The notes under the pieces are model-generated. The model made no database searches, had not been told where the DNA came from, and was given only the letters and a program-made list of their open reading frames with translations. From the IMG/VR virus record IMGVR_UViG_3300027884_000039, positions 1-64,000 of that record: 64,000 nt of DNA. The stretch is one strand, 5' to 3'. Positions 1-64,000 of this stretch are shown here, piece by piece. The translations under genes were made by a program, and so were the position numbers. Each line of letters opens with the position of its first letter. Within the stretch, counting starts at the first letter, position 1. The DNA comes from a virus (taxonomy: Duplodnaviria; Caudoviricetes).

Positions 1-3000
1 TTCTGTATCAAAGTACTTGCTCATGACCTCCTTTTGTGATGCTTGCTTCTGCGCTTCATCGATTGGATGCGCTTTCGCTTCACCCAGGACAGCTAATGCC
101 TGGTCAGGATCAAGGCCCTTACGTTGCAAGTACAACATAACCTGATCATCTGTACGTCCGGCCATCATTAGCTGGCCCGCTTGCTTGGTTAGCCTAACTG
201 GGTCTGCGGGGCCTCCACTGGCGGATACGGGTTGACCGCTTTGATTTGGTCCTGTAGCTGCTGCCCCTTGCTGAAGTGTGCCAGGGTCTTCCTCAAAACT
301 CGGCCCCTTTGAGTACTGTCGAGGTGTTCCATCATCTTCAGGATCGCGGGCTGCTGCTGTATGTACTGACTGAACCGACTGACCGCGCTCGTTGTCTTCT
401 TCATCGACGAATAATTTTACGGTGTTATGTACTTCTTCGGGCGGAATCGTCCCCCCTTCGATCTTATCCACGGTGGTATTATCGGCCTGCTCCTGGTGCG
501 CAGAAGGAATCATCTGCGCATGCTCAGGTGGGTTGGAACTAGCGAACTCCTTAATAGCGTCTTCATTCCAGCCACCATGCTTCTGGGCGGCATTCCATAT
601 ACTCAAGTTGTTGGTATGATTGACGAGCGCGGTGCCGGATTGATTTTCCGCCATGAGCGCCTTGCGGTCATCAATCGTGCGATTAGCATAGGTTTTCAAT
701 GATTCACCCAACTCCTTGCCCTTGTATTTTTCGATATCACCCTGGTAGACTGTTTCATTTGGGTTTTCGGAGAACCATTTCTGAATCGGCTTGAACTCCT
801 GTTCGTCCATGCCGCTGAAGTCCTTCAAGTCCCAAGAGCGTTGTCCCGGCCTTGTCTCTACCGGCACCTTGCCATCAGCCACGATCTCCGCCGTTTCCTT
901 ACCACGAGGTGAATCTGAACTAACTACGCGGGAGATATCATGTTCACCGTGAACTTGGTCTTTTAACTCATGGGCATCTACGATTCCTTTGTCTGATAGC
1001 CCAACCTGGTTCTGACCCGATACTTTATTTTCCTCATCGTGGATCGTATCGGCATGCGTCAGGTCTATGATGTCGTTGGATTCTTTTTCCCCACCTGCCT
1101 TGGCGCCTTGTTGGGCAGCGTTTTGATCGACTGCCCCTTGGCTTTCATCTCGTCCGCCCATTGCTTGGCTATCGCCGGATGCTGGGCGAACATCATCCGC
1201 TGTTGGCTCTTGCTTTTGAATGGCATCTTGTTTTATTTTAATTTTGTTTTGTGTATCACTATCGCCAATGATCTTAATATTCACTCCCTCCTTGGTGAGC
1301 AGATCGGGATGCTGATCGATCGCTTCTAATAGCTCGTCTCGGTTCGTTTCATTGCCATTGATAAAATAGAGCGGTTCTTTGCCGGACATGATCCTCTGAA
1401 TGCGTTCATCGGATTCCTTCTTTAATTCATCGATATGACCAGTGGCATTGCCGGACTGCTCGATATATTTGTCCATCGTGCGCTGGTTCAATAGTTCATT
1501 CATTACCGCTATTCGCTGTTCCGGCTTGCCATATTTGGGTACTAGCGGTCTTACCGCTGCAACATCATCGATAACGCTATTCACATTATTTGCCTCCTTG
1601 TCATTGTATATTCCGCCCTCATGCATAGAGCTTACTAGCTGTTTTAATTCATCTGCTCGCCCTGGTGTATCTTTCATCTCCATCGCAGATAGTACATTGT
1701 TCGCGATGGTTTGATTGCTGGGTAGTAGCTTATTATCACCATTATCATACTGCCTGCCGAAACTGAACATGGTATTGGTTGCCCGATCCACTTGCCAGTT
1801 ATGCAGTTTATCGACAGCCGCTTTCTGCAAACCCCCTAAGACTGCGCCAGAAATGAAGGTCTTTGCGGCATCCGGGTCCCTGGTCACATAATCCAGGATA
1901 TGCATAGCGGGATTATCGGTAGACTTTTGATTGAAGTCCTGTAAGGCAAAGTGGGTACCGCTGACCAATCCTTCCGCCGCTCCAGCACCGAGCTTCTGCC
2001 AGACATTCCCCATCGGCATCTTGAGTAGCCCCATTTGCAAGGGCGTCATGAGCATATCAGTTGTAAAATTCTTGGCGAGCAATTGATCTGATTTCGACGC
2101 TGCCTGATCAGGATCGAGCCCCTGTTTGATCAAATCATTATAATAAGCGTGTGCCATGAGATAGCTATTGGCTGGACTAACGGCCACACCTCCCAGCATG
2201 CCTTCTGCAAACTTGCCAATAGTGCCCGCTGCGCGGGCACCTGCTAGAGCCTCGTATATCGGCCCACCTACAGCCCCTGAGAGTGCGCCGATCGCCGCCA
2301 TATCCAAGGCCATCGGTACAACCTGTCCCGCGATATAGTTAATTCCTTCGCCTGTCTGCGGGATTACATTGCTGGCCTTCAGGTTATCTGCCGCAGTTTT
2401 CAACTGATAGCCCAGGGCGCTATTCTGCGGCGAACCGCCCAACTCCAGTAATGAACTCACCTGACCGCCGAGATCACCCGCTGCATTGATGGCACCCATG
2501 AGCACCTTATTGGTACCTGTAATCTGATCATGGAATGGCGCATTTTGCGCGAGTGGCTGACGGCCGATGCCGACATTGTTTAATCGATTGGCAATCGCCT
2601 GCGTGCGCTGTGCATCGTATTGATGACCCGCCGCAGTGTACACCTGGTTTACATGGTTCATAACAGCCGGGTCTTTGGCGACTTCGCCCATCCAGGTTTT
2701 CTCATAGTCGTCCGATGTGATCTGTCCACTTTGCAATAGTTGTGTGGCGTGATCTTGTGCGGCCTTCACTTCGGGTATGCCTTGCAACACTGGCTCCGCC
2801 TTCTGATTCACATAGTATTGTCCCTGACGATCCTTGCTATAGTTGAGGATTTGATTGCGGAGCCAATATCGATCTTTCGGCCCCAGACCCTTTGTGTTCA
2901 GATAATCTTCCACCGCCTTGGGATCGGCTTCCTGGAAGGCCTCGGCAGGCATATTGGGGTCAGTCGTTAATGCAGGAACTTTTCCCGTAAAAATTTTGTT

Positions 3001-3450
3001 CTTCCAGCCTGGGCTCTCTACTTCCGAAATGGCCTGGTCTCGCAAGGTCTGGTAATGCTGTCGGCTCGCCACAGCCAGCGGGTCCTGACTCAGGTCAAGG
3101 CCTTCGCGGTGTTGAATCTGTTGAACCGGACTGGTTGGCTGATCCGTGACCGACTGCTGTGGCTGCTGCGCGGACAGAAATTCCTGCGGGGATTGTGCCT
3201 TGATGGGAGCGGTCTTTTGCGCCGGGAAATACGCATTATAAAACTCGTCCTTTGTCTTCGTGAACGATCCATCACTATGCAGACCATTGTATAATTTGTC
3301 GATGGCAGCAGGATTATTATAATCCTTCTTGAACTCATCAAAGGATTTCGTATACGATCCATCACTATGCAGACCGTTATATAGCTTCTGCAAGGGATCG
3401 CCTGGATCAACCTGCGGCGCCTGTTCCGGTATGTCTTGGTCGTCTGCCAT
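1..3450 (-). CDS. Giant virion cargo/ejection protein, 3'-partial (1150 codons visible), with an internal degenerate histidine-phosphatase domain
   Basis: Translated by hand: ATG at 3450 overlaps the upstream stop (TAATG) and the frame stays open to the window edge (MADDQDIPEQAPQVD...). It is missing from the ORF track because it is truncated. Lies downstream of the tail genes. Confidence 0.85.
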   Translation of the reverse strand, partial: MADDQDIPEQAPQVDPGDPLQKLYNGLHSDGSYTKSFDEFKKDYNNPAAIDKLYNGLHSDGSFTKTKDEFYNAYFPAQKTAPIKAQSPQEFLSAQQPQQSVTDQPTSPVQQIQHREGLDLSQDPLAVASRQHYQTLRDQAISEVESPGWKNKIFTGKVPALTTDPNMPAEAFQEADPKAVEDYLNTKGLGPKDRYWLRNQILNYSKDRQGQYYVNQKAEPVLQGIPEVKAAQDHATQLLQSGQITSDDYEKTWMGEVAKDPAVMNHVNQVYTAAGHQYDAQRTQAIANRLNNVGIGRQPLAQNAPFHDQITGTNKVLMGAINAAGDLGGQVSSLLELGGSPQNSALGYQLKTAADNLKASNVIPQTGEGINYIAGQVVPMALDMAAIGALSGAVGGPIYEALAGARAAGTIGKFAEGMLGGVAVSPANSYLMAHAYYNDLIKQGLDPDQAASKSDQLLAKNFTTDMLMTPLQMGLLKMPMGNVWQKLGAGAAEGLVSGTHFALQDFNQKSTDNPAMHILDYVTRDPDAAKTFISGAVLGGLQKAAVDKLHNWQVDRATNTMFSFGRQYDNGDNKLLPSNQTIANNVLSAMEMKDTPGRADELKQLVSSMHEGGIYNDKEANNVNSVIDDVAAVRPLVPKYGKPEQRIAVMNELLNQRTMDKYIEQSGNATGHIDELKKESDERIQRIMSGKEPLYFINGNETNRDELLEAIDQHPDLLTKEGVNIKIIGDSDTQNKIKIKQDAIQKQEPTADDVRPASGDSQAMGGRDESQGAVDQNAAQQGAKAGGEKESNDIIDLTHADTIHDEENKVSGQNQVGLSDKGIVDAHELKDQVHGEHDISRVVSSDSPRGKETAEIVADGKVPVETRPGQRSWDLKDFSGMDEQEFKPIQKWFSENPNETVYQGDIEKYKGKELGESLKTYANRTIDDRKALMAENQSGTALVNHTNNLSIWNAAQKHGGWNEDAIKEFASSNPPEHAQMIPSAHQEQADNTTVDKIEGGTIPPEEVHNTVKLFVDEEDNERGQSVQSVHTAAARDPEDDGTPRQYSKGPSFEEDPGTLQQGAAATGPNQSGQPVSASGGPADPVRLTKQAGQLMMAGRTDDQVMLYLQRKGLDPDQALAVLGEAKAHPIDEAQKQASQKEVMSKYFDTE
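1065..1226 (-). CDS. Putative overprinted 53-aa basic protein (MPFKSKSQQRMMFAQHPAIAKQWADEMK...)
   Basis: Alternative frame inside the giant gene; ATG preceded by A-rich caaaattaaaataaaacaag; resembles the recurrent small phage MPFKSxxQ...HPxIAKxW ORFs (recalled). Confidence 0.55.
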   Translation of the reverse strand: MPFKSKSQQRMMFAQHPAIAKQWADEMKAKGQSIKTLPNKAPRQVGKKNPTTS

Positions 3451-5327
3451 TATGGAGTATCATATTTGCCTTTGCCTGGCTGAGCGGCGGGGGCGGTTGG
3501 TTTAGCAGCTTGTGGATGCTGCACCAAGTAGGCCTGCATCTCAGCCTTTGTATTAAATTGTTGCTCGGTTTCTTTGCCGCTGGCGTCCTTCGACGTGATA
3601 GAATAATTCTTGCTAAATGGATTCCACTTACTGTTCTTCTGTACGGAAGTCACAATGCCGTCAGGCGTCTGCATACCCTTCAGTGTAGTGCTCTTGCCGC
3701 TGTTCATTAGCTCGTCTGTCCCTTTATTTACATCGGCATAATGTGCGCTGAAAGCCTTGGCATCGATGCCCTTCTGCAACTCATCGCCAGGAAGTGCATT
3801 TGTGAACGTGCCATTATTAAATCCGGCCTTTTTCAGGGCGTTCGGAACATAAGTAAGGGGCACACCATTAGCCTCTGCAATTGAACTGAGAAAGGACTGG
3901 GCCTGAGAAGCTGGCACCTCTACCTTCGGCGCAGCGGGGTCCTTCTTCTCTAGGATCAGGGAGTTGTTAGACACATCCCGATAGACATTCTTATACACGT
4001 CACCTGCACCCTTGCCGAACTTCAGTCCCGCCTTGGGCAGGTTCTGCGTAATGTTTACCACATTGCGACCATTGACAACAGCACCAGGTCCAGTATTGTA
4101 CAACGGATCGTTGTTAAACGTCCGCGTGAGGGCATCCACGGTATTGATTTTGTTCTTAGCTCCCGGCGCCAGGTACCCATCATCGGCGGCATCTGACTTA
4201 CCTGCTGCGGCTCCGTATGCCCGGTCGTAAGACTGCTGTTCTTTGCCACCGAAATAATGTACTTGCACTTCTGCCGCCGAAGGCTTGTTTTGTATTTCCG
4301 CATTCTCAATAGCAGTCGGCGTCTGCTTTTTAATCTCATCGTAGGCGAAAGCCCTAGCCAATCGCTTCGCGTCCGGGCTATTGGGGTCATAGGGTTGGTT
4401 GCCTTCGTACTCCGGCCAATGTTGTTTCACCTGTCCCATGAAGTAATTCGCAATGAGTGGCTTCTGGTGCAGCATCTCATCAAAGTCGCCCTCATCCATG
4501 AGTCGCACAGGCGCCTGCGTTTTGTTGCCTTGCGCATCGGTGAAGTTGTGCATGAGCGGCTGTCCTCCGCTGGTGGCGGTCTCATACCTCGGTACCATGC
4601 CGGTCGTTGCGCCTCTCGCGTCCGTTTCCGGCACGAAGGATTCAGGCGCGACCAGGTGAACGCGCTTAGCATTCTCATTGCCGCCCGCATCATAACCCTT
4701 AATATCTGCGAGAGTCTTCTTAGCAGGTAAAGCTTTTGCATACGCATCGACGTCCCCTCCGGTCATGACTTCATCCGGATGTTGGATAATCGCTTCGTGC
4801 AGCCAGTTAGCCCCTTCATCTACATCTGCCGGATGTTTGATGCCGATATCTTGGCCCGTACTAGCGTCTTGCGCGTGGAAGGCCATCGTCTGCGCCCGGT
4901 AGGCCGCTTTATCAAAGTCCACTCCCCTGACGCCACTTTCGCGCATCTGCTTGACACCATTATCAATACCCGCCTTCACGATCTTCGCCTTATTGGAATA
5001 ATCGCTCAGGTTTTGCACATCCGGTCCGAGGGATTGCAAGATCGTGGGGATATCAGCCCCTCCCGCAGCCAGTGCCGCGCCTTTTTGCATTGTCTGCTGT
5101 AACTGCCCATTGATCACAGGATCAAACTGCGTACCGGTCAGGTACTGCTTAGGGTCCAGGTATTCCCGGAGGAAATTACCGGCTTGCTCGCGCTTGCCTT
5201 CCTGGGCAAGTTGCAAGCGCTGCGTCTGTATATTACGCATCCAGAGTTTATTGGACAGGGCATTGAGTCCCTGTCCGGGGTCGCCCCCGAAGCCTGGTAT
5301 CGTAAGTTCTTGCGCGTTTAATGGCAT
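3450..5327 (-). CDS. Virion cargo/ejection protein (625 aa)
   Basis: Position after the pilot-like protein; A/G/Q-rich composition; translationally coupled. Confidence 0.6.
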   Translation of the reverse strand: MPLNAQELTIPGFGGDPGQGLNALSNKLWMRNIQTQRLQLAQEGKREQAGNFLREYLDPKQYLTGTQFDPVINGQLQQTMQKGAALAAGGADIPTILQSLGPDVQNLSDYSNKAKIVKAGIDNGVKQMRESGVRGVDFDKAAYRAQTMAFHAQDASTGQDIGIKHPADVDEGANWLHEAIIQHPDEVMTGGDVDAYAKALPAKKTLADIKGYDAGGNENAKRVHLVAPESFVPETDARGATTGMVPRYETATSGGQPLMHNFTDAQGNKTQAPVRLMDEGDFDEMLHQKPLIANYFMGQVKQHWPEYEGNQPYDPNSPDAKRLARAFAYDEIKKQTPTAIENAEIQNKPSAAEVQVHYFGGKEQQSYDRAYGAAAGKSDAADDGYLAPGAKNKINTVDALTRTFNNDPLYNTGPGAVVNGRNVVNITQNLPKAGLKFGKGAGDVYKNVYRDVSNNSLILEKKDPAAPKVEVPASQAQSFLSSIAEANGVPLTYVPNALKKAGFNNGTFTNALPGDELQKGIDAKAFSAHYADVNKGTDELMNSGKSTTLKGMQTPDGIVTSVQKNSKWNPFSKNYSITSKDASGKETEQQFNTKAEMQAYLVQHPQAAKPTAPAAQPGKGKYDTP

Positions 5328-5330
5328 AGG

Positions 5331-6053
5331 TTAGTATTGTCCTGGATACATGGCTCCTGCGGTACCGCTCATCGGCGGCATACCATACTGATAGGGATTC
5401 ATCCATCCTTGATTGGTTCCCTGTGGCATACCCTGCATCACAGGATTCATACCCATATAGCTACTGGCCGCTGCCGTTGGCTTAACGTTTCTTCCACCGC
5501 CCCCGAACATACCACCCATCTGCGAAGCCACACCTGCCGCCCCGATCCCCATATTGGCGAGGCTATTCCAGGCCGTTTGGGTGTTCTGTAGCTTCGCGCC
5601 TGTGATCGCAGCCAGGTCCTGATACTTTCGCACCTGGTCTTGGTAGACTTTATCACCTTCACTGATCATGCCCTGTTGCGCACCCGTCATGTTCTGCAAG
5701 CGGTTGTAATAGTCCTGTTGCTCCTGCGTAGCCAACCCCTGGAAAGCCTGGTTACTTTGGCCCTGTGCTGCCGATCCCATAGCGAGGGCTTGCGCACCAC
5801 TGGTTGCATTACGGTTGACATTAGCGACGTTGCTGGCCTGGTTGCCATAAATATTACGTTCCATGGACGCCGCTCCAGGCATTCGGGCATTGAGCAGGGT
5901 CTGCGCAAGACCTAAGCGCTGCGCGGCATAGGGTGAAGTGGCATAACTAGGCTCCTGGCCCTGAAGGGCGGATAGCTTGCTATTGCTCTTGAACATGTTG
6001 GCGATCCCGCCGATCATGCCCACGCCAGCCGATAAAAGTGCTAAGGGAAACAT
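5331..6053 (-). CDS. Small ejection/pilot-like protein
   Basis: Hydrophobic Gly-rich N-terminus and Q/A/G/N-rich helical body, as in podovirus ejection proteins; follows the nozzle gene. Confidence 0.6.
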   Translation of the reverse strand: MFPLALLSAGVGMIGGIANMFKSNSKLSALQGQEPSYATSPYAAQRLGLAQTLLNARMPGAASMERNIYGNQASNVANVNRNATSGAQALAMGSAAQGQSNQAFQGLATQEQQDYYNRLQNMTGAQQGMISEGDKVYQDQVRKYQDLAAITGAKLQNTQTAWNSLANMGIGAAGVASQMGGMFGGGGRNVKPTAAASSYMGMNPVMQGMPQGTNQGWMNPYQYGMPPMSGTAGAMYPGQY

Positions 6054-6128
6054 GTTGAATTATTTATTATATTTGATCGTTAATTTTCTCATAGCATAAG
6101 CTAATGCCTGGGGTTTCTACCCTGGGCA

Positions 6129-9100
6129 TCATACTTTCTGACCCAAGGCAACCGTATAGCCCACATTACAAAACTTGATCTGGACGATCCCTTGCGTTGC
6201 ATCCCACTGCGCCATGATATACAGTGCAGCCGTGCGCATCTTTTCCCCTCCTGTGAGTGCAAGCGGATAATTACCGCCGAAGGCAGGATCGAGCTTGTTG
6301 CGATAGATGGGTGCATACCAGACGCCCTCCAGGTCCTTGAAGTCGCTCGCCACCAGGTCACTGCTCTGTAGATACTGATACAGGCTCATGAAATAAGCTA
6401 GGCTTGGTGCCGCACTTCCCTCCACACTAAAGTTGTTATATACCTTCGGCTTGTTCAGGAGTTGATTAGACAAGAACATAATGGATGGGCTGTATTGCAC
6501 GCCATAATAATTGGTATAAGGCAGCGTCGATTGATTATGGACATATAGTTGACCGTTCTTAAATGCGAATACATTATTCTCCAGGTTAAACATATACTCT
6601 GGCGTGAACCTGTAAGACCCCTGCCATTTGTTGGGATCGGTATAGAGTTTATATACAATGGTCTTGGCCATGCCGTCCCAGATATCAAAGGGATAAACGG
6701 TCGAAGGATAATCCGGAAGATAACCATTGGGCGGCGTAGCGAGCACGGTTGGTACCGTCCACATGACTTCGCCGTGATGGGGATCGGCGCAACCGAAAAC
6801 ATAGGGCCTACTGCCCAGCGCTTCGATTTCGGTTGCCGTCAGACTCTTGTACGCATCACTGAACAACTTCCAATAACGGCTCAGCTTATAGTTACTGATC
6901 GGGAAAAGGCCATTATCCGCATACTGAATGATCTTGCCGTTCTGGGCGTCGAACCAATACACATTCCCCCGGAATTCAACCACGCTTTCCGGGTTCAGCG
7001 TGCCGAATTCCCCCTTCAATTCATGCACGCTTCCGATTACACTGTTGGCCTGGGCGACAACCGAGTCCCCTGTATTGCTGATCAAGGTATTCTCACTCAG
7101 GTATAACGACGCCGTTTCACTACCTCCACAGATAGCCAGCATAATCGTACCGATCTTGGAGACCTTGCTGGTGAGCTGGAGCTTCATGATCGGCCCCAGG
7201 TCAGGCGACAAGTCCGTTTCATCCAACGCATCAAAGGTGGATAGTCCGTTGTTCTCTGTTCCCGCAATGAAGGTATTGCTATAGCAGACCGAACTGAGTA
7301 GTTGCACCTGCCCAATATAGTCGATGAAGTTCGGGCGCCCAGCATCCGTAAACCAGGAGGTATAATAGAGGTTGTTGGGTGACATCGCTTCGGCCACGTA
7401 GGTGATCGAATTGTTTTCACGTTGGAATAGAAAAACATCGCCGGCAACGGTGCCCGCTATAAGGCTATACTGTGGATTGCCTGTCCCTGGGTTAACGATG
7501 GGGAATATTTCCCCCACTTCGAAGTATGGTTCAGTTGTGGACTGCTTGTATGGCGTATAGATTTCATAAAACGCTAACGCCCCGCTGCCCAATTCGCCTA
7601 TGTCAAACAGCGTGGCCACGATATATTGAGCGGACTGCCCAATAATATTCAGCGAGTAGTAAGAGCCGGACAAAAAGAAATTCACGACGTCCCCGGAAGA
7701 ATAGATGTACCCCATCCCATTGCTCTGCAAAAACGAGATATCGATAGCCACCCCGGCCCAATCGCTTGAATAAGATAATTGCGTAAATAAGTAGGTATTG
7801 GTGGCGCTCAGCGAAGCGTAAACTACAAAGCCGACAGCTTCGACGAAAAATCGCGTCCGCAAGCATTTTGTAATATTGATGGAATAATAGTAGGCCCAGG
7901 GCGGTATTTCTTCAAACCCATTTGCGTTGCTCAGAGTCCAATTAAGAGCCGTCGCATATTGGTTAGCACTGAAGCCGGTATTCGGTATTGTTACTAATAA
8001 ATTGGTGTTGGTTACAACGCCGCATTTACGCCCATAATTATCGTAAAAAGTGATGCCTAATTGATAGTTTGAATTGCTCTTGAAAGCTTTAGTGATGACG
8101 CCAAAATTAATGGTTTCGTTTTGTGACAGCAGCGCCGAGGAAACACCCATATCTGAATTCGATATCACCAATACATTGGGCGGATCACCAAATAGGCCCG
8201 TATAATAATTAAGCACGGCTGAAATGGTCGTGCCCAAGAAAATTATGCCGGTGGTTATCGAGACGGGGAAAGTTGGCGCTGCATTGGCTATTGTATAATA
8301 ATAGTATGGGCTCGGTGGCATTGTCACGATGGACCTTGTGCTGCGCATATAATACACATGGCGAGCGGGTGATCCAAATCGAACACTTTCATACACCAGT
8401 GCAAACCACTCGCCAGTGATATACGTTCCAACGCCAGCGCCCTGCACGGTTATATCGGGAGTAACCGCCAGTGAGGTGATTAAATTGGAGCTAGTGTATC
8501 CTGTAATATAATTACCCATAAAGCCCCTGTTCTTTGCCATCTCTATCGTCTGGCATGTCAGCGGTACACTGTCGAAAGGCTTCACTGCATAAGCAGCATC
8601 TATGGCGATGCCGGCCTGGTTATTATAGAACAGATATTCAAGGGGTTGGACATCGCTGTTATGAAGTGCTATCGCCGCCGCGTCTGCGGCAATAATCGTT
8701 TTCCACGACTTAATGATGAAATAAATGCCACTGACCAGGTAGTTGGCTATCAAATCTATTTCGATCACGTCCTGGTCAATCCTTTCGGCGAGCGGTATCT
8801 GAATATCTACATAGCTAAATTGTTTAGAGGCTACAGGAGCTGACGTAAAAAGTGTCAGCGTTGCTTGCGTCGTAGGCGGAAAAGCGCTGTCACCGAGACC
8901 CCAGTCCCAGGTTTCTTGAATAGCCAGCGCCGGATTTACGCCATCCCGACTAGATAAGAACCATTTGCCGCCTTGTGGAATAGACTCTGGCAAATTGCCG
9001 CCCGTAAGCGTCCCGGGACTGCCATTGCCTGGCAAATTCTTGAAATAATTATTCAATCCATTCACGATCACGCTTGTGTAAGATTGTGTGGCTGGATACT

Positions 9101-10415
9101 TTGACCAGTCTAGTGGAATGGGAATATCGGTAGCACCCGCGCTGGCGCCTCCAGTTCCTGCGCGGGTAATTTTAGCATAAACATTTGGTCCATATCCTGG
9201 AAGGGGAGCACGAGTCAAAACATAGGTCGTAGCTAGGTAGCCATTGGTGATCAGTTCTATATTTTGTATGTTCAGCGAAGTCTCAACCGGTGGCGGATCG
9301 GGTTCATTGAAGTCCGCTAAGGTAGAGAGCCCTGACAAAGTAGAGTACTCGTAGTTCCGGTACTGATACCGATAGCAAAACTGGAATGCTTCGTTCGCGA
9401 TGAAGTTCGCTCCGGGTAGCGGCGTTACCAGCACCTTCGTCTGCGTGGGCGGGAGTCCTGGTTGACGCCTTATCCAGGCGATCACGGATTCATCCATGGG
9501 GGACAAATATGGAGCGGTGTCCAGTGATATAATATCCATCTTTAACTCTGTCGTCGGCGCAAACAACGGATCACCCAATCCCCAGTCCCAGGTCTGGCTG
9601 ATATTGACGCGAAAGGAGGTCTGCCCGACTTCCGGGTTGGGCAGCGGCGCAACAGACCAAAACGTATGCGTAGGATCGATGCCTTCAAGATAATTAGCAA
9701 TCCCATCCATTAAAACAGTATAGTATGGCGTGGCCGGATACACTGACCAATCCAAAGGAATGCGCAGACTCGTAATTCCAGCGTTGGGTCCAGCCGTACC
9801 GCCGCGAATCAGGTTAAGCAATGTACTGGGTCCGTAGATGATGGGTGGGTCATAGTCGCTTAATATATAAGTCACATTTAGAAACCCGCCAACGACCGCA
9901 TACTGGCTCGTGATGTCTATGGGCGTCAGGGGCGCCTTGAACGGATCATTGAGGCCCAAAGCTGCATTGATATCAAAACGCCTTGGCTCATTAAGGTTGT
10001 CAGTCCAGTACACACAACCATTTTCTACTCGTGCTGAATGAATGAGGTGATTGACATCGAAGTTCAGGCCGGTCGTCACATCGCTATTGGAAAGCAATAA
10101 TGAAATTGTGTTGGACAGGTAGTCATACAGATGTATCGTATGCAGTCCATCGCTATTGTAGAGAAAGAAGACCGCTCTTCTATTAGGATAATCAATCGCG
10201 GTGCCGATGCAGGTATTGACGCCGAAGATCGGGAGGTTGCTATTGGCAATGAGCAGCGTTGAACCTACAGATTCTAGTTGCTCGGCGAAGCCTTTGTCAG
10301 AAGTCGTACCAATGCGAAAGTCCTGGCAGTTGATGTATTCGTCCGGACCGACTTTGAAGTCAGCCGCATCACCATTGAGCATGCCCGGCAACCAGTATTT
10401 TTTTTCTATCTGCAT
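6129..10415 (-). CDS. Tail muzzle/nozzle (stabilisation) protein, 1428 aa
   Basis: Size, beta-rich composition, C-terminal propeller-like segments (NPESVVEFRGNVYWFDAQNG) and position after the ring proteins. Confidence 0.75.
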   Translation of the reverse strand: MQIEKKYWLPGMLNGDAADFKVGPDEYINCQDFRIGTTSDKGFAEQLESVGSTLLIANSNLPIFGVNTCIGTAIDYPNRRAVFFLYNSDGLHTIHLYDYLSNTISLLLSNSDVTTGLNFDVNHLIHSARVENGCVYWTDNLNEPRRFDINAALGLNDPFKAPLTPIDITSQYAVVGGFLNVTYILSDYDPPIIYGPSTLLNLIRGGTAGPNAGITSLRIPLDWSVYPATPYYTVLMDGIANYLEGIDPTHTFWSVAPLPNPEVGQTSFRVNISQTWDWGLGDPLFAPTTELKMDIISLDTAPYLSPMDESVIAWIRRQPGLPPTQTKVLVTPLPGANFIANEAFQFCYRYQYRNYEYSTLSGLSTLADFNEPDPPPVETSLNIQNIELITNGYLATTYVLTRAPLPGYGPNVYAKITRAGTGGASAGATDIPIPLDWSKYPATQSYTSVIVNGLNNYFKNLPGNGSPGTLTGGNLPESIPQGGKWFLSSRDGVNPALAIQETWDWGLGDSAFPPTTQATLTLFTSAPVASKQFSYVDIQIPLAERIDQDVIEIDLIANYLVSGIYFIIKSWKTIIAADAAAIALHNSDVQPLEYLFYNNQAGIAIDAAYAVKPFDSVPLTCQTIEMAKNRGFMGNYITGYTSSNLITSLAVTPDITVQGAGVGTYITGEWFALVYESVRFGSPARHVYYMRSTRSIVTMPPSPYYYYTIANAAPTFPVSITTGIIFLGTTISAVLNYYTGLFGDPPNVLVISNSDMGVSSALLSQNETINFGVITKAFKSNSNYQLGITFYDNYGRKCGVVTNTNLLVTIPNTGFSANQYATALNWTLSNANGFEEIPPWAYYYSINITKCLRTRFFVEAVGFVVYASLSATNTYLFTQLSYSSDWAGVAIDISFLQSNGMGYIYSSGDVVNFFLSGSYYSLNIIGQSAQYIVATLFDIGELGSGALAFYEIYTPYKQSTTEPYFEVGEIFPIVNPGTGNPQYSLIAGTVAGDVFLFQRENNSITYVAEAMSPNNLYYTSWFTDAGRPNFIDYIGQVQLLSSVCYSNTFIAGTENNGLSTFDALDETDLSPDLGPIMKLQLTSKVSKIGTIMLAICGGSETASLYLSENTLISNTGDSVVAQANSVIGSVHELKGEFGTLNPESVVEFRGNVYWFDAQNGKIIQYADNGLFPISNYKLSRYWKLFSDAYKSLTATEIEALGSRPYVFGCADPHHGEVMWTVPTVLATPPNGYLPDYPSTVYPFDIWDGMAKTIVYKLYTDPNKWQGSYRFTPEYMFNLENNVFAFKNGQLYVHNQSTLPYTNYYGVQYSPSIMFLSNQLLNKPKVYNNFSVEGSAAPSLAYFMSLYQYLQSSDLVASDFKDLEGVWYAPIYRNKLDPAFGGNYPLALTGGEKMRTAALYIMAQWDATQGIVQIKFCNVGYTVALGQKV

Positions 10416-10493
10416 GAAAGAAGTATCTTTGCTCTTCTTTCATGGTCTTACAATTACATTTGCACCGGCCGCTTGTTTCTACAAGCGGCTAAT

Positions 10494-11255
10494 TTATGTC
10501 TTCGACGCTCCGATATAATTCTTGTAGATCGTCTGCCTGATATCCCAGGGCGTCATATTATCCTTCCTCGCCCTGAACCTGCGCAGTTCAATCTTGTACA
10601 TTTGCAGCGCCACATCCACTTCTCCTGGCGATGACTTTCGCCCATGCTGCTTCCATTTCCATTCTGCGTATGCTTCCACCGCTGCCTGACAGAGCGGATC
10701 GATCTTCGTAGCATTGCTCACGGTCTGCCCGCTTGAGATATATTCTAGCACGCAACAGGTCTGTTGCAGGGTTTCGGCGAATTGAATCTGCCCCCGCTCC
10801 GGGATCACCTTAAAATAGTTATTGCTGAAAGCGGTATTGTACCCGAACAGCCGTCCCACGTTCTCTCCTAGATCATCAATGTTCTGAAACATCCAGTACC
10901 CCGGCCAGAACGGGAAGTCCAGGTCCACGGTCTGCGCATTGCCATAGGTCGTGGGCACTCCTTGAGCCGTATAGTTCGTGAGCCGATTGATGCTCTCCCG
11001 TTGCACCAGGGGTTGAATGAACTGCCCTTGCGGCACCCCAACCTTGATCCATTCCACATAGTCGCAAGGCAGGTCAGCCGCAAAATCCTGTTGGCTGATC
11101 GGGAGAGTAGCTGTACTCACCGCTCGCATGGAGTCGTACGACAATTCCCGCACACAATCGGCACTGTACTTTAGGAACTGCACATAATAATGCAGCGGCA
11201 ATCCCTTTTGCAAGAGCATCGAGCGCGTGATCGTATCGAGACTAGTGAAGTACAT
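10494..11255 (-). CDS. Tail ring/adaptor protein
   Basis: LPCDYVEWIKV motif, helical ends, crAss-like ring-protein architecture. Confidence 0.65.
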   Translation of the reverse strand: MYFTSLDTITRSMLLQKGLPLHYYVQFLKYSADCVRELSYDSMRAVSTATLPISQQDFAADLPCDYVEWIKVGVPQGQFIQPLVQRESINRLTNYTAQGVPTTYGNAQTVDLDFPFWPGYWMFQNIDDLGENVGRLFGYNTAFSNNYFKVIPERGQIQFAETLQQTCCVLEYISSGQTVSNATKIDPLCQAAVEAYAEWKWKQHGRKSSPGEVDVALQMYKIELRRFRARKDNMTPWDIRQTIYKNYIGASKT

Positions 11256-11272
11256 TTTGTTGTTACAGTTTC

Positions 11273-11500
11273 TTACCTATCTTCGTAACTATTGGGATCG
11301 TCATCATCTGAATGATCTATAAATGCATAAGCGCTATTCTGTATTTCTTCTGTGACTGGATTCTTCCACTGAAAAATAGCTTTCCAATTTCTCAAGTCCT
11401 TTGGATCTAATTTGTCCAGCGGAATTTCAGTCAGCCAATATCGATAGTGTTGTTCACGTCCGTTCTGTCTGACGATTATATTAAGTCTCGGATAATTCAT
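11273..11500 (-). CDS. Hypothetical protein inserted in the tail operon
   Basis: 75-aa ORF coupled to the upstream stop; AT-rich. Confidence 0.55.
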   Translation of the reverse strand: MNYPRLNIIVRQNGREQHYRYWLTEIPLDKLDPKDLRNWKAIFQWKNPVTEEIQNSAYAFIDHSDDDDPNSYEDR

Positions 11501-12177
11501 GCTTGCGCTTGTTGTTTAATCGGTATCTTCCCTTCCTTCACACCGGGATCGACCAGCTTATCTGGAATCTGTTCTTGCATATACAGTTTGTATACCTCCT
11601 GCTTCACTTGCCATTCCATTTCTGGCGGCAACGGTAGCACATCATAGTCCGAATACTGGGTGAAGTCCAGCACGACGAGCCGAGCCGTGACATAGGTATT
11701 CACATTGGGGATCGTCAGGTCCTGGGTAAAGATCACCTGGAGCCCGCTGACCTCGTATCCCGTAAAACCAGACAGCGCCCCTACCAAACCCTGGCTAAGG
11801 ATCATGGAAGCTTCCCCTAGCTGGAGTGGAATGAATTCCGTGAAATAATCGGCGGCAGGGAAGATTTGATATACCCCCATATTACGCGGTAACTTGATCG
11901 GCATCACCGGCAGCGTCGTCATACAGGTATTACTCCAGGGTACCAGGAGGTTACCCGGATAGGTGCCAATCGCCGCTCCGTTCGGAATCGCTTCGCCGAA
12001 GGGAATATTCGTATTGAGGTATTCCATCTTCAGCAATTGATTGGCCACCTGGGCAATCGACAGCTTGATCTCACTGGGATGCCATTTCACGGCAGAGCCG
12101 ACTCTGCCTCCCGCCAGCAGCAGCATTATTTCATCGGCCAAACGTTGCTTGGTCGGTATTCCAGGCGTGTATGCCAT
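11497..12177 (-). CDS. Tail ring/adaptor protein
   Basis: 226 aa; N- and C-terminal helices around a beta core (LPLPPEMEWQVKQEV); synteny. Confidence 0.65.
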   Translation of the reverse strand: MAYTPGIPTKQRLADEIMLLLAGGRVGSAVKWHPSEIKLSIAQVANQLLKMEYLNTNIPFGEAIPNGAAIGTYPGNLLVPWSNTCMTTLPVMPIKLPRNMGVYQIFPAADYFTEFIPLQLGEASMILSQGLVGALSGFTGYEVSGLQVIFTQDLTIPNVNTYVTARLVVLDFTQYSDYDVLPLPPEMEWQVKQEVYKLYMQEQIPDKLVDPGVKEGKIPIKQQAQA

Positions 12178-12179
12178 TG

Positions 12180-12860
12180 TTATATTTTATCAGGACCTTC
12201 CAAGTTCTGGCTACTCTTACTCTCCGCGTAGCCAATCACGTCCTGTTCGCGGACATTGATACCGAGCGTGCTGAGGGCCTTAATTAATATGCTGTTCTGG
12301 TCCTTATCGGCCCAAGCGAGCTGTACACTGTTGATGGGGTCATACACAATGACCCTGCCGCTGACGACGCTATACACGTACTTGGGCGCAGGAGGCCGGT
12401 TCAGATAATATAGGACGCCAGCTTGTGGCACTGCGGGATACAATTGAACATTCCAGTTCTGCACAATGATCCCATACGGGTCAATCAGACTCGGCGGGTA
12501 GATTTGGTTATTGTCCCGCCATACCTTTTCATCCTCATTCAATATTGGCACAGGCCGGTTATAGGGAAGACCCGTGATGGCATTCTGCGTGATCGTGTAC
12601 AAGCTCAACAAGTGCTCGTAGTCGCTTGGCACCTGCACCAGGCCGGTAGGGCACTCACTTTCGGTAAAGACAATAGATCGCTTGAATGGCGCCATCGCAT
12701 CGTTTAACCGCTGGCTGGCGCCAAATTGCATGTAGTAATCATTATACAGAGACATCTGCGCGCGGTCTACAATTAAGTCGAAATCCCCTGGGGCATAATA
12801 AGTTCCAAAGACCTTATTTACCTCGAAGTTGAGATAATTGTAAGCCACGTCGAGCGTCAT
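12180..12860 (-). CDS. Head-tail adaptor/ring protein
   Basis: VPSDYEHLLSL and YYLNRPPAP motifs of gp4/ring-type adaptors. Confidence 0.7.
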   Translation of the reverse strand: MTLDVAYNYLNFEVNKVFGTYYAPGDFDLIVDRAQMSLYNDYYMQFGASQRLNDAMAPFKRSIVFTESECPTGLVQVPSDYEHLLSLYTITQNAITGLPYNRPVPILNEDEKVWRDNNQIYPPSLIDPYGIIVQNWNVQLYPAVPQAGVLYYLNRPPAPKYVYSVVSGRVIVYDPINSVQLAWADKDQNSILIKALSTLGINVREQDVIGYAESKSSQNLEGPDKI

Positions 12861-12897
12861 GGATAAAATTACTTATCCGTAATGGGCAGGGATTGAA

Positions 12898-13641
12898 CTA
12901 TTTCACTTTTCGTCTAGTTTGCCCCTCGATGGCTAGGATGTGGTACTGCTTAATGATGTAGAAGGTCTCCAGGTTAGGCGTGTACTCTTGTGCGACACCT
13001 GGCATGATGTATATGGTGTCTCCCGGCTGTGCAGAGAGCGATGGCGAGCCCACCAGCGGGAGGCCTATTGACTTGACGCGCATTTTTGTCGGCTTCTCCG
13101 CCTGAGGGACTTTGCGCCCCGCTTGGACCGCTTGGAGTGCGAGGGCGTCAATATTATAATTAGTCGAAACCGAACCGGTGATAATTTTTCCTTTCGGCGT
13201 TTTGTCCTCGATCGATGCGCATAAAACATATCCATTGATCATCTCGATGCCATCCGGTTTAATAATCCCAAATATCTTTTGGATATCCGCTTTCCAATAT
13301 TCCTGTCCCTCGAACAGTACAATGTTCTTGTAAATCGGCGTGTCGCCTTCAGGCTGGTCTACGTAGGCATACACCACATCATAGCGCATGAGCACTTTAT
13401 CGCCAACCGCCAGCGGGCACTGCATTCCAGCGTAATCAGCCCTTGCTATCAGTCCTCTTGGCAAGGACACGACGACGCCCTCCAACATGGCCGATTCTTC
13501 AGGGTGAAAATTAACATCTTTATAGAGTGTAATCCCACTTTCAAATGTGACGCTATCGTAGAACTTTTTATCGATGGTGACATAGACGGTATTGAGCGGA
13601 GAAATAAATGTACTCGTTCGTTGTATGGTTGGGGTTATCAT
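12898..13641 (-). CDS. GroES-like protein with two GroES-type domains
   Basis: GVVVSLP..GDKVLM and MINGYVL...VKSIG...PGDTIY...IIKQYHILAI repeats. Confidence 0.65.
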   Translation of the reverse strand: MITPTIQRTSTFISPLNTVYVTIDKKFYDSVTFESGITLYKDVNFHPEESAMLEGVVVSLPRGLIARADYAGMQCPLAVGDKVLMRYDVVYAYVDQPEGDTPIYKNIVLFEGQEYWKADIQKIFGIIKPDGIEMINGYVLCASIEDKTPKGKIITGSVSTNYNIDALALQAVQAGRKVPQAEKPTKMRVKSIGLPLVGSPSLSAQPGDTIYIMPGVAQEYTPNLETFYIIKQYHILAIEGQTRRKVK

Positions 13642-13678
13642 CAAACAAAAGTAATTAATTTTGAAAAACGACAATGCA

Positions 13679-14170
13679 ATGGTGAATTATAATGGTTCTC
13701 CGCCTGCGGCTCTTGCTGCTGCCGGGGGATCACCATATATTCCTGCCCTGGATAGTTTAAACACGCGAGATGTTTTATCGGGGATTGTGGCTAAGGGGTA
13801 CACTGATCTGAAGAGCGACGACGCGCGTAATGCGTTCGCTTATTTGAGCTCGTCTTTGGGGGCAGCCACAGCCAATAAGCTCATGCTGCATGCACTACTC
13901 TTTAATCAACGTCCGGAGATGCAACGCGCGAGTGCGCAACAGAAAGTGCAATCGTTCTACGATATGGGCAGCAATGATCCGGAAGTAAATAATATTATTG
14001 CGCGCGCGGGAAAAGTTGCTCAAGGTCCTCTGGCAGGATTACAATCAGCCCCCGATCTCGGCAGTGTGCAGGCCAGTGGTCGGCGCGCATTTATCAAGGA
14101 TCAGGTTCCCCCCGTTGACACCAGTCCCCTGGGCGCGGCGGCGAAGATAATGGGTGTAGCCAGCAGATGA
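13679..14170 (+). CDS. Hypothetical protein
   Basis: ORF with protein-like composition; first gene of the plus-strand operon. Confidence 0.65.
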   Translation: MVNYNGSPPAALAAAGGSPYIPALDSLNTRDVLSGIVAKGYTDLKSDDARNAFAYLSSSLGAATANKLMLHALLFNQRPEMQRASAQQKVQSFYDMGSNDPEVNNIIARAGKVAQGPLAGLQSAPDLGSVQASGRRAFIKDQVPPVDTSPLGAAAKIMGVASR

Positions 14171-14562
14171 GGATTAGTTTGAACGATATTGAAAAAGCGA
14201 TCCGGGCGAACTTCATTTTAAGTAAAGAAGGCAATCGATTGCTGGAGGCTGACTATTATTACGAATGGCACGCCCTGGGTGCGGCTCGCATTGTATTCGT
14301 CGGTGCAGCTATTGCGGCTGGCTATGGGCAGCAGGACATCTGTCTATATATCGATATGTCGCTTTCGGAGTACAATGGCAAGTTGAGGAAGTTTAGGGAA
14401 CATTATAAGCGCGGCTCTAGTAAGGCGGCGGAAATCAAAGCCGCTCGAAGGCAGATCGCGGAACTAGATGCTAAGGATATTGATCTACGTATCTACCGAA
14501 AATATGTGCTGGTTAACAACTACCTCCAGCACTTACAGCGCAAACGGTTGGAACTTTTCTAG
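14167..14562 (+). CDS. Hypothetical protein
   Basis: ATGA-coupled ORF, 131 aa. Confidence 0.65.
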   Translation: MRISLNDIEKAIRANFILSKEGNRLLEADYYYEWHALGAARIVFVGAAIAAGYGQQDICLYIDMSLSEYNGKLRKFREHYKRGSSKAAEIKAARRQIAELDAKDIDLRIYRKYVLVNNYLQHLQRKRLELF

Positions 14563-14862
14563 GTCTTTGCCGATGACTTCGACCAGGTACCAAGAAGCCA
14601 TGTTTTCCATTTCTATATTAAGAATTGCTCGCTTGGTATTATTGGTGACATGAATATACTGGTGGTTGCTTATAAAGGTTCCGACAAGATGGATTGCAAT
14701 TCGATAGCCTGCGATCATCACTCCGAGATTTGTCAATTGTGACCAGTCATGGAGTGGCGTTCCTTCGTATCTTATAATCTTTCCGTAGTAAAATGGGTAA
14801 ATCGTTTCCAATATGAATTCTTTTTCACCCGCCTGAAATATAACATATGGAGGTAGTTTCAT
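14533..14862 (-). CDS. Hypothetical protein (opposite orientation)
   Basis: 109-aa ORF filling the gap between plus-strand genes. Confidence 0.55.
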   Translation of the reverse strand: MKLPPYVIFQAGEKEFILETIYPFYYGKIIRYEGTPLHDWSQLTNLGVMIAGYRIAIHLVGTFISNHQYIHVTNNTKRAILNIEMENMASWYLVEVIGKDLEKFQPFAL

Positions 14863-15164
14863 TCAACAAACATACAACGAACAAGCCGAAAATCAAACCG
14901 GTTGGCAATAAAATGCTCGTGCTGCCTGATCCGGTGAAAGAAACTAGTATCCGGGGGATCATCATTCCGATGAGCGCCAATAGTCAACTAGAAGAGGCAA
15001 CGGTTATCCTGGTATCGGCAGACGTGGATATATTCATTAAGGAGGGAGAACGTATCCTGTATCCCAGGGCCTCTGGTGTGGAGCAGGAGTATGACGGAAT
15101 CAAGTATAAATTTCTTAACGGCCCTACCATCCGGGACGCGGGGGACATCTGGGCGATAATATGA
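14847..15164 (+). CDS. groES: Co-chaperonin GroES (Cpn10)
   Basis: IKPVGNKMLVLP...GIIIP...ATVILV...IKEGERILY...GVE...DGIKY signature. Confidence 0.9.
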   Translation: MEVVSFNKHTTNKPKIKPVGNKMLVLPDPVKETSIRGIIIPMSANSQLEEATVILVSADVDIFIKEGERILYPRASGVEQEYDGIKYKFLNGPTIRDAGDIWAII

Positions 15165-15439
15165 TGATCCATGAATTTATCAATCGAATCGATGTTGTTA
15201 CTCCTGAAGGGCCTGGCGCTATCTGGTTCGTTACTCAGTTTGGCCACGAAACCTCGCTGGTATTCTGCGTGATCCAGGACAATGGCACGCTTTGGGAATG
15301 GCAACCCCGAGACATTCGTATTAAGGACAATCGAACATTTAATAGACAAAAACAAGACAATGGCACGACCAGTAAAAAAAACACCCCGACCAAGAAAATT
15401 AAAAAACGACGCGCCCGTCAGCGACGCCCAGGACAATGA
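15161..15439 (+). CDS. Hypothetical protein
   Basis: Coupled ORF. Confidence 0.6.
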   Translation: MMIHEFINRIDVVTPEGPGAIWFVTQFGHETSLVFCVIQDNGTLWEWQPRDIRIKDNRTFNRQKQDNGTTSKKNTPTKKIKKRRARQRRPGQ

Positions 15440-15662
15440 ATTGCGTAGGTATTGCATTGACACCGTGATTAGACTCGGGCCGGATGCCGATATGGGGGTA
15501 ATACTTAGGAGCGTGGATACACTCCGTTGTTATTTAAAAGGGGAGCCATGGCCCAATCCTCCCGTGGTTACGTACACTTACAATCCGCCAATCAACGTTG
15601 TTACTGATCCGGTAGGTGAATCCAAGATGTACAGCAAATTCCCCGATGCGCACGTCCTGTAA
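15360..15662 (+). CDS. Hypothetical protein (basic N-terminus)
   Basis: ATG at 15360 after an A-rich leader. Confidence 0.55.
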   Translation: MARPVKKTPRPRKLKNDAPVSDAQDNELRRYCIDTVIRLGPDADMGVILRSVDTLRCYLKGEPWPNPPVVTYTYNPPINVVTDPVGESKMYSKFPDAHVL

Positions 15663-16398
15663 ACATATCCTGATTAAGTACGCCTCCAGGTCGAGGCCTC
15701 GTAAGTTTTTTGATGGTCTGCTCAACATTATTGATATGGCTGCCAATAAGGAGGATTACACGGTATTATGCTGCTTGGATACCGATGACCTTACTATGTT
15801 TTGGGAGGGCGCGCTGCTGCCGGCTTGGTTCGTAGAGATTCATAGCCATGACCATCTTTACCGGCACGTGAGGTTCGATTTCGGCCAATCCTCTTCTAAA
15901 ATTAATGCCATCAATCGGCCAATTCCTGCCGATCTCCAGTGGGACATCCTAATCAATTTCTCCGATGACATGCGTTTCACGGTCTTTGGCTACGATGACC
16001 TGATTCGAGATGGCTTTCGTTGCAATGGGGATGATCTGTTTTTGCACTATCCTGACAGCACGGCTAAGAACATGCTTTCTACCATGTCCATTATGGATCG
16101 CAAGTATTACGAGCGGGATGGATATATATACCATCCATCGTATCAATCATTGTGGTGTGATAACGAGGCGCAGGACGTTGCTAAAATACGGGGGCGCTAT
16201 CGCTACATGGGTATACAGATATTTGATCACTATCATCCCGCCTATGGCCAGGTCCCCTGGGACGCGCAGTACCAGCATCAGCAAAACTTTTGGAATGAAG
16301 ATGAGGCTAATTATAATTACCGTAAATCACATAACTTTTTCCTAGATGCAACTGAGCATACTGATCCCAACCGTTCTGGAACGCCGCAAGCAGTTTGA
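15646..16398 (+). CDS. GT-A fold glycosyltransferase (GT2-like)
   Basis: ILIKYASRSRP, CLDTDD, WDILINFSDD, WCDNE, DHYHP motifs. Confidence 0.85.
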   Translation: MRTSCKHILIKYASRSRPRKFFDGLLNIIDMAANKEDYTVLCCLDTDDLTMFWEGALLPAWFVEIHSHDHLYRHVRFDFGQSSSKINAINRPIPADLQWDILINFSDDMRFTVFGYDDLIRDGFRCNGDDLFLHYPDSTAKNMLSTMSIMDRKYYERDGYIYHPSYQSLWCDNEAQDVAKIRGRYRYMGIQIFDHYHPAYGQVPWDAQYQHQQNFWNEDEANYNYRKSHNFFLDATEHTDPNRSGTPQAV

Positions 16399-16933
16399 TG
16401 ACCTGGTGGCCTTCATCCGCAATATCATCGACCTGGAGGGGCTGCACGAAGAGGTGGAAATTCTATCGATCTGCGATGATAAAGAGATGACCATTGGCGA
16501 GAAACGTGAAGCGCTCTATCAGGGCGCTAAAGGGGAGTACGCCTGGCAAATTGATGATGATGATTGTATTAACGCACAAGCGCTGCGTCTGATCCTGGAA
16601 GCCATGGAACAGAAGCCGGATTGCATCACATTCTACGAAGCCTGTATCATTGACGGCAAGGAATTCCGTTCCAACTTCAGCCTCACTTATCCTGATTGGG
16701 GCGAGCATATTGACGGGTGGGATTTTGTGCGGACTCCCTTTTTTAAGACGCCGATCAAGACGGAAATTTGCCGCATGGTGCCCATCCCGCATGTTCGCTT
16801 TGGGGAAGATCATCTATTCGCTAGAGCGATTAAGCCCCTGCTGAAGACGCAGGTGCATATCCCCAAGGTGCTCTATTACTACATTCATAACTCTAGCCCA
16901 CATAACGAACGCTATGGAATTAAAACAGACTAA
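16346..16933 (+). CDS. Glycosyltransferase family 2
   Basis: LSILIPT, IGEKR..L...AKGEY...IDDDD, GED..F, LYYY motifs. Confidence 0.9.
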   Translation: MQLSILIPTVLERRKQFDDLVAFIRNIIDLEGLHEEVEILSICDDKEMTIGEKREALYQGAKGEYAWQIDDDDCINAQALRLILEAMEQKPDCITFYEACIIDGKEFRSNFSLTYPDWGEHIDGWDFVRTPFFKTPIKTEICRMVPIPHVRFGEDHLFARAIKPLLKTQVHIPKVLYYYIHNSSPHNERYGIKTD

Positions 16934-17594
16934 GGCGGCTATTATCAGCGCGGGCATCGGCGGATGGTATAGTGCTGGCATCGACCGCCTGGAACGATCA
17001 CTGTCCTATCATGGCTGGGCGGGCGATGTGCTCACCTGGAAAGACCGCTATCCCCCTGCTAGTCATAAACATGAGGAGATTCCTTACTACTTTAAAATCG
17101 CCGCTTTCGAATGGGCGCTATACCGGCAATACACCCATGTCTTATGGGTGGACGCGTCATTCTGGGCCATCCAAAATCCGATACCATTATTTGATTTGTT
17201 TAATTCGAAGGGATTTTATATGTTTAGGTCGGGATACAATTGCGCTCAAACGATTAGTGATGCCGCATTGAGCGCCCTGGACTGTAACCGGGACGATATG
17301 GAAGGACAGCCTGAGTACGCTTCGGGCGCGGTCGGCGTCAACTTCGAAAATCCAGATGGCAGGAGACTCTACGCATACTGGAAACACCTTATGGACATGG
17401 GACTATCGAAAGGTTCCCGTAATCACGACAATCAAAGTCAAGACAGCCGGTTCCTGTTTCATCGACAGGATCAAAGCTGTTTATCGCTAGCTATGTATAA
17501 ATTAGGCCTATCTATTGATGAGCCAGATTATGTAGCTTATTATGGTACCGGTTATAATCCGGGCAAATGCTTATTCTTTATCAATGGGATATAA
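16914..17594 (+). CDS. Nucleotide-diphospho-sugar transferase-like protein
   Basis: YYFKIAAF..A...YTHVLWVDAS and HRQDQSCLS motifs. Confidence 0.75.
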   Translation: MELKQTKAAIISAGIGGWYSAGIDRLERSLSYHGWAGDVLTWKDRYPPASHKHEEIPYYFKIAAFEWALYRQYTHVLWVDASFWAIQNPIPLFDLFNSKGFYMFRSGYNCAQTISDAALSALDCNRDDMEGQPEYASGAVGVNFENPDGRRLYAYWKHLMDMGLSKGSRNHDNQSQDSRFLFHRQDQSCLSLAMYKLGLSIDEPDYVAYYGTGYNPGKCLFFINGI

Positions 17595-17901
17595 GGATTC
17601 ATATCGCCTATTATCCCAGCGCATCCAAGGGATGGAGCAAGCCCGCAAGCTACAGGCTAAGGAATATAAGCGAAGGCTGAAGATACTTAATGGAGAGGCA
17701 GAGCGGTTAAGGGGTATCCAGGCCACGTACGTGCCGCGTGAGGTATACGGTAAGGATATGCAGGATTTGCTAGATAAGATACAGATTCTGACGGATTATA
17801 AGAATGGACAGCAAGGGAAGTCGCAATTGTTGCAGTATATACCCTGGCTACTTACTGGCGTATCGATCTTGTTTATGCTGCTCACGTACTATAAGAAGTA
17901 A
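17584..17901 (+). CDS. Coiled-coil protein with a C-terminal TM helix
   Basis: IPWLLTGVSILFMLL followed by YYKK. Confidence 0.65.
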   Translation: MGYKDSYRLLSQRIQGMEQARKLQAKEYKRRLKILNGEAERLRGIQATYVPREVYGKDMQDLLDKIQILTDYKNGQQGKSQLLQYIPWLLTGVSILFMLLTYYKK

Positions 17902-17911
17902 ACTATAACCA

Positions 17912-18118
17912 ATGAATCAAGCGATCCTGAAAGAGAATGAATTCATCATCGGGATGAAGAACGATGATGAGGTATGCGCATTTTATTTGCGCAACCCACA
18001 TATAGAGCCGGGAAATACTGGCGATGGGTATGATAAATTTGCTTTGGTGGCCGTTGAAAGTATGTTGCTAGCTGCGAAACAACACATTGAAGATAGCTAT
18101 AAAACAAACCAACAATGA
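17912..18118 (+). CDS. Hypothetical protein
   Basis: ORF with A-rich start context. Confidence 0.6.
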   Translation: MNQAILKENEFIIGMKNDDEVCAFYLRNPHIEPGNTGDGYDKFALVAVESMLLAAKQHIEDSYKTNQQ

Positions 18119-18918
18119 CCGCCATTCTTAGCTGCACCGGAGACGATTTGTATCTCTTCAACCTGCCGTTTGCTATTTACTCCTGGCACCAAATCGGGTG
18201 CGACTGTGCGGTATTCATTCCTAGAGCATTAGCCTTCGACAGAAGATTCAGTGAGGTGATGCGTACTACTAAAAATGCGCGCAGTTGCCATTGTTTTATC
18301 TTCAAAGCCAACCTGGATAAGCAAGCTACGTATGCCCAGTGCGCTAGGTTATACGCCGCCGCTACGGGACGGCAATTCTATGGCTCGGAAATGTTGATTA
18401 CTTCGGATGCAGACATGTGTGTATTCAATGAAGCGTGGTGGGAAGAACTTACCAGGGACACCCGGATAAAAGTTGTAGGCGCTGACCTGGTGCCGGCCGG
18501 ACAGTTTCCTATGTGCTATATCGCGATGCAATGCGCAAGATGGAAGACCGTGATGGGTATTGGCCCGAAGGATCGCTACCAGGATTGCCTGGACAGGCTA
18601 CTCAAGCACCTGGAGGCCGAACACTTCCGGGGTAACTACTGGAGCAAAGATCAGGAGACGATCTACAATGCCATTAGCACCACAGATTATAATATTGAGT
18701 TGATCAACCGTGCTAAGCCGGGTACGCAGTTCGCTACGCGCCGCGCTGATCGGGATGGCTGGGAGGTCACTGCGGATATTATTGATGCCCACTTGCCACG
18801 TCCAGGATGGACAGATGAGAACTTTAGCAAAATATATATGCTCTTTGCGCAGATGTATCCAGATGCTGACCTCGGATGGATGGATGATTACAGGGCGGAA
18901 TATCTAAAATTCATGTGA
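18115..18918 (+). CDS. Putative GT-A-like glycosyltransferase
   Basis: AQCARLYA, LITSDADM (DxD), WSKDQE, DAHLPRP; cluster context. Confidence 0.55.
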   Translation: MTAILSCTGDDLYLFNLPFAIYSWHQIGCDCAVFIPRALAFDRRFSEVMRTTKNARSCHCFIFKANLDKQATYAQCARLYAAATGRQFYGSEMLITSDADMCVFNEAWWEELTRDTRIKVVGADLVPAGQFPMCYIAMQCARWKTVMGIGPKDRYQDCLDRLLKHLEAEHFRGNYWSKDQETIYNAISTTDYNIELINRAKPGTQFATRRADRDGWEVTADIIDAHLPRPGWTDENFSKIYMLFAQMYPDADLGWMDDYRAEYLKFM

Positions 18919-19106
18919 TGTTTGAATTCGTGTTTGGGCCGAAGCTTCCCGGAGCGCATTGCATGGCCTATATTCAGTACAGGCGTACTGGAGAACGCTG
19001 GTATTTTGATCTGTGGTTCGATGAGTTAATGAGAATGACCATTCTATTCACGTATAAATGTAAGCGACCATGCCAGTATCCAAGGAAAAAGTCCGTCTCC
19101 AACTAA
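18915..19106 (+). CDS. Hypothetical protein
   Basis: Coupled ORF. Confidence 0.5.
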   Translation: MMFEFVFGPKLPGAHCMAYIQYRRTGERWYFDLWFDELMRMTILFTYKCKRPCQYPRKKSVSN

Positions 19107-19255
19107 TTCGAGCCCACGAGCAAGAGAATACACTTAATAAAGAGATGGGCAAGATCGACAAACAGTTAAGGGTTCTACAACTACGAAAAGATAAGTTGGC
19201 CCGTTTGGTGTCCAAGAACGTGCGCTATCGCAATAGGATGATTAAAATGCTTTAA
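19070..19255 (+). CDS. Small coiled-coil protein
   Basis: Heptad pattern; coupled ORF. Confidence 0.55.
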   Translation: MPVSKEKVRLQLIRAHEQENTLNKEMGKIDKQLRVLQLRKDKLARLVSKNVRYRNRMIKML

Positions 19256-19256
19256 T

Positions 19257-20387
19257 ATGCCACTACCTCCCATTAATGATACCCAATACATCGATGCGCG
19301 ATCAGGGCTGATCGCCCCCTGGTTTACCAAGCCATTCCTAGAGGAATTATACACCTGGGACTTGCGTACGAAGCGCGTCTTTGAATATGGGTGTGGGCAT
19401 AGCACCATTTGGTGGACTACCCAGGTAATGGAACTCATTGCCGTGGACTGCGACGAGCGATGGACGGAGGATATATACAGAGAACTAGCCTTCAACGTGA
19501 TTCAGGGTGCCAATGTGGTGACCTTAAAATGCAGACCAGTCATTGCTGGTGAAGTGGAGTTGAAGAGCCGGTACGTTAATGCAATCTATGAGGAGGAAGG
19601 CCAGTTCGATATCATTGTGATCGATGGCTCCTATCGCGACGAATGTATTGCGGCTGCGCTCACCAAGATCAAAGATGGGGGGATTATCATCTGTGATAAC
19701 TGGGACCAGGAAGGTGTATGGGATAGTATCATGGGGGGCAGGTTGCTTGATCCCTGGGAAGCTCATCTGTATATAGAGCCGAGTAGGACTAACGATGTGC
19801 GTCCGTGGAAAACGGGATACTGGATTATTCAAAAAATGCGGTGTTGGGGCATGGGAAATTATTTTCCGACAGACTATCTATTGAATGTCACTGATTCATT
19901 CAACTCCCACCGCCCGATGCTCTGGATGGCACTAGAGCATATCAAACCTGGACGCGTGGTTGAATTCGGCTGCGGCTGGGGCAGCACCCCGCTCCTCCAC
20001 CGGTATTGCATGCTCCAGGGCCGCGACTTCGCTAGCTGGGAGACGGATCGGGATTGGTCGGTGAAGATGGATAACCTTACCCGGCATGTCAGGTCCTACT
20101 TTGATTGGAATCCGGAGATGTCGATTTCCCTCCTGTTCATCGACTCGGCCCCAGGAGAAGAACGCGCCAAATTGGTCGAATACTACCGCAATAGAGCCGT
20201 CGTGCTTGTCATACATGACACCGAACCCGAGGCTGAGTACGTATATCACCTCCAGGAGACGCTGGCAAGCTTCCCCTACCGCTGCGATCTGGTGATCGAG
20301 GGCTATCCACAAACGACAGCGGTGAGCATGACCTATGACTTTGCACGCTGGAAGGGCGTGACATTGGGTAAATACAAGTTCGTATGA
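19257..20387 (+). CDS. Tandem class I SAM-dependent methyltransferase (two domains)
   Basis: RVFEYGCGHST..FDIIVIDG and RVVEFGCGWGST..LLFIDSAP. Confidence 0.85.
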   Translation: MPLPPINDTQYIDARSGLIAPWFTKPFLEELYTWDLRTKRVFEYGCGHSTIWWTTQVMELIAVDCDERWTEDIYRELAFNVIQGANVVTLKCRPVIAGEVELKSRYVNAIYEEEGQFDIIVIDGSYRDECIAAALTKIKDGGIIICDNWDQEGVWDSIMGGRLLDPWEAHLYIEPSRTNDVRPWKTGYWIIQKMRCWGMGNYFPTDYLLNVTDSFNSHRPMLWMALEHIKPGRVVEFGCGWGSTPLLHRYCMLQGRDFASWETDRDWSVKMDNLTRHVRSYFDWNPEMSISLLFIDSAPGEERAKLVEYYRNRAVVLVIHDTEPEAEYVYHLQETLASFPYRCDLVIEGYPQTTAVSMTYDFARWKGVTLGKYKFV

Positions 20388-20563
20388 GCGAGCAGCTATC
20401 CTTCATATGGCGTCACCTTGATCTGTTCACCTACGCCGCAGGATTCTGCTTCGGCGCATCGATAGGCTTCAACCTTGGTCGGACCCTTGAAGCACGCGAT
20501 CATAGGCGCCGAGAGCTAGACAATTTTTTGAAGAGCGATCGAAACAAACTAGACGAATTGTGA
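20384..20563 (+). CDS. Small membrane protein (59 aa)
   Basis: Hand-translated MSEQLSFIWRHLDLFTYAAGFCFGASIGFNLG...; ATGA-coupled. Confidence 0.6.
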   Translation: MSEQLSFIWRHLDLFTYAAGFCFGASIGFNLGRTLEARDHRRRELDNFLKSDRNKLDEL

Positions 20564-20772
20564 AATAACCCGCTGCGCGGTCAAGCGCATTCGCCATCTT
20601 GCAGCGCATGGACGGCATTACAGAATCATTGCTTTCAAAGGCCCTGCATATCATTGCAGAACTCACCTCGATGGTCAATCGATTACTGCCCCGTCAACAT
20701 ATTCCCACAGCAGCCGCCCTTCGGGCTTGCTATATAACCCAAGGAAATAGGGAAGCCCATAAAAACAAACTT

Positions 20773-21153
20773 ATGGCATCCCAGACAATTACCGTACTCA
20801 GTACGCAGAACACCGTACCCGGACAAATCGTTCCCGTAGCTATCGATGGGGTCACCGTCGAACCCATTACGACCATTAACGCCGGTAGTGAACTTTACAC
20901 CGTTGTCGATCAGTCCACCGGTACCACAAGCACCGTTGCTACCGTGGCACCCGTTTCTGGAGGCGCAGAAGGACAGTTCGCTGTTGTCCGGATCACTGGG
21001 CAGAGTGGTACGGTCATCGTCACCTATACCGCTGTCAATACAGCCGGTACGACCATTACCAACTTTGGTGGGGTCGGTGACACCATCATCTTCCAGGGAC
21101 AGCCCACCGGCGTCGCCTCGGCCCTCACGGCCACCTACGGGACGCCCGTATAG
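20773..21153 (+). CDS. Thr/Val-rich Ig-like protein (possible virion decoration)
   Basis: Beta-strand pattern (STVATVAP...AVVRITGQSGTVIVTYTA); ATG after aaaaacaaactt. Confidence 0.6.
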   Translation: MASQTITVLSTQNTVPGQIVPVAIDGVTVEPITTINAGSELYTVVDQSTGTTSTVATVAPVSGGAEGQFAVVRITGQSGTVIVTYTAVNTAGTTITNFGGVGDTIIFQGQPTGVASALTATYGTPV

Positions 21154-21492
21154 ATGATTCGGATCGTGAATAAACATATGCACGAAGCCACTCCTGATTG
21201 CATTGACGTGTATATCGGGCGTGGCTCTCCGTTGGGTAACCAGTGGACTCATTTACCTGGACGCATGCACCTGGCTAAATACCGGTCTGCGTCCAGACAG
21301 GAAGCTATTGAAAAATACGCTGAGTGGTTGCAGCAGGAACTGACAGATGAGACTAGCTACGCCTCCAAGGCGATTGCCCGGATCGCGGGACTAGCCCGCA
21401 AGTACGATGTGAACCTGGTTTGCTACTGTGCCCCCCAGGCTTGTCATGGGGAAGTGATTAAGCGGGTCATTGAGGATATGAATAAGATATAG
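21154..21492 (+). CDS. DUF4326 domain protein
   Basis: VYIGRGSPLGN...REAIEKY...LVCYCAPQACHGEVI. Confidence 0.85.
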   Translation: MIRIVNKHMHEATPDCIDVYIGRGSPLGNQWTHLPGRMHLAKYRSASRQEAIEKYAEWLQQELTDETSYASKAIARIAGLARKYDVNLVCYCAPQACHGEVIKRVIEDMNKI

Positions 21493-21515
21493 TATCTTAG
21501 GCGGAAACTATAACC

Positions 21516-22091
21516 ATGAAAGTATATGTCTTGTATGATCAACGCAGGCCGGAGCAAGAGATCGATGCGATGCACGCAGAATTAGCTAGACAGGGCATCG
21601 AATATGAAGCCATTTGGTCGCTCCATTTCTTTTCGTCCACAGCAATGAATATCAACCTCGCCCACAAGCTCTTTGTTCGCCTGGCTCAGGAGAAGGGCCT
21701 CCCAGAGGTCTGTATCCTGGAAGCAGATGCGATGTTCCCCTCCCTTGGTGGGTGGCGATTATTCCTAGAACACAAGCCTAAAGACTTTGACATCTATCTC
21801 GCAGGTACTTACGGGCTTCAGATGGATTATATGCGCCAGCATGAGCATGGGGTATACCCCATCACTTCCATCAATGGTCTGCATTGTTACATCATTCGAG
21901 CGCAATTCTATGATACCTTTCTCTCTCTGCCTGCCGATCAGCATATCGATGTAGCGCTTGATGGCCTGGGAAAGTACTTTGTATGCTATCCCTTCGCAGC
22001 TATCCAACGTCCAGGTTGGTCAGCGAATGCGAGGGGGAACGTCAACTACAATGCGAATCTGCTGCCCTGTGATGTATTGGGTTGGGAATAG
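21516..22091 (+). CDS. Glycosyltransferase family 25-like
   Basis: INLAH, CILEADA, GLHCYII, HIDVAL, AIQ motifs. Confidence 0.75.
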   Translation: MKVYVLYDQRRPEQEIDAMHAELARQGIEYEAIWSLHFFSSTAMNINLAHKLFVRLAQEKGLPEVCILEADAMFPSLGGWRLFLEHKPKDFDIYLAGTYGLQMDYMRQHEHGVYPITSINGLHCYIIRAQFYDTFLSLPADQHIDVALDGLGKYFVCYPFAAIQRPGWSANARGNVNYNANLLPCDVLGWE

Positions 22092-22108
22092 ACATTCCCA
22101 CTAACGAC

Positions 22109-22141
22109 GAAGGCCAGCCACCCACTGGATGACTGGCCTTC
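22109..22141. terminator. Hairpin between convergent genes
   Basis: gaaggccag / ctggccttc inverted repeat. Confidence 0.6.
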
Positions 22142-22143
22142 CT

Positions 22144-22467
22144 TCATACGACTATTGTTCCGGCTAACACCTGCACCCCTACTTGCAGTTCAATGAGCCG
22201 TTCATAATCTAACTTATAGAACATACTGCGGCCCTGCTTACGCTTTTGCACCAGCTTGGCATTTAACATGTCCTTTAGCCAGGCCTCTACCTCCCAATCT
22301 TGCTTACACATCCTGGTGGCTAAATCCAGTGGCCGCAGTTCGGTAATCTTATCGTCCCCCTCCTCCCCGTCTAACCACTTAATAATAATCAGTTGATTGG
22401 GGTTCTCAATAGCTCTCAACGCCGTCTGTGCGCTGGTGATCTGCGCCTCATCAAATCTCTTTTTCAT
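22144..22467 (-). CDS. ArsR-like winged-helix regulator
   Basis: ALRAIENPNQL.II..L...LKDMLNAKLVQKRKQGRSMFYKL. Confidence 0.8.
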   Translation of the reverse strand: MKKRFDEAQITSAQTALRAIENPNQLIIIKWLDGEEGDDKITELRPLDLATRMCKQDWEVEAWLKDMLNAKLVQKRKQGRSMFYKLDYERLIELQVGVQVLAGTIVV

Positions 22468-22502
22468 TATCGATTTTTTTTACGTGATTGTGAATGGTAC
22501 TT

Positions 22503-23447
22503 CTATATATGCCCCTCATCCCGCCACTCTTGAGCGCGATCTGATTGAAATTTATTACTGTATTCGCCTTTTACTCTGGTTTTCCGCTGTTTAAAGGTAA
22601 TCCCCCTTTCTTGCGCAAACTCAATAATCTTACCCCGCTTGATCCCGCTTAATACCCAATTGATCTGATCTATTGTTTTGATCGGCGCATATTTTATGAT
22701 GTAATATTGCCAATCCGGAATTGGCTGTGCCCCGCTGTCTCCACAATAACGATCTATGGTACCGATGCTGCAACTAAGCGCCTCTGCCATGGCCTTCCTA
22801 CTCATTGTATATTGATGGCGATGGATAAAATCAAGCTTACGCTGCTTGTCTGGCACCGGCTGTACTCCCAACGCGTTACACCATTCAATAATTTCGCCCT
22901 TGGTGACTTCCAGACTATTTGCAAGTTCTCCACAGGTCATTGAAGTATGCAAATGCAGTATAGCTTTTTTGGTGATCTCCTCCATACTCAATGGTTGGAT
23001 GCCTAATTTATTGCACCGTTTCGTTATTTGATAGGTCGTAACTTTTAATTTGTTAGCCAACGCTTGTTTACTCATCGACTTATGATATAGTAATAGCTCC
23101 TGATCTATCGCGTCTATCACCTCTTCAATAGGGACTATTACCGGCATCACTTTTACTTCAATAGGTTTATTAACCAGACCTAATTTATTGCACCGCTTGT
23201 TTATCGAATGTAAAGACATTTTTAACTCCTCGGCCATCTGTTCCCGGCTCATGCTTTCATAATGAGAAAGGAGGAACGCATTAGATCGTTCGTCCAGGGT
23301 TATCGGTTTTACGCCAAGCTCTTTACAGACCCGGATCACAATGTACTTGAACTGATTGCTTTGCTCAGATAGCTCTTGAGTAGTCTTGTCCCTGTAATTC
23401 TCTAATATAAACCGCTTTAGGTGCGCCTCGTCGGTAATTTTAAACAT
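22503..23447 (-). CDS. Multi-HTH repeat DNA-binding protein (about 6 repeats)
   Basis: Repeats such as SREQMAEELKMS..SINKRCNKLGL. Confidence 0.75.
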   Translation of the reverse strand: MFKITDEAHLKRFILENYRDKTTQELSEQSNQFKYIVIRVCKELGVKPITLDERSNAFLLSHYESMSREQMAEELKMSLHSINKRCNKLGLVNKPIEVKVMPVIVPIEEVIDAIDQELLLYHKSMSKQALANKLKVTTYQITKRCNKLGIQPLSMEEITKKAILHLHTSMTCGELANSLEVTKGEIIEWCNALGVQPVPDKQRKLDFIHRHQYTMSRKAMAEALSCSIGTIDRYCGDSGAQPIPDWQYYIIKYAPIKTIDQINWVLSGIKRGKIIEFAQERGITFKQRKTRVKGEYSNKFQSDRAQEWRDEGHI

Positions 23448-23451
23448 GACT

Positions 23452-23649
23452 TCACTTTTTAGGGTTATCTAATAATTGACTGACGATCTCTTCGGCCTTC
23501 GGGTCCTCGAATATCTTTCGCAGCAATGCATCTGCAAGGGTCTTGCGCTTTAATAGCCTGCTTAGCCCAATGCGATCCATCGCGCCCAATGCTTTAGGTG
23601 ATAACGATACATTAATCTTCTGTTTCTTTGTATTCATTGTGCATGTCAT
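23452..23649 (-). CDS. Small ribbon-helix-helix-like protein
   Basis: KINVSLS strand followed by two helices. Confidence 0.5.
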   Translation of the reverse strand: MTCTMNTKKQKINVSLSPKALGAMDRIGLSRLLKRKTLADALLRKIFEDPKAEEIVSQLLDNPKK

Positions 23650-23736
23650 TTAACTGGTTAAGAAATACATCGCTCGCAATAGCGATGAGGTGTGGAAAGC
23701 CATAGGCTAGGGTGATCATGAGGATGGTTATCATAG

Positions 23737-23955
23737 CTAATGTAATTTATTAGTTGCCATGAAATTAATGAGTGTCGCATGTTTAATTACTTGCTCCGCA
23801 TGGTATGCCTGCCCCTCACTCACATAGTTCCAAAATAAGGGTCGTTGCTCTTTGGATAGTAAACCTACCATTGTCTTGGCGATTTCCTTATTACCCGCTT
23901 TGTCAGACCCCCACAATTCAATAATTTTTTGGAAGTGATCATAGTTGTTATTCAT
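23737..23955 (-). CDS. Hypothetical protein
   Basis: ORF with A-rich leader. Confidence 0.65.
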   Translation of the reverse strand: MNNNYDHFQKIIELWGSDKAGNKEIAKTMVGLLSKEQRPLFWNYVSEGQAYHAEQVIKHATLINFMATNKLH

Positions 23956-23966
23956 ATACGTTTAGT

Positions 23967-24212
23967 TTATTTACTCTTTAATTCATAATTCCATTCGCCA
24001 TCGATGGTTCTGAACGGACGCACTATAGTTGGATGCCCCTGTCTATATAGATCGATTGAAACAATGGTGCGCACATCAACTCCTTGCTGCTCCAGGTGAT
24101 CAAAGATCAGCGATAACCAGGGCTTGCAATCGATCCCCTCTATTACTTTGCCGTTTTCATCAAAACAGCTATAGTGCCCATTATCAGCGATTAACATGGA
24201 ATGTACTTTCAT
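23967..24212 (-). CDS. Hypothetical protein
   Basis: ORF with A-rich leader. Confidence 0.65.
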   Translation of the reverse strand: MKVHSMLIADNGHYSCFDENGKVIEGIDCKPWLSLIFDHLEQQGVDVRTIVSIDLYRQGHPTIVRPFRTIDGEWNYELKSK

Positions 24213-24293
24213 ATACGTTTAGTTTATTTACAGCCCCGTTACGAAGACCTCCAAAGGGAAGAGGCGGGGGCTGCTATCATAATTTTCCCGACT

Positions 24294-24686
24294 TTAGACG
24301 GGTAAACGCCGAAGTTGAAAAGACATGTATAGGCATTCACATAATAGAAATACGGCCCAATACGGAGGGGATTCATGAAACACATATTTTCCTATCAGGA
24401 ATAGCGCTACCATAAATCCCAATATCTGTAGCCACATATAAAACTCTCTATATACGCGCTTTCTCTTGGTATCTGTAATCGGTACCTGCGGTTGTTCTTC
24501 CACTGGCTCCCATATAATGAACCGAAAGCCATTGAATGTTCTCTTGGCACCATTGATTAGCACCACTACACATGGATAACCTTCGATGTCCTCATAAATC
24601 TCCGTCACCCCCTCGTGCCCTACTTCAAAATAGTCAATATCGTCGGGGTTTTCATTACTGTTAAAGATTCTAACATTGGTATTCAT
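24294..24686 (-). CDS. Hypothetical membrane protein (2 C-terminal TMs)
   Basis: Hydrophobic C-terminus. Confidence 0.65.
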   Translation of the reverse strand: MNTNVRIFNSNENPDDIDYFEVGHEGVTEIYEDIEGYPCVVVLINGAKRTFNGFRFIIWEPVEEQPQVPITDTKRKRVYREFYMWLQILGFMVALFLIGKYVFHESPPYWAVFLLCECLYMSFQLRRLPV

Positions 24687-24713
24687 ATTGTTGTTTTGTG
24701 GCCGTGAAGCCGG

Positions 24714-24959
24714 TTAAAAATTCTTGTGGTAGAATTCGATGAACTTATTATTGATGGCAACGTACTCATTCGCCTGGGCAATTATCCCAATTTGCTTTGC
24801 CGTAAAAGAAGTGATCCATCGTAATAATTCCTTCCTTTGGGGCTGATCCATACCAGCTATTTTTTCTCTGACTCTTTTATAATCCCCAGTAATCCACCAC
24901 GATAGGAATGTCTTTAAATCTGAGTCTGATAATCCTATCGGTGTTTTCTTTTGTTTCAT
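24714..24959 (-). CDS. Hypothetical protein
   Basis: ORF. Confidence 0.6.
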   Translation of the reverse strand: MKQKKTPIGLSDSDLKTFLSWWITGDYKRVREKIAGMDQPQRKELLRWITSFTAKQIGIIAQANEYVAINNKFIEFYHKNF

Positions 24960-24979
24960 TGGTGAAATTGTTTAGTGAT

Positions 24980-25225
24980 TTAATCGGGGTTTTTATCGCG
25001 GCCAATGACGATGGCATTCACATAGCCCATAACTGGACCCCCTTCCTGCTTGAAGTTTTGAAACTGACCATCGTAATAGCGTTTCTTGCCTACCTCTATT
25101 ACCATTTCCATCGTGATCTCCGGATGGTCATAGCCATTCTCATAGCCATCGACCAGGACTAGCATGTCGCGAGGTAGCTTACTCAGGCGGTCCAATAGTT
25201 CGCCTACTGTTGTTTGTTCTGCCAT
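24980..25225 (-). CDS. Hypothetical phage protein (TVGELLDRLSKLP..VLVDGYE)
   Basis: Recurrent small phage-protein pattern. Confidence 0.7.
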   Translation of the reverse strand: MAEQTTVGELLDRLSKLPRDMLVLVDGYENGYDHPEITMEMVIEVGKKRYYDGQFQNFKQEGGPVMGYVNAIVIGRDKNPD

Positions 25226-25253
25226 TGTTATGCGGGATCGTTGCCCGCTACGT

Positions 25254-25466
25254 TTATTCAGTGATTCCAATCGGTGGACAACCACAGGTGATCGCGGCTA
25301 TCATTGCATGCAAAAGCTCTTCTGTATTACAAGAACCCATCGGTTCAGGATCAAAACCGAAGGATGGTCCAGGGTCATGCTCTTGCCATGGAATTTCATT
25401 GCCATCCTTATCTACTTCTACCCGCTCGGCTTCTAGCCAGAGCTTGTACTTGTACTTCTTTTCCAT
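25254..25466 (-). CDS. Hypothetical protein
   Basis: ORF with A-rich leader. Confidence 0.6.
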   Translation of the reverse strand: MEKKYKYKLWLEAERVEVDKDGNEIPWQEHDPGPSFGFDPEPMGSCNTEELLHAMIAAITCGCPPIGITE

Positions 25467-25486
25467 TGTTGTTGGTTTTATGGTGA

Positions 25487-25696
25487 TTAAATTAAAACTT
25501 TGGACTGAAACTCCTGCTGATTTATAAATGTCAAGGTGTCGCCAATATAGTAATGGTTGCTTACCAAATAGACCTCTTCCAATTTTCCATACTCACACAC
25601 TTCTAATATCTTGATGGCTTCGGGGATGTCATCGGCAACGAATATTGTTTTGAATTTACCATTCGTTGCCTTGTAATAAAGTACAAATAGCTTCAT
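25487..25696 (-). CDS. Hypothetical protein
   Basis: ORF from MKLFVLYYK. Confidence 0.6.
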   Translation of the reverse strand: MKLFVLYYKATNGKFKTIFVADDIPEAIKILEVCEYGKLEEVYLVSNHYYIGDTLTFINQQEFQSKVLI

Positions 25697-25743
25697 GTTG
25701 ATTGGTTTATAGGGGGCTCCTGTTACGGGAGCCCCCTGGTGAA

Positions 25744-25995
25744 TTAATGATTCCACGGATGATGGACGAGCGGCAGAGCCGCCTTCGCCATTTCTTCATC
25801 ATCTAAATAATTAGCCACATTGGCTAACGTAAGTGGCAGTTCGATGTCTACGGCCATAAATGGCTGACCGAATCCATAGGGTTGGTCATGCGGCATGTCA
25901 TACGCTATTACATCATATTCAGCGGGCTTGTCGCAAAATACTTCGGTTACCAAGCCATTGTGGATAAGAACAATAATGCGGGCTTTGTCGCTCAT
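25744..25995 (-). CDS. Hypothetical protein
   Basis: ORF with A-rich leader. Confidence 0.65.
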   Translation of the reverse strand: MSDKARIIVLIHNGLVTEVFCDKPAEYDVIAYDMPHDQPYGFGQPFMAVDIELPLTLANVANYLDDEEMAKAALPLVHHPWNH

Positions 25996-26043
25996 TTTAG
26001 TGTTTTATGGGATGTCGTGTTATACGACATCCCTGGTGAATGA

Positions 26044-26259
26044 TTAAGGATTGATAATGGTGCCATCCGGCAGCTTATTGGTATTGATTATGGATACCTG
26101 TTCATTGCGTGACAGCATATACGCTTCCGGCTTTGAGATACGCACGTAATAGTTTGCGTTGGTCGAAGCTACTTTCAATAGGACATAATACTCGCCGTTG
26201 CTATTGATAATAGCCATTGACGTGGTTATCACTCGTTGCCTTGTTGGTTTGTTTGACAT
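26044..26259 (-). CDS. Hypothetical protein
   Basis: ORF. Confidence 0.6.
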   Translation of the reverse strand: MSNKPTRQRVITTSMAIINSNGEYYVLLKVASTNANYYVRISKPEAYMLSRNEQVSIINTNKLPDGTIINP

Positions 26260-26270
26260 CGGATGGATTT

Positions 26271-26471
26271 TTAAAGTGCGTTAATACAAAGGATAGCACG
26301 GGTATAAGCATTATTGCTATCCTCTTGGAATGCTTGTTTAAGCATATGCCTTAATGCCGCCTTGCGCTTGTCTTTGTTCAGCGATAAAAATAACTCTACC
26401 GCCTTGTCTGGATCATCTATTGATGTGCGAATGATCGTGTCATAATAGACCGGGTTGAGGGTTTTACACAT
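26271..26471 (-). CDS. Hypothetical protein
   Basis: ORF from MCKTLNP. Confidence 0.55.
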   Translation of the reverse strand: MCKTLNPVYYDTIIRTSIDDPDKAVELFLSLNKDKRKAALRHMLKQAFQEDSNNAYTRAILCINAL

Positions 26472-26712
26472 GGCTGTACGGTTTAGTGTGACCAAAATAA
26501 TGCCCACTGCTTCGCTCCACCGCGCTTGTGTCCATCGCCTGTGGTCTGGTAATGCGCACCTTCCGGTTCACTACCTTACTCACGACCTCGCCTAACTCCG
26601 CGAGGTTGTCCATCGTAATGTAGGCATAGACCGGTTCTTCGAACGCTGTCCTTGGTCCCTCCGCTGCCACCTGGACAGCAATTAACTGGGGGATTGTTTT
26701 TTTCTTGTTCAT
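26464..26712 (-). CDS. Hypothetical protein
   Basis: ORF from MNKKKT with taaaacacaatcac leader. Confidence 0.6.
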   Translation of the reverse strand: MNKKKTIPQLIAVQVAAEGPRTAFEEPVYAYITMDNLAELGEVVSKVVNRKVRITRPQAMDTSAVERSSGHYFGHTKPYSHV

Positions 26713-26783
26713 GTGATTGTGTTTTAATGAGGTCACTACTCCGCCTTCCAGACGGTAGGGCACGATCCTGTAGTGACGGGTGA

Positions 26784-27035
26784 TTATTTAATCTCAACCG
26801 GCTTATCCACTTCGAAGGACTCGCTACATACAACGGTCGCGGTCTTTGTTACCTTCACCACTTCCGTTTTGATGCGCCGCCAATAGCCATCGTAGCCGTC
26901 CTTCTTGTTCCGCATGCGATACTCCTCGCTATTGATCATATCGATAGCCTCCTGCATCGTATCGAATGTCTTGCCGTGAAACATATAGCCGTCTGCTAAC
27001 TGGATTTCGTAATAGGTGATCGTTGTTGTCTTCAT
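26784..27035 (-). CDS. Hypothetical protein
   Basis: ORF with A-rich leader. Confidence 0.65.
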   Translation of the reverse strand: MKTTTITYYEIQLADGYMFHGKTFDTMQEAIDMINSEEYRMRNKKDGYDGYWRRIKTEVVKVTKTATVVCSESFEVDKPVEIK

Positions 27036-27122
27036 GATTGCTTGTTTTTAGTTATCGAAACTTTTGATGCGCCGCTATCCCCCGTTCGACGGTAGGATCG
27101 TGTTACACCAGGATAGCGGAGG

Positions 27123-27347
27123 TTAATAGATGGCACTAATACACACTTTCAATACCTGATAGTCATCAGAGTTAAAGGTAAAGTCTGCTAGTTCCGTGAG
27201 GTACTTCACTCGCTGTTCATTACTCATAGCGCGGAACTGATCCGAAGCTTGCTTCAATTGGCCGTTCACAACGCTTTCAAAGATCATATCCTGATACTCT
27301 TTAATGGTTGTGAAGCCGTGGTCCGCTAAATCTTTCTTGGTGATCAT
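27123..27347 (-). CDS. Hypothetical protein
   Basis: ORF with A-rich leader. Confidence 0.65.
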   Translation of the reverse strand: MITKKDLADHGFTTIKEYQDMIFESVVNGQLKQASDQFRAMSNEQRVKYLTELADFTFNSDDYQVLKVCISAIY

Positions 27348-27433
27348 GGTTGTGTGTTTATAATGATTGAATAATGTTCACATTAGGTCCCAGGGTAGAC
27401 ACCCCAGGACCAGGCCAGCTTTGGCCCTCTCAA

Positions 27434-27784
27434 TTAAACGAGGTCATTGAAGAATGTTATGAACTCCTGCGTGAACTTCCCCTGTTCATCGAATACCAAG
27501 TACTCGCAGTAGTCATGCTCGCAATACAATGGATAGTTCGCCTTGCTGTTGTATTGACTCTTGAATACCAACTGCGTTTCGCCAATGGCAAAATCAATAT
27601 TGCGGACGGCTAAATATCCATCGTCTAATAATGTTATGTCAAATGGATCGCCTTCATGATACATTGTCATGCCTTTTAAAGGAAATCCATCGTGTATGGA
27701 TAAGGCTAATTGGCCTATACACTTGAGCAGCTTCGCTTCATTGAATAGGTCACGCGGTAGTACGCGGAGATAGTATATATTCAT
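27434..27784 (-). CDS. Hypothetical protein
   Basis: ORF with A-rich leader. Confidence 0.7.
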   Translation of the reverse strand: MNIYYLRVLPRDLFNEAKLLKCIGQLALSIHDGFPLKGMTMYHEGDPFDITLLDDGYLAVRNIDFAIGETQLVFKSQYNSKANYPLYCEHDYCEYLVFDEQGKFTQEFITFFNDLV

Positions 27785-27803
27785 GCTTGTTGTTTTAGTG
27801 GTA

Positions 27804-28052
27804 TCAATAAATCAGGTTTTCTTTATCACAAATGGCTTTTACTTGATCTTTCAACGCCTGTGGGATGTATGTTTGGGCCATAAAGTAGCTAATGGCCATA
27901 TACCCCTGATAGCCGCCTCCTTTATCGATCCCTATCGCAATTTCATACTTGCGATTGGCGTGATTGGCTGGTTCACCAACACAACCCATTGTACCCGTAA
28001 TAAGGGTATACCGATTAGTATGTATCAGCGTTTTGTTTAATATCAATTTCAT
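27804..28052 (-). CDS. Hypothetical protein
   Basis: ORF with A-rich leader. Confidence 0.65.
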   Translation of the reverse strand: MKLILNKTLIHTNRYTLITGTMGCVGEPANHANRKYEIAIGIDKGGGYQGYMAISYFMAQTYIPQALKDQVKAICDKENLIY

Positions 28053-28114
28053 GATTTTGTATTTTAGTTCGAACCCCTCCCGGTATCGATCCGGGATGCT
28101 AGTTCCAAACGGGG

Positions 28115-28342
28115 TTAAGACATCTCTTGAATGATATAGAGGTAATCTACTGAGCCGCTATCTTGATATGCTTCCCATACAGAAAAGCTATCGTCTTCAA
28201 AAAGCTTATCCATATATACCACGTCCCTATTATTGCCCCGCTCCCAAAACCATTGATTAGCTTCAGCCTGAATATCCGCTTCCACAGGTAGATGTAGGCA
28301 ATTTGGTTGTAATTCTGCATCCGTTACATTCTTAATTCGCAT
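28115..28342 (-). CDS. Hypothetical protein
   Basis: ORF with A-rich leader. Confidence 0.65.
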   Translation of the reverse strand: MRIKNVTDAELQPNCLHLPVEADIQAEANQWFWERGNNRDVVYMDKLFEDDSFSVWEAYQDSGSVDYLYIIQEMS

Positions 28343-28374
28343 AGTTTATGTTTTAGTTATTGAAACAAACGGGG

Positions 28375-28971
28375 TTAATAACGTTTACCGTCACGGGTGA
28401 ATTCATCTTCCATATTGGCAAGTTCCTCGCTAATGCATTCGTCACTGTCCTGGTATTCATGGTCTGCTTCTACCGCCCGTTCCCATGCATGATAACATGC
28501 ATGCAGCAATTCTTCGAAGTCCTGATCGGTTGGCTTCTTTAGATAATCATATATGGGTCGCAAGATATCCTCATCCATACAATATCCGGTTAATGTACAG
28601 CAATATGGCGATAATACACACTTACTTTCCCATGTCTTAAAGGTATTTTCGCCGACCCTCTTGTGATACTGCTTGCCGCCGAATAGATGTGTACGGTAAT
28701 TATTCCATAGATACGCCATTAGGCGCGGGCCGGATAGCTCGGCTATATCTTCCGCTATCTGCCTGTTTTTTACAAAAGTGATTCCATCCCCTCGCCGATT
28801 CTGTTCGATAGGGAATAGGTCAATGAATGCCTTTAACGTGTGCAGGTTTTCGGCGTCCCACGCATAGCCATAGTCACTGCGCTTATTGCGATACGCTTCA
28901 ATAGCTTTCTCCTTGGCTGCTTCACTCAGTTCGTTGAACTTGTACAGCTTAATTCTTATGGTCCTACTCAT
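28375..28971 (-). CDS. Hypothetical protein (LYKFNELSEAAKEKAIE family; possibly antirestriction-associated)
   Basis: N-terminal xKFxELSExAKEKA and C-terminal EYxxSDE..E..F..DG motifs (recalled from mobile elements). Confidence 0.65.
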   Translation of the reverse strand: MSRTIRIKLYKFNELSEAAKEKAIEAYRNKRSDYGYAWDAENLHTLKAFIDLFPIEQNRRGDGITFVKNRQIAEDIAELSGPRLMAYLWNNYRTHLFGGKQYHKRVGENTFKTWESKCVLSPYCCTLTGYCMDEDILRPIYDYLKKPTDQDFEELLHACYHAWERAVEADHEYQDSDECISEELANMEDEFTRDGKRY

Positions 28972-29013
28972 AACATTAATGCGTCTTTTATACTCTGCGC
29001 CTGAGCGGTTTGG

Positions 29014-29292
29014 TTAATCTTCGAAATGCAAATACTTTTCTACCTTATCCATAACCGCTAAAAAATGAGTGTGGTGAAAAATAGGGTTGCTGAAGGATTC
29101 TGGATTCTTTGCAATGGCCTGCCTATTGAGTGCTACCATGTTCATCATGCGTTCACGCAATAGCGCTGCTTCCATTGGCCTCAAGTCCTTTAGGAGCTTA
29201 CGAAATAACTGTTCATTGGTTGGCGGTTTTGGTGTCCGCTTTTTGCGCGTTATGCGCCTCGCGGTCTTTTCGTCAACATTGAATAGCATCAT
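29014..29292 (-). CDS. Hypothetical protein
   Basis: ORF. Confidence 0.65.
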   Translation of the reverse strand: MMLFNVDEKTARRITRKKRTPKPPTNEQLFRKLLKDLRPMEAALLRERMMNMVALNRQAIAKNPESFSNPIFHHTHFLAVMDKVEKYLHFED

Positions 29293-29338
29293 GTCAGTAA
29301 AGTTTAAAGCATGAGGGCATAACCCTCATGCTTAGTGA

Positions 29339-29461
29339 TTAAAAATGATACATACCAAGAACGGAATGGGAATAGAGCAGGTAGGCTGATCCCAGTAGGA
29401 TCGCTACCGTGCCCAGGCTAATCGCTGTAGTAAGAGCGATCCGCTGTAGTTTGTGTTTCAT
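29339..29461 (-). CDS. 40-aa single-TM peptide
   Basis: Hand-translated MKHKLQRIALTTAISLGTVAILLGSAYLL...; taaaacaatacac leader. Confidence 0.5.
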   Translation of the reverse strand: MKHKLQRIALTTAISLGTVAILLGSAYLLYSHSVLGMYHF

Positions 29462-29529
29462 GTGTATTGTTTTAATGAGTAACGTAAGACGGTCACGAAC
29501 CGCCTTGTCAGGCTTTAACCTGGATACGT

Positions 29530-29925
29530 TTAGGCTGTACGCTCCTGTTCATGGAGGATAATGCCTTGACCATATATGCACTCTATTAATGGTAACAGCA
29601 CATCCCTATCGATTATATCTACCGGGATGGAACATTCACCACAATCATAGGTTATATACAGCCTATTGCTGTATATAGATATGGTTACCTGCTTGACTGA
29701 TTCCGTAATAACGATAATCCCATTCAGCAATGTGTGATAATCACGCGCCACATGCTCGCAATCTGTGACTTTCACAATGTGACTCCCAGGGTAGGGCTTA
29801 GTAGGCCGCGTAAAGACTTTTGCAAAACCTTTACTAAATCGGTGGTTGCTATCCTCATACTGATAGCTAATAGCTGGATGGCGCCATATGCTGGACGCCA
29901 TATCCTTAATAGATGGTAGTTTCAT
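29530..29925 (-). CDS. Hypothetical protein
   Basis: ORF with A-rich leader. Confidence 0.6.
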   Translation of the reverse strand: MKLPSIKDMASSIWRHPAISYQYEDSNHRFSKGFAKVFTRPTKPYPGSHIVKVTDCEHVARDYHTLLNGIIVITESVKQVTISIYSNRLYITYDCGECSIPVDIIDRDVLLPLIECIYGQGIILHEQERTA

Positions 29926-29985
29926 GATTGAGTGATTTAATGAGAACCACGCAAGGAGTCGAACCTTGCTTATGTTCCAATGTGG

Positions 29986-30216
29986 TTAAGATAGCGTCCG
30001 AAGCACTTTTGTTAGTTGGCTAATCGCATACTGAATGTCTGCTTTCATCCCTTCGGTATCATAGCCTGATTCATTCTTTGTAAAGGCGTTGATAATAATA
30101 GCAGAGATTGGATCGCTGTTAGCATCGAATGTATCTTCTAATACTTGGTCACATAGATTGGCAGCATGGGGAATACCCATATCCTGGCCGACGAATAATT
30201 CTTGTAATGTTGGCAT
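29986..30216 (-). CDS. Hypothetical protein
   Basis: Start reassigned to MPTLQEL after an A-rich leader. Confidence 0.55.
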   Translation of the reverse strand: MPTLQELFVGQDMGIPHAANLCDQVLEDTFDANSDPISAIIINAFTKNESGYDTEGMKADIQYAISQLTKVLRTLS

Positions 30217-30286
30217 TGTTGAATAATTTAGCACCACTATCCGGGATCGAACCGGTTGACATGCCATGATCATGTAGTGGTTGGTG

Positions 30287-30523
30287 TTATATGGGTACAG
30301 CCCACAGATCACCATCCTGTTCCAAGGTGTATTGGTGGCCGTCAATGGTTATCATTGCATGCTGTAGCACATCCTCCCATGCTTCCCAATAATCAACGTG
30401 GTCAATATCCAATTTCTGTAGGATGGAGAGATCAATACCCGTTACATCCTTGTAGTACATACGTGCAAACTGCTGCGGGATGTAGACCCCTTTGTTTTCG
30501 TCTAGCAATAAAATGCGGTCCAT
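30287..30523 (-). CDS. Hypothetical phage protein (LLLDENKGVYIPQQFA...WEAWEDVL...LEQDGDLWA)
   Basis: Recurrent phage-family pattern. Confidence 0.7.
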   Translation of the reverse strand: MDRILLLDENKGVYIPQQFARMYYKDVTGIDLSILQKLDIDHVDYWEAWEDVLQHAMITIDGHQYTLEQDGDLWAVPI

Positions 30524-30770
30524 AGTGTTATGATTTAGCGGATGAACAAATAATGAATCCTTGTGCATGTAACAGGTCAATGCGCTTTAATTCGATGGCA
30601 TCCATGTCAACGCCTTCACTAAGTAATAAACGGATAACAGCACTGGTGGCAAAACTATCATAAGTTGTCGGCCAAGGAAGAAAAAGACTACGGCGATTAG
30701 TGGATAGTGAGGTATAGGATAATTCGCGCTTACGCAAGGCTGTGAATACTTGTTTCATATCAGGGGTGTT

Positions 30771-30962
30771 TTAGAATGTGAAATCAATTTCTACCATCGT
30801 CCCTTTCTTGCGTTCTCCGAAGGCATTGACATCGTCGAATGCATAGTAGCTGTACTTGCGCGTAAAACGATTATAACCGTCATACACATATACTTTCTGT
30901 TTGCCTGGAAAGCGGAAGTATATGCCTTTCGGTAGTTTATTTATTTCTTGTGTCATGTGCAT
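30771..30962 (-). CDS. Hypothetical protein (LPKGIYFRFPGKQKVYVYDGYNR)
   Basis: Recurrent small phage-protein pattern. Confidence 0.65.
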   Translation of the reverse strand: MHMTQEINKLPKGIYFRFPGKQKVYVYDGYNRFTRKYSYYAFDDVNAFGERKKGTMVEIDFTF

Positions 30963-30967
30963 GTGAT

Positions 30968-31105
30968 TTATGATTTAAGAATATCCGCACATTGTAGTAA
31001 TAGAATGAGCTTGCGTGCCCAATCGTTTGCTTCATTGTGCTTGCCACACATTTTGTATGCGATTGCTTTAGCGAGTGCAGTTGCAATCTCTTTACGGTCT
31101 AGCAT
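30968..31105 (-). CDS. Hypothetical protein (MLDRKEIATALAKAIAYK)
   Basis: Start after a ctcattaaaacatacaatc leader. Confidence 0.6.
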   Translation of the reverse strand: MLDRKEIATALAKAIAYKMCGKHNEANDWARKLILLLQCADILKS

Positions 31106-31463
31106 GATTGTATGTTTTAATGAGTCACTACTTACAGTCACGAACTGATTGTCGGCCATACAGTTACGTTAGTATTGCCAATGTAGTGGTCCGCTTTATT
31201 TCACAATGAACTGCCTGCAATATACAACGATAGTTATATAAAGTATAACAAAGTATAACTTTTATTTTTGAAATTACATGGAAACACCTATTGTATGATG
31301 CTACAATGTGCTTGCAGAAGTGGGAAATATTGCGTAGTATTGTAATAGGATAAGAGGACGGCAATATGGCGCTGTCCTCGGTTTAATGGTCTATAGGCAA
31401 GCTGGTTGGTAGCATTTTAAAGCGAGGTCAATCCCCTGGACATTGCAAGGTTCGGGGGATTTT

Positions 31464-31814
31464 TTATTTAGCAGCGCAGATATCTGTCATGCATTGATTC
31501 AATTCATCCACAATTCTCCGCCCTTTCAGTGTGATTGAGTAATAGCCCCAACGCTTATAGTGAGTACATATAATGTATTCCAGGTCAAGCAATCGAGTAA
31601 TAGATGCTGAATACCTGGGCATCCAAATGCGATTGCGAATAGCGAGCATTATTTCTTTTGTTCGCAATCCTTTCTTAGCCTCTTTTAAGGCATTTAAGAC
31701 CATGACATCTAAATCGTTAAGAATTGTATGGTGAGTTGCGTTCGTCTTGTCTATTGCCATTGGAAGGCTGCAAGCGTACGTTATTGGTGTGATAATGGTA
31801 ATTACCGGGTGCAT
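31464..31814 (-). CDS. MarR-like winged-helix protein
   Basis: SITRLLDLEYII...YYSITLKGRRIV. Confidence 0.7.
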   Translation of the reverse strand: MHPVITIITPITYACSLPMAIDKTNATHHTILNDLDVMVLNALKEAKKGLRTKEIMLAIRNRIWMPRYSASITRLLDLEYIICTHYKRWGYYSITLKGRRIVDELNQCMTDICAAK

Positions 31815-32124
31815 GAACCGTACAACGAATTGTAATTATGAAATAATACCTCATTGTGTCATACTGACGCAATGAGCGTCCAGACATAAAAAAACCCTAC
31901 GATAGGGTAGGGGAGCGGGTTGTATCGCTTTGTGTCATGACATAATTGCTAGTTAACATAACAATAATTATCAGCCAACATATAAGCATACACGAAATTG
32001 CTTTTGCTCGCATGATAATCACCGTTATAAGCCAGGAATTCTTTTCAGGCTGAAATCCTTCGACCCCACCCGGTCGAAAGGAACGCGTTTTCCCCCTGGA
32101 CGCGGCCCCCGGCTTGCTGCCATA

Positions 32125-32469
32125 TTATCCCAACCCTTCATCCCGCCACAATTTATCAACTTCCCGTCTTTCTGTTTGTCCATACTCGATAATCAACCTA
32201 ATGAATTCCTTTAATAGTTCATGATGGCTACCAAAGCCTTTCCCGGCGCATTCGTCGATCATCTTAGCCACTCCTGAGGCGACGGCATTGAAAAATATTG
32301 TGAGCCCCTTTTCATTTACATTTCCTTTCTCGTCTCGGAATAGGGCAAGTAACCGTTTTGGCTCCATTGCAATATCGCCGATGTATGTAATATTTCCAAA
32401 GGCGCCACTCTCGTCGTTATACAACCCCTCCATTATACATGATACCGTGAATCTTGCTTTCACTTCCAT
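32125..32469 (-). CDS. Hypothetical protein
   Basis: ORF. Confidence 0.65.
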   Translation of the reverse strand: MEVKARFTVSCIMEGLYNDESGAFGNITYIGDIAMEPKRLLALFRDEKGNVNEKGLTIFFNAVASGVAKMIDECAGKGFGSHHELLKEFIRLIIEYGQTERREVDKLWRDEGLG

Positions 32470-32473
32470 GGTC

Positions 32474-32827
32474 TTAATTTTGCGATGGTTTATCCCCCTT
32501 GGTCCTCACTTCCCGATAAGTACACTTCTCGTCAAGCGCTTGGCGCACCTCAGTCATAAATCTTTCCATAATAGTCTCTCGATCATTCCAGCCCGCTAAT
32601 TCACTTTGTTGTATCGCTGCTGCGAGTCCATTAGCGATAACATGCAAGTAGGTGGCAACGGACCCCTGCGTTATGCGCGGATGAAGTGGATCACCTTGAA
32701 TTTCCTTCATGACGTCCGGATCATCTGCGACAACCGTAAATCCCTTGGTCAACACCATCTCTTCGTCAGTAGTCGGATCGAAATTGATGATCAGTACTGT
32801 TTTAGCAAGTAACTCTATTTTAATCAT
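32474..32827 (-). CDS. Hypothetical protein (similar architecture to the neighbouring 32125 gene)
   Basis: ORF from MIKIELL. Confidence 0.6.
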   Translation of the reverse strand: MIKIELLAKTVLIINFDPTTDEEMVLTKGFTVVADDPDVMKEIQGDPLHPRITQGSVATYLHVIANGLAAAIQQSELAGWNDRETIMERFMTEVRQALDEKCTYREVRTKGDKPSQN

Positions 32828-32861
32828 GGCTATTATAAAGGTAATAAAAAAATCAATACGA

Positions 32862-33308
32862 TCACTCCTCCGGATAAGTCGGCCCATCCGGCTTCGGGTC
32901 TTCCTCGTCGGACTCTTGGGGGCGCTTCTCCTCAAACAGTCGGTACCCCTCACTATGCAGATCACACACTGTGCGGAGCCTTTGTTCTCCCTTCACACGC
33001 CGTTTACCAGGTGCGCCGCATACTTCACAGGTTTGGAGCGAGCGGCGTTCGGCTCTACGCAAAGCTTCCCACATGGGTTCAGTCATACCATTGGTATAGA
33101 ACCGCAGCAACCCAAACTTCTCTTTGATCTGGCAAATTTCCTTATTCCAGCCCAGGGCGATCAACTCTTCGATGAGATCATGGATAAGCTGTAGCCAGCC
33201 GCCCCCACATTCACATATATTAGTAGTGATTGGAGGCCGATCGGCATAATGGCCATTGACCAGGCCGCCGATAGAGACCAGCCAGGCTTCGAACTGTTCA
33301 GTAGTCAT
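32862..33308 (-). CDS. Conserved phage protein (GW..LI..L...QIKEKFGLLRFY...CEVCG)
   Basis: Characteristic QxKEKFGxLRFY motif and C-terminal Zn-ribbon. Confidence 0.8.
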   Translation of the reverse strand: MTTEQFEAWLVSIGGLVNGHYADRPPITTNICECGGGWLQLIHDLIEELIALGWNKEICQIKEKFGLLRFYTNGMTEPMWEALRRAERRSLQTCEVCGAPGKRRVKGEQRLRTVCDLHSEGYRLFEEKRPQESDEEDPKPDGPTYPEE

Positions 33309-33651
33309 ATGTTGCAGGGTGTTGATTATCGTCTTCTGGATCGAGATATGGTGTCGGTTTTTCGCTCGCAAATTTAGCACGAATATGATTCCAAAATGCT
33401 ATGTCAATTTGGCTGGACATGGGGATCGGGGGGTCCGACCAGGTACCAGTAAGGATTTTTAGGCAGCGCTTGCAGCAAAAGAGATCGGCTGTTCGTGCTC
33501 CCTCTCGGGTATACTCTCGACATTGGGTTGTCTCCCGCAAAGGCCCCTTCCAGCCACATTCACAGGTCAGGTTGGTGCCCTCTGAGGGTGTTTTGTATTC
33601 CTTATAGGTGCTAGACTTTGTTAAGGGACTAGGGGTTTTCTGGAAAGGCAT
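33298..33651 (-). CDS. Zn-finger hypothetical protein
   Basis: CECG...CCKRC. Confidence 0.55.
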   Translation of the reverse strand: MPFQKTPSPLTKSSTYKEYKTPSEGTNLTCECGWKGPLRETTQCREYTREGARTADLFCCKRCLKILTGTWSDPPIPMSSQIDIAFWNHIRAKFASEKPTPYLDPEDDNQHPATYDY

Positions 33652-33699
33652 GCTGATTTGTTTTTGCGAAGATACGATTAAATTGCTTTTTTCATGTGT

Positions 33700-34205
33700 G
33701 TAACAAAAACTACACACATAATGTTACAAAATACGCAGTGTTTAATCTGAAACGCCCTATTCTTTGATTTAGAAGCTATTACTTTTTTTTTTCTAATATG
33801 CTATATGTTTAGTTTGTAACAGTTAAATAAGTAATAATTAATGAGTTATATTAATTGTTTCAAAGTATACAGATGAAATAGTGTATATATCGCAGGAGAG
33901 AAGAAAGAAGAAGAGAGGAAAAGAGTAAAAAATAGGTATAATTAAGTAGTATGTAATCTATAGTAGTATATATAAATAAATGTAATATAAAAGTAAAAAA
34001 AAATAAGTAGTAAATAAAAAAATAAGTAGGTTGCCGGCTTTTTTATCTGTGTAGTTTGTAACAGGGCCAAAAAAAACACGTAACTAATTGATTATCAACC
34101 ACTATAATGTTACAAACTACACGAAAATTCATGTGTATAGTTTGTAATTTCATGTGTGTAGTTGAGTGTGTAGTTTGTAACACCATGTGTGGAGTTTGTA
34201 ACACG
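33700..34205. repeat. AT-rich non-coding region with 14-bp iteron-like repeats (GTGTAGTTTGTAAC); candidate origin
   Basis: Copies at 34049, 34168 and 34189; variants at 33811 and 34134; inverted copies at 34109 and ~33723. Confidence 0.7.
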
Positions 34206-34364
34206 GGGTGTTTCAGGATCAATCGGTTACCTATGGCGGCTTTAGACCATACAATGAATTTTTTAAAAAACCTTGGTATAAATTGATTATCATTAAAATA
34301 TATCCTGTAAATTTATTGGGTAATTCGGGTCGTCCGATTTTCGCATAACCATCACCTTCATTCT

Positions 34365-34724
34365 ATGAATCATTGCAAACTCACGGCTGTCGTGCATCAC
34401 ATGGTCCCAATGGTCGAAGGCAAGCGGATTTCTATTCTAAAATTCACGGTCTGTAATACCGAAAAAGTACCCAATCCGATCACAGAAGACCTGGATGTTT
34501 TCGAAACCTGGGTATCTTGTACCTGGTATAATCCTCCAGAGGCCATTTTAAGCCAATTCAAGCCCCGATCGGTGGTTCACCTGGAGGGAAGGGTCTACGT
34601 GGACTTCTTTGGGCGTAGAAATGACTCTATAGGGCGAGGGTTGTGTATGGTGGTCGAACGGGGTCACTGGAGGAGTGATCGCCCCGTTAGATCAGACCCC
34701 TCGACCAATGAACAGACAGATTGA
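34365..34724 (+). CDS. ssb: Single-stranded DNA-binding protein (OB fold)
   Basis: LKFTVC..E...TWVSCTWY...FKP.SVVHLEGR. Confidence 0.7.
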   Translation: MNHCKLTAVVHHMVPMVEGKRISILKFTVCNTEKVPNPITEDLDVFETWVSCTWYNPPEAILSQFKPRSVVHLEGRVYVDFFGRRNDSIGRGLCMVVERGHWRSDRPVRSDPSTNEQTD

Positions 34725-34816
34725 CAGGTTTCCCTCGTTTGACAAGGCAAAACCATACAATGAAAACTACAACGAATAGCACAACAAACCATACAATATA
34801 ACCATACAATGAAAAA

Positions 34817-34848
34817 TTTGCTTGTTTTACCCATAATTTATATTATTG
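34817..34848 (+). promoter_or_regulatory. Probable Bacteroidota sigma-A promoter
   Basis: TTTG-N20-TATTATTG (one mismatch to TAnnTTTG). Confidence 0.45.
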
Positions 34849-34849
34849 T

Positions 34850-35071
34850 ATGATGACTGAAGAGCCTACCCACTACGACGACCTAGTGATTGATGAGGTG
34901 CATTTCTCCGAAGGGGGAATGAAGATTTTATGGCAGGGCAAGGTGGGGTTCGGCGAACTCTGCTTGATGGCCCAACCAGGAGGCCGGGTGTATATTGATC
35001 ATGAATTCATGGGGGAGGAGTTCTGTAAGGCGGTCCTAGCCAAGGTCATTGATAAATATTATACCATATGA
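34850..35071 (+). CDS. Hypothetical protein
   Basis: ORF. Confidence 0.65.
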   Translation: MMTEEPTHYDDLVIDEVHFSEGGMKILWQGKVGFGELCLMAQPGGRVYIDHEFMGEEFCKAVLAKVIDKYYTI

Positions 35072-35430
35072 TGGCTCCTGATCAACTCATCCGGTTTCGT
35101 GAATTGCTGACCAGCCTAGAGGCGGATTGTCCCTTGAATGACGACGAATTGGAGGCTGTCAGTAACCCGCTCTTTTGCGAGGAGTGGGTAGAAGCGATCG
35201 GCGGGGGTACGATGAAAAAGACCTGTACTGCGCTCAATTACTTGCGGGACATCATTGTCAGGTATCAATTCACTACGGTTGAGGAGTTGCTGGCTTATTT
35301 TAGGCTCAAGCGCGAAGAGATGATAGCCTTATTCCGGAAGTGGGAGATCATGACACCTAAGGAACTGGAAGCTGAGCGTAAAGCCCGTTGGGCTCGACTA
35401 GACAAGTTTAGGCAATCACTATTCAACTAA
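35068..35430 (+). CDS. Hypothetical protein
   Basis: Coupled ORF. Confidence 0.65.
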   Translation: MMAPDQLIRFRELLTSLEADCPLNDDELEAVSNPLFCEEWVEAIGGGTMKKTCTALNYLRDIIVRYQFTTVEELLAYFRLKREEMIALFRKWEIMTPKELEAERKARWARLDKFRQSLFN

Positions 35431-35434
35431 GGAT

Positions 35435-35911
35435 ATGACTGAAGAACTAATCACCTGGCCAACAGCGAAGCTGGCGAAGGAAAAGGGCTTTGACCTGGAA
35501 ACGAGGGATTGTTTTGAATGGTATATATATGAAGGAAAAGAATACGGACCCTACGTCGTCGATCCGATTACGCCTGAATGGTTGGCCCACCTGCCTAAGG
35601 AATCACGAGAAGCGATAGTCAATCGGCCCGGTTTATTTTTGAACTCACGAAAAGAGGGTTTTTTAGCACAGTGGCTCTGGCGCCGACCCACCCAGGACCT
35701 GCTCGCGCGATGGCTGCGGGAGGTGCATGGATTGAGTGTCGGTGTTTATGAATATGAGGACCAGACATGGCAGTGGATTATTCAGAAGATGCATACACAA
35801 ATAGAACATAGTGTATTACCAGAGGATATTACCGGAAAACCAGGTAGTAGTCCGACCCATGAACTCGCCCGCGAAGCCGCCCTTTATCACGCTTTAACAT
35901 TACTATCATGA
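35435..35911 (+). CDS. Conserved Bacteroidota phage protein (TAKLAKEKGF...RPTQ..LARWLRE)
   Basis: Recurrent motifs. Confidence 0.75.
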   Translation: MTEELITWPTAKLAKEKGFDLETRDCFEWYIYEGKEYGPYVVDPITPEWLAHLPKESREAIVNRPGLFLNSRKEGFLAQWLWRRPTQDLLARWLREVHGLSVGVYEYEDQTWQWIIQKMHTQIEHSVLPEDITGKPGSSPTHELAREAALYHALTLLS

Positions 35912-36297
35912 CATTCCTGTATTGGTTTATAGCTATCTATTTCATGTCCGTCATTACGGTACTCAGTATTATCGACGAATTGTTAAAAACGTCAAAACTT
36001 TCTGACGGGGAGAAAGAGGTAGGTAGATGGGCAGCGCCATGGGTCCCCGTCATCAATTTCATGATCACCGTAATCTGGGGCTTTCACAAATTGATGTGCA
36101 TCTATGAACGGTGGGAGGAAAGGAAACATCAACGAAAAGAAGCTAGGCGACTAAAAAAACATGAAGAGCGGTCACACCGATTCATGCTAATGTCAGATGA
36201 AGAAAGGGAAGCTGAAATAGTGAAAATCAATGCCAAAGAGCCCGGCACCATTATTAAAGAATTAGACTGGGATAAAGTCGATGAAACCGAAGAATAG
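35908..36297 (+). CDS. Membrane protein, paralogue 1
   Basis: Two TM segments; PVINF motif. Confidence 0.7.
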   Translation: MTFLYWFIAIYFMSVITVLSIIDELLKTSKLSDGEKEVGRWAAPWVPVINFMITVIWGFHKLMCIYERWEERKHQRKEARRLKKHEERSHRFMLMSDEEREAEIVKINAKEPGTIIKELDWDKVDETEE

Positions 36298-36311
36298 CAT
36301 CTGCCACATCT

Positions 36312-36395
36312 ATGTATCCGGGGCCGATGTTTTATAAATCTTATGACGTGGCAGCGGAAGCTGCCATCAATCACGCTTTAACAATATTACCATGA
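36312..36395 (+). pseudogene. Remnant copy of the 3' end of the 35435 gene
   Basis: SYDVAAEAAINHALTILP* matches THELAREAALYHALTLLS*. Confidence 0.6.
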
Positions 36396-36775
36396 CTATA
36401 TTCCTGTGGTGTACGGCGATCTACTTCATTAGTCTACTGGTCATGCGTAGCGTGATGGAAGAGGCCTTGGATATGCTCCAGTACGATGAGGAATGGAAAA
36501 GAAATATCCTGCGGTCCTTGGTTCCTTTGTTGCCCATCGTTAACACGATCTCTTGCCTTTTTTGGTGTGAGCAGCGTATCAGGCGCTGGTGGCGCAACCG
36601 CAAAGAGCGCAGACTCGTTAAGAAGATCAACAAGATCAATGCGAAAAATGGAGTATGCTCATTAGAAGAGTTCGCGGCGATGAGCGATGAAGAGCGCGAG
36701 CAGTATGCGGCATGGGTGAACGAGCATACGGACGGGCGAGTTAAGATATGGAAGGAGGGGACCAAGAAACCATGA
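36392..36775 (+). CDS. Membrane protein, paralogue 2
   Basis: MTIFLWCTAIYFISL vs MTFLYWFIAIYFMSV; PIVNT motif. Confidence 0.7.
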   Translation: MTIFLWCTAIYFISLLVMRSVMEEALDMLQYDEEWKRNILRSLVPLLPIVNTISCLFWCEQRIRRWWRNRKERRLVKKINKINAKNGVCSLEEFAAMSDEEREQYAAWVNEHTDGRVKIWKEGTKKP

Positions 36776-36799
36776 TGCTTATCTATCATTTAGATTGGA

Positions 36800-37177
36800 A
36801 TGCAAATTAATCGCCACATATATGTAGTAGGCACCAACACTGAAGGTCGTCATGGGATGGGAACCGCACGCGTTGCCCAACTCAAGCACGGCTTAATGTA
36901 TGGTTTTAGTCGGGGATTGTGCGGCGATACCTACGCGATCTGTACCAAGGATTTACGAATCGGGAAGCGGAGTATTCCATTAATTGATATCGAGGCGCAA
37001 TTAGCCCGAATGTTCAGCGGCTATGTCCTGGTATATCCTCGTTGGATATACCACGTGCCCGCGATCGGATGTGGGCTAGCGGGGTACAGGCCCGAAGAGA
37101 TCGCGCCGATGTTCAAGGAGGTATGGGACTTGCCGAACCTGGACTTATGTGCTGAATTTAAAGCCATCTTAATATGA
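36800..37177 (+). CDS. Macrodomain-like phage protein (A1S_2505-like)
   Basis: YVVGTNTEGRHGMGTA...GLCGDTYAICTK...IGCGLAGY...IAPMF. Confidence 0.75.
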   Translation: MQINRHIYVVGTNTEGRHGMGTARVAQLKHGLMYGFSRGLCGDTYAICTKDLRIGKRSIPLIDIEAQLARMFSGYVLVYPRWIYHVPAIGCGLAGYRPEEIAPMFKEVWDLPNLDLCAEFKAILI

Positions 37178-37461
37178 CCAAGTGGAAGATGATCACAATG
37201 GCTGACGTAGCGGAGCGAGCGCAATCCAGTGTCTCAGCGGTATCCTATGTGATCAATAAGAAAGCGGTGGGCCGCACCAGGGTAGCGACAGCGACACAGG
37301 AAAGAATCTATAAGGCGATCGCGGAGTTGGGGTATACCAAGGAGCATAAAGGCGACAATGACTTTATGGAGCGTGCGTTCCTGGATTTTGCGGAGTTTTT
37401 AGGGATTCCAGGGCGGGAGGAGAAAGTCAAGACGTATATACGGTACAAATATGATAAATAG
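37174..37461 (+). CDS. LacI-type HTH protein
   Basis: TMADVAERAQSSVSAVSYVIN...TQERIYKAIAELGY. Confidence 0.85.
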   Translation: MTKWKMITMADVAERAQSSVSAVSYVINKKAVGRTRVATATQERIYKAIAELGYTKEHKGDNDFMERAFLDFAEFLGIPGREEKVKTYIRYKYDK

Positions 37462-37693
37462 ACCAAGAAAGATCAACTACCCAGCGGCAGCTAAGCGGTC
37501 CATTCCGACGCTCCTGGAACATTACATGAACAAGGAAGGCGTTAGCCAGGTGATCATGGCTACCATGATTGAGATGACGCCAGCGCAACTCAACAACATA
37601 TTGCAGGGCCGGCAAAACCCGAGCCGTCGCCTGTTAAAGGTACTGCATAGTAAGTTCAAGATTGATGGTAATCTGTTAATATCATTACTATGA
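37451..37693 (+). CDS. XRE-family HTH regulator
   Basis: SQVIMATMIEMTPAQLNNILQGRQNPS. Confidence 0.85.
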   Translation: MINRPRKINYPAAAKRSIPTLLEHYMNKEGVSQVIMATMIEMTPAQLNNILQGRQNPSRRLLKVLHSKFKIDGNLLISLL

Positions 37694-38004
37694 ATCCCCT
37701 TGAATATACCATTGCCCCAGGTAAGTTCCTGGCCATCTGGATCACGGGTTCAGCCCAGGGCTATATTGCTGAAGTGATCCAGGTAGAGCCCACGATCCTA
37801 AAGGTGATGGAATCCGGGCCCCTCGCCAAGCTGAAGGAAGAGGATTATATCATCCAGCGTATTGAATCAGCTACCTTGCAGCGTAATGACAAGTACGCCG
37901 AGCGCATGCTACGTAACAGGAAGAAACAGGGATTGCCCTTTATGTCCGGGCTGAAGAGCCTCGGAGTGACAGATAATTGTTTACATGAAATCTATCCACA
38001 ATGA
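37690..38004 (+). CDS. Hypothetical protein
   Basis: Coupled ORF. Confidence 0.6.
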   Translation: MNPLEYTIAPGKFLAIWITGSAQGYIAEVIQVEPTILKVMESGPLAKLKEEDYIIQRIESATLQRNDKYAERMLRNRKKQGLPFMSGLKSLGVTDNCLHEIYPQ

Positions 38005-38333
38005 AGAATTCACCTACACTGTCCAATGAAACCGTTCAACGTCTCAAGCAGCTTGCCGCGCGGATACAGCAGGCGATGGAGGAGAGGGGGATGGTGCCAG
38101 CCGAACTAGCCCGAAGAATGGGTGTGACGGATGCTTATGTCCGTCGGATTTTAAAGCATGGATTAAATATAAGCTTGGATATTTTGTGGCGATTCGAACA
38201 AGTGCTGGAGACGCCCTTGTTGACGCAAGGAACCTTTATTAGCATGACGCCTGAGCAGAACCGCCAAGCGGCCATCGGCCGCGTAATCGAAGAGCTCGTT
38301 AAATATATTGTCGATGATTCGCAAGGAAATTAA
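38001..38333 (+). CDS. XRE-family HTH regulator
   Basis: GMVPAELARRMGVTDAYVRRIL..NISLD.L. Confidence 0.85.
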   Translation: MKNSPTLSNETVQRLKQLAARIQQAMEERGMVPAELARRMGVTDAYVRRILKHGLNISLDILWRFEQVLETPLLTQGTFISMTPEQNRQAAIGRVIEELVKYIVDDSQGN

Positions 38334-38865
38334 GCCGATTGATTTTCCACCACAGGTACTGGCAAGTTATAGCGAAATCTTAGATTATTATTGCTATATG
38401 AATAAATGTAAGGTGGTCCATCTCAGCAGTAGCGCTAAGATTGCCCCATCGTCCATATCGGCTATGCGCAACGGGCACCATCCGTCCCCGCGTCTTGCTG
38501 ATTTTATGGTAGAACAAATGGGCGTGCCCAGGGAAGCATTGGACAAATTGGCTAGTATTGAAAAGCTGGCGTTGAGTCACCGAGAAATTAAATTGCATCC
38601 TATTGAATGGCCAGCGGAAAAGCTCACAGATTTCACCACTATCATCAGGCATTATTGCCATGTGATGGAGATAACACAATGGGAATTAGCTTATATGCAT
38701 GATTTTTCAAAATCATATATTTCGCAGTTGAATTCAGGGGTCATCGAAATCCCGAACATGCGTTTTCTCAAGATCATGCGCGATGTGATGGGAGTAGATG
38801 CAAATGTAATATTTGATCTGATAGAGTTTACGCCAAGCGATCCAGACAATAAAGAGCCTACTTAA
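38308..38865 (+). CDS. Double XRE-HTH protein
   Basis: Two internal repeats (SSISAMRNG / SYISQLNSG). Confidence 0.75.
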   Translation: MSMIRKEIKPIDFPPQVLASYSEILDYYCYMNKCKVVHLSSSAKIAPSSISAMRNGHHPSPRLADFMVEQMGVPREALDKLASIEKLALSHREIKLHPIEWPAEKLTDFTTIIRHYCHVMEITQWELAYMHDFSKSYISQLNSGVIEIPNMRFLKIMRDVMGVDANVIFDLIEFTPSDPDNKEPT

Positions 38866-38876
38866 AACCTAACCAT

Positions 38877-39236
38877 ATGCGCGCTTTAACTCGTAGACAA
38901 ATCCTGCATAAATATGGCAGCTTCGATGAGAAGCAGACTGACGCGATCTTTCGAGCCATGGACGAGTGGCGTGATCAGTTCGCAGCCAGATATATCGGAG
39001 ATAGAACGCTGCCTACCTATAGCGACCCGATCGACCTGATTAAGAAAGTGATGCAAGAGGAAGGCATAAGAACATCGGAGCTTAGCCGCACGATAGAGAT
39101 CGATCAAGCGTACGTGTATAGAATAATCGAGTATAAGAAAATGATCTCACGCCCAATGATCCACAAGGTAGCGGCCTTATTTAGGATATCAGTAGACGTG
39201 CTCAGCGAACCATATGAACTAAAACCAAAGCCATGA
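38877..39236 (+). CDS. XRE/HigA-like HTH regulator
   Basis: IRTSELSRTIEIDQAYVYRII..KMISRPMIHKVAALF. Confidence 0.8.
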   Translation: MRALTRRQILHKYGSFDEKQTDAIFRAMDEWRDQFAARYIGDRTLPTYSDPIDLIKKVMQEEGIRTSELSRTIEIDQAYVYRIIEYKKMISRPMIHKVAALFRISVDVLSEPYELKPKP

Positions 39237-39430
39237 ATAATAAAAAACTGTACCTTGTACTCGCGGTGAGTATGGTTTTATTGGCGATCACCAATGCGAT
39301 CCTAGCCTACCAGGTCTCCAAAGATCGGCAGGAACGCCATGCAGGCGGATCGTTGAAGTCACTGCAAGAGTTGTTATCGCAGGACTCTTCCATACAGATG
39401 ACGCCCATCATGCCCATGATCACCATGTAG
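39233..39430 (+). CDS. Signal-anchor small protein
   Basis: N-terminal TM. Confidence 0.6.
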   Translation: MNNKKLYLVLAVSMVLLAITNAILAYQVSKDRQERHAGGSLKSLQELLSQDSSIQMTPIMPMITM

Positions 39431-39451
39431 ACAAAAACTAAACTATACAAG

Positions 39452-39658
39452 ATGAAGAAAGCACTTTTTATTTGGGGAGCACTATGGTTCTTAGCTGTAG
39501 TCATTGCGATTATGATATTAGCCGCTAAGATGGGTGATCTGGCTACGGTTATTGATCATCACGACAAGCAGCTTCACGATATGCTGTACTTCGATTCGCT
39601 CACCGCGATGAAGCCAGGTACCGGTGATACGACTACTTTCATCATAAAGAAACACTAA
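39452..39658 (+). CDS. Signal-anchor small protein
   Basis: N-terminal TM. Confidence 0.6.
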   Translation: MKKALFIWGALWFLAVVIAIMILAAKMGDLATVIDHHDKQLHDMLYFDSLTAMKPGTGDTTTFIIKKH

Positions 39659-39774
39659 AAAAAGGTGAATGAATTCTTTGCATCGTATTATTTTTATTGT
39701 ATCATTGTAGTCTCTCACTAGTGGTTTAGTGCGAGGTAAGCAACCAGTCAGCCCCGTATCGATCGGGGCTGTAT

Positions 39775-39845
39775 GCCAGGGTGGCCGAGCGGTTAGGTCC
39801 AGGTCTGCAAAACCTGGTACATCGGTTCGAATCCGATCCCTGGTT
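39775..39845 (+). tRNA. tRNA-Cys (GCA)
   Basis: Acceptor GCCAGGG/CCCTGGT, anticodon arm CAGGT-CTGCAAA-ACCTG, T arm ATCGG-TTCGAAT-CCGAT, U73. Confidence 0.95.
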
Positions 39846-39847
39846 CG

Positions 39848-40330
39848 ATGAGAATTATTAAGCCTGAACGTAAACTTCGCCTGTTGCGTGATTACATGAA
39901 TGAGTGGATAGATGCATGGCCAACGAAGTTTAGGCCATTTGATCGTTGGCTGGAATCAACATTTGACAAAGCGCTATACAAAGGCAAGATGAAGGCAGTT
40001 GCTATGTACAAAGCAAGGTGCCGTTATTGCCGTCGAGAGTTTGACGAGACCCTGGAGAAAACGAAGGATCACGTTGTCCCCCTCTCCAGGGGAGGATTGG
40101 ATCATAAGGAAAATAGAGTACCCTGTTGTTTTGAATGCAATCAATGGAAAGCAGACCGAACATTAATTGCATGGTTAAAGGAGATCAGACGAAGAATCAA
40201 AAAAGATCAGCCTTATAAATCGCATTATGGCGTATCACAGATGGGAAGAATAGCAGCCGCTATTGAAACAGTGCTGGCAGAAGTAAAGGCGAATGAAACG
40301 AAAGCATCTATCTATAAAGTTAAGAAGTAA
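39848..40330 (+). CDS. HNH endonuclease
   Basis: CRYC...DHVVPLSRGG.D..EN.VPCC..CNQWK. Confidence 0.92.
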   Translation: MRIIKPERKLRLLRDYMNEWIDAWPTKFRPFDRWLESTFDKALYKGKMKAVAMYKARCRYCRREFDETLEKTKDHVVPLSRGGLDHKENRVPCCFECNQWKADRTLIAWLKEIRRRIKKDQPYKSHYGVSQMGRIAAAIETVLAEVKANETKASIYKVKK

Positions 40331-40350
40331 TATGGAGCATCCAACTCCAA

Positions 40351-40556
40351 GCGCGAGAGTAACAGGGAAACCAGTGAGCGCAAACGATGGACTGATACAG
40401 TCACCGTTGGTTACAACGGCAGTCTAAGCTCAAAGACACTGTAGGCAGGCGAATGAGAGGACCTGTGTAGGTCGGACAGGCAACTGGATAGAACGACACT
40501 GTGCAATCGTTTAGCCCTTCCCGTGAGGTGCTGGCTGTAATCGGGGCCTCTCGCGT
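40351..40556 (+). ncRNA. Unidentified structured RNA (~205 nt)
   Basis: Closing stem gcgcgagag/ctctcgcgt; inner aaacgat/atcgttt; hairpins gactg/cagtc, ccgttg/caacgg, gacct/aggtc; no long ORF. Confidence 0.55.
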
Positions 40557-40626
40557 TTTTAAAAGTTTTGTTTTCTCATGTGAAGGTTAAGGCCTGGTAG
40601 TTTCGATGATTACGTTTTAATGAAAA

Positions 40627-40656
40627 AGGGCGGCCTGTAGTAGGCCGCTCTTTTGT
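40627..40656 (+). terminator. Intrinsic terminator
   Basis: gggcggcct-gtagt-aggccgctc followed by ttttg. Confidence 0.75.
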
Positions 40657-40688
40657 TTTGGCAATATTAAATTCCAATTGTATATTTG
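40657..40688 (+). promoter_or_regulatory. Bacteroidota sigma-A promoter
   Basis: Perfect TTTG-N20-TATATTTG. Confidence 0.75.
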
Positions 40689-40886
40689 TAGCCAATTAGT
40701 TATTGAAGATGAAAAAATTCGCCTCCTGTTTCTACAGGAGGCTTTTTAATGTACCAACTTTATTATATATTGCATCGTCGCACCGCCCGAAAGGGGGTTA
40801 AGCGACTTCTATTTTTTGGTTCTGAACGAGAACCTAATATGGATAGCAAAAGAAACGCGGCCTCCATTTCCATGGGGGCCTTTTAT

Positions 40887-43313
40887 TTAGAACGGCGCCA
40901 CTTCCTTGCTAAACACTCTGCCTCTAACGGTGTCATATAGTTCTCGACGTATCTGCTCTTGTAGCAGGACAATGCTATGTCGCTCCGCCCAGTCGTCAAG
41001 GGCTTCAGCCATCCGCGCGGGTGACAACCGGTAGCGGGAATCAAGGTCTTCTTTAATCAGATAGTGCTGGTAGTGTTGATTGAACTGGTCGTTGGTGACA
41101 AAGGACAAGCGCAGCCACGCTTCAATATGGGCTTCAATAAACTGTCGCGTATAGGGGTTATAATGCTGATCGAACTGTTTCTGCCATCCGGTGTCACTCA
41201 GACGCCCTGGTTGCAGTTTACCCCCTCCAGCAAGGTAATGCTGAATCGATCCGATGATAATATTATCATATTGTTGCCACTGGTGGGCGTCCCAATCGTA
41301 GGGGAATAGCTTACCGAAGTGCGTATCTACGCCTTTAGCTAAAGTAAAGAATGGCGTGAACTCCAGTGGAATGATACGACGTAGCAATCCTCCATCTGCT
41401 ATATCATAAGAGTAGTTCGTTGAGACGACGAACTTGCACATTTGATCGGAGGAAATGACAAGGTCATCCTTGTACAGTTTCTTTTGGATCGCCGCGCCAG
41501 AGGAGGGTTCTTTTAAGAATAAGAAGTTGAAGTTCTTCGGGACATCATTGAGGGCCAGCACCCGCTCAAAATTCCAGGCCTGGAGGAACTTTTCATTGAA
41601 CTGTGCCTGCACCCCGGCGATGTTCTTGAGCGTAGTAGAGTGGCCGAGCAAGTTCGTAAAGATATTCTTGCCCGTGCCGCCTCCATCCCTGGGATTGGCA
41701 GCCTGATCGACAAGCAGGATGATATAAGCCATGCTCTCGTCTTTATAATCGTGCGTGAGGTAGCCGATGATCCGCCAGAGATAGGTAGAGATGCCAATGG
41801 CCAGCGAGAGGAATTGATAATAGAGTCCCTGCTGATCTAGCTCAGCCGCCTGGTAATCGCGCGGGATAATATCGGTAGCCCATACCAGCCAGTGATTACT
41901 CAGCAGGGAATAGGGATAGAAATTGACACTATCGGCAGTAATGCCCAGGTAACCGTTGCGGAAGTATTTATAGGATAGTGTCTTGGTAGACTTCATTAGG
42001 CGATTTTCATCAAAGAGTTCAATCCGGGTGATGGAGAATTCACCAGCCGATTGGAAGAACGCTTCGGCGACGTTGATCACTTCTTCCACCTCGCCAATAT
42101 AGGTCTTCAGACTATCGTAGAAGGCGCGCGGACTGGTGCGCGTAACTGTATAACCTTCTATCAGGACAAGCTGTCCTTGATAATTGCGGTATCCCAGCGC
42201 GCTGGCTACCGAGTATAACTTCTCTCGGTTGATGATTGTCTTTCCGGCCTTACTCGTATTCCAGTAAATGCCATGTGGAAACTTCGTCTGCTGTTCCACG
42301 TGAAATGCCTTGGCGGCCGCTGAAGCATTGGCCGGAAGCGGTTCGCCGCGTTTGATTATTCCTTGTTCGATATGTGGTCGGAGTCTACCGTATCCTTGTT
42401 GAACCAGAAATGAATAGGTTGCTCTTTTGTCTCCGCCAAATCGTAGGATTGCCAGTAGGGTTGCAGGGTGGTATCCCCGCTCGGCATCGAGTCCAGTGGA
42501 TGTTGTAAATATATAGTATATTCTGGTTTGTCTATTGAAGCTGGCGCTGATACCAGCACTTTTACCGGGTCGCCAGTAATATTGATAAGCTTGATTGTGA
42601 TCTCCTGCGGTCCACCCGAAGTCAAGCAAAACTGTTTCAGCGCAATGTGAATGATTATACGCTTCGAACGGGTTTTCTTCATAATAATCCATTTCTGGTT
42701 TACTGATCGTGACCGGCGTCGCGATCTTGATCTTCTCGTTGAAACTTCTAGCCAGGTTGACCAGGCTCTCGCGTTGCTCGATAGTAATCACCGGTATCGG
42801 CTGATCCCGATACACCTGGTAACCCAAGGAGGGAGGAGCGACGATATAGCCGCCCTCCCCTCTTGTTTCGATTCCGGCAAGACTGCTACCCACAGCCGTT
42901 GCCAGTTTCAGGTTACCCACACCAGACGGCTGATCCGTCCGGTACAGTATATGAAAGCCACCGGAGGGCGTAGAATGAATGCGCAGCCTTGTCCAGAGCA
43001 AGGGATAAATCTCGCGGATCGCTTCGAACAGGCGTGCATCGATCCCCGGCCAGTTCTTCACATCAATATCGATCGCCTCCAGGTTGCCGCTCACCGCGCC
43101 GCAGATGATGGCTACAGCGCAGGTTCCATGTTCTTCCATCCCATGCCATAACTCTTCCTCGCTCACCCTTCGCTGCTGAAATTGCTTCCACTGCCCATAC
43201 GGCGTCTTCGCTGGTTTTCCATCTTGCTCCCGGTCGCGTACAGGGATCAGCGATACCCCTGCTGCGAGTAGGTCCGTCACCTGTTGCCATACGGCGCTGA
43301 GCGATTCGGGCAT
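40887..43313 (-). CDS. Bifunctional primase-polymerase fused to a helicase (NrS-1/SF3-like)
   Basis: N-terminal bifunctional Prim-Pol motifs (AIICG..SGNLEAIDID, TPSGGFHILY, ETRGEGGYIVAPPS); Walker A GGTGKNIF. Confidence 0.9.
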   Translation of the reverse strand: MPESLSAVWQQVTDLLAAGVSLIPVRDREQDGKPAKTPYGQWKQFQQRRVSEEELWHGMEEHGTCAVAIICGAVSGNLEAIDIDVKNWPGIDARLFEAIREIYPLLWTRLRIHSTPSGGFHILYRTDQPSGVGNLKLATAVGSSLAGIETRGEGGYIVAPPSLGYQVYRDQPIPVITIEQRESLVNLARSFNEKIKIATPVTISKPEMDYYEENPFEAYNHSHCAETVLLDFGWTAGDHNQAYQYYWRPGKSAGISASFNRQTRIYYIFTTSTGLDAERGYHPATLLAILRFGGDKRATYSFLVQQGYGRLRPHIEQGIIKRGEPLPANASAAAKAFHVEQQTKFPHGIYWNTSKAGKTIINREKLYSVASALGYRNYQGQLVLIEGYTVTRTSPRAFYDSLKTYIGEVEEVINVAEAFFQSAGEFSITRIELFDENRLMKSTKTLSYKYFRNGYLGITADSVNFYPYSLLSNHWLVWATDIIPRDYQAAELDQQGLYYQFLSLAIGISTYLWRIIGYLTHDYKDESMAYIILLVDQAANPRDGGGTGKNIFTNLLGHSTTLKNIAGVQAQFNEKFLQAWNFERVLALNDVPKNFNFLFLKEPSSGAAIQKKLYKDDLVISSDQMCKFVVSTNYSYDIADGGLLRRIIPLEFTPFFTLAKGVDTHFGKLFPYDWDAHQWQQYDNIIIGSIQHYLAGGGKLQPGRLSDTGWQKQFDQHYNPYTRQFIEAHIEAWLRLSFVTNDQFNQHYQHYLIKEDLDSRYRLSPARMAEALDDWAERHSIVLLQEQIRRELYDTVRGRVFSKEVAPF

Positions 43314-43335
43314 GGTTCATATATGGGTTGATTGG

Positions 43336-43827
43336 TTAGTCAAGCGTTGTATACAAGTCCGGATCATCCAATAATTTTTTGTCCGTCACAATAAACCAAT
43401 AGTACCACTGGTAAAACGATTGCATGTCCCGAGCCACATAATAAATCCCACCAGCCTCCTGAATATCGCTCTGCTGCTTTACCTGGGCATCACTCAGATG
43501 GTCCTTGCCTACCTTCACTTCTATCCATACTGAACGCCCGCTAATAATCGCTGTAATATCCGGGGTCCCTCGCTTGGTATGGCTGGTCGTCCATTTGATG
43601 CGGCCCCCATCTGCTCTCGCCTGCCCCTGCGTGCTGATCCGGTTCGCATAATGACCCTTCCACGCGAGGAATTTAATAATCAACTGCGTCAGCCCGTTAG
43701 CCGTTCGATCGGTAGGGATTTTGGGCTCGATTGGGGGGAAGCTGGGGTATTTCCGGGTGATATGCTCTTTGTACAATCGCTTGTATTCTTCTCTCCAGGT
43801 TGGTTTTGGGTTCATAATGGCTATCAT
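43336..43827 (-). CDS. VRR-NUC / PD-(D/E)xK nuclease
   Basis: GTPDI...IEVK...LSDAQ...GGIYYVAR. Confidence 0.85.
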   Translation of the reverse strand: MIAIMNPKPTWREEYKRLYKEHITRKYPSFPPIEPKIPTDRTANGLTQLIIKFLAWKGHYANRISTQGQARADGGRIKWTTSHTKRGTPDITAIISGRSVWIEVKVGKDHLSDAQVKQQSDIQEAGGIYYVARDMQSFYQWYYWFIVTDKKLLDDPDLYTTLD

Positions 43828-43975
43828 TGGTCACCCGAATGGGCGGCAGATTCATTTTACTTTGCTTGATCACATAGATGTCCGCTTTCGGTTCAAGGCT
43901 ATCGCGCACCCAAAGGATGTAGGCGAAGGAGCCCCGGAAGTGGATGCCCGCGATGTCCAATTCATATTCTTCCAT
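43697..43975 (-). CDS. Hypothetical protein (3' part overlaps VRR-NUC)
   Basis: ORF; long overlap lowers confidence. Confidence 0.35.
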   Translation of the reverse strand: MEEYELDIAGIHFRGSFAYILWVRDSLEPKADIYVIKQSKMNLPPIRVTNDSHYEPKTNLERRIQAIVQRAYHPEIPQLPPNRAQNPYRSNG

Positions 43976-44060
43976 TAGCAAAAGATTATGTAGAGTAAAA
44001 AAATAAGAATGACCAGGTAAAGGATCGGTACTAAGCAGCCAGGCGGTGGTGGTTTATCTT

Positions 44061-44723
44061 TCATACGGGTACCTGGTTAAGGTCTTCCAGTTGCAATAAT
44101 ACCTGGGCCTGTTCGTCGCTCAGGTGGAAGGATTCCCGGAGCTTACCGATCACGTCCTGTTCACCCGCCTTGATGCGCTCGATCGCCGCGCCGAATGCCT
44201 TTTCGCTAATCTTGCGCTTATCGGGCTCCAAGGGGACGGAGACAACCGTTGCGTGCGCGTCCACGGTTTCGATCTCCGATTCATCGAGCATCCCCAGGCC
44301 GCAGATCGATAGCGTAGCCCTGCGCTTCGCCTTGGTCTCCGCCTTCATCATCGCGTTAGCCAAGGCTTCGCCCTTGAGCCCTTCAATGGATACGACGCCC
44401 GTGGCCACATCGGTCTTCCCATCTTTATCCTTCACTTTACAGGTAACCATATAGGTCACCTGGGGCTGGAAGTCCGAACCTAGTTCGATCACGCTTACCC
44501 CATGGAGCTTGCGCAACTGTTCGGTGCAATCCTTGGTCGCATAGAGCACTTCCTTGCCCTGGAACTTGAGGATTTTGAAGGGCTGGGTTAGGGGATTGAG
44601 CCCCAAGCTATCGCAGAAGCGCCGGTAGTAGTCCACCTTCATCCCGTCATTCATCTTGGCCAGGTCCCCGCCGAGTACCAAGGAGGCGAGCATCCCATCA
44701 TTATGTACAGCTAGATTAGACAT
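44061..44723 (-). CDS. Single-strand annealing recombinase (RecT/Bet-like)
   Basis: GLNPLTQPF...LYAT...NAMMKAETKAKRRATLSICGLG.LDESE. Confidence 0.8.
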   Translation of the reverse strand: MSNLAVHNDGMLASLVLGGDLAKMNDGMKVDYYRRFCDSLGLNPLTQPFKILKFQGKEVLYATKDCTEQLRKLHGVSVIELGSDFQPQVTYMVTCKVKDKDGKTDVATGVVSIEGLKGEALANAMMKAETKAKRRATLSICGLGMLDESEIETVDAHATVVSVPLEPDKRKISEKAFGAAIERIKAGEQDVIGKLRESFHLSDEQAQVLLQLEDLNQVPV

Positions 44724-44729
44724 ATATAT

Positions 44730-45023
44730 TTAATTTAAGTGATCGTCCAGGTGAGTGACAGCGCATTGCTGAATGTCATGGATACGCTTCATCGCTTCCC
44801 GTTTGTAGCGCACGAGCATCATTTCTACGAGCGGCGCGATCAATTCACGAAGTTCGCTTTCATGATGGCTGAGCAGATGCTGGTAATCGGCGAGCATATC
44901 CTGGCCCATGAACCAGACGGCTTCGATATCGACGTTGCCAACGGTCCCGTCGTCATAAAGCTGCGCTACGGCGTTCACAGTACTGTTACCGGAGGGGAAG
45001 GAAAAATGTTTGGTCAGGATCAT
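44730..45023 (-). CDS. Hypothetical protein
   Basis: ORF in operon. Confidence 0.6.
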   Translation of the reverse strand: MILTKHFSFPSGNSTVNAVAQLYDDGTVGNVDIEAVWFMGQDMLADYQHLLSHHESELRELIAPLVEMMLVRYKREAMKRIHDIQQCAVTHLDDHLN

Positions 45024-45197
45024 ATAGTATTGTATTATTGCGTTCGGCTTTATGCGAAAGGCTATGATTTAGTACGCTGTCTCTCAAGCAGAGCAGCGTA
45101 CTTTTTTTGTGCCCTTCGCCTGATCCGGTCTTCCATTTTGGCGCGAAGCAAGTCGGCAAAGACTTTACGGTCATTATCACGCCTGATCACCTCGCGG

Positions 45198-45437
45198 TTA
45201 ATGTGGACTATCTTCATATACCAGGAGTTTTTTTCGTATCTTTTCTACGTTTTCTTTCGTACCATAACCCCGATCCAGTATATACCGGTAAGTATTGTGA
45301 TGCATCTTGAGTTGGCGGGCATTGCGCACGAAGCAACCATAGCCCAAATTCATACGCCGCAACACCTGGATTTCCTCTTCTGACAACTTTTCTTGTCTTT
45401 TTTTATTTTTTTTTCTCCGAAAATTTGTCTTTTTCAT
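45198..45437 (-). CDS. Cro-like small DNA-binding protein
   Basis: Basic; helix pattern ARQLKMHHNTYRYILDRG; divergent from the repressor-like gene. Confidence 0.55.
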   Translation of the reverse strand: MKKTNFRRKKNKKRQEKLSEEEIQVLRRMNLGYGCFVRNARQLKMHHNTYRYILDRGYGTKENVEKIRKKLLVYEDSPH

Positions 45438-45467
45438 TGTATCATTCTATATTGCGTATGCTTTAGA

Positions 45468-45475
45468 CAAATATA
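45468..45475 (-). promoter_or_regulatory. -7 promoter element for the leftward (replication) operon
   Basis: TATATTTG on the minus strand, 31 nt upstream of ATG 45437. Confidence 0.55.
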
Positions 45476-45573
45476 ATTGTAAAACGACAAAAAATACTGT
45501 CAAATGACAGATTTATTTTTCCACCCTGTATATTGTCCACCTTCATAATCACGTAAAAAAAATCGACACGAAC

Positions 45574-45987
45574 ATGGTAAAACAAAAAATCGGCCCGCTG
45601 GCAACGCTGGTGGCCGAAATTCGCGCCAAAGCGGCGGGAGGCAAGCGCCTTCAAGATATAGAAATGGAGACGGGTATCGGAGCCGGTAACCTAAGCAGAC
45701 GGTTGAAAGCAGAGGAGAATGGTAAGCCTCCGGCCCCGAAGTTTATTAAGCGACTGGAAATACATTACGAAGTTCTTTTACATGGCAGGAAGACCATTGA
45801 GCGGGAGGAAGCTGGTTTATGGGAAGATTTTTCGAACCAACTTATTCGGATGACGGCGCTTGGGAATGTTGTACTTCGGCGGTTGGCCGAGTTAGAGAGT
45901 CCATCAGACCCTCAGACAAGGTTGAGGGAAATAGTGAAAGATGTCTCGGCGGAAGAAGATAAGTTGAAAGGCGCAGTACAATCTTAA
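45574..45987 (+). CDS. CI-like HTH repressor
   Basis: LQDIEMETGIGAGNLSRRL HTH; divergent arrangement. Confidence 0.65.
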   Translation: MVKQKIGPLATLVAEIRAKAAGGKRLQDIEMETGIGAGNLSRRLKAEENGKPPAPKFIKRLEIHYEVLLHGRKTIEREEAGLWEDFSNQLIRMTALGNVVLRRLAELESPSDPQTRLREIVKDVSAEEDKLKGAVQS

Positions 45988-46083
45988 TTTTCTTCTTGGT
46001 CAGTTTCTTAGCCATGTAATAGGATTTAAGCACGAAGGGTATTAAAAATAATACTCTTCCATAAAAAATCCAAATTATATTTC

Positions 46084-46848
46084 ATGGCAAAGAAGATCAC
46101 CTACCAAAAACAAGTCCGCAGAAGTTTACCTACCATCGGGGATTTGGGGTTGCCTCCGAAAGGAGCCCCCGATCCCCTTCCCGCTCCCCCCTCCCTTCCT
46201 ACGGAGCGTTTTACCCGCATGGAATTCCTGCCACGTGAAGACAAGCCTGCTGCTGCCTCCCCCGCCCAAAAGCGGGAAGTTATATTCGATGATGAAGACG
46301 GAGACAAAGATGATTTGCCTGGCATGGCTGACTTTTTGAAAGCCTTTCCAGGTTGGGATTTTGGAAGTCGCGTCCTCAAGGGCCGGCAATTGGACATCGA
46401 TTACGATATTCGTATTACGGCTTACAATGCATCTGCCGATTCGCTCGATAAAAAAAGGAAGTATAAAATAAGTTTTGGTACTTATTTTATACAAAATAAT
46501 TTACTCTATCGCTCCGTTTTGGTTGGGCTGGGTCCGGAAATTCCTGGAAAAAACCAAAGGGTGCTCCTCGCTTTATTTGATAATATCCACATGCGTGATT
46601 ATCAAGACAACTATACCATCACCATCAATAAAGCGGGCCGAATGGCCGATTTTTCACAGGCCACCATTGGCATCAAAGTGGTAGAAGCGTTTAATCTTGA
46701 AAAAGAACTCGCCAAACAGCCGGGTGGAATAACGTATATAAAGTGCTGCGTAAAGCCATGGAAGGAACCTATCAAATACGACACCAAAAATAACTTTCAA
46801 ATCGAATTACTGGGTATCGAGAAGCCTGATTCTAAACCAAAACAATAA
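46084..46848 (+). CDS. Hypothetical protein (Pro-rich N-terminus)
   Basis: 254-aa ORF. Confidence 0.7.
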   Translation: MAKKITYQKQVRRSLPTIGDLGLPPKGAPDPLPAPPSLPTERFTRMEFLPREDKPAAASPAQKREVIFDDEDGDKDDLPGMADFLKAFPGWDFGSRVLKGRQLDIDYDIRITAYNASADSLDKKRKYKISFGTYFIQNNLLYRSVLVGLGPEIPGKNQRVLLALFDNIHMRDYQDNYTITINKAGRMADFSQATIGIKVVEAFNLEKELAKQPGGITYIKCCVKPWKEPIKYDTKNNFQIELLGIEKPDSKPKQ

Positions 46849-46850
46849 TA

Positions 46851-47801
46851 ATGAGTAGTCACCGCCACGTTGCCGATTTACGCCCCCATCCTGATTATGT
46901 CCTCCAAACAGACATAGTCGAACGGGTAAATAAAGCCAATAAGGCCGCGAAATTGGAAGATACACTGATCCCTTTCATACGCATCAATAGACTTATGGCC
47001 AGGGATTTATTGACGCTTAATGTAGGCAATAGGGACGTTGCTCGCTATGATCTGAAAAGATATGCCATGTTAATGCGCAGAGGCAAATGGTTCTGGATTG
47101 GCGCGGTTATTAAAATTGATTTGACAGGGCGCTTGATCGACGGTCAAAAGGAGCTTGCGGCGGTGGACATGAGCGACACGGAGCAGATATTCCATATACA
47201 ATGTGGTATAGACCCCGAAGCACATGCAGCTATTGATGTTGGTCGGTTAAAATCACTGAAGGACGCCCTAACGACAGCCGGCTTTGTTAACGTCAATCAA
47301 CTGGCTTCCACAGCTAAAACAATAATATACCTGACTACGCAGCGGAAAGTTTCGGTGAATGTTGAAGTCGGTCATACGATCGAGCACCAGACAGTAATAG
47401 ATTGGTGTAAGGTTAAAGCTAACAAGACGCTAGCCGATGACGCAATCAGTCATGCGATGGTTTATTATGGGCGCAAGGAATATGATGCCAAGTTCATCAA
47501 TCAGACTTTTTGGAGTGTGATTTATTTTTTATTTTACAAGATCGATCAGACAAAAGCCGTTTATTTTCTTGATAAACTTGCCTCTGGCGAAGACATGACT
47601 AGAGAGGGGAAGGACTGGCAAATTTTAAAGCTGTACAAAGTGCTCAATGATTTTGCGCGGAAGGGAATTGGCAATGGGGAGAGAGCGAGGGATATTCGTT
47701 GGCGGTGGATATTCAGGGCCTGGAATCACTGGCACAACAAAGAAAAAAATGACAAGTTAGAGCCTGAGCTTTTGAGTCCGCAAATCGAAATGCCTAGATG
47801 A
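46851..47801 (+). CDS. ParB/Srx-like N-terminal domain protein
   Basis: NRDV...RYA..M..GKW...IKID.TG.LIDGQKEL.A (DGQHR-type motif). Confidence 0.75.
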   Translation: MSSHRHVADLRPHPDYVLQTDIVERVNKANKAAKLEDTLIPFIRINRLMARDLLTLNVGNRDVARYDLKRYAMLMRRGKWFWIGAVIKIDLTGRLIDGQKELAAVDMSDTEQIFHIQCGIDPEAHAAIDVGRLKSLKDALTTAGFVNVNQLASTAKTIIYLTTQRKVSVNVEVGHTIEHQTVIDWCKVKANKTLADDAISHAMVYYGRKEYDAKFINQTFWSVIYFLFYKIDQTKAVYFLDKLASGEDMTREGKDWQILKLYKVLNDFARKGIGNGERARDIRWRWIFRAWNHWHNKEKNDKLEPELLSPQIEMPR

Positions 47802-47884
47802 GATGTATAAATAATTATAACATGATCCTTAATCCAGCCGCCCGATTTTATTAGGTGCAGCTATTGCACTAATAAACTCAGCGT

Positions 47885-48163
47885 ATGTCCAGAAGTAGAA
47901 AAAAGCATCCCTGGCTCAAAGATCATAGTCCAGGAATGAAGCAAGTTTGTAGTAGATCGTTCAGACACAGGTGTCGGCAGATAAGCGGACAGTATGCCAA
48001 AAAGTGGTATACATATATTTGGCTCCGCGACGAATTGCATGATTATCCGGGGCAAGAGCCGGTATATCCAGATCGACTACGATCGATCGTTAACCAATAT
48101 GATCTTTGTGACTGGAAGTACAGGGACTGGGAAGGTAACAATCCAAAATATTACAGGAAATGA
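47885..48163 (+). CDS. Hypothetical phage protein (MSRSRKK...YDLCDWK)
   Basis: Recurrent family pattern. Confidence 0.7.
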   Translation: MSRSRKKHPWLKDHSPGMKQVCSRSFRHRCRQISGQYAKKWYTYIWLRDELHDYPGQEPVYPDRLRSIVNQYDLCDWKYRDWEGNNPKYYRK

Positions 48164-48573
48164 ATACCGCGCAGTGGATTTCAACAACTATGGGTTTTAG
48201 TACGCTAGTCACCGCCATTTTAACGTATGTGCATTGGCGTCGGGCCATAGTCATAAAGGCCTTAACAGACGACCTGCAACGCTGGATGATGGAGCGCCAC
48301 CGGGAGACTTATAATAAGATGGAAGATCGGATCACTATGGACACGGAGAAAGTGTTGCGCCTGTATTATCCAATGGAGAGCAAGGATCGTGTGACGATAC
48401 CGCAGCTAAGAGAGCAACTGCCAAAGGCCAACAACATGGCGCATATTCTGTTTGCCATTCATAAGCATGCGGAGCGATGTGCCGAAGACAATCCTGATCA
48501 GGTTGTATACAAGAAAGATGACATTGTTTTACTGTTGGAAAGATTGGGTTACACCGTTCAATGGGGAGGTTAA
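48160..48573 (+). CDS. Hypothetical protein, N-terminal TM
   Basis: Coupled ORF. Confidence 0.65.
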   Translation: MNTAQWISTTMGFSTLVTAILTYVHWRRAIVIKALTDDLQRWMMERHRETYNKMEDRITMDTEKVLRLYYPMESKDRVTIPQLREQLPKANNMAHILFAIHKHAERCAEDNPDQVVYKKDDIVLLLERLGYTVQWGG

Positions 48574-48576
48574 TAT

Positions 48577-48823
48577 GGGATTAGTAATGACAAGTATAAC
48601 GGCTATTGTAGGAATCGACCCAGTGACGGGAGATGAAGGCCTTTGGGCTTTTTTAGATGATTTGGGAAAGTGCACGCCGATGGTATGTGCGGATGAAGAG
48701 CGCGTACAAATGATGTTTCATGTGGCTGAACAAATGAGGAAGGCGAGCGGAATCGAATATAAGGTATTACAATTTTCCACGCGTGAGGATATCACAGCAG
48801 CAACTAAAAACAAGTACAGATGA
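48577..48823 (+). CDS. Hypothetical protein
   Basis: ORF from MGLVMTS (DEGL...PMVCAD..R). Confidence 0.65.
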
Positions 48824-49650
48824 GAACACTAGTCATGGGTGATATTCACGGAGCGGCCAAAGCGATTACACAATGCCTAGAAAGGAGTGGCTTCGACCGG
48901 GAGAATGATCGCCTCATCTTCATCGGGGATATGTGCGACGGCTGGCCCTACGTCTATGAAGCTGTGGAAGTGATTTTACAGGTAAAGAATCGGATCGATA
49001 TCCTGGGTAACCACGATGTATGGTTTCGGGATTGGCTCGTCAGCGGTTTCCATGGTGACCCGATTGGCCCCTGGATGCAAGGGGGAAGTGCCACGGCCAG
49101 GTCCTACCTGCGCCAGATCGGGAAGGAAGACATGATTGAAGAGGGATATCATGGCTATCGTACGTCACTTAATCCTGGCGATATACCGGTATCGCATAAG
49201 CAGTTTTTCAATGATATGGTATTATATTATGTAGATGAGCATCACCGGCTCTACGTGCATGGCGGATATACCCGGACTATGTTGATTGAAGATATGAAGC
49301 GGATCAATCCGGTTGAATTGTATTGGAACCGTGAACTATGGAATCAGGCGATGTGTTGTAAGGGAAATGTACGGTTGAAGACCAAGGATAAGTTCAACGA
49401 AATATTCATTGGCCATACGCAAACGACGATCTGGACAACGAAGGAAACCAAGACGCTTAATGGATTCATCTTGCCGGCCGGTGAACCCATCACGAACCCG
49501 ATGTATCATGGTGGCGTATACAACATCGATACTGGCGCTGGCGGCAGGGGTAAGCTCACGATCATGGACGTAGATACCAAGGAGTGTTGGCAGAGCGACC
49601 TGGTGATGGAGCTATATCCCAATGACAAAGGAAGACATGTAAATTATTAA
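48820..49650 (+). CDS. Calcineurin-like metallophosphoesterase (NinI/PPP-like)
   Basis: GDIHG, GDMCDG, GNHD, VHGG, IGHT, IDTG. Confidence 0.95.
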   Translation: MRTLVMGDIHGAAKAITQCLERSGFDRENDRLIFIGDMCDGWPYVYEAVEVILQVKNRIDILGNHDVWFRDWLVSGFHGDPIGPWMQGGSATARSYLRQIGKEDMIEEGYHGYRTSLNPGDIPVSHKQFFNDMVLYYVDEHHRLYVHGGYTRTMLIEDMKRINPVELYWNRELWNQAMCCKGNVRLKTKDKFNEIFIGHTQTTIWTTKETKTLNGFILPAGEPITNPMYHGGVYNIDTGAGGRGKLTIMDVDTKECWQSDLVMELYPNDKGRHVNY

Positions 49651-49660
49651 AAACAATCAT

Positions 49661-49996
49661 ATGGCATTCAAGATCGACAAACATCACCCGCTTCCAGAAG
49701 ATTTCCGCCCATCAAAACCAATGGCGAAATATCCGCTATATAAAATGGTAGATGGAGACTCGTTTTTTGCGCCGGACAAAACAGAACAAAAGTTAAAGTC
49801 ATCTGTTGCGGGAATAAAAAGGCAATGGATCGCTGACGAAATTAAGACCAGGGAGCAAATAGCAGAAGATCGATGGGTTTACCTGGAATGCGTAGAGGAA
49901 TATGAAGGTGAACTGGTTAAAGGTTGCCGCGTTTGGCTAAATCCGCCGACCACTAAAAAAAAAATAAACCAGACGGAAGCGGACCCCGAACCGTAG
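49661..49996 (+). CDS. Hypothetical DNA-binding-like protein (KYPLYKMVDGDSFF)
   Basis: Recurrent phage motif. Confidence 0.65.
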   Translation: MAFKIDKHHPLPEDFRPSKPMAKYPLYKMVDGDSFFAPDKTEQKLKSSVAGIKRQWIADEIKTREQIAEDRWVYLECVEEYEGELVKGCRVWLNPPTTKKKINQTEADPEP

Positions 49997-50045
49997 GCCA
50001 AATGCTAAGGGATCTAAAAGCGCCGCCAGAAAAAAAGGGGAAACA

Positions 50046-50578
50046 ATGAGCGCCGACTACATGAAATTCAAGCAATGGTTCGACCACAAGTTGGAGGTGG
50101 GCGCATATCCTAACCCTGAGATGGCTGAATGGCGAGCGGAGGATTACGCCTATGTAATCAATGTATCTGGCGCCTGGTACGCAGGTGAAGCGCCGATGTA
50201 TCACCAGACCCGCTATTTTTGGTTTCCGATGAGTGAAGGCAAGAAGGACATGGGTATGAATAGTATTTACGGCGCCCTGGTGATCTTATGGGAGGCCGAG
50301 CGTCGTAATGATCGAGTATACTTGCATTGCCATAGTGGGAGTAACCGCAGTTGGACAGTAGCCGCAGCGTATCATTACCTGCGTACCGGCACGCATTGGA
50401 CCGACCGGTTAAGAGCGGGCCACACTTGAATAAACTGCTGGCCAATTGTGATCGGCATTATTTGCCGCATCAATCCGAAATGGAAGCGTGGCTTGCTCAC
50501 TTGCGCAAGGAACTGGAAACTGGTATGACCCCGTCTTTGCTCACGATGAGTAAGATTGAATGCATAAATAATTTTTAA
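50046..50578 (+). pseudogene. Dual-specificity (CX5R) phosphatase split by an apparent 1-nt frameshift near 50395
   Basis: VYLHCHSGSNRS in ORF 50046-50429; a protein-like continuation LDRPVKSGPHLNKLLANC.. lies in the overlapping frame. Confidence 0.7.
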
Positions 50579-50791
50579 ATGAAATACCTGTCCGCCCCGC
50601 AGACGCATAAAGATTGGATTGTCTATTGTAGTTTAGGCATTTTAATTTGGATATCTTTTTATTTAAGTGAACGCTGGCGTAATGGTAGTAGCGGCTTTGC
50701 CATATTTTCGCTGGTCATGATATGCTTTAACATTGTGGCATTGGTGGCACATTTAATTAGATATTACCGCGAGAAAAAACACCCAAAATAA
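50579..50791 (+). CDS. Two-TM membrane protein
   Basis: Hydropathy. Confidence 0.65.
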   Translation: MKYLSAPQTHKDWIVYCSLGILIWISFYLSERWRNGSSGFAIFSLVMICFNIVALVAHLIRYYREKKHPK

Positions 50792-50794
50792 TTT

Positions 50795-51010
50795 TTGATG
50801 GAAAAAGAGTTCGAGCCAGACTCAATAGTTCTGGCTATTATTGGACGCTTCGTAGTACGAGCCAAGGATGGCGAGCAAAAGTACGGTACAAATTTGGATC
50901 GCGAAGACCTAGCTATGCAGGATTGGATTCAGCATGCACAAGATGAGTTAATGGACGGTATTTTATATTTGGAAAAATTGAAGCGAACACTTAAAAAACA
51001 CCCAGAATAA
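50795..51010 (+). CDS. Conserved phage protein (KYGTNLDREDL...WIQHAQDELMDGILYLEK)
   Basis: Recurrent motif; helical, possibly related to nucleotide pyrophosphatases. Confidence 0.75.
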   Translation: MMEKEFEPDSIVLAIIGRFVVRAKDGEQKYGTNLDREDLAMQDWIQHAQDELMDGILYLEKLKRTLKKHPE

Positions 51011-51362
51011 TTTGCGTATTTCCAAAAACCTTATTATCTTGAACCCACGTTCCAACTCCCCAGGAGTATGTAGTTGGGGGGACTTTTTTTAATTAATGAA
51101 ATCCATTTCGAACAGAAAGCAAGAGTACAGTTACAATCAGCAACCAACAGTTCTTTTTAAGTTTTAGCAAGGACATTTTTTGATTGAGGATGAAGATTGA
51201 CTTTTGGCAGCAGTTTTGAATGAAGAGTAAACTATTAAAAGAGGGGCATTAAGTTCCTACTTGGCAGTAGCCAGGTATAGAAGGTTAGACTTGGTATTTA
51301 ACAGACATTATCGTCCCCTGTTTCTACAGGGGACTCTTTTAACCAAAAAAACTACCCGCTAT

Positions 51363-51878
51363 ATGACCAAAATTAATGGGCATCTTATTCGCGAAGTGCT
51401 CAAAGAAAAAATGTTGGAGTTGACGACCATCAATTCTACTTTTGAAGAAAGCTTATACAAATTTGAAAGTGAAGAAAAGCCATCCCCTGCCGCGTTGATG
51501 GCACGCATCATGGAACTGGAAACTGCGGTTGCCAAATTGCAAACTCTGCAATCGCAATATAACTTAACCGTAATGGTGCAGATTAATGAAGTAGCGATGC
51601 CCCTGGAAGAGGCGATCAAGCTGGTGGGGGGTGCTGGCCGCTCTTCGAAAAGATGGCGCGAAGCCGCCAAAGGAGAAAAGGTTGACCGGTATGAACGTCG
51701 TGCAAATAGGCAGCGAGAGAAAGACAAGGAATATACCGTCCCCACGATCTCAAAAGAAAAGGCGTTGGAATATGCCAAGAAGGCTGAACAATACGCAGGT
51801 AGTCTTCGCAAGGCCATCGCCTTAGGAATTTTAACAGATATTGAATTTGATGATAGTGTGGCGGCGCTCCTGGAGTAA
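51363..51878 (+). CDS. Coiled-coil protein, DIP1984/DUF6847-like
   Basis: ELE..VAKLQ..QSQYN..V....MPLEEAI pattern; start reassigned to ATG 51363 after an A-rich leader. Confidence 0.65.
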   Translation: MTKINGHLIREVLKEKMLELTTINSTFEESLYKFESEEKPSPAALMARIMELETAVAKLQTLQSQYNLTVMVQINEVAMPLEEAIKLVGGAGRSSKRWREAAKGEKVDRYERRANRQREKDKEYTVPTISKEKALEYAKKAEQYAGSLRKAIALGILTDIEFDDSVAALLE

Positions 51879-51895
51879 TCCCGGACACCAGTCAC

Positions 51896-52077
51896 TTGGT
51901 TGGTATGCGAACTCTACAAGCTACTACTTAACAGTAGTGACTTGCCCATCACTGGGATTATGCGCCTTCTTATCTAAATAGCCGTTATGTGTGTCTTGCT
52001 AAAGAACGGTTGATAACAAGCAGTAGTAACCACAAATGGGAGTTGGACGGTACTCGTTGCTATCAAATACCAACCAA
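51896..52077 (+). ncRNA. Structured RNA 1 (~180 nt), abutting tRNA-Met
   Basis: Perfect 11-bp closing stem ttggttggtat/ataccaaccaa plus nested gcga/tcgt, aactc/gagtt, actact/agtagt, ttatc/gataa and gccgtt/aacggt. Confidence 0.75.
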
Positions 52078-52080
52078 CAT

Positions 52081-52151
52081 CGCGAGGTCATCTAACGGTA
52101 GGATACCGGGCTCATAACCCGAGAATTCGGGTTCGATTCCCGACTTCGCAA
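52081..52151 (+). tRNA. tRNA-Met (CAT), initiator type
   Basis: C1:A72 mismatch; GGG/CCC in the anticodon stem; CTCATAA loop; TTCGATT T-loop. Confidence 0.9.
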
Positions 52152-52165
52152 CAAAACTATAACCA

Positions 52166-52954
52166 ATGAAATTAAATGTACTCCTTGCGCGAGCCGAACA
52201 TACTGGTGCGCAGTTCAAAATGATGATTCAAACATATGCACATACTTTCACGCATAAACAGGAGATATTCAGGGGCACTAAGAAGACTTATACGAAGGCA
52301 CCGGGTTCGGATGATTTCCCCAACATGAGCGGCAACGAAAAAGTGCAATCGTCGGTCGATGAATATTTGCAATGGTTTGAAGACACAGCCGACGAGTTTA
52401 TTACTCACCGTTTTAACATTGAGGCTACGAATGCCTCCGGGCCAAAAGCTGAGCTTATCGTCGGTGGGCAGAAATTTGGCAGTTATAGCACCTGCGAGCT
52501 AATGCGGCTCAATGATTTTTTAAATAGTCCTGAATTACTGAAGATGTATTCTATCCTGCCTGTGCGTAGTGATACAGAGAACTGGAAGGAGACTACCGAT
52601 CCGGAAGGCATAAAAAAGAAGTTGTGGGAAACCGACATCAAGAAACTACCCCATAACACGACGATTAAAGGTTGGATTATCCTCCCCGATCCGAATGTGG
52701 AGAAACTGAAGGCCGGTAGTCCGTATACACCTATTAAGGAGTCCAGTGATACGAAAGTGTATTTAGGGGAACAGACCATGCAGAAGTTTAGCGGGGAATG
52801 GAGTCATGCTGATCGGGCCAGTCTGCTGCGCAGGCTCACGATGCTAAAAGCGTCCGTGAAGGAAGCGCTAGTCACAGCCAATGAAACGCCAATGGTGGAA
52901 TCGGAATTAACGGCGAAAAAAATATTCGGGTATTTGCATCGTGGAACAATTTGA
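52166..52954 (+). CDS. DUF7873-like coiled-coil protein
   Basis: MKLNVLLA, FRG..KTY, ATNA...AELIVGG, ELMRL, LPVRS..E.W, KFSGEW...R..LL.RL..LK.SVKEAL..AN, IFGYL. Confidence 0.75.
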   Translation: MKLNVLLARAEHTGAQFKMMIQTYAHTFTHKQEIFRGTKKTYTKAPGSDDFPNMSGNEKVQSSVDEYLQWFEDTADEFITHRFNIEATNASGPKAELIVGGQKFGSYSTCELMRLNDFLNSPELLKMYSILPVRSDTENWKETTDPEGIKKKLWETDIKKLPHNTTIKGWIILPDPNVEKLKAGSPYTPIKESSDTKVYLGEQTMQKFSGEWSHADRASLLRRLTMLKASVKEALVTANETPMVESELTAKKIFGYLHRGTI

Positions 52955-53159
52955 CAAAGCCTTAGCTTTAGCCTTAGCTTAACACGATTCTAGTTAAATC
53001 AACTTTAGCTTCGCGTCAAAAGCCTCAGCTTTGTATGTTAGATCGTGGTGTCAAGCTGACCAGAGCGGAAGGGCACAGGTTCGAATCCTGTCTCGGCCTC
53101 CAGATCATTCGATCCGGAGGCCGAGTAGATACAGCGGCTAGATCATTCTGCATTTTAGC
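52951..53159 (+). ncRNA. Structured RNA 2: (C/T)TTAGC-repeat domain plus a YrlA-like circularly permuted tRNA mimic
   Basis: ttgaca/tgtcaa and cacgat/atcgtg stems; T arm ACAGG-TTCGAAT-CCTGT; acceptor CTCGGCCTCC/GGAGGCCGAG closed by a loop; D-like loop AGCGG; GCGGAA/TTCTGC anticodon-stem equivalent. Confidence 0.8.
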
Positions 53160-53161
53160 CT

Positions 53162-53246
53162 CAGTAAGCTTGAAAACATTGCGAACGTCACGCTGACTTG
53201 AAAATCAGCAGCAGACTGAAAATCTGCCCGTGATTTGGGATCACGT
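53162..53246 (+). repeat. Tandem anticodon-stem-loop-like hairpins
   Basis: GCTGA-CTTGAAAA-TCAGC, GCAGA-CTGAAAA-TCTGC, a weaker CTTGAAAA loop at 53169, and CGTGAT-TTGGG-ATCACG. Confidence 0.65.
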
Positions 53247-53250
53247 TTGG

Positions 53251-53281
53251 GGCCAGGCAGGATACGACCTGGCCCTTTTTT
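53251..53281 (+). terminator. Intrinsic terminator
   Basis: ggccagg/cctggcc stem plus T6. Confidence 0.75.
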
Positions 53282-53300
53282 ACGGTTGAAATGCACAATC

Positions 53301-53711
53301 ATGAAAGATAAAATCGACTCACTTAGCAAAATCCAACTGGATATGAAAATTGAAGTAGAACATGAAGAAGGAATTCCAATGGCGCGGCGAAAGGCGCCGA
53401 GTCTCTATGACCAATTATTTCCGGACCTCATTATGTTGACAGACAAGAAGAGTTTATTTTTCAAGACGGAAAAGGCAAAAGAAACCCTTACTCAATTTCG
53501 CTATTGGCTTAAAGCATATGAGCAAACACAAAAGGCATTTAATTATTTCGCACAGGTAGGATTTAGTACCCATGATAGGAAGATCGGTATCCGGATTTGG
53601 TGTTATGCAAAAACGGTGGAACAAAAGAAGCCCCTTAGTACGGCGCAGCAAACGCTTAAAAAACGAGTGAAGAAAAATGCTGCTAAGAAAAAAGCCATAA
53701 AACATGAATGA
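53301..53711 (+). CDS. Hypothetical basic protein
   Basis: Start reassigned to MKDKID. Confidence 0.65.
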   Translation: MKDKIDSLSKIQLDMKIEVEHEEGIPMARRKAPSLYDQLFPDLIMLTDKKSLFFKTEKAKETLTQFRYWLKAYEQTQKAFNYFAQVGFSTHDRKIGIRIWCYAKTVEQKKPLSTAQQTLKKRVKKNAAKKKAIKHE

Positions 53712-53877
53712 TCAAGATATTAAAATATTACGAACAGCAGGTGATGGGCAACTCAAATCCGTAACTATTAAATTGGATAATGGGGATGTGTTGCACTTTA
53801 ACGATCCTTTAACATTAATCATATGGAAGGATATATTAAAGCTTGCTGCGGAAAAGGCAGAGAATATGCTGCGGTAG
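53704..53877 (+). CDS. Hypothetical 57-aa protein whose stop lies inside tRNA-Ile
   Basis: Hand-translated MNDQDIKILRTAGDGQ... Confidence 0.5.
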   Translation: MNDQDIKILRTAGDGQLKSVTIKLDNGDVLHFNDPLTLIIWKDILKLAAEKAENMLR

Positions 53878-53940
53878 CTCATCGGTTAGAGTAACAGACT
53901 GATAGCCTGTTGGGGGGTGGTTCGATTCCACCTCGCAGCA
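53868..53940 (+). tRNA. tRNA-Ile (GAT)
   Basis: GCTGCGG/TCGCAGC acceptor; GCTC/GAGT D stem; CTGATAG loop; GGTGG-TTCGATT-CCACC. Confidence 0.85.
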
Positions 53941-54030
53941 CGATGGTGAGGGAATAAGCGTGGGGGCTGCGATTGCCCGGTCTAACGTCCGAAAGCAGGA
54001 CGATGCGAATAGCTCCTCATTAATACTTAA

Positions 54031-54249
54031 ATGATGAAAGAAAAGCAACTCGAATACTTGAACTTCAAAGGGTCTGTTCGGTACCAGTTGGAAGATCAAA
54101 AATGGTTTGGGGAAATCCTGAATATTACAGACTTGGTGTACTACGAAGCCGAATCGATTAAAGGACTGGAAGATGTGTTCAAGGAGGCGGTGGATGATTA
54201 TCTGGATACCTGCAAAGAACTTAATAGGGAAATACCCTGGAAAAAATAA
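54031..54249 (+). CDS. hicB: Solo HicB-family antitoxin domain
   Basis: Y.NFKGSV.Y..ED..WFGEILNITDLVYYEAESI..LE..FKEAVDDYL..C. Confidence 0.85.
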   Translation: MMKEKQLEYLNFKGSVRYQLEDQKWFGEILNITDLVYYEAESIKGLEDVFKEAVDDYLDTCKELNREIPWKK

Positions 54250-54252
54250 TAA

Positions 54253-54343
54253 GCCGAAGTGCCGGAATTGGTAGACGGCATCGATGATATCGATGGAGCT
54301 TATACTAGATTAGCTCGTGGGGGCTCGTATCCTCCCTTCGGCT
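54253..54343 (+). pseudogene. tRNA-Leu-like (class II) element with a collapsed anticodon loop
   Basis: GCCGAAG/CTTCGGC acceptor; GGAATTGGTAGAC D arm; long variable arm; ATCGA-TGATA-TCGAT (5-nt loop); T-loop CTCGTAT. Confidence 0.7.
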
Positions 54344-54347
54344 CAAT

Positions 54348-54689
54348 ATGGCCTACTCATTCTTAACCAATATTCCCGATGAGGTGGTACCCCTGCTGAT
54401 TCGGGCACAGACCAATGCAGGGTTTGAGGCATATAGTTTCAAGCGCTATATTGACGGAAGAGGTTTATGCGGATTGATGCCAATGACTTTTACAATAGGA
54501 CTGTTTTATGGTCTTGATGCGGATGGTAACTATACTGGTCGATATTGTTTTGCTGATTTGGCTCCCGCTAAGTTAGCAATAGAGACCTGGGACGGTATAG
54601 GTGATCCGCCAGGACCCTGGATTAAGCACAATGGCATACCCACATACTACAATCCCGAGTGGGTGAGGGAAAATAACTATATTCAATAA
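54348..54689 (+). CDS. Hypothetical protein
   Basis: ORF (GRYCF...A..WDG.GDPPGPWIK). Confidence 0.7.
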   Translation: MAYSFLTNIPDEVVPLLIRAQTNAGFEAYSFKRYIDGRGLCGLMPMTFTIGLFYGLDADGNYTGRYCFADLAPAKLAIETWDGIGDPPGPWIKHNGIPTYYNPEWVRENNYIQ

Positions 54690-54693
54690 TAAT

Positions 54694-55110
54694 ATGTCCA
54701 ATCAATTCTTCCGTAAACGCCCATTAACCAAGGATTGCCGCCCCTTCCGGGCTGGGCATTACTTTGTCTACTATCATGATCCACGGCCCCCCTTCCTGGA
54801 AGCCAGGGGATGTATAGAATATGATGGAGAGCGGTTCGAAGACCCGATTTTTAGCGATCCAAAGGAGCGCGCCAAATGGAAAGGGATTCAGCCGACCCAT
54901 TGGCTGGACAATTATGAGCCTCCAAGGCCACCAAAAGAATTACCCACGGCGATCAGAAATATGGTTACCGACAGCATTAAGAAGCTGCCGGTAGAGGAAT
55001 TATTAGACTTGATTCCCGATGCGGAGGAAACGACCGAATTGCCAGCAGCGGAGGAAGAGATCGACACCTTGTTCGAATTTCCCGCCAGCTATGAAAAAAG
55101 AAAGCGGTAA
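54694..55110 (+). CDS. Hypothetical protein
   Basis: ORF. Confidence 0.6.
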   Translation: MSNQFFRKRPLTKDCRPFRAGHYFVYYHDPRPPFLEARGCIEYDGERFEDPIFSDPKERAKWKGIQPTHWLDNYEPPRPPKELPTAIRNMVTDSIKKLPVEELLDLIPDAEETTELPAAEEEIDTLFEFPASYEKRKR

Positions 55111-55389
55111 ATGAAACAGTGCACCTTAAAAGCGTTTTTTGAGGAAAGCGGATTGTCGCAGCGAGCTGTGGCGCAGGAGGCCCAAATAGATTATGCACTT
55201 ATGCGACAATACGTATCTGGTGTTAAAGAGCCTTCAGCACAGCGGTTGGAGTCCATTGAGTCAGCAATACATCGAATTGCACAGAAGCTGTCGCAGATCG
55301 AATTGGTAACGATCTATTACGATATTGGTTTTGAGAAGGCTATGATGATACTAGCCAGGAGTAAGCCGATTAAAAAGAAGAAACGATGA
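55111..55389 (+). CDS. XRE HTH protein
   Basis: LSQRAVAQEAQIDYALMRQYVSGVKEPS..RL. Confidence 0.85.
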   Translation: MKQCTLKAFFEESGLSQRAVAQEAQIDYALMRQYVSGVKEPSAQRLESIESAIHRIAQKLSQIELVTIYYDIGFEKAMMILARSKPIKKKKR

Positions 55390-56681
55390 AATACATAGCC
55401 TCCCTCATCTGTTGTCTTGCTGCACTGAACCTGCATGCCCAAATCCCTCCGGGGCCAACGGTCTATGCACGCCTGGATAAATACACCTGCCTTCCGCTAG
55501 ATACCGTTCACTTCGAAGTGCATCCTATTCGCGACAAAGAGACTAATTTGTACGTCGAAGTTTATACCGATACCTTTCTATTGTCGCGCAAGACTTTTCC
55601 GATGCCACAGACCGCTATTAAAGGTTACTTGGTGGCACCAGCCATACCTGGCGAATACTGGGTGCGGATATATACCTATACCTCTAATTTCTATGTCACG
55701 CTCCTGTCTGTGGGCGCTCCAGGCAGTAGGCCAAAATTACGCCACTTGCAGGGGCCACTTATTATCGATGATAGCCTGAAAAAGCTACTTGCCCAATTCC
55801 CGGATACCTGCGCCATCAATTCCGGCTATTTATTCCTGCCTAACAACGATCCTAGTAACCATCATGAAACCGACTGGCTAGAATTTAACGGAGTGATCCG
55901 TTACAATAACCGAAAACACCAGCTTGCCAAAGGAGAAGAGTTGGTCATCTTGGTTGACAAGGATAGTACCTACAGACGGTTGCTAGTCCCTATTGACAGC
56001 AATGGAGAGTTTCATCTGACAGGTTTCTACTTTTATGATACGGCGTTCTTCAACTTTGAGATCAATACGCTCTCGGACGACAAGCCGGATATCACGGTAA
56101 CTCCCATAGAAAAACAATACCCCTCATTTATTCCACCAGATATGTATGTCGTGGATACGACGACCTATGTGGCGAATAGCAGGATGCCAATCGATACCGT
56201 GTTCGCCGATTCGCTGCATTATATGGCACCGGCTTATGTAACGCCCAGATGGACAATGCGCAATGCGGTTTTAGATCATAGGTATGCCACCGGCTATTTC
56301 GCCGGGTTCTCCAGGTATAACTATGATCTTAGGGATACCAGTGCTACGAAATATTCGTCCAGTTTAGCCGACTTTCTTCGGCAACAGTTGGGGGGTAGTC
56401 CTCGGGGCGGAGTTCCGGTCGGCCCTCGCCAGTTCCCATTTGGGGAATATAGGGTCTACATTGATCAGCAGGAACTGCGAGACGTGAAACTATTGGATGA
56501 CTTAGACATCCATGAAGACTTGGCATACGTGAAGATCATCGAAGATATGAACCCTGGCATCATGGGTCGGATGATGGACGAGCGGCCTATAATGGCTATC
56601 TACAAACGCAAGGATAAAGACTGCTGGTCGATCCCTGGGAAGCTCAAGCGGATTGGGGTAGTCGGGTATGCGAAAATATAA
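55386..56681 (+). CDS. Secreted host-like protein (MG2-like N-terminus, TonB-plug-like C-terminus)
   Basis: Signal peptide; VYARLDK..C...DTVHF, DHRYATGYF, VYIDQQE...LAYVKII...IMAIYKRK. Confidence 0.65.
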   Translation: MKYIASLICCLAALNLHAQIPPGPTVYARLDKYTCLPLDTVHFEVHPIRDKETNLYVEVYTDTFLLSRKTFPMPQTAIKGYLVAPAIPGEYWVRIYTYTSNFYVTLLSVGAPGSRPKLRHLQGPLIIDDSLKKLLAQFPDTCAINSGYLFLPNNDPSNHHETDWLEFNGVIRYNNRKHQLAKGEELVILVDKDSTYRRLLVPIDSNGEFHLTGFYFYDTAFFNFEINTLSDDKPDITVTPIEKQYPSFIPPDMYVVDTTTYVANSRMPIDTVFADSLHYMAPAYVTPRWTMRNAVLDHRYATGYFAGFSRYNYDLRDTSATKYSSSLADFLRQQLGGSPRGGVPVGPRQFPFGEYRVYIDQQELRDVKLLDDLDIHEDLAYVKIIEDMNPGIMGRMMDERPIMAIYKRKDKDCWSIPGKLKRIGVVGYAKI

Positions 56682-56970
56682 TCAATTCGATATGACAGCA
56701 GACGAACTATACGACCATATCACTAAACAAATAACGCCTGAACGCGCGCTAAGGATGTTGCTGCGTTCGACTGTAGATAAGACTTATGCGCTGGAAAAGC
56801 AGTACAAGGAGATTGTCTTGGAACAAGGCGATTGCCCATTGTTAATCATGGTCGCCTGCGGACTGCTTATGGACTGGCATTTGGCTGTTGAGAAAGGAAA
56901 AGACGATGACCCCGTTCGTGGGATTACAATGGGGACGGAAGAATATTTGAAAAGCATTTTCGGACATTAA
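56668..56970 (+). CDS. Hypothetical protein
   Basis: ORF. Confidence 0.65.
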   Translation: MRKYNQFDMTADELYDHITKQITPERALRMLLRSTVDKTYALEKQYKEIVLEQGDCPLLIMVACGLLMDWHLAVEKGKDDDPVRGITMGTEEYLKSIFGH

Positions 56971-57066
56971 AAAAGGGTATGCCCTGAGGTGAGCAGGGTG
57001 GACTGGAAGGTCCCCCTTTTTTATTTCAAATTTTCGTTGTATCATTGTACAACGAAAATCATTACC

Positions 57067-57279
57067 ATGTTTTATTTAAATCACCGCATAGAGCAGTTCT
57101 TCCAATACTTACCCATCGCTTATTTTATCGCAGCGAGCCTTATTTATGCAGGTTATATCTTCCTGCTGCTATTTGTCAAAAAGAGCGAGGAAGCTAAGTG
57201 GATATATAGAAGTTCTCTTCGGGAAATCTTGCAGGCTACCCTTTATTTTCTCTCCATTTTTCTCACTTTCTTGCCCTAA
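57067..57279 (+). CDS. Small two-TM membrane protein
   Basis: Hydropathy; adjacent to the integrase. Confidence 0.55.
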   Translation: MFYLNHRIEQFFQYLPIAYFIAASLIYAGYIFLLLFVKKSEEAKWIYRSSLREILQATLYFLSIFLTFLP

Positions 57280-57293
57280 ACGGTGCCAAGGCA

Positions 57294-58727
57294 GTGCCAG
57301 CACAGTGCCAAAATCAGTCAAAAACTACCCACATGTATACAGCCAACACGTTGAAAATCAATGATGCCATATCGCCGGACCACCGTCCGTTGATACAGGC
57401 GATCAATCGTAGAAATTTTAAGCCGCTGAAAATCAGAAAGTTCGTATTTTTAGAGAACAAAAATGCCAACGCAGTGCCAAAACGAGAATTCGTTTATTTC
57501 CAGAAGGTTAGGCTCGTCCAGGGCAAACGGATGTACGTAGAATATTACTTCCGCATTCCCCGTGACCTCACCGAAAAGCTTCCCGCCTCCCTCATTAAAA
57601 AGGAGTGGGTAGACGCTACTGGTCGGCTCAATCAATGGGCTCGTTTTCGGGTTTTTGAGAACATCAATAAGATCAAGGACCCCGACTATCCCCAGGTGCT
57701 CCTCCAGGGAGTCAAGGATGCCCTGAGCAATCGTGAACAACCCTTGGACCCCTTCCAGGAATTAATCAGGGAATATAACCGTATCAAGGTAGAAGAACAA
57801 GCTGTCCAACAAGCCCAGGTCCAGATTGTCACGGTGGCGAGTGCCATGGAAAAATTCCTGAAGAATTATCCCAAGGGTACCGATACCTGGAAAAGTCATT
57901 GCGTAACCAAGAGTATTTTGATCGAAGGCTTGCAGGACCGGTTCGACGGCTCTATTGCCTCCCTGACAACTACAGACCTACGGGAGATGCTGAACCTCAT
58001 GTACGAAGCCAAGGAATGGACGAAAAGTACCTTTAATGATAAGGTTGGCAAACTCAAAACCTTCTTTGAATTTTGCAAAGAGACCGGCATCTTGCCGGTT
58101 AATACTGCCGAACTGCTGAAGAAAAAACCCAAGGTTGGCAAGAGTCGCCACATGTATTACGACAAGGAGATGGGGGAGAAAGTAGTAACCCTGCTGTTAA
58201 AACACCCGTCGGCCTTCGGCAAGCAAACTCACGAGTTCTGCCAGGTCATTTATTATACCTGTACGCGGCCTGACAAGGAAACCCGAGCGCTACGGTGTAA
58301 GGATATCCTATGGGATCGTCATCAGATATATATTCCGGCTGACCGGGCCAAGGGAGGCGCAGCCGGGTATATCGATATGGTGCCAGAACTGGAGACTATG
58401 CTACGTGCAATGAAGATCGACACGATGCCGGGGGAATGGTTTCTATTTGGCTCGGAAGGCAAGCCGGGTCCGGTCTGCCACCGGGAATCATATCTCAGCG
58501 AATTTTTCCGCAAAGAAATCCGGGAACCGAACGGCATTTCGGAGGAGTACACCCTTTATGGATGGAAACATACCCGGATCACCCACCTCTTCCAGGATGG
58601 GGCCAGCATCCAGGAAATTATGCACCAATGCAGGCATACCACCCCCAGCGAAACGGAGAAATATTTATATAAAGACTTGGGCCTCAAGCCGCGCGTGGAT
58701 ACCAATAAAAAAACTAGGGAATTTTAA
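57294..58727 (+). CDS. int: Tyrosine recombinase/integrase (start uncertain)
   Basis: Catalytic R (TCTRP..ET..L), K (AKG), HxR (WKHTR), H (CRHT), Y (TEKYL). Confidence 0.93.
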   Translation: MPAQCQNQSKTTHMYTANTLKINDAISPDHRPLIQAINRRNFKPLKIRKFVFLENKNANAVPKREFVYFQKVRLVQGKRMYVEYYFRIPRDLTEKLPASLIKKEWVDATGRLNQWARFRVFENINKIKDPDYPQVLLQGVKDALSNREQPLDPFQELIREYNRIKVEEQAVQQAQVQIVTVASAMEKFLKNYPKGTDTWKSHCVTKSILIEGLQDRFDGSIASLTTTDLREMLNLMYEAKEWTKSTFNDKVGKLKTFFEFCKETGILPVNTAELLKKKPKVGKSRHMYYDKEMGEKVVTLLLKHPSAFGKQTHEFCQVIYYTCTRPDKETRALRCKDILWDRHQIYIPADRAKGGAAGYIDMVPELETMLRAMKIDTMPGEWFLFGSEGKPGPVCHRESYLSEFFRKEIREPNGISEEYTLYGWKHTRITHLFQDGASIQEIMHQCRHTTPSETEKYLYKDLGLKPRVDTNKKTREF

Positions 58728-58791
58728 TTCGTTGTATTATCTTAGCTGCTCTTTTAGTAGCTGGTGACTCGGCTTCGTGTGATTTCCTCTC

Positions 58792-58826
58792 AAGAGCCCC
58801 CTTTATCCCAGGGGGCTTTTTTTATT
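58792..58826. terminator. Bidirectional terminator between int and the late operon
   Basis: aagagcccc-ctttatccca-gggggc followed by a T run. Confidence 0.75.
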
Positions 58827-58952
58827 CGGTGTATTATTGTATATTTATTTGTCGGGCCAGAAAAACCCGATGATAGTTTTGATCTGGCAGAGATGCCCTC
58901 GAAACATAGGATAAGTTTAATACCGGCCCCGGTTTCTACTGGGGCCTCACCA

Positions 58953-59201
58953 TTATAAAGACGTTGGTGTAATACTGCAAGCCGCATCCAGCGAAGTCAC
59001 GAGCGCCTGTAGCACCGTCGCCCAACTCGGCTTAAAGAATCCCAACAAACTCTCCAAAAAGACCATGGCCGGCCTTGCTACGCTATAAATGCCACATAGG
59101 TTAACGGTTTTATCCGCTCCGGGGACGGCAGCCAGCAGGTGCTGGTGATCGGCAATGTGACTATCGATCTGCTCCATCGTCATTCCTTTAATAGGTTGCA
59201 T
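58953..59201 (-). CDS. Small late protein, possibly a holin
   Basis: Last gene of the late operon; amphipathic/hydrophobic C-terminal half. Confidence 0.45.
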   Translation of the reverse strand: MQPIKGMTMEQIDSHIADHQHLLAAVPGADKTVNLCGIYSVARPAMVFLESLLGFFKPSWATVLQALVTSLDAACSITPTSL

Positions 59202-59218
59202 AACTATAATTTTAGTGG

Positions 59219-60907
59219 TTAAAATATAAGTGTCGATCCGTTGGAAAGGGTTACCGTTGTCCCTTGTCCGGCAGGAATCGTGAGTTTCGTTCCATAAAGC
59301 GTTATCTGTACACCGGTCACGGTAAGTGGAGGAGGTATAGGGATCGCGGGGCTACAAGTAACCTGCGTTGTCGTGGTGGCCGTATTCCAATTGTTATCGG
59401 TTACCGTCAGTTGAAAACTATAGGTTCCGGGAATCAGTCCAGTTACAGTTGGCGATACAAGAGAGGCCAGGTTAATCTGCACCGTGTTTGGTCCTGAGAC
59501 CTGGGTCCATAAGTAGGAAACGATCGTCCCTCCCTTGTCGGTACTTCCTGCACCGGATAGGATGACTGTCGAAATGGGGGCAACAATGGTTTGATTCGCT
59601 CCTGCACTGGCAACTGGCGTGGATTCGCTTCCCGTATATCCCACGCAGGGCGCCGTCCCAGCATTGGCTGGGAGCAAGCAATAGGGTGAGGGTGACAAAA
59701 TAATTGGCGCACTGAAAGGATTGATCATGGTCAGCAGCGGCAGGTCCCAGGAGTTGGGAAGCAGCGATCCCTGCGCGCCCAGGACATAGTCGGTTGCGAC
59801 CACTCCGTTACCAGCAACATTACCTTTATTCCGTCCCGCATAATACAAGTTATCTGTTGTGTCCAAGGCAAAGAAACCGAAGACATCCGCGCTTCCTGTA
59901 AAGACAGCGGTAAACTTAATCCCTGGCGCAATCTGCGAAGGGATCGCTTGCACCAGTTCGCCATTAGCACCCGGATTAGGCCATATGGCCCAGGCGACCG
60001 TGGACTGATCAGCTTGCTTGCCATTGCCGAGTTCCCCCACGCTATAGTCTCCCCAAGACCATAAGCTGCCATCCGTTAGGATGCAATAGCTGGCCACAGA
60101 GGAAGTATAGATGGACGCAATGGGCAGCGGGAAGCCCATATACTTATTGAGCGCCGCAGGCAGCAACGTACTCCCGGTATAGGTTCCAAAAAAAATCCCT
60201 CCATACCATCCCCAGCCATATAACTGACCGGATGCGCCGAGCGCATAGGACCAGTAGTTGCCGCCTGCAATATCGATAGCTGCTTCAGGCAGGACAACCT
60301 CCTGCGGATGGGTGAGGTCACTCGTATTTGTGCCCACGATCTGGTTACTGGTGCCTCCCCAGGTCCAAACTGTACCATCGGAACAAAGTAGTTCTACGCA
60401 GCCAGCGGCCTGCACTTTGACCGCCTTTCGATTACCAGGGATCACGATCTGCAATGGCTTCAAGGGCACGACGGTCGCTGTTCCATTTCCCGCAAAATTG
60501 GTCGGCAACGTTCCCCAGGTCCAAAGTGTCCCGTCTGCCTTCACGGCCATCACCCACCCGAATCCCACTTGCGCCTGGATGACGCCAGTGAAAGCGTTCC
60601 CATTGGAATCAGTTAGCAACTGCGCTGGAGCGGAAGTTCCAGAAAGGCTCCCATTTCCTGCTGCGCCACCTGAATTATCTCCAAAGGTCCAGACGTTACC
60701 CTTACTATCAACAGCTAGACCCATATGTCCGCCGCCGTTACAATAGGTAAACGTTAGTCCAGCCGGGACGTTAGCCGGTTGGACGGAGCCCGAGCCGCCG
60801 GGTGCAACCTGCGAAGTACCGATATAGCTGGAATAAAGCTTACCTGTATTATCAATATAGAGGGTCAAGTATTCGGCAGGGCCGACCTGCTTGGACAATG
60901 TTGACAT
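59219..60907 (-). CDS. RCC1-repeat beta-propeller + PKD-like domain protein (tail-associated)
   Basis: Repeats GxVWTFGDNSGG, DGTLWTWG, DGSLWSWGD..GELGNG; ASAGANQTI...SYLWTQVSGP...GTYSFQLTVTDN. Confidence 0.85.
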   Translation of the reverse strand: MSTLSKQVGPAEYLTLYIDNTGKLYSSYIGTSQVAPGGSGSVQPANVPAGLTFTYCNGGGHMGLAVDSKGNVWTFGDNSGGAAGNGSLSGTSAPAQLLTDSNGNAFTGVIQAQVGFGWVMAVKADGTLWTWGTLPTNFAGNGTATVVPLKPLQIVIPGNRKAVKVQAAGCVELLCSDGTVWTWGGTSNQIVGTNTSDLTHPQEVVLPEAAIDIAGGNYWSYALGASGQLYGWGWYGGIFFGTYTGSTLLPAALNKYMGFPLPIASIYTSSVASYCILTDGSLWSWGDYSVGELGNGKQADQSTVAWAIWPNPGANGELVQAIPSQIAPGIKFTAVFTGSADVFGFFALDTTDNLYYAGRNKGNVAGNGVVATDYVLGAQGSLLPNSWDLPLLTMINPFSAPIILSPSPYCLLPANAGTAPCVGYTGSESTPVASAGANQTIVAPISTVILSGAGSTDKGGTIVSYLWTQVSGPNTVQINLASLVSPTVTGLIPGTYSFQLTVTDNNWNTATTTTQVTCSPAIPIPPPLTVTGVQITLYGTKLTIPAGQGTTVTLSNGSTLIF

Positions 60908-60916
60908 AAATATATT

Positions 60917-63900
60917 TTAAAGTGTGTAGTCAAAACTGATATTTGAAACGCTGCTACCAACGGAAACCCCCGGTAAAAACGTCAAGGTTCCTGTCGTGGT
61001 GGAGTTAATAGACACAATCCCGCTTGAATATGAGGTACCGTTGACGTTGACTGCGCCTTGCCCCGCCCCCGTTTGGGTACCATTGGAAGACGTGATCGGC
61101 AACGTGAACGTTAGGACCGTAGACAAGCTTCCTGTCGTTGGCGTTAGCAAACAACCAATGGACACGTGAACTATATTGCCGTTTCTCGAATAATAAGCTT
61201 GGTAAAGAGAACTTGATGTTAAATTCGTGGTATTGGTGAGGGTCGGCGTATAGGTTCCTGAAGTGGTTGTCTGTGGCGTCGCCCATCCTCCTTGTCCACC
61301 TGTACCGCTAGCTGTCCAGACTTGACCGACCGTGGATGAAGTAGTCAGAACCGGGGCATTTGTCAATGTGATCGTTGCGCCTAAAGTTTGGGAGCCCGAT
61401 GCTTTTACCATACCCGGATTGGTGCCATCTGCTGGGCCGAACGTGATCGTATTGCCGGAAATAGAAGCGCCATTAGCGATTGAAGAGGAATTGAATGATC
61501 CTACAGTGGTGACTCCGCTAACAGCAGGAAAGTTTAATGGATAGAGCGTACCAGACATCCCTACCCACCATATCGTATCTCCACTAGGACCAGCCGCCCA
61601 ATGGTCAGCACTGTTGGGCTTTCCGGTAGGGATGATCGTGCCCGCCACCGTTTGCGCACCGGTTCCTGCACTTAAATAAGTCACAGAGGTCAGTGTACAA
61701 GCAGTGACGACGGCCGTACCGTTATACCCCGAAGGACTTACTCCCGCAACAACAATCGTTTGCCCAATAGCGAAGGGGATAAAGGTCTGTGCCGCAAAAG
61801 TAACGGTTGCCGTCGTACCAGTTCCCGAAGCGGCGGTCGTTGGGATGGAGGGAGCATAAAATTGGAAGCCAGCATGCCCAGCCGTTCCAAGGCCAGATGG
61901 GATAGTGACATAGGCTGTCGCAGTAGGCACATCGAACATTATTTTTTTCTGCGCAGTATACGAACCACCGAATACATAGCATCCAGCACACAGCACCTGT
62001 GCGCTATCTCCAAAAGCTGCTGAGTTACTTAATCCTGTACCGGTTGTTATTGTTCCATCAGTATAGCCAGCATTGAGTCCAACATAAATACTATTACTGC
62101 CGGTTGTGTTACTTCTGCCCGCCCCCTCGCCCACGCCGACATTGGCCGCGCCAGTAGTTCCATATAGGGCAGTCTGACCCAACGCCACGTTGAAGTTGCC
62201 AGTGACGTCGTTAGCTAACGCATTGCTGCCGATGGCTACATTATAGCTAACACCCGATCCAAGCAATCCACCGGCCGAGCCGCCCATAATAATATTGGCG
62301 GTAGATGCGCCAGTCAAAGATGTGTTGGACGCTCCAAGAAAAATATTGCTATTGCCCGTTAGCCCCGCTGCGAAGTTTTTTGAAGTCCAGATTGTTATAT
62401 TTCCATTAGGTATAGATGTTGAATTGCTTTGGTTGAATACCCAGGTATTTATTGTCCCCGTAGTCATATTTGCCATCTCAGCGGCATAGCCATTCATTTG
62501 CAAAGCATTGGCTGACCCGTCCGGGGTGCCGTTGAACACGAGCTGGCCAGGATGCGCGGTGCTGCCTAATTGTAAAATATTATAGGTGCCGTTATTGCTC
62601 ATCACCCCCATGGCTATCGGTTGAGCTATTAACCTAGCGCCAGACGGAGCATAATTGAAGGTTAGGCCGGAAGTATTGCCTGTTACTGTATATCCCACCT
62701 GGGTGGAATCGTACAATTGCCACCCTTCAGTGGTAGAATGGAAAAGATTGTTTCCAAAGTTTGCTTCAGAAACCAAGTTGTCAGCCCCCATGAAGTTTTC
62801 TGCTTCAATCACGGAGGACCCTTTGTGGCCGTTTATAAACAATCCTGGGTTTTCGCCCACTTGTAGGGGAAATTTTGAGGCGTATCTTCCTATCGATAGA
62901 TTGCCTTGATTATAAGTCATCGAGCCATCGCCGTTATTATTCCACACCCCTCTTAGCGGCGCATTTTGAAACGTGCTTACCAAGGTAGGCATAGTGCCGT
63001 TATAAACTGCCACCGCAGGAAGGGCACCTCCGCTTGAATTACCATTGGTCGTTTCGGTATAAAATAGATATACGTTGCTTAACCGAGGCACAAGACATAA
63101 ATCGCCTACCTGACCAACGGTCGTATTCACTCCCTCAGCCGTTGTTGTCCGTGGAAGGGCCGAGCCCAAAAAAGTCCAATTGGTTAGGTTGGATGAACTC
63201 CACCAATATCCATCGGTCGGTAATATTTCGGCTCCGTTCATCGTCGAATGTCCCCAACAATACCAGGTCGAACCGAGTTTGGTAAACCAAGGGCCCGAAC
63301 AGCGTGGCAATACCGGGTTAGTCGCGTTAGCTGTCCACACTGCTCCAGCGCCATCGGTCGAACTGAGCAAGTAATCGGCAAAGCCGTAGGTAGTTGAGCC
63401 TACATCCAGGAGCATATACCAGGTATTGCTGGCTGGATCAATGGCCACCCAACTATTATATACATTGGACGATCCTAAACTAGAAGCCGTGATGACGGCG
63501 GAGTGCAGCAACGACCAGGTACTCGGACCGCCAGTGGAGGAATAATATTCATCGACCTGCGTTTCAGCGACATTCACGCCCCAATAGTAGTATCCCAGGG
63601 TTCCAAAGGCACTATTCGTATTATGTAAAATAGACCCCCGGTAATGCCCGGAGATTACGCTGTCCAGGTTATATTTCACCCAGGTCCCCGGAAGACCAGT
63701 CAAGGATTCGGCGTATGCCACATGTGGATAGCCAGATGCATTCGTTTCGGTATACCAATCTTTGAAAACCGTATCGGATGAAGAAAGTCCAAGTAAAAAA
63801 TTATTCACGTCTGCGATGACGGATGGCTCTGCCGTTTGTGGCTTGGCAGTAGAATCGGGGAAAATCGCACCCTTTCTGTTCCAAACCGTATCGATAATCT

Positions 63901-64000
63901 CTACCGTATCCGTACCACCAATGCCAAGCTGACCAATCGCGTATATTGATCCCCCGCCGCCGCTTCCATTTGTGGCAGCAGTGATCTGCCCGGCGGCGTT
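60917..64000 (-). CDS. Tail fibre/spike, 5'-partial, with a glycoside-hydrolase-like 5-bladed propeller, YadA-like repeats and an FCCH-like domain
   Basis: Frame open to the window edge (NAAGQITAATNG...); EPSVI, NPVLP, GPW, DLCLV motifs; NVAIG..AL repeats. Confidence 0.85.
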   Translation of the reverse strand, partial: NAAGQITAATNGSGGGGSIYAIGQLGIGGTDTVEIIDTVWNRKGAIFPDSTAKPQTAEPSVIADVNNFLLGLSSSDTVFKDWYTETNASGYPHVAYAESLTGLPGTWVKYNLDSVISGHYRGSILHNTNSAFGTLGYYYWGVNVAETQVDEYYSSTGGPSTWSLLHSAVITASSLGSSNVYNSWVAIDPASNTWYMLLDVGSTTYGFADYLLSSTDGAGAVWTANATNPVLPRCSGPWFTKLGSTWYCWGHSTMNGAEILPTDGYWWSSSNLTNWTFLGSALPRTTTAEGVNTTVGQVGDLCLVPRLSNVYLFYTETTNGNSSGGALPAVAVYNGTMPTLVSTFQNAPLRGVWNNNGDGSMTYNQGNLSIGRYASKFPLQVGENPGLFINGHKGSSVIEAENFMGADNLVSEANFGNNLFHSTTEGWQLYDSTQVGYTVTGNTSGLTFNYAPSGARLIAQPIAMGVMSNNGTYNILQLGSTAHPGQLVFNGTPDGSANALQMNGYAAEMANMTTGTINTWVFNQSNSTSIPNGNITIWTSKNFAAGLTGNSNIFLGASNTSLTGASTANIIMGGSAGGLLGSGVSYNVAIGSNALANDVTGNFNVALGQTALYGTTGAANVGVGEGAGRSNTTGSNSIYVGLNAGYTDGTITTGTGLSNSAAFGDSAQVLCAGCYVFGGSYTAQKKIMFDVPTATAYVTIPSGLGTAGHAGFQFYAPSIPTTAASGTGTTATVTFAAQTFIPFAIGQTIVVAGVSPSGYNGTAVVTACTLTSVTYLSAGTGAQTVAGTIIPTGKPNSADHWAAGPSGDTIWWVGMSGTLYPLNFPAVSGVTTVGSFNSSSIANGASISGNTITFGPADGTNPGMVKASGSQTLGATITLTNAPVLTTSSTVGQVWTASGTGGQGGWATPQTTTSGTYTPTLTNTTNLTSSSLYQAYYSRNGNIVHVSIGCLLTPTTGSLSTVLTFTLPITSSNGTQTGAGQGAVNVNGTSYSSGIVSINSTTTGTLTFLPGVSVGSSVSNISFDYTL

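What the first reader, a model, noticed from the sequence alone, without database searches (positions are those of the whole stretch)
53162..53246. Tandem free anticodon stem-loops
GCAGA-CTGAAAA-TCTGC is a canonical tRNA-Phe(GAA) anticodon arm. Next to it is GCTGA-CTTGAAAA-TCAGC (8-nt, Ser-UGA-like loop), and a third CTTGAAAA loop lies upstream. They sit beside an anticodon-less tRNA mimic, as if the anticodon arms were supplied separately. Inference: decoy substrates for anticodon nucleases or modification enzymes.
Basis: partly seen in the sequence, partly recalled or inferred. Interest (0 to 1): 0.75.

Follow-up and report, generated by a model that had tools for sequence, protein, structure and literature searches.

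The report
Anticodon-like hairpins in phage tRNA-mimic RNA
The flagged hairpins are real and do look like tRNA anticodon arms, but they are not free-standing: they are a lineage-specific decoration in the tail of a roughly 330-base phage RNA built around an anticodon-less tRNA look-alike, and their "anticodons" change freely between relatives, so a specific decoy role is possible but unsupported.

Summary
Two of the three claimed elements are true hairpins: 53192-53209 (5-bp stem, 8-nt loop) and 53211-53227 (5-bp stem, 7-nt loop CUGAAAA). A third follows at 53230-53244. The upstream CTTGAAAA (53169-53176) is not a loop; CUUGA is one strand of a covarying long-range helix.

All lie inside one ~330-nt RNA (52950-53281, + strand). 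It starts at the stop codon of a DUF7873 gene, contains a YrlA-type permuted tRNA mimic, and ends in a terminator-like hairpin.

This scan has met the DUF7873-RNA pair before, in at least 86 other genomes. I found it in neither Rfam nor the papers searched.

The hairpin cluster occurs only in a clade of 12 related phage RNAs. About 25 more distant relatives that I checked (by script or by eye) go from the conserved box straight to the terminal hairpin.

Within the clade:
- The stems covary.
- Loop position 2 is always U and the last position always A.
- The central triplet varies (UGA, GAA, UAU, CAU, GUU and others).
- In three relatives the second hairpin is a T-arm copy.

The hairpins resemble real anticodon arms more than chance predicts.

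Best reading: tRNA-arm-derived accessory modules recognised by shape, not by anticodon. The decoy idea is neither shown nor excluded.

The parts
52166..52954 (+). DUF7873 gene (262 aa). Its TGA stop lies inside the first helix of the RNA.
   Evidence: Pfam PF25283, E 8e-29. 94 homologues found. AlphaFold model pLDDT 88 with no convincing fold match.
52950..53281 (+). Whole structured RNA unit that follows DUF7873.
   Evidence: MFE -123 kcal/mol, z = -4.1. Homologous RNA follows DUF7873 in L002-L004, L135, L172, L268-L273 and about 30 more distant loci. On the 12-sequence alignment A2, 96% of cells are paired against 82% when shuffled, and 26 pairs show double changes.
52958..52982 (+). Tract of six-base repeats (UUAGCN; UAR-NNU in distant relatives) inside helix P1 (52950-52955 with 53015-53020).
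   Evidence: Read. The P1 strands are invariant in the clade and differ in matching fashion in distant loci, by eye.
53051..53057 (+). 5' strand of the long-range helix 'Pb'. Its partner is 53167-53173.
   Evidence: 5 of 7 pairs have changes on both sides and 98.8% of cells are paired (helix 2).
53065..53151 (+). Permuted, anticodon-less tRNA mimic. It comprises an anticodon-stem analogue (53065-53070 with 53146-53151), T arm (53075-53091), closed acceptor hairpin (53092-53125, with UCCA at 53099-53102), UA, and D arm (53128-53144).
   Evidence: Weak Rfam YrlA match with the same arm order (19 bits, E 0.15). Acceptor stem covaries at 7 of 7 pairs and the anticodon-stem analogue at 5 of 6.
53167..53185 (+). 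Conserved box. AGCUUGA is the 3' strand of Pb, followed by AAACAUUGCGAA.
   Evidence: Alignment A2 columns 299-316. YUGAAWAC recurs in distant loci.
53192..53209 (+). Hairpin H1: GCUGA / CUUGAAAA / UCAGC. Anticodon-arm-like, with an 8-nt loop.
   Evidence: Present in all 12 clade members and 3 of 5 pairs are compensatory (helix 7). Loop U2 12/12, last A 12/12, middle positions variable. L269 carries the 7-nt version CUUGAAA.
53211..53227 (+). Hairpin H2: GCAGA / CUGAAAA / UCUGC. Anticodon-arm-like, triplet GAA.
   Evidence: Folds. Homologous GCAGU/ACUGC hairpins with other loops occur in L002, L270 and L273. 11-nt identity to positions 29-39 of a phage tRNA-Phe(GAA), and 3 mismatches to a tRNA-Ile arm.
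53230..53244 (+). Hairpin H3: GUGAU / UUGGG / AUCAC. Generic, not anticodon-like.
   Evidence: Counterparts are GUGGU/ACCAC (L002), GCCCG/CGGGU (L273) and GUGAUU-GCAA-AAUCAC (L270).
53249..53281 (+). Terminal hairpin (stem 53250-53257 with 53268-53275) with conserved loop CAGGAUACGA, followed by a U run (53276-53281). Terminator-like.
   Evidence: 100% paired, 4 of 8 pairs compensatory (helix 8). A loop motif AGGAUA(U/C) occurs family-wide. The U run is read. The consensus scan missed it because the loop is 10 nt.
54253..54344 (+). Leu-like class II tRNA-like gene, the probable RNA partner of the terminal loop.
   Evidence: ARAGORN calls it but Rfam's tRNA model does not at gathering score. 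A homologue occurs in every clade locus, with an anticodon loop of 3-8 nt. Its T arm UCGUAUCCU (54325-54333) complements the terminal loop 53259-53267.

Best explanation
The hairpins are internal modules of one RNA, the DUF7873-associated tRNA-mimic RNA. They are not independent anticodon arms.

They occupy a variable insertion site between the conserved UGAAAAC box and the conserved terminal hairpin. In the window's lineage this site has been filled with one to three tRNA-arm-sized hairpins:
- an anticodon-arm look-alike that is always present;
- a second hairpin that is anticodon-arm-like in some phages and a T-arm copy in others;
- sometimes a generic third hairpin.

Shown: selection keeps the stems, the U-turn-type first two loop bases and the closing A, but not the central triplet.

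Inferred: the modules are read by shape rather than by anticodon identity. They extend the tRNA mimicry of an anticodon-less tRNA body. They offer extra tRNA-arm surfaces to whatever binds this RNA (DUF7873 or host tRNA-binding proteins). They also space and stabilise the 3' tail, whose terminal loop pairs with a separate Leu-like tRNA-like RNA.

They do not decode, and nothing suggests that they are released.
For: - One unit: the RNA runs from the DUF7873 stop codon to a terminator-like hairpin, with all main helices covarying.
- H1 is conserved in position in 12/12 clade members. It has compensatory stem changes, invariant U2 and terminal A, and variable positions 3-6.
- H2 and H3 counterparts have compensating stems.
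- The second hairpin carries a true T loop, UUCGAAU, in L004, L268 and L272.
- YUNR loops are strongly enriched over background hairpins.
- The hairpins are nearer to real anticodon arms than control hairpins are.
- Distant relatives have only 30-40 nt between the box and the terminal loop and no such hairpins. Two carry unrelated extra hairpins at the same site (L015, L030). It therefore behaves as an expansion site.
- Complementarity between the terminal loop and the Leu-like tRNA-like T arm is 9 nt in 8/12 clade members. L003 shows one compensatory change, and at most 2 of 500 shuffles match in those eight.
- Precedent: Deinococcus Yrn1 was modelled with a 5-bp 'anticodon arm' bearing a 6-nt loop (PMC4201824).
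Against: - No transcript, processing, binding or modification data exist for this RNA. No RNA run was listed.
- Conservation of U2 and the terminal A rests on 12 related sequences that may represent few independent events.
- Shape-only recognition is an inference.
- No loop-loop partner was found for the three hairpin loops.
- A purely stabilising or neutral role would produce much the same pattern.
Confidence: 0.5

Rival explanations
1. Decoy reading. The hairpins are anticodon-stem-loop baits that titrate host anticodon nucleases or anticodon-loop modification enzymes. Their triplets change quickly because of an arms race with host defences.
For: - Anticodon-arm geometry and likeness to real arms.
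- The location is a phage tRNA-gene island beside a tRNA mimic, with a NinI-like metallophosphatase nearby. Relatives also carry dual-specificity phosphatase and macro-domain genes there.
- Triplets differ even between close relatives, as diversifying selection would predict.
- Isolated anticodon stem-loops are known substrates of several anticodon nucleases (my own knowledge, not tested here).
Against: - The cluster is absent from most of the RNA family.
- 4 of 12 distinct loops lack the purine at position 37, and the window's H1 has an 8-nt loop.
- The A36-A37-A38 context needed by MiaA is not conserved.
- No triplet matches the classic tRNA-Lys(UUU) target.
- One or two embedded hairpins per RNA would be a weak stoichiometric sink.
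- No nuclease or repair ligase was found: RtcB and TROVE are absent, and PADLOC gave no hits.
Confidence: 0.15
2. Relic or filler reading. The hairpins are fragments of tRNA genes, or of a tRNA-like module, captured at a permissive site in a tRNA-rich region. They persist only as stable hairpins that protect or space the 3' tail, with no recognition role of their own.
For: - The cluster is clade-specific, and its composition is mosaic between relatives. Different members combine a 4-bp hairpin ahead of H1, one or two anticodon-arm-like hairpins, a generic hairpin or a T-arm copy.
- T-arm copies lie next to the anticodon-like hairpin in three phages.
- Other lineages insert unrelated hairpins at the same site.
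- tRNA genes flank the RNA in most loci.
Against: - Stems are kept by compensatory changes, and loop ends are invariant across proteins only 52-58% identical. This argues for selection beyond mere presence.
- No remnant of acceptor or D stems forms a cloverleaf, and relaxed ARAGORN gives only inconsistent noise.
Confidence: 0.25
3. Kissing-loop reading. The YUNR heptaloops are fast-pairing recognition loops, as in antisense RNAs. They pair with another RNA (a tRNA anticodon loop, an mRNA or another loop of the same particle), and the variable triplet sets the target.
For: - 16/17 loops fit YUNR.
- The same RNA appears to use loop pairing elsewhere, between the terminal loop and the Leu-like tRNA-like T arm.
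- The CUCGUAA loops of L135, L269 and L271 could pair 5 bp with their own terminal loop.
- In L270 the loops of the second and third hairpins are mutually complementary.
Against: - No complement longer than chance was found for the loops, either in the own RNA or in the Leu-like tRNA-like RNA (shuffle p of 0.4-1 for nearly all loops, with a few isolated values of 0.02-0.08).
- No covarying partner was identified.
- Host RNAs could not be searched because the host is unknown.
Confidence: 0.1

Closest known systems
YrlA-class bacterial and phage Y RNAs bound by Ro60/Rsr (Rfam RF02553; Chen et al. 2014, PMC4201824)
   Same: - A permuted tRNA-like module in the same order: stem, T arm, loop-closed acceptor stem, UA, D arm, stem (alignment).
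- The 7-bp acceptor stem recalls the Mycobacterium smegmatis form, which RNase P cleaves.
- Deinococcus Yrn1 was modelled with an anticodon-arm-like hairpin.
   Different: - It scores 19 bits against a gathering score of 69.
- The phage has no TROVE/Ro60 gene; the partner gene is DUF7873.
- The RNA is about three times longer, with a six-base-repeat domain, a conserved box and a conserved terminal loop.
- The anticodon-like hairpins lie outside the tRNA module, in the 3' tail.
DUF7873-associated tRNA-mimic RNA
   Same: - It directly follows a DUF7873 gene.
- It contains the permuted tRNA mimic, six-base repeats and a terminal hairpin.
- A second tRNA-like RNA lies nearby.
   Different: The window's clade adds one to three tRNA-arm-like hairpins before the terminal hairpin. 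It ends the RNA with a U run, and the Leu-like tRNA-like gene is separated from it. In the window that gene lies about 970 nt downstream.
Genuine tRNA anticodon arms (positions 27-43)
   Same: - 5-bp stem and 7-nt loop.
- Pyrimidine-U at the loop start and A at the loop end.
- H2 differs at 3 of 17 positions from a phage tRNA-Ile arm and shares 11 nt with a phage tRNA-Phe(GAA) arm.
- From memory, unverified: it differs by one base from the E. coli tRNA-Tyr arm.
   Different: - They are not part of a cloverleaf.
- H1 of the window has 8 loop bases.
- Position 37 is C or U in several relatives.
- The triplet is not conserved.
Two-piece (permuted) tmRNA
   Same: Gene order is T arm, 3' acceptor strand (here with UCCA), loop, 5' acceptor strand. 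A long helix stands in place of the anticodon arm.
   Different: - There is no G3:U70 pair; the window has C3:G70.
- The CCA is present in only 3 of 12 relatives.
- There is no conserved tag reading frame.
- ARAGORN and the Rfam tmRNA models find nothing.

Membership tests
YrlA / Y RNA-like (RF02553) | tRNA-like module in the order T arm, closed acceptor stem, UA, D arm, enclosed by a stem | tested here: met
   cmscan alignment. Covariation of the acceptor stem, D arm and enclosing stem.
YrlA / Y RNA-like (RF02553) | Score at or above Rfam's gathering threshold (69 bits) | tested here: not met
   19.0 bits, E 0.15-1.2. No YrlA hit at gathering score in 20 related loci.
YrlA / Y RNA-like (RF02553) | Encoded next to, and bound by, a Ro60/Rsr (TROVE) protein | tested here: not met
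   No PF05731 match in the complete 79-kb phage record, with controls positive. Binding itself cannot be tested here.
YrlA / Y RNA-like (RF02553) | Ro-binding helix and the GNCGAA(N)G loop motif | not tested
   I saw no exact GNCGAA by eye in 52950-53281; UGCGAA at 53180-53185 does not fit. No systematic test was made.
tRNA (RF00005) / free anticodon arm of a split tRNA | The hairpin is the anticodon arm of a complete or split cloverleaf | tested here: not met
   ARAGORN and Rfam find no tRNA at 53150-53290. Relaxed ARAGORN gives only inconsistent calls.
Anticodon stem-loop mimic (shape definition) | 5-bp stem, 7-nt loop, U33, purine 37 | tested here: inconclusive
   H2 meets all four criteria. 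H1 of the window has an 8-nt loop. Across the clade U33 holds in 17/17 hairpins, but 4 of 12 distinct loops lack purine 37.
Anticodon stem-loop mimic (functional definition) | Conserved anticodon triplet, or action by an anticodon nuclease or modification enzyme | tested here: not met
   The triplet is not conserved. Enzyme action cannot be tested with these tools.
Two-piece tmRNA | G3:U70 alanine identity pair and a tag reading frame | tested here: not met
   The acceptor stem is G1-C72, G2-C71, C3-G70. There is no tmRNA call. The candidate frames are not conserved, because the region is a covarying helix.
DUF7873-associated tRNA-mimic RNA (scan-defined) | Lies directly downstream of a DUF7873 gene and carries the permuted tRNA mimic plus a terminal hairpin with an AGGAUA-type loop | tested here: met
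Intrinsic terminator (for the flagged hairpins themselves) | GC-rich hairpin immediately followed by a U run on the transcribed strand | tested here: not met
   On the + strand only the terminal hairpin 53250-53275 is followed by a U run. The minus-strand terminator-like call at 53228-53210 has no upstream minus-strand gene.

The most novel reading that the evidence does not exclude
The hairpins form a fast-evolving 'anticodon cassette'. Each phage lineage displays the anticodon arms that its host's tRNA-cutting or tRNA-modifying defences attack, mounted on a DUF7873 particle built from an anticodon-less tRNA mimic plus a docked Leu-like tRNA-like RNA. The particle would then be a modular tRNA decoy or repair platform that works without Ro60.
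Probability: 0.12. Interest if true: 0.8.

Novelty: new variant of a known kind. Interest (0 to 1): 0.45.

Why it matters
Phages carry tRNA genes and tRNA mimics partly to survive host attacks on the translation apparatus. Known tRNA-mimic RNAs (Y RNAs, tmRNA) lack anticodon arms.

Here a lineage of an apparently undescribed, widespread RNA family adds anticodon-arm-shaped hairpins next to its anticodon-less tRNA body. The shape is conserved and the triplets are free. If these arms are recognised by host or phage proteins, they give a simple handle for finding what the DUF7873 particle binds: swap or delete 17-base modules.

If they are only filler, the result still maps a permissive expansion site and corrects the reading of the CTTGAAAA box as a helix strand. 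The complementarity between the terminal loop and a separate Leu-like tRNA-like RNA, seen in passing, suggests that the particle assembles from two RNAs.

Tried and rejected
- **Rfam.** At gathering and permissive thresholds, on the window and on 20 related loci, only tRNAs, one tmRNA and one twister ribozyme were found. YrlA scored 19 bits.
- **Two-piece tmRNA.** Rejected: no G3:U70 pair, no conserved tag frame, no ARAGORN call. The ALALALA-like frame at 52960-52982 comes from the UUAGCN repeats and is not kept in relatives.
- **attP or tRNA 3' fragment.** Rejected, because the 5' acceptor strand, D arm and enclosing stems covary as RNA.
- **Second cloverleaf formed by the three hairpins.** A closing stem appears only in L270. 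Relaxed ARAGORN gave noise.
- **Loop-loop partners for the hairpin loops.** Nothing beyond chance in the own RNA or in the Leu-like tRNA-like RNA.
- **Close relatives by DNA or protein.** Nothing in the phage collection or in IMG/VR. Relatives came from the protein search and pattern scans. Most pattern hits in metagenome and genome contigs were chance matches.
- **DUF7873 fold searches.** Foldseek against PDB and BFVD gave no match at E <= 0.001. The best VIA Z was 6.0, against helical proteins only. Weak Cas7 rows (E about 0.02, TM about 0.1) are not evidence.
- **Other protein libraries.** PADLOC, NCBIfam and PHROGs gave nothing for DUF7873. PADLOC and NCBIfam also gave nothing for its neighbours; PHROGs named only the NinI-like phosphatase and the integrase.
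- **RNA evidence.** No RNA holder was listed; the only run is the soil metagenome that probably supplied the contig.
- **Bacterial examples.** A search of 401 genomes of one phylum gave one DUF7873 hit, at a contig end, which was of no use.
- **Burroughs and Aravind 2016.** The paper could not be read.
I redid it with hairpins extracted by program.

Full report
**What is at the coordinates**

The + strand reads as follows.
- AGCUUGAAAAC at 53167-53177.
- Hairpin H1, GCUGA-CUUGAAAA-UCAGC, at 53192-53209.
- Hairpin H2, GCAGA-CUGAAAA-UCUGC, at 53211-53227.
- Hairpin H3, GUGAU-UUGGG-AUCAC, at 53230-53244.
- A GC-rich hairpin at 53250-53275 with loop CAGGAUACGA, followed by six U.

Single-sequence folding predicts all four hairpins. 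The whole 346-nt stretch folds well below its shuffles (-123 kcal/mol, z = -4.1).

**The hairpins are not free**

The window is a complete 79-kb IMG/VR phage record. The stretch lies directly after a 262-aa gene that matches Pfam DUF7873 (E 8e-29).

Upstream of the hairpins lies a tRNA-like module in permuted order:
- T arm, 53075-53091;
- 3' acceptor strand plus UCCA;
- a small capping hairpin;
- 5' acceptor strand;
- UA;
- D arm, 53128-53144.

A stem (53065-53070 with 53146-53151) encloses this module where a tRNA would have its anticodon stem. Rfam aligns it to YrlA with the same arm order, but at only 19 bits against a gathering score of 69. The phage has neither a TROVE/Ro60 gene nor RtcB.

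**Relatives**

The protein search gave 94 DUF7873 homologues. From these, from IMG/VR and from pattern scans I collected two sets.
- Eleven loci from the window's own clade, with proteins 49-58% identical where known: L002-L004, L135, L172 and L268-L273.
- About 30 more distant loci (L005-L038), a jumbo-phage group (L274-L310) and one 523-kb contig (L312).

Nearly all carry the same RNA after the gene:
- a helix that starts at the stop codon;
- a tract of six-base repeats;
- the permuted tRNA mimic;
- a conserved YUGAAWAC box;
- a terminal hairpin whose loop keeps an AGGAUA-type motif.

On the 12-sequence clade alignment A2, 96% of cells of my hand-drawn structure pair, against 82% in shuffles and 34-47% when partners are slid. 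In all, 26 of 47 pairs change on both sides. The acceptor stem covaries at 7 of 7 pairs.

**The 'third loop' is a helix strand**

AGCUUGA (53167-53173) pairs with UCAAGCU (53051-53057). This helix encloses the tRNA mimic and covaries at 5 of 7 pairs (helix 2). One example is UCAGGUAG/CUAUCUGA in L002. The CTTGAAAA at 53169-53176 is therefore half helix and half conserved junction, not an anticodon-like loop.

**Conservation of the hairpins**

H1 is present at the same place in all 12 clade members. It has 98% pairing and compensatory changes at 3 of 5 pairs (helix 7). Its loop has these properties:
- 7 nt in ten members and 8 nt in the window and L135;
- U at position 2 in 12/12;
- A at the last position in 12/12;
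- C at position 1 in 10/12;
- variable central positions, giving CUUGAAA, CUUAUAA, AUGUUAA, CUUAACA, CUCAUUA, CUGAAAA, UUUGUAA, CUAAACA and CUGAACA.

The second hairpin is more mosaic:
- CUGAAAA in the window;
- CUCGUAA or CUUGUAA in four members;
- UUUGAAU in two;
- a GCAA-capped hairpin in one;
- a true T-arm copy with loop UUCGAAU in L004, L268 and L272;
- absent in L003.

Stems of matching types differ by compensating changes, for example GUGAU/AUCAC against GUGGU/ACCAC against GCCCG/CGGGU.

In the more distant relatives the box is followed after 30-40 nt by the terminal loop, with no hairpin between. L015 and L030 have unrelated extra hairpins at that spot. The cluster is therefore a clade-specific filling of a permissive site.

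**Are they anticodon-arm-like beyond chance?**

Yes.
- Of 17 distinct 7-nt-loop hairpins at this site, 17 have U at position 2 and 16 fit YUNR. Background is 33% and 8.4% among 750 hairpins with 5-bp stems and 7-nt loops in the same 64-kb window.
- Their nearest real anticodon arm, among 99 arms from tRNAs predicted in these loci, is on average 4.8 mismatches away. Background hairpins that already have YU....A loops average 6.7, and all background hairpins 7.8 (Mann-Whitney p = 2e-5).
- H2 shares 11 contiguous bases with positions 29-39 of a phage tRNA-Phe(GAA). It is 3 mismatches from a phage tRNA-Ile arm.

Against faithful mimicry:
- 4 of 12 distinct loops have C or U where tRNAs have purine 37;
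- the window's H1 has one loop base too many;
- the triplet is not conserved.

The sequences are related, so these counts overstate the number of independent events.

**What they do**

Stems and loop ends are kept while the triplet is free. This is what an element recognised by shape (a U-turn heptaloop on a 5-bp stem) would show.

I looked for RNA partners of the loops and found none beyond chance. No protein clue emerged. The DUF7873 model is confident (pLDDT 88) but matches no known fold convincingly, and the defence and annotation libraries are silent.

My best reading, at about 50%, has three parts:
- the hairpins are tRNA-arm-derived accessory modules of the particle;
- they extend its tRNA mimicry;
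- they space and stabilise the 3' tail.

The decoy reading (about 15%) fits the geometry and the tRNA-island context. It is weakened by the cluster's absence from most of the family, by the imperfect position 37 and by the lack of any conserved triplet. A neutral relic or filler reading (about 25%) and a kissing-loop reading (about 10%) remain open.

**A related observation**

Every clade locus also has a 92-98-nt Leu-like class II tRNA-like gene; in the window it lies at 54253-54344. Its anticodon loop ranges from 3 to 8 nt between phages.
- Its T arm contains UCGUAUCCU, the exact complement of the terminal-loop AGGAUACGA. This holds in 8 of 12 members.
- L003 shows a compensatory change (GGACACG with CGUGUCC).
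- At most 2 of 500 shuffles do as well in the eight members with the full 9-nt match.
- Six of 30 distant loci have a complement of 8 nt or more just downstream, up to 14 nt in L021.
- A second six-base complement joins the 5'-domain loop to the variable-arm loop. It changes on both sides in the window (UCUAGU with ACUAGA, against CCUAGA with UCUAGG elsewhere), but it is not significant on its own.

This suggests that the RNA docks a second tRNA-like RNA through its terminal loop. In distant relatives that RNA follows immediately and may be co-transcribed.

**Comparison with what is known**

The closest described class is YrlA with Ro60 (PMC4201824). The arm order is the same. The M. smegmatis form with a 7-bp acceptor stem is cut by RNase P and gains CCA. 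Deinococcus Yrn1 was modelled with a 5-bp anticodon-like arm.

Membership fails on the Rfam score and on Ro60 linkage. The UCCA in the window is not conserved: the full CCA is present in 3 of 12 members, and UCC in 9 of 12, where it pairs with GGA. tmRNA is excluded.

Earlier notes of this scan describe the DUF7873-RNA pair in at least 86 genomes and likewise found it in no library or paper. I found no note of the anticodon-like hairpin cluster or of the terminal-loop pairing.

**Verdict**

- The feature is a new variant within the tRNA-mimic (Y-RNA-like) kind.
- Interest is moderate.

Noticed in passing
window 53259-53267 and 54325-54333: The terminal-hairpin loop AGGAUACGA is the exact complement of UCGUAUCCU in the T arm of the Leu-like tRNA-like gene, which lies about 1 kb downstream. 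This holds in 8 of 12 clade members, L003 shows one compensatory change, and some distant loci have longer complements (14 nt in L021, 11 nt in L022).
   Followed up: partly
window 54253-54344; homologues in L002-L004, L135, L172, L268-L273: A conserved 92-98-nt class II (Leu-like) tRNA-like gene. Its anticodon loop varies from 3 to 8 nt and in sequence between phages. Its T loop is non-canonical (UCGUAU instead of UUCGAAU). ARAGORN calls it tRNA-Ile(GAU) in the window, but Rfam's tRNA model does not reach threshold.
   Followed up: partly
window 52989-52994 and 54304-54309: The 5'-domain loop UCUAGU complements ACUAGA in the variable-arm loop of the Leu-like tRNA-like gene. Other clade members have CCUAGA with UCUAGG, so both flanking bases change together. 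Six bases built around a CUAG palindrome are not significant alone.
   Followed up: partly
window 52958-52982, and again at 53004-53011, 53021-53031 and 53154-53163: Six-base periodic repeats (UUAGCN; UAR-NNU in distant relatives), four to six in a row. They look like a binding track for an oligomeric protein. The weak Foldseek rows to Cas7 proteins for DUF7873 are not significant.
   Followed up: no
window 52950-52955: The DUF7873 stop codon (TGA in UUUGAC) lies inside the 5' strand of the RNA's first helix. The hexamer is invariant in all 12 clade members. The RNA is therefore probably made as the 3' end of the DUF7873 transcript.
   Followed up: no
L135, L269, L271 (clade); L009, L014, L015, L019, L020, L027, L037, L274-L310: The loop that closes the acceptor stem of the tRNA mimic tolerates insertions of 40 to more than 150 nt, some of them well structured. 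U73 after the 7-bp stem is nearly invariant.
   Followed up: no
window 24215-24309 (- strand): A type-P3 twister ribozyme match above Rfam's gathering score (53 bits, E 1e-8).
   Followed up: no
window 51261-52077: An upstream 205-aa gene with no family match is followed by about 180 nt without a convincing reading frame, ending just before tRNA-Met (52081-52152).
   Followed up: no
L011, L013/L028 downstream of the terminal hairpin: The long tRNA-like genes that follow the RNA in these distant phages have anticodon loops reading UUUUAGN (triplet UUA) and very long variable regions that contain the complement of the terminal loop. Seen by eye only.
   Followed up: no
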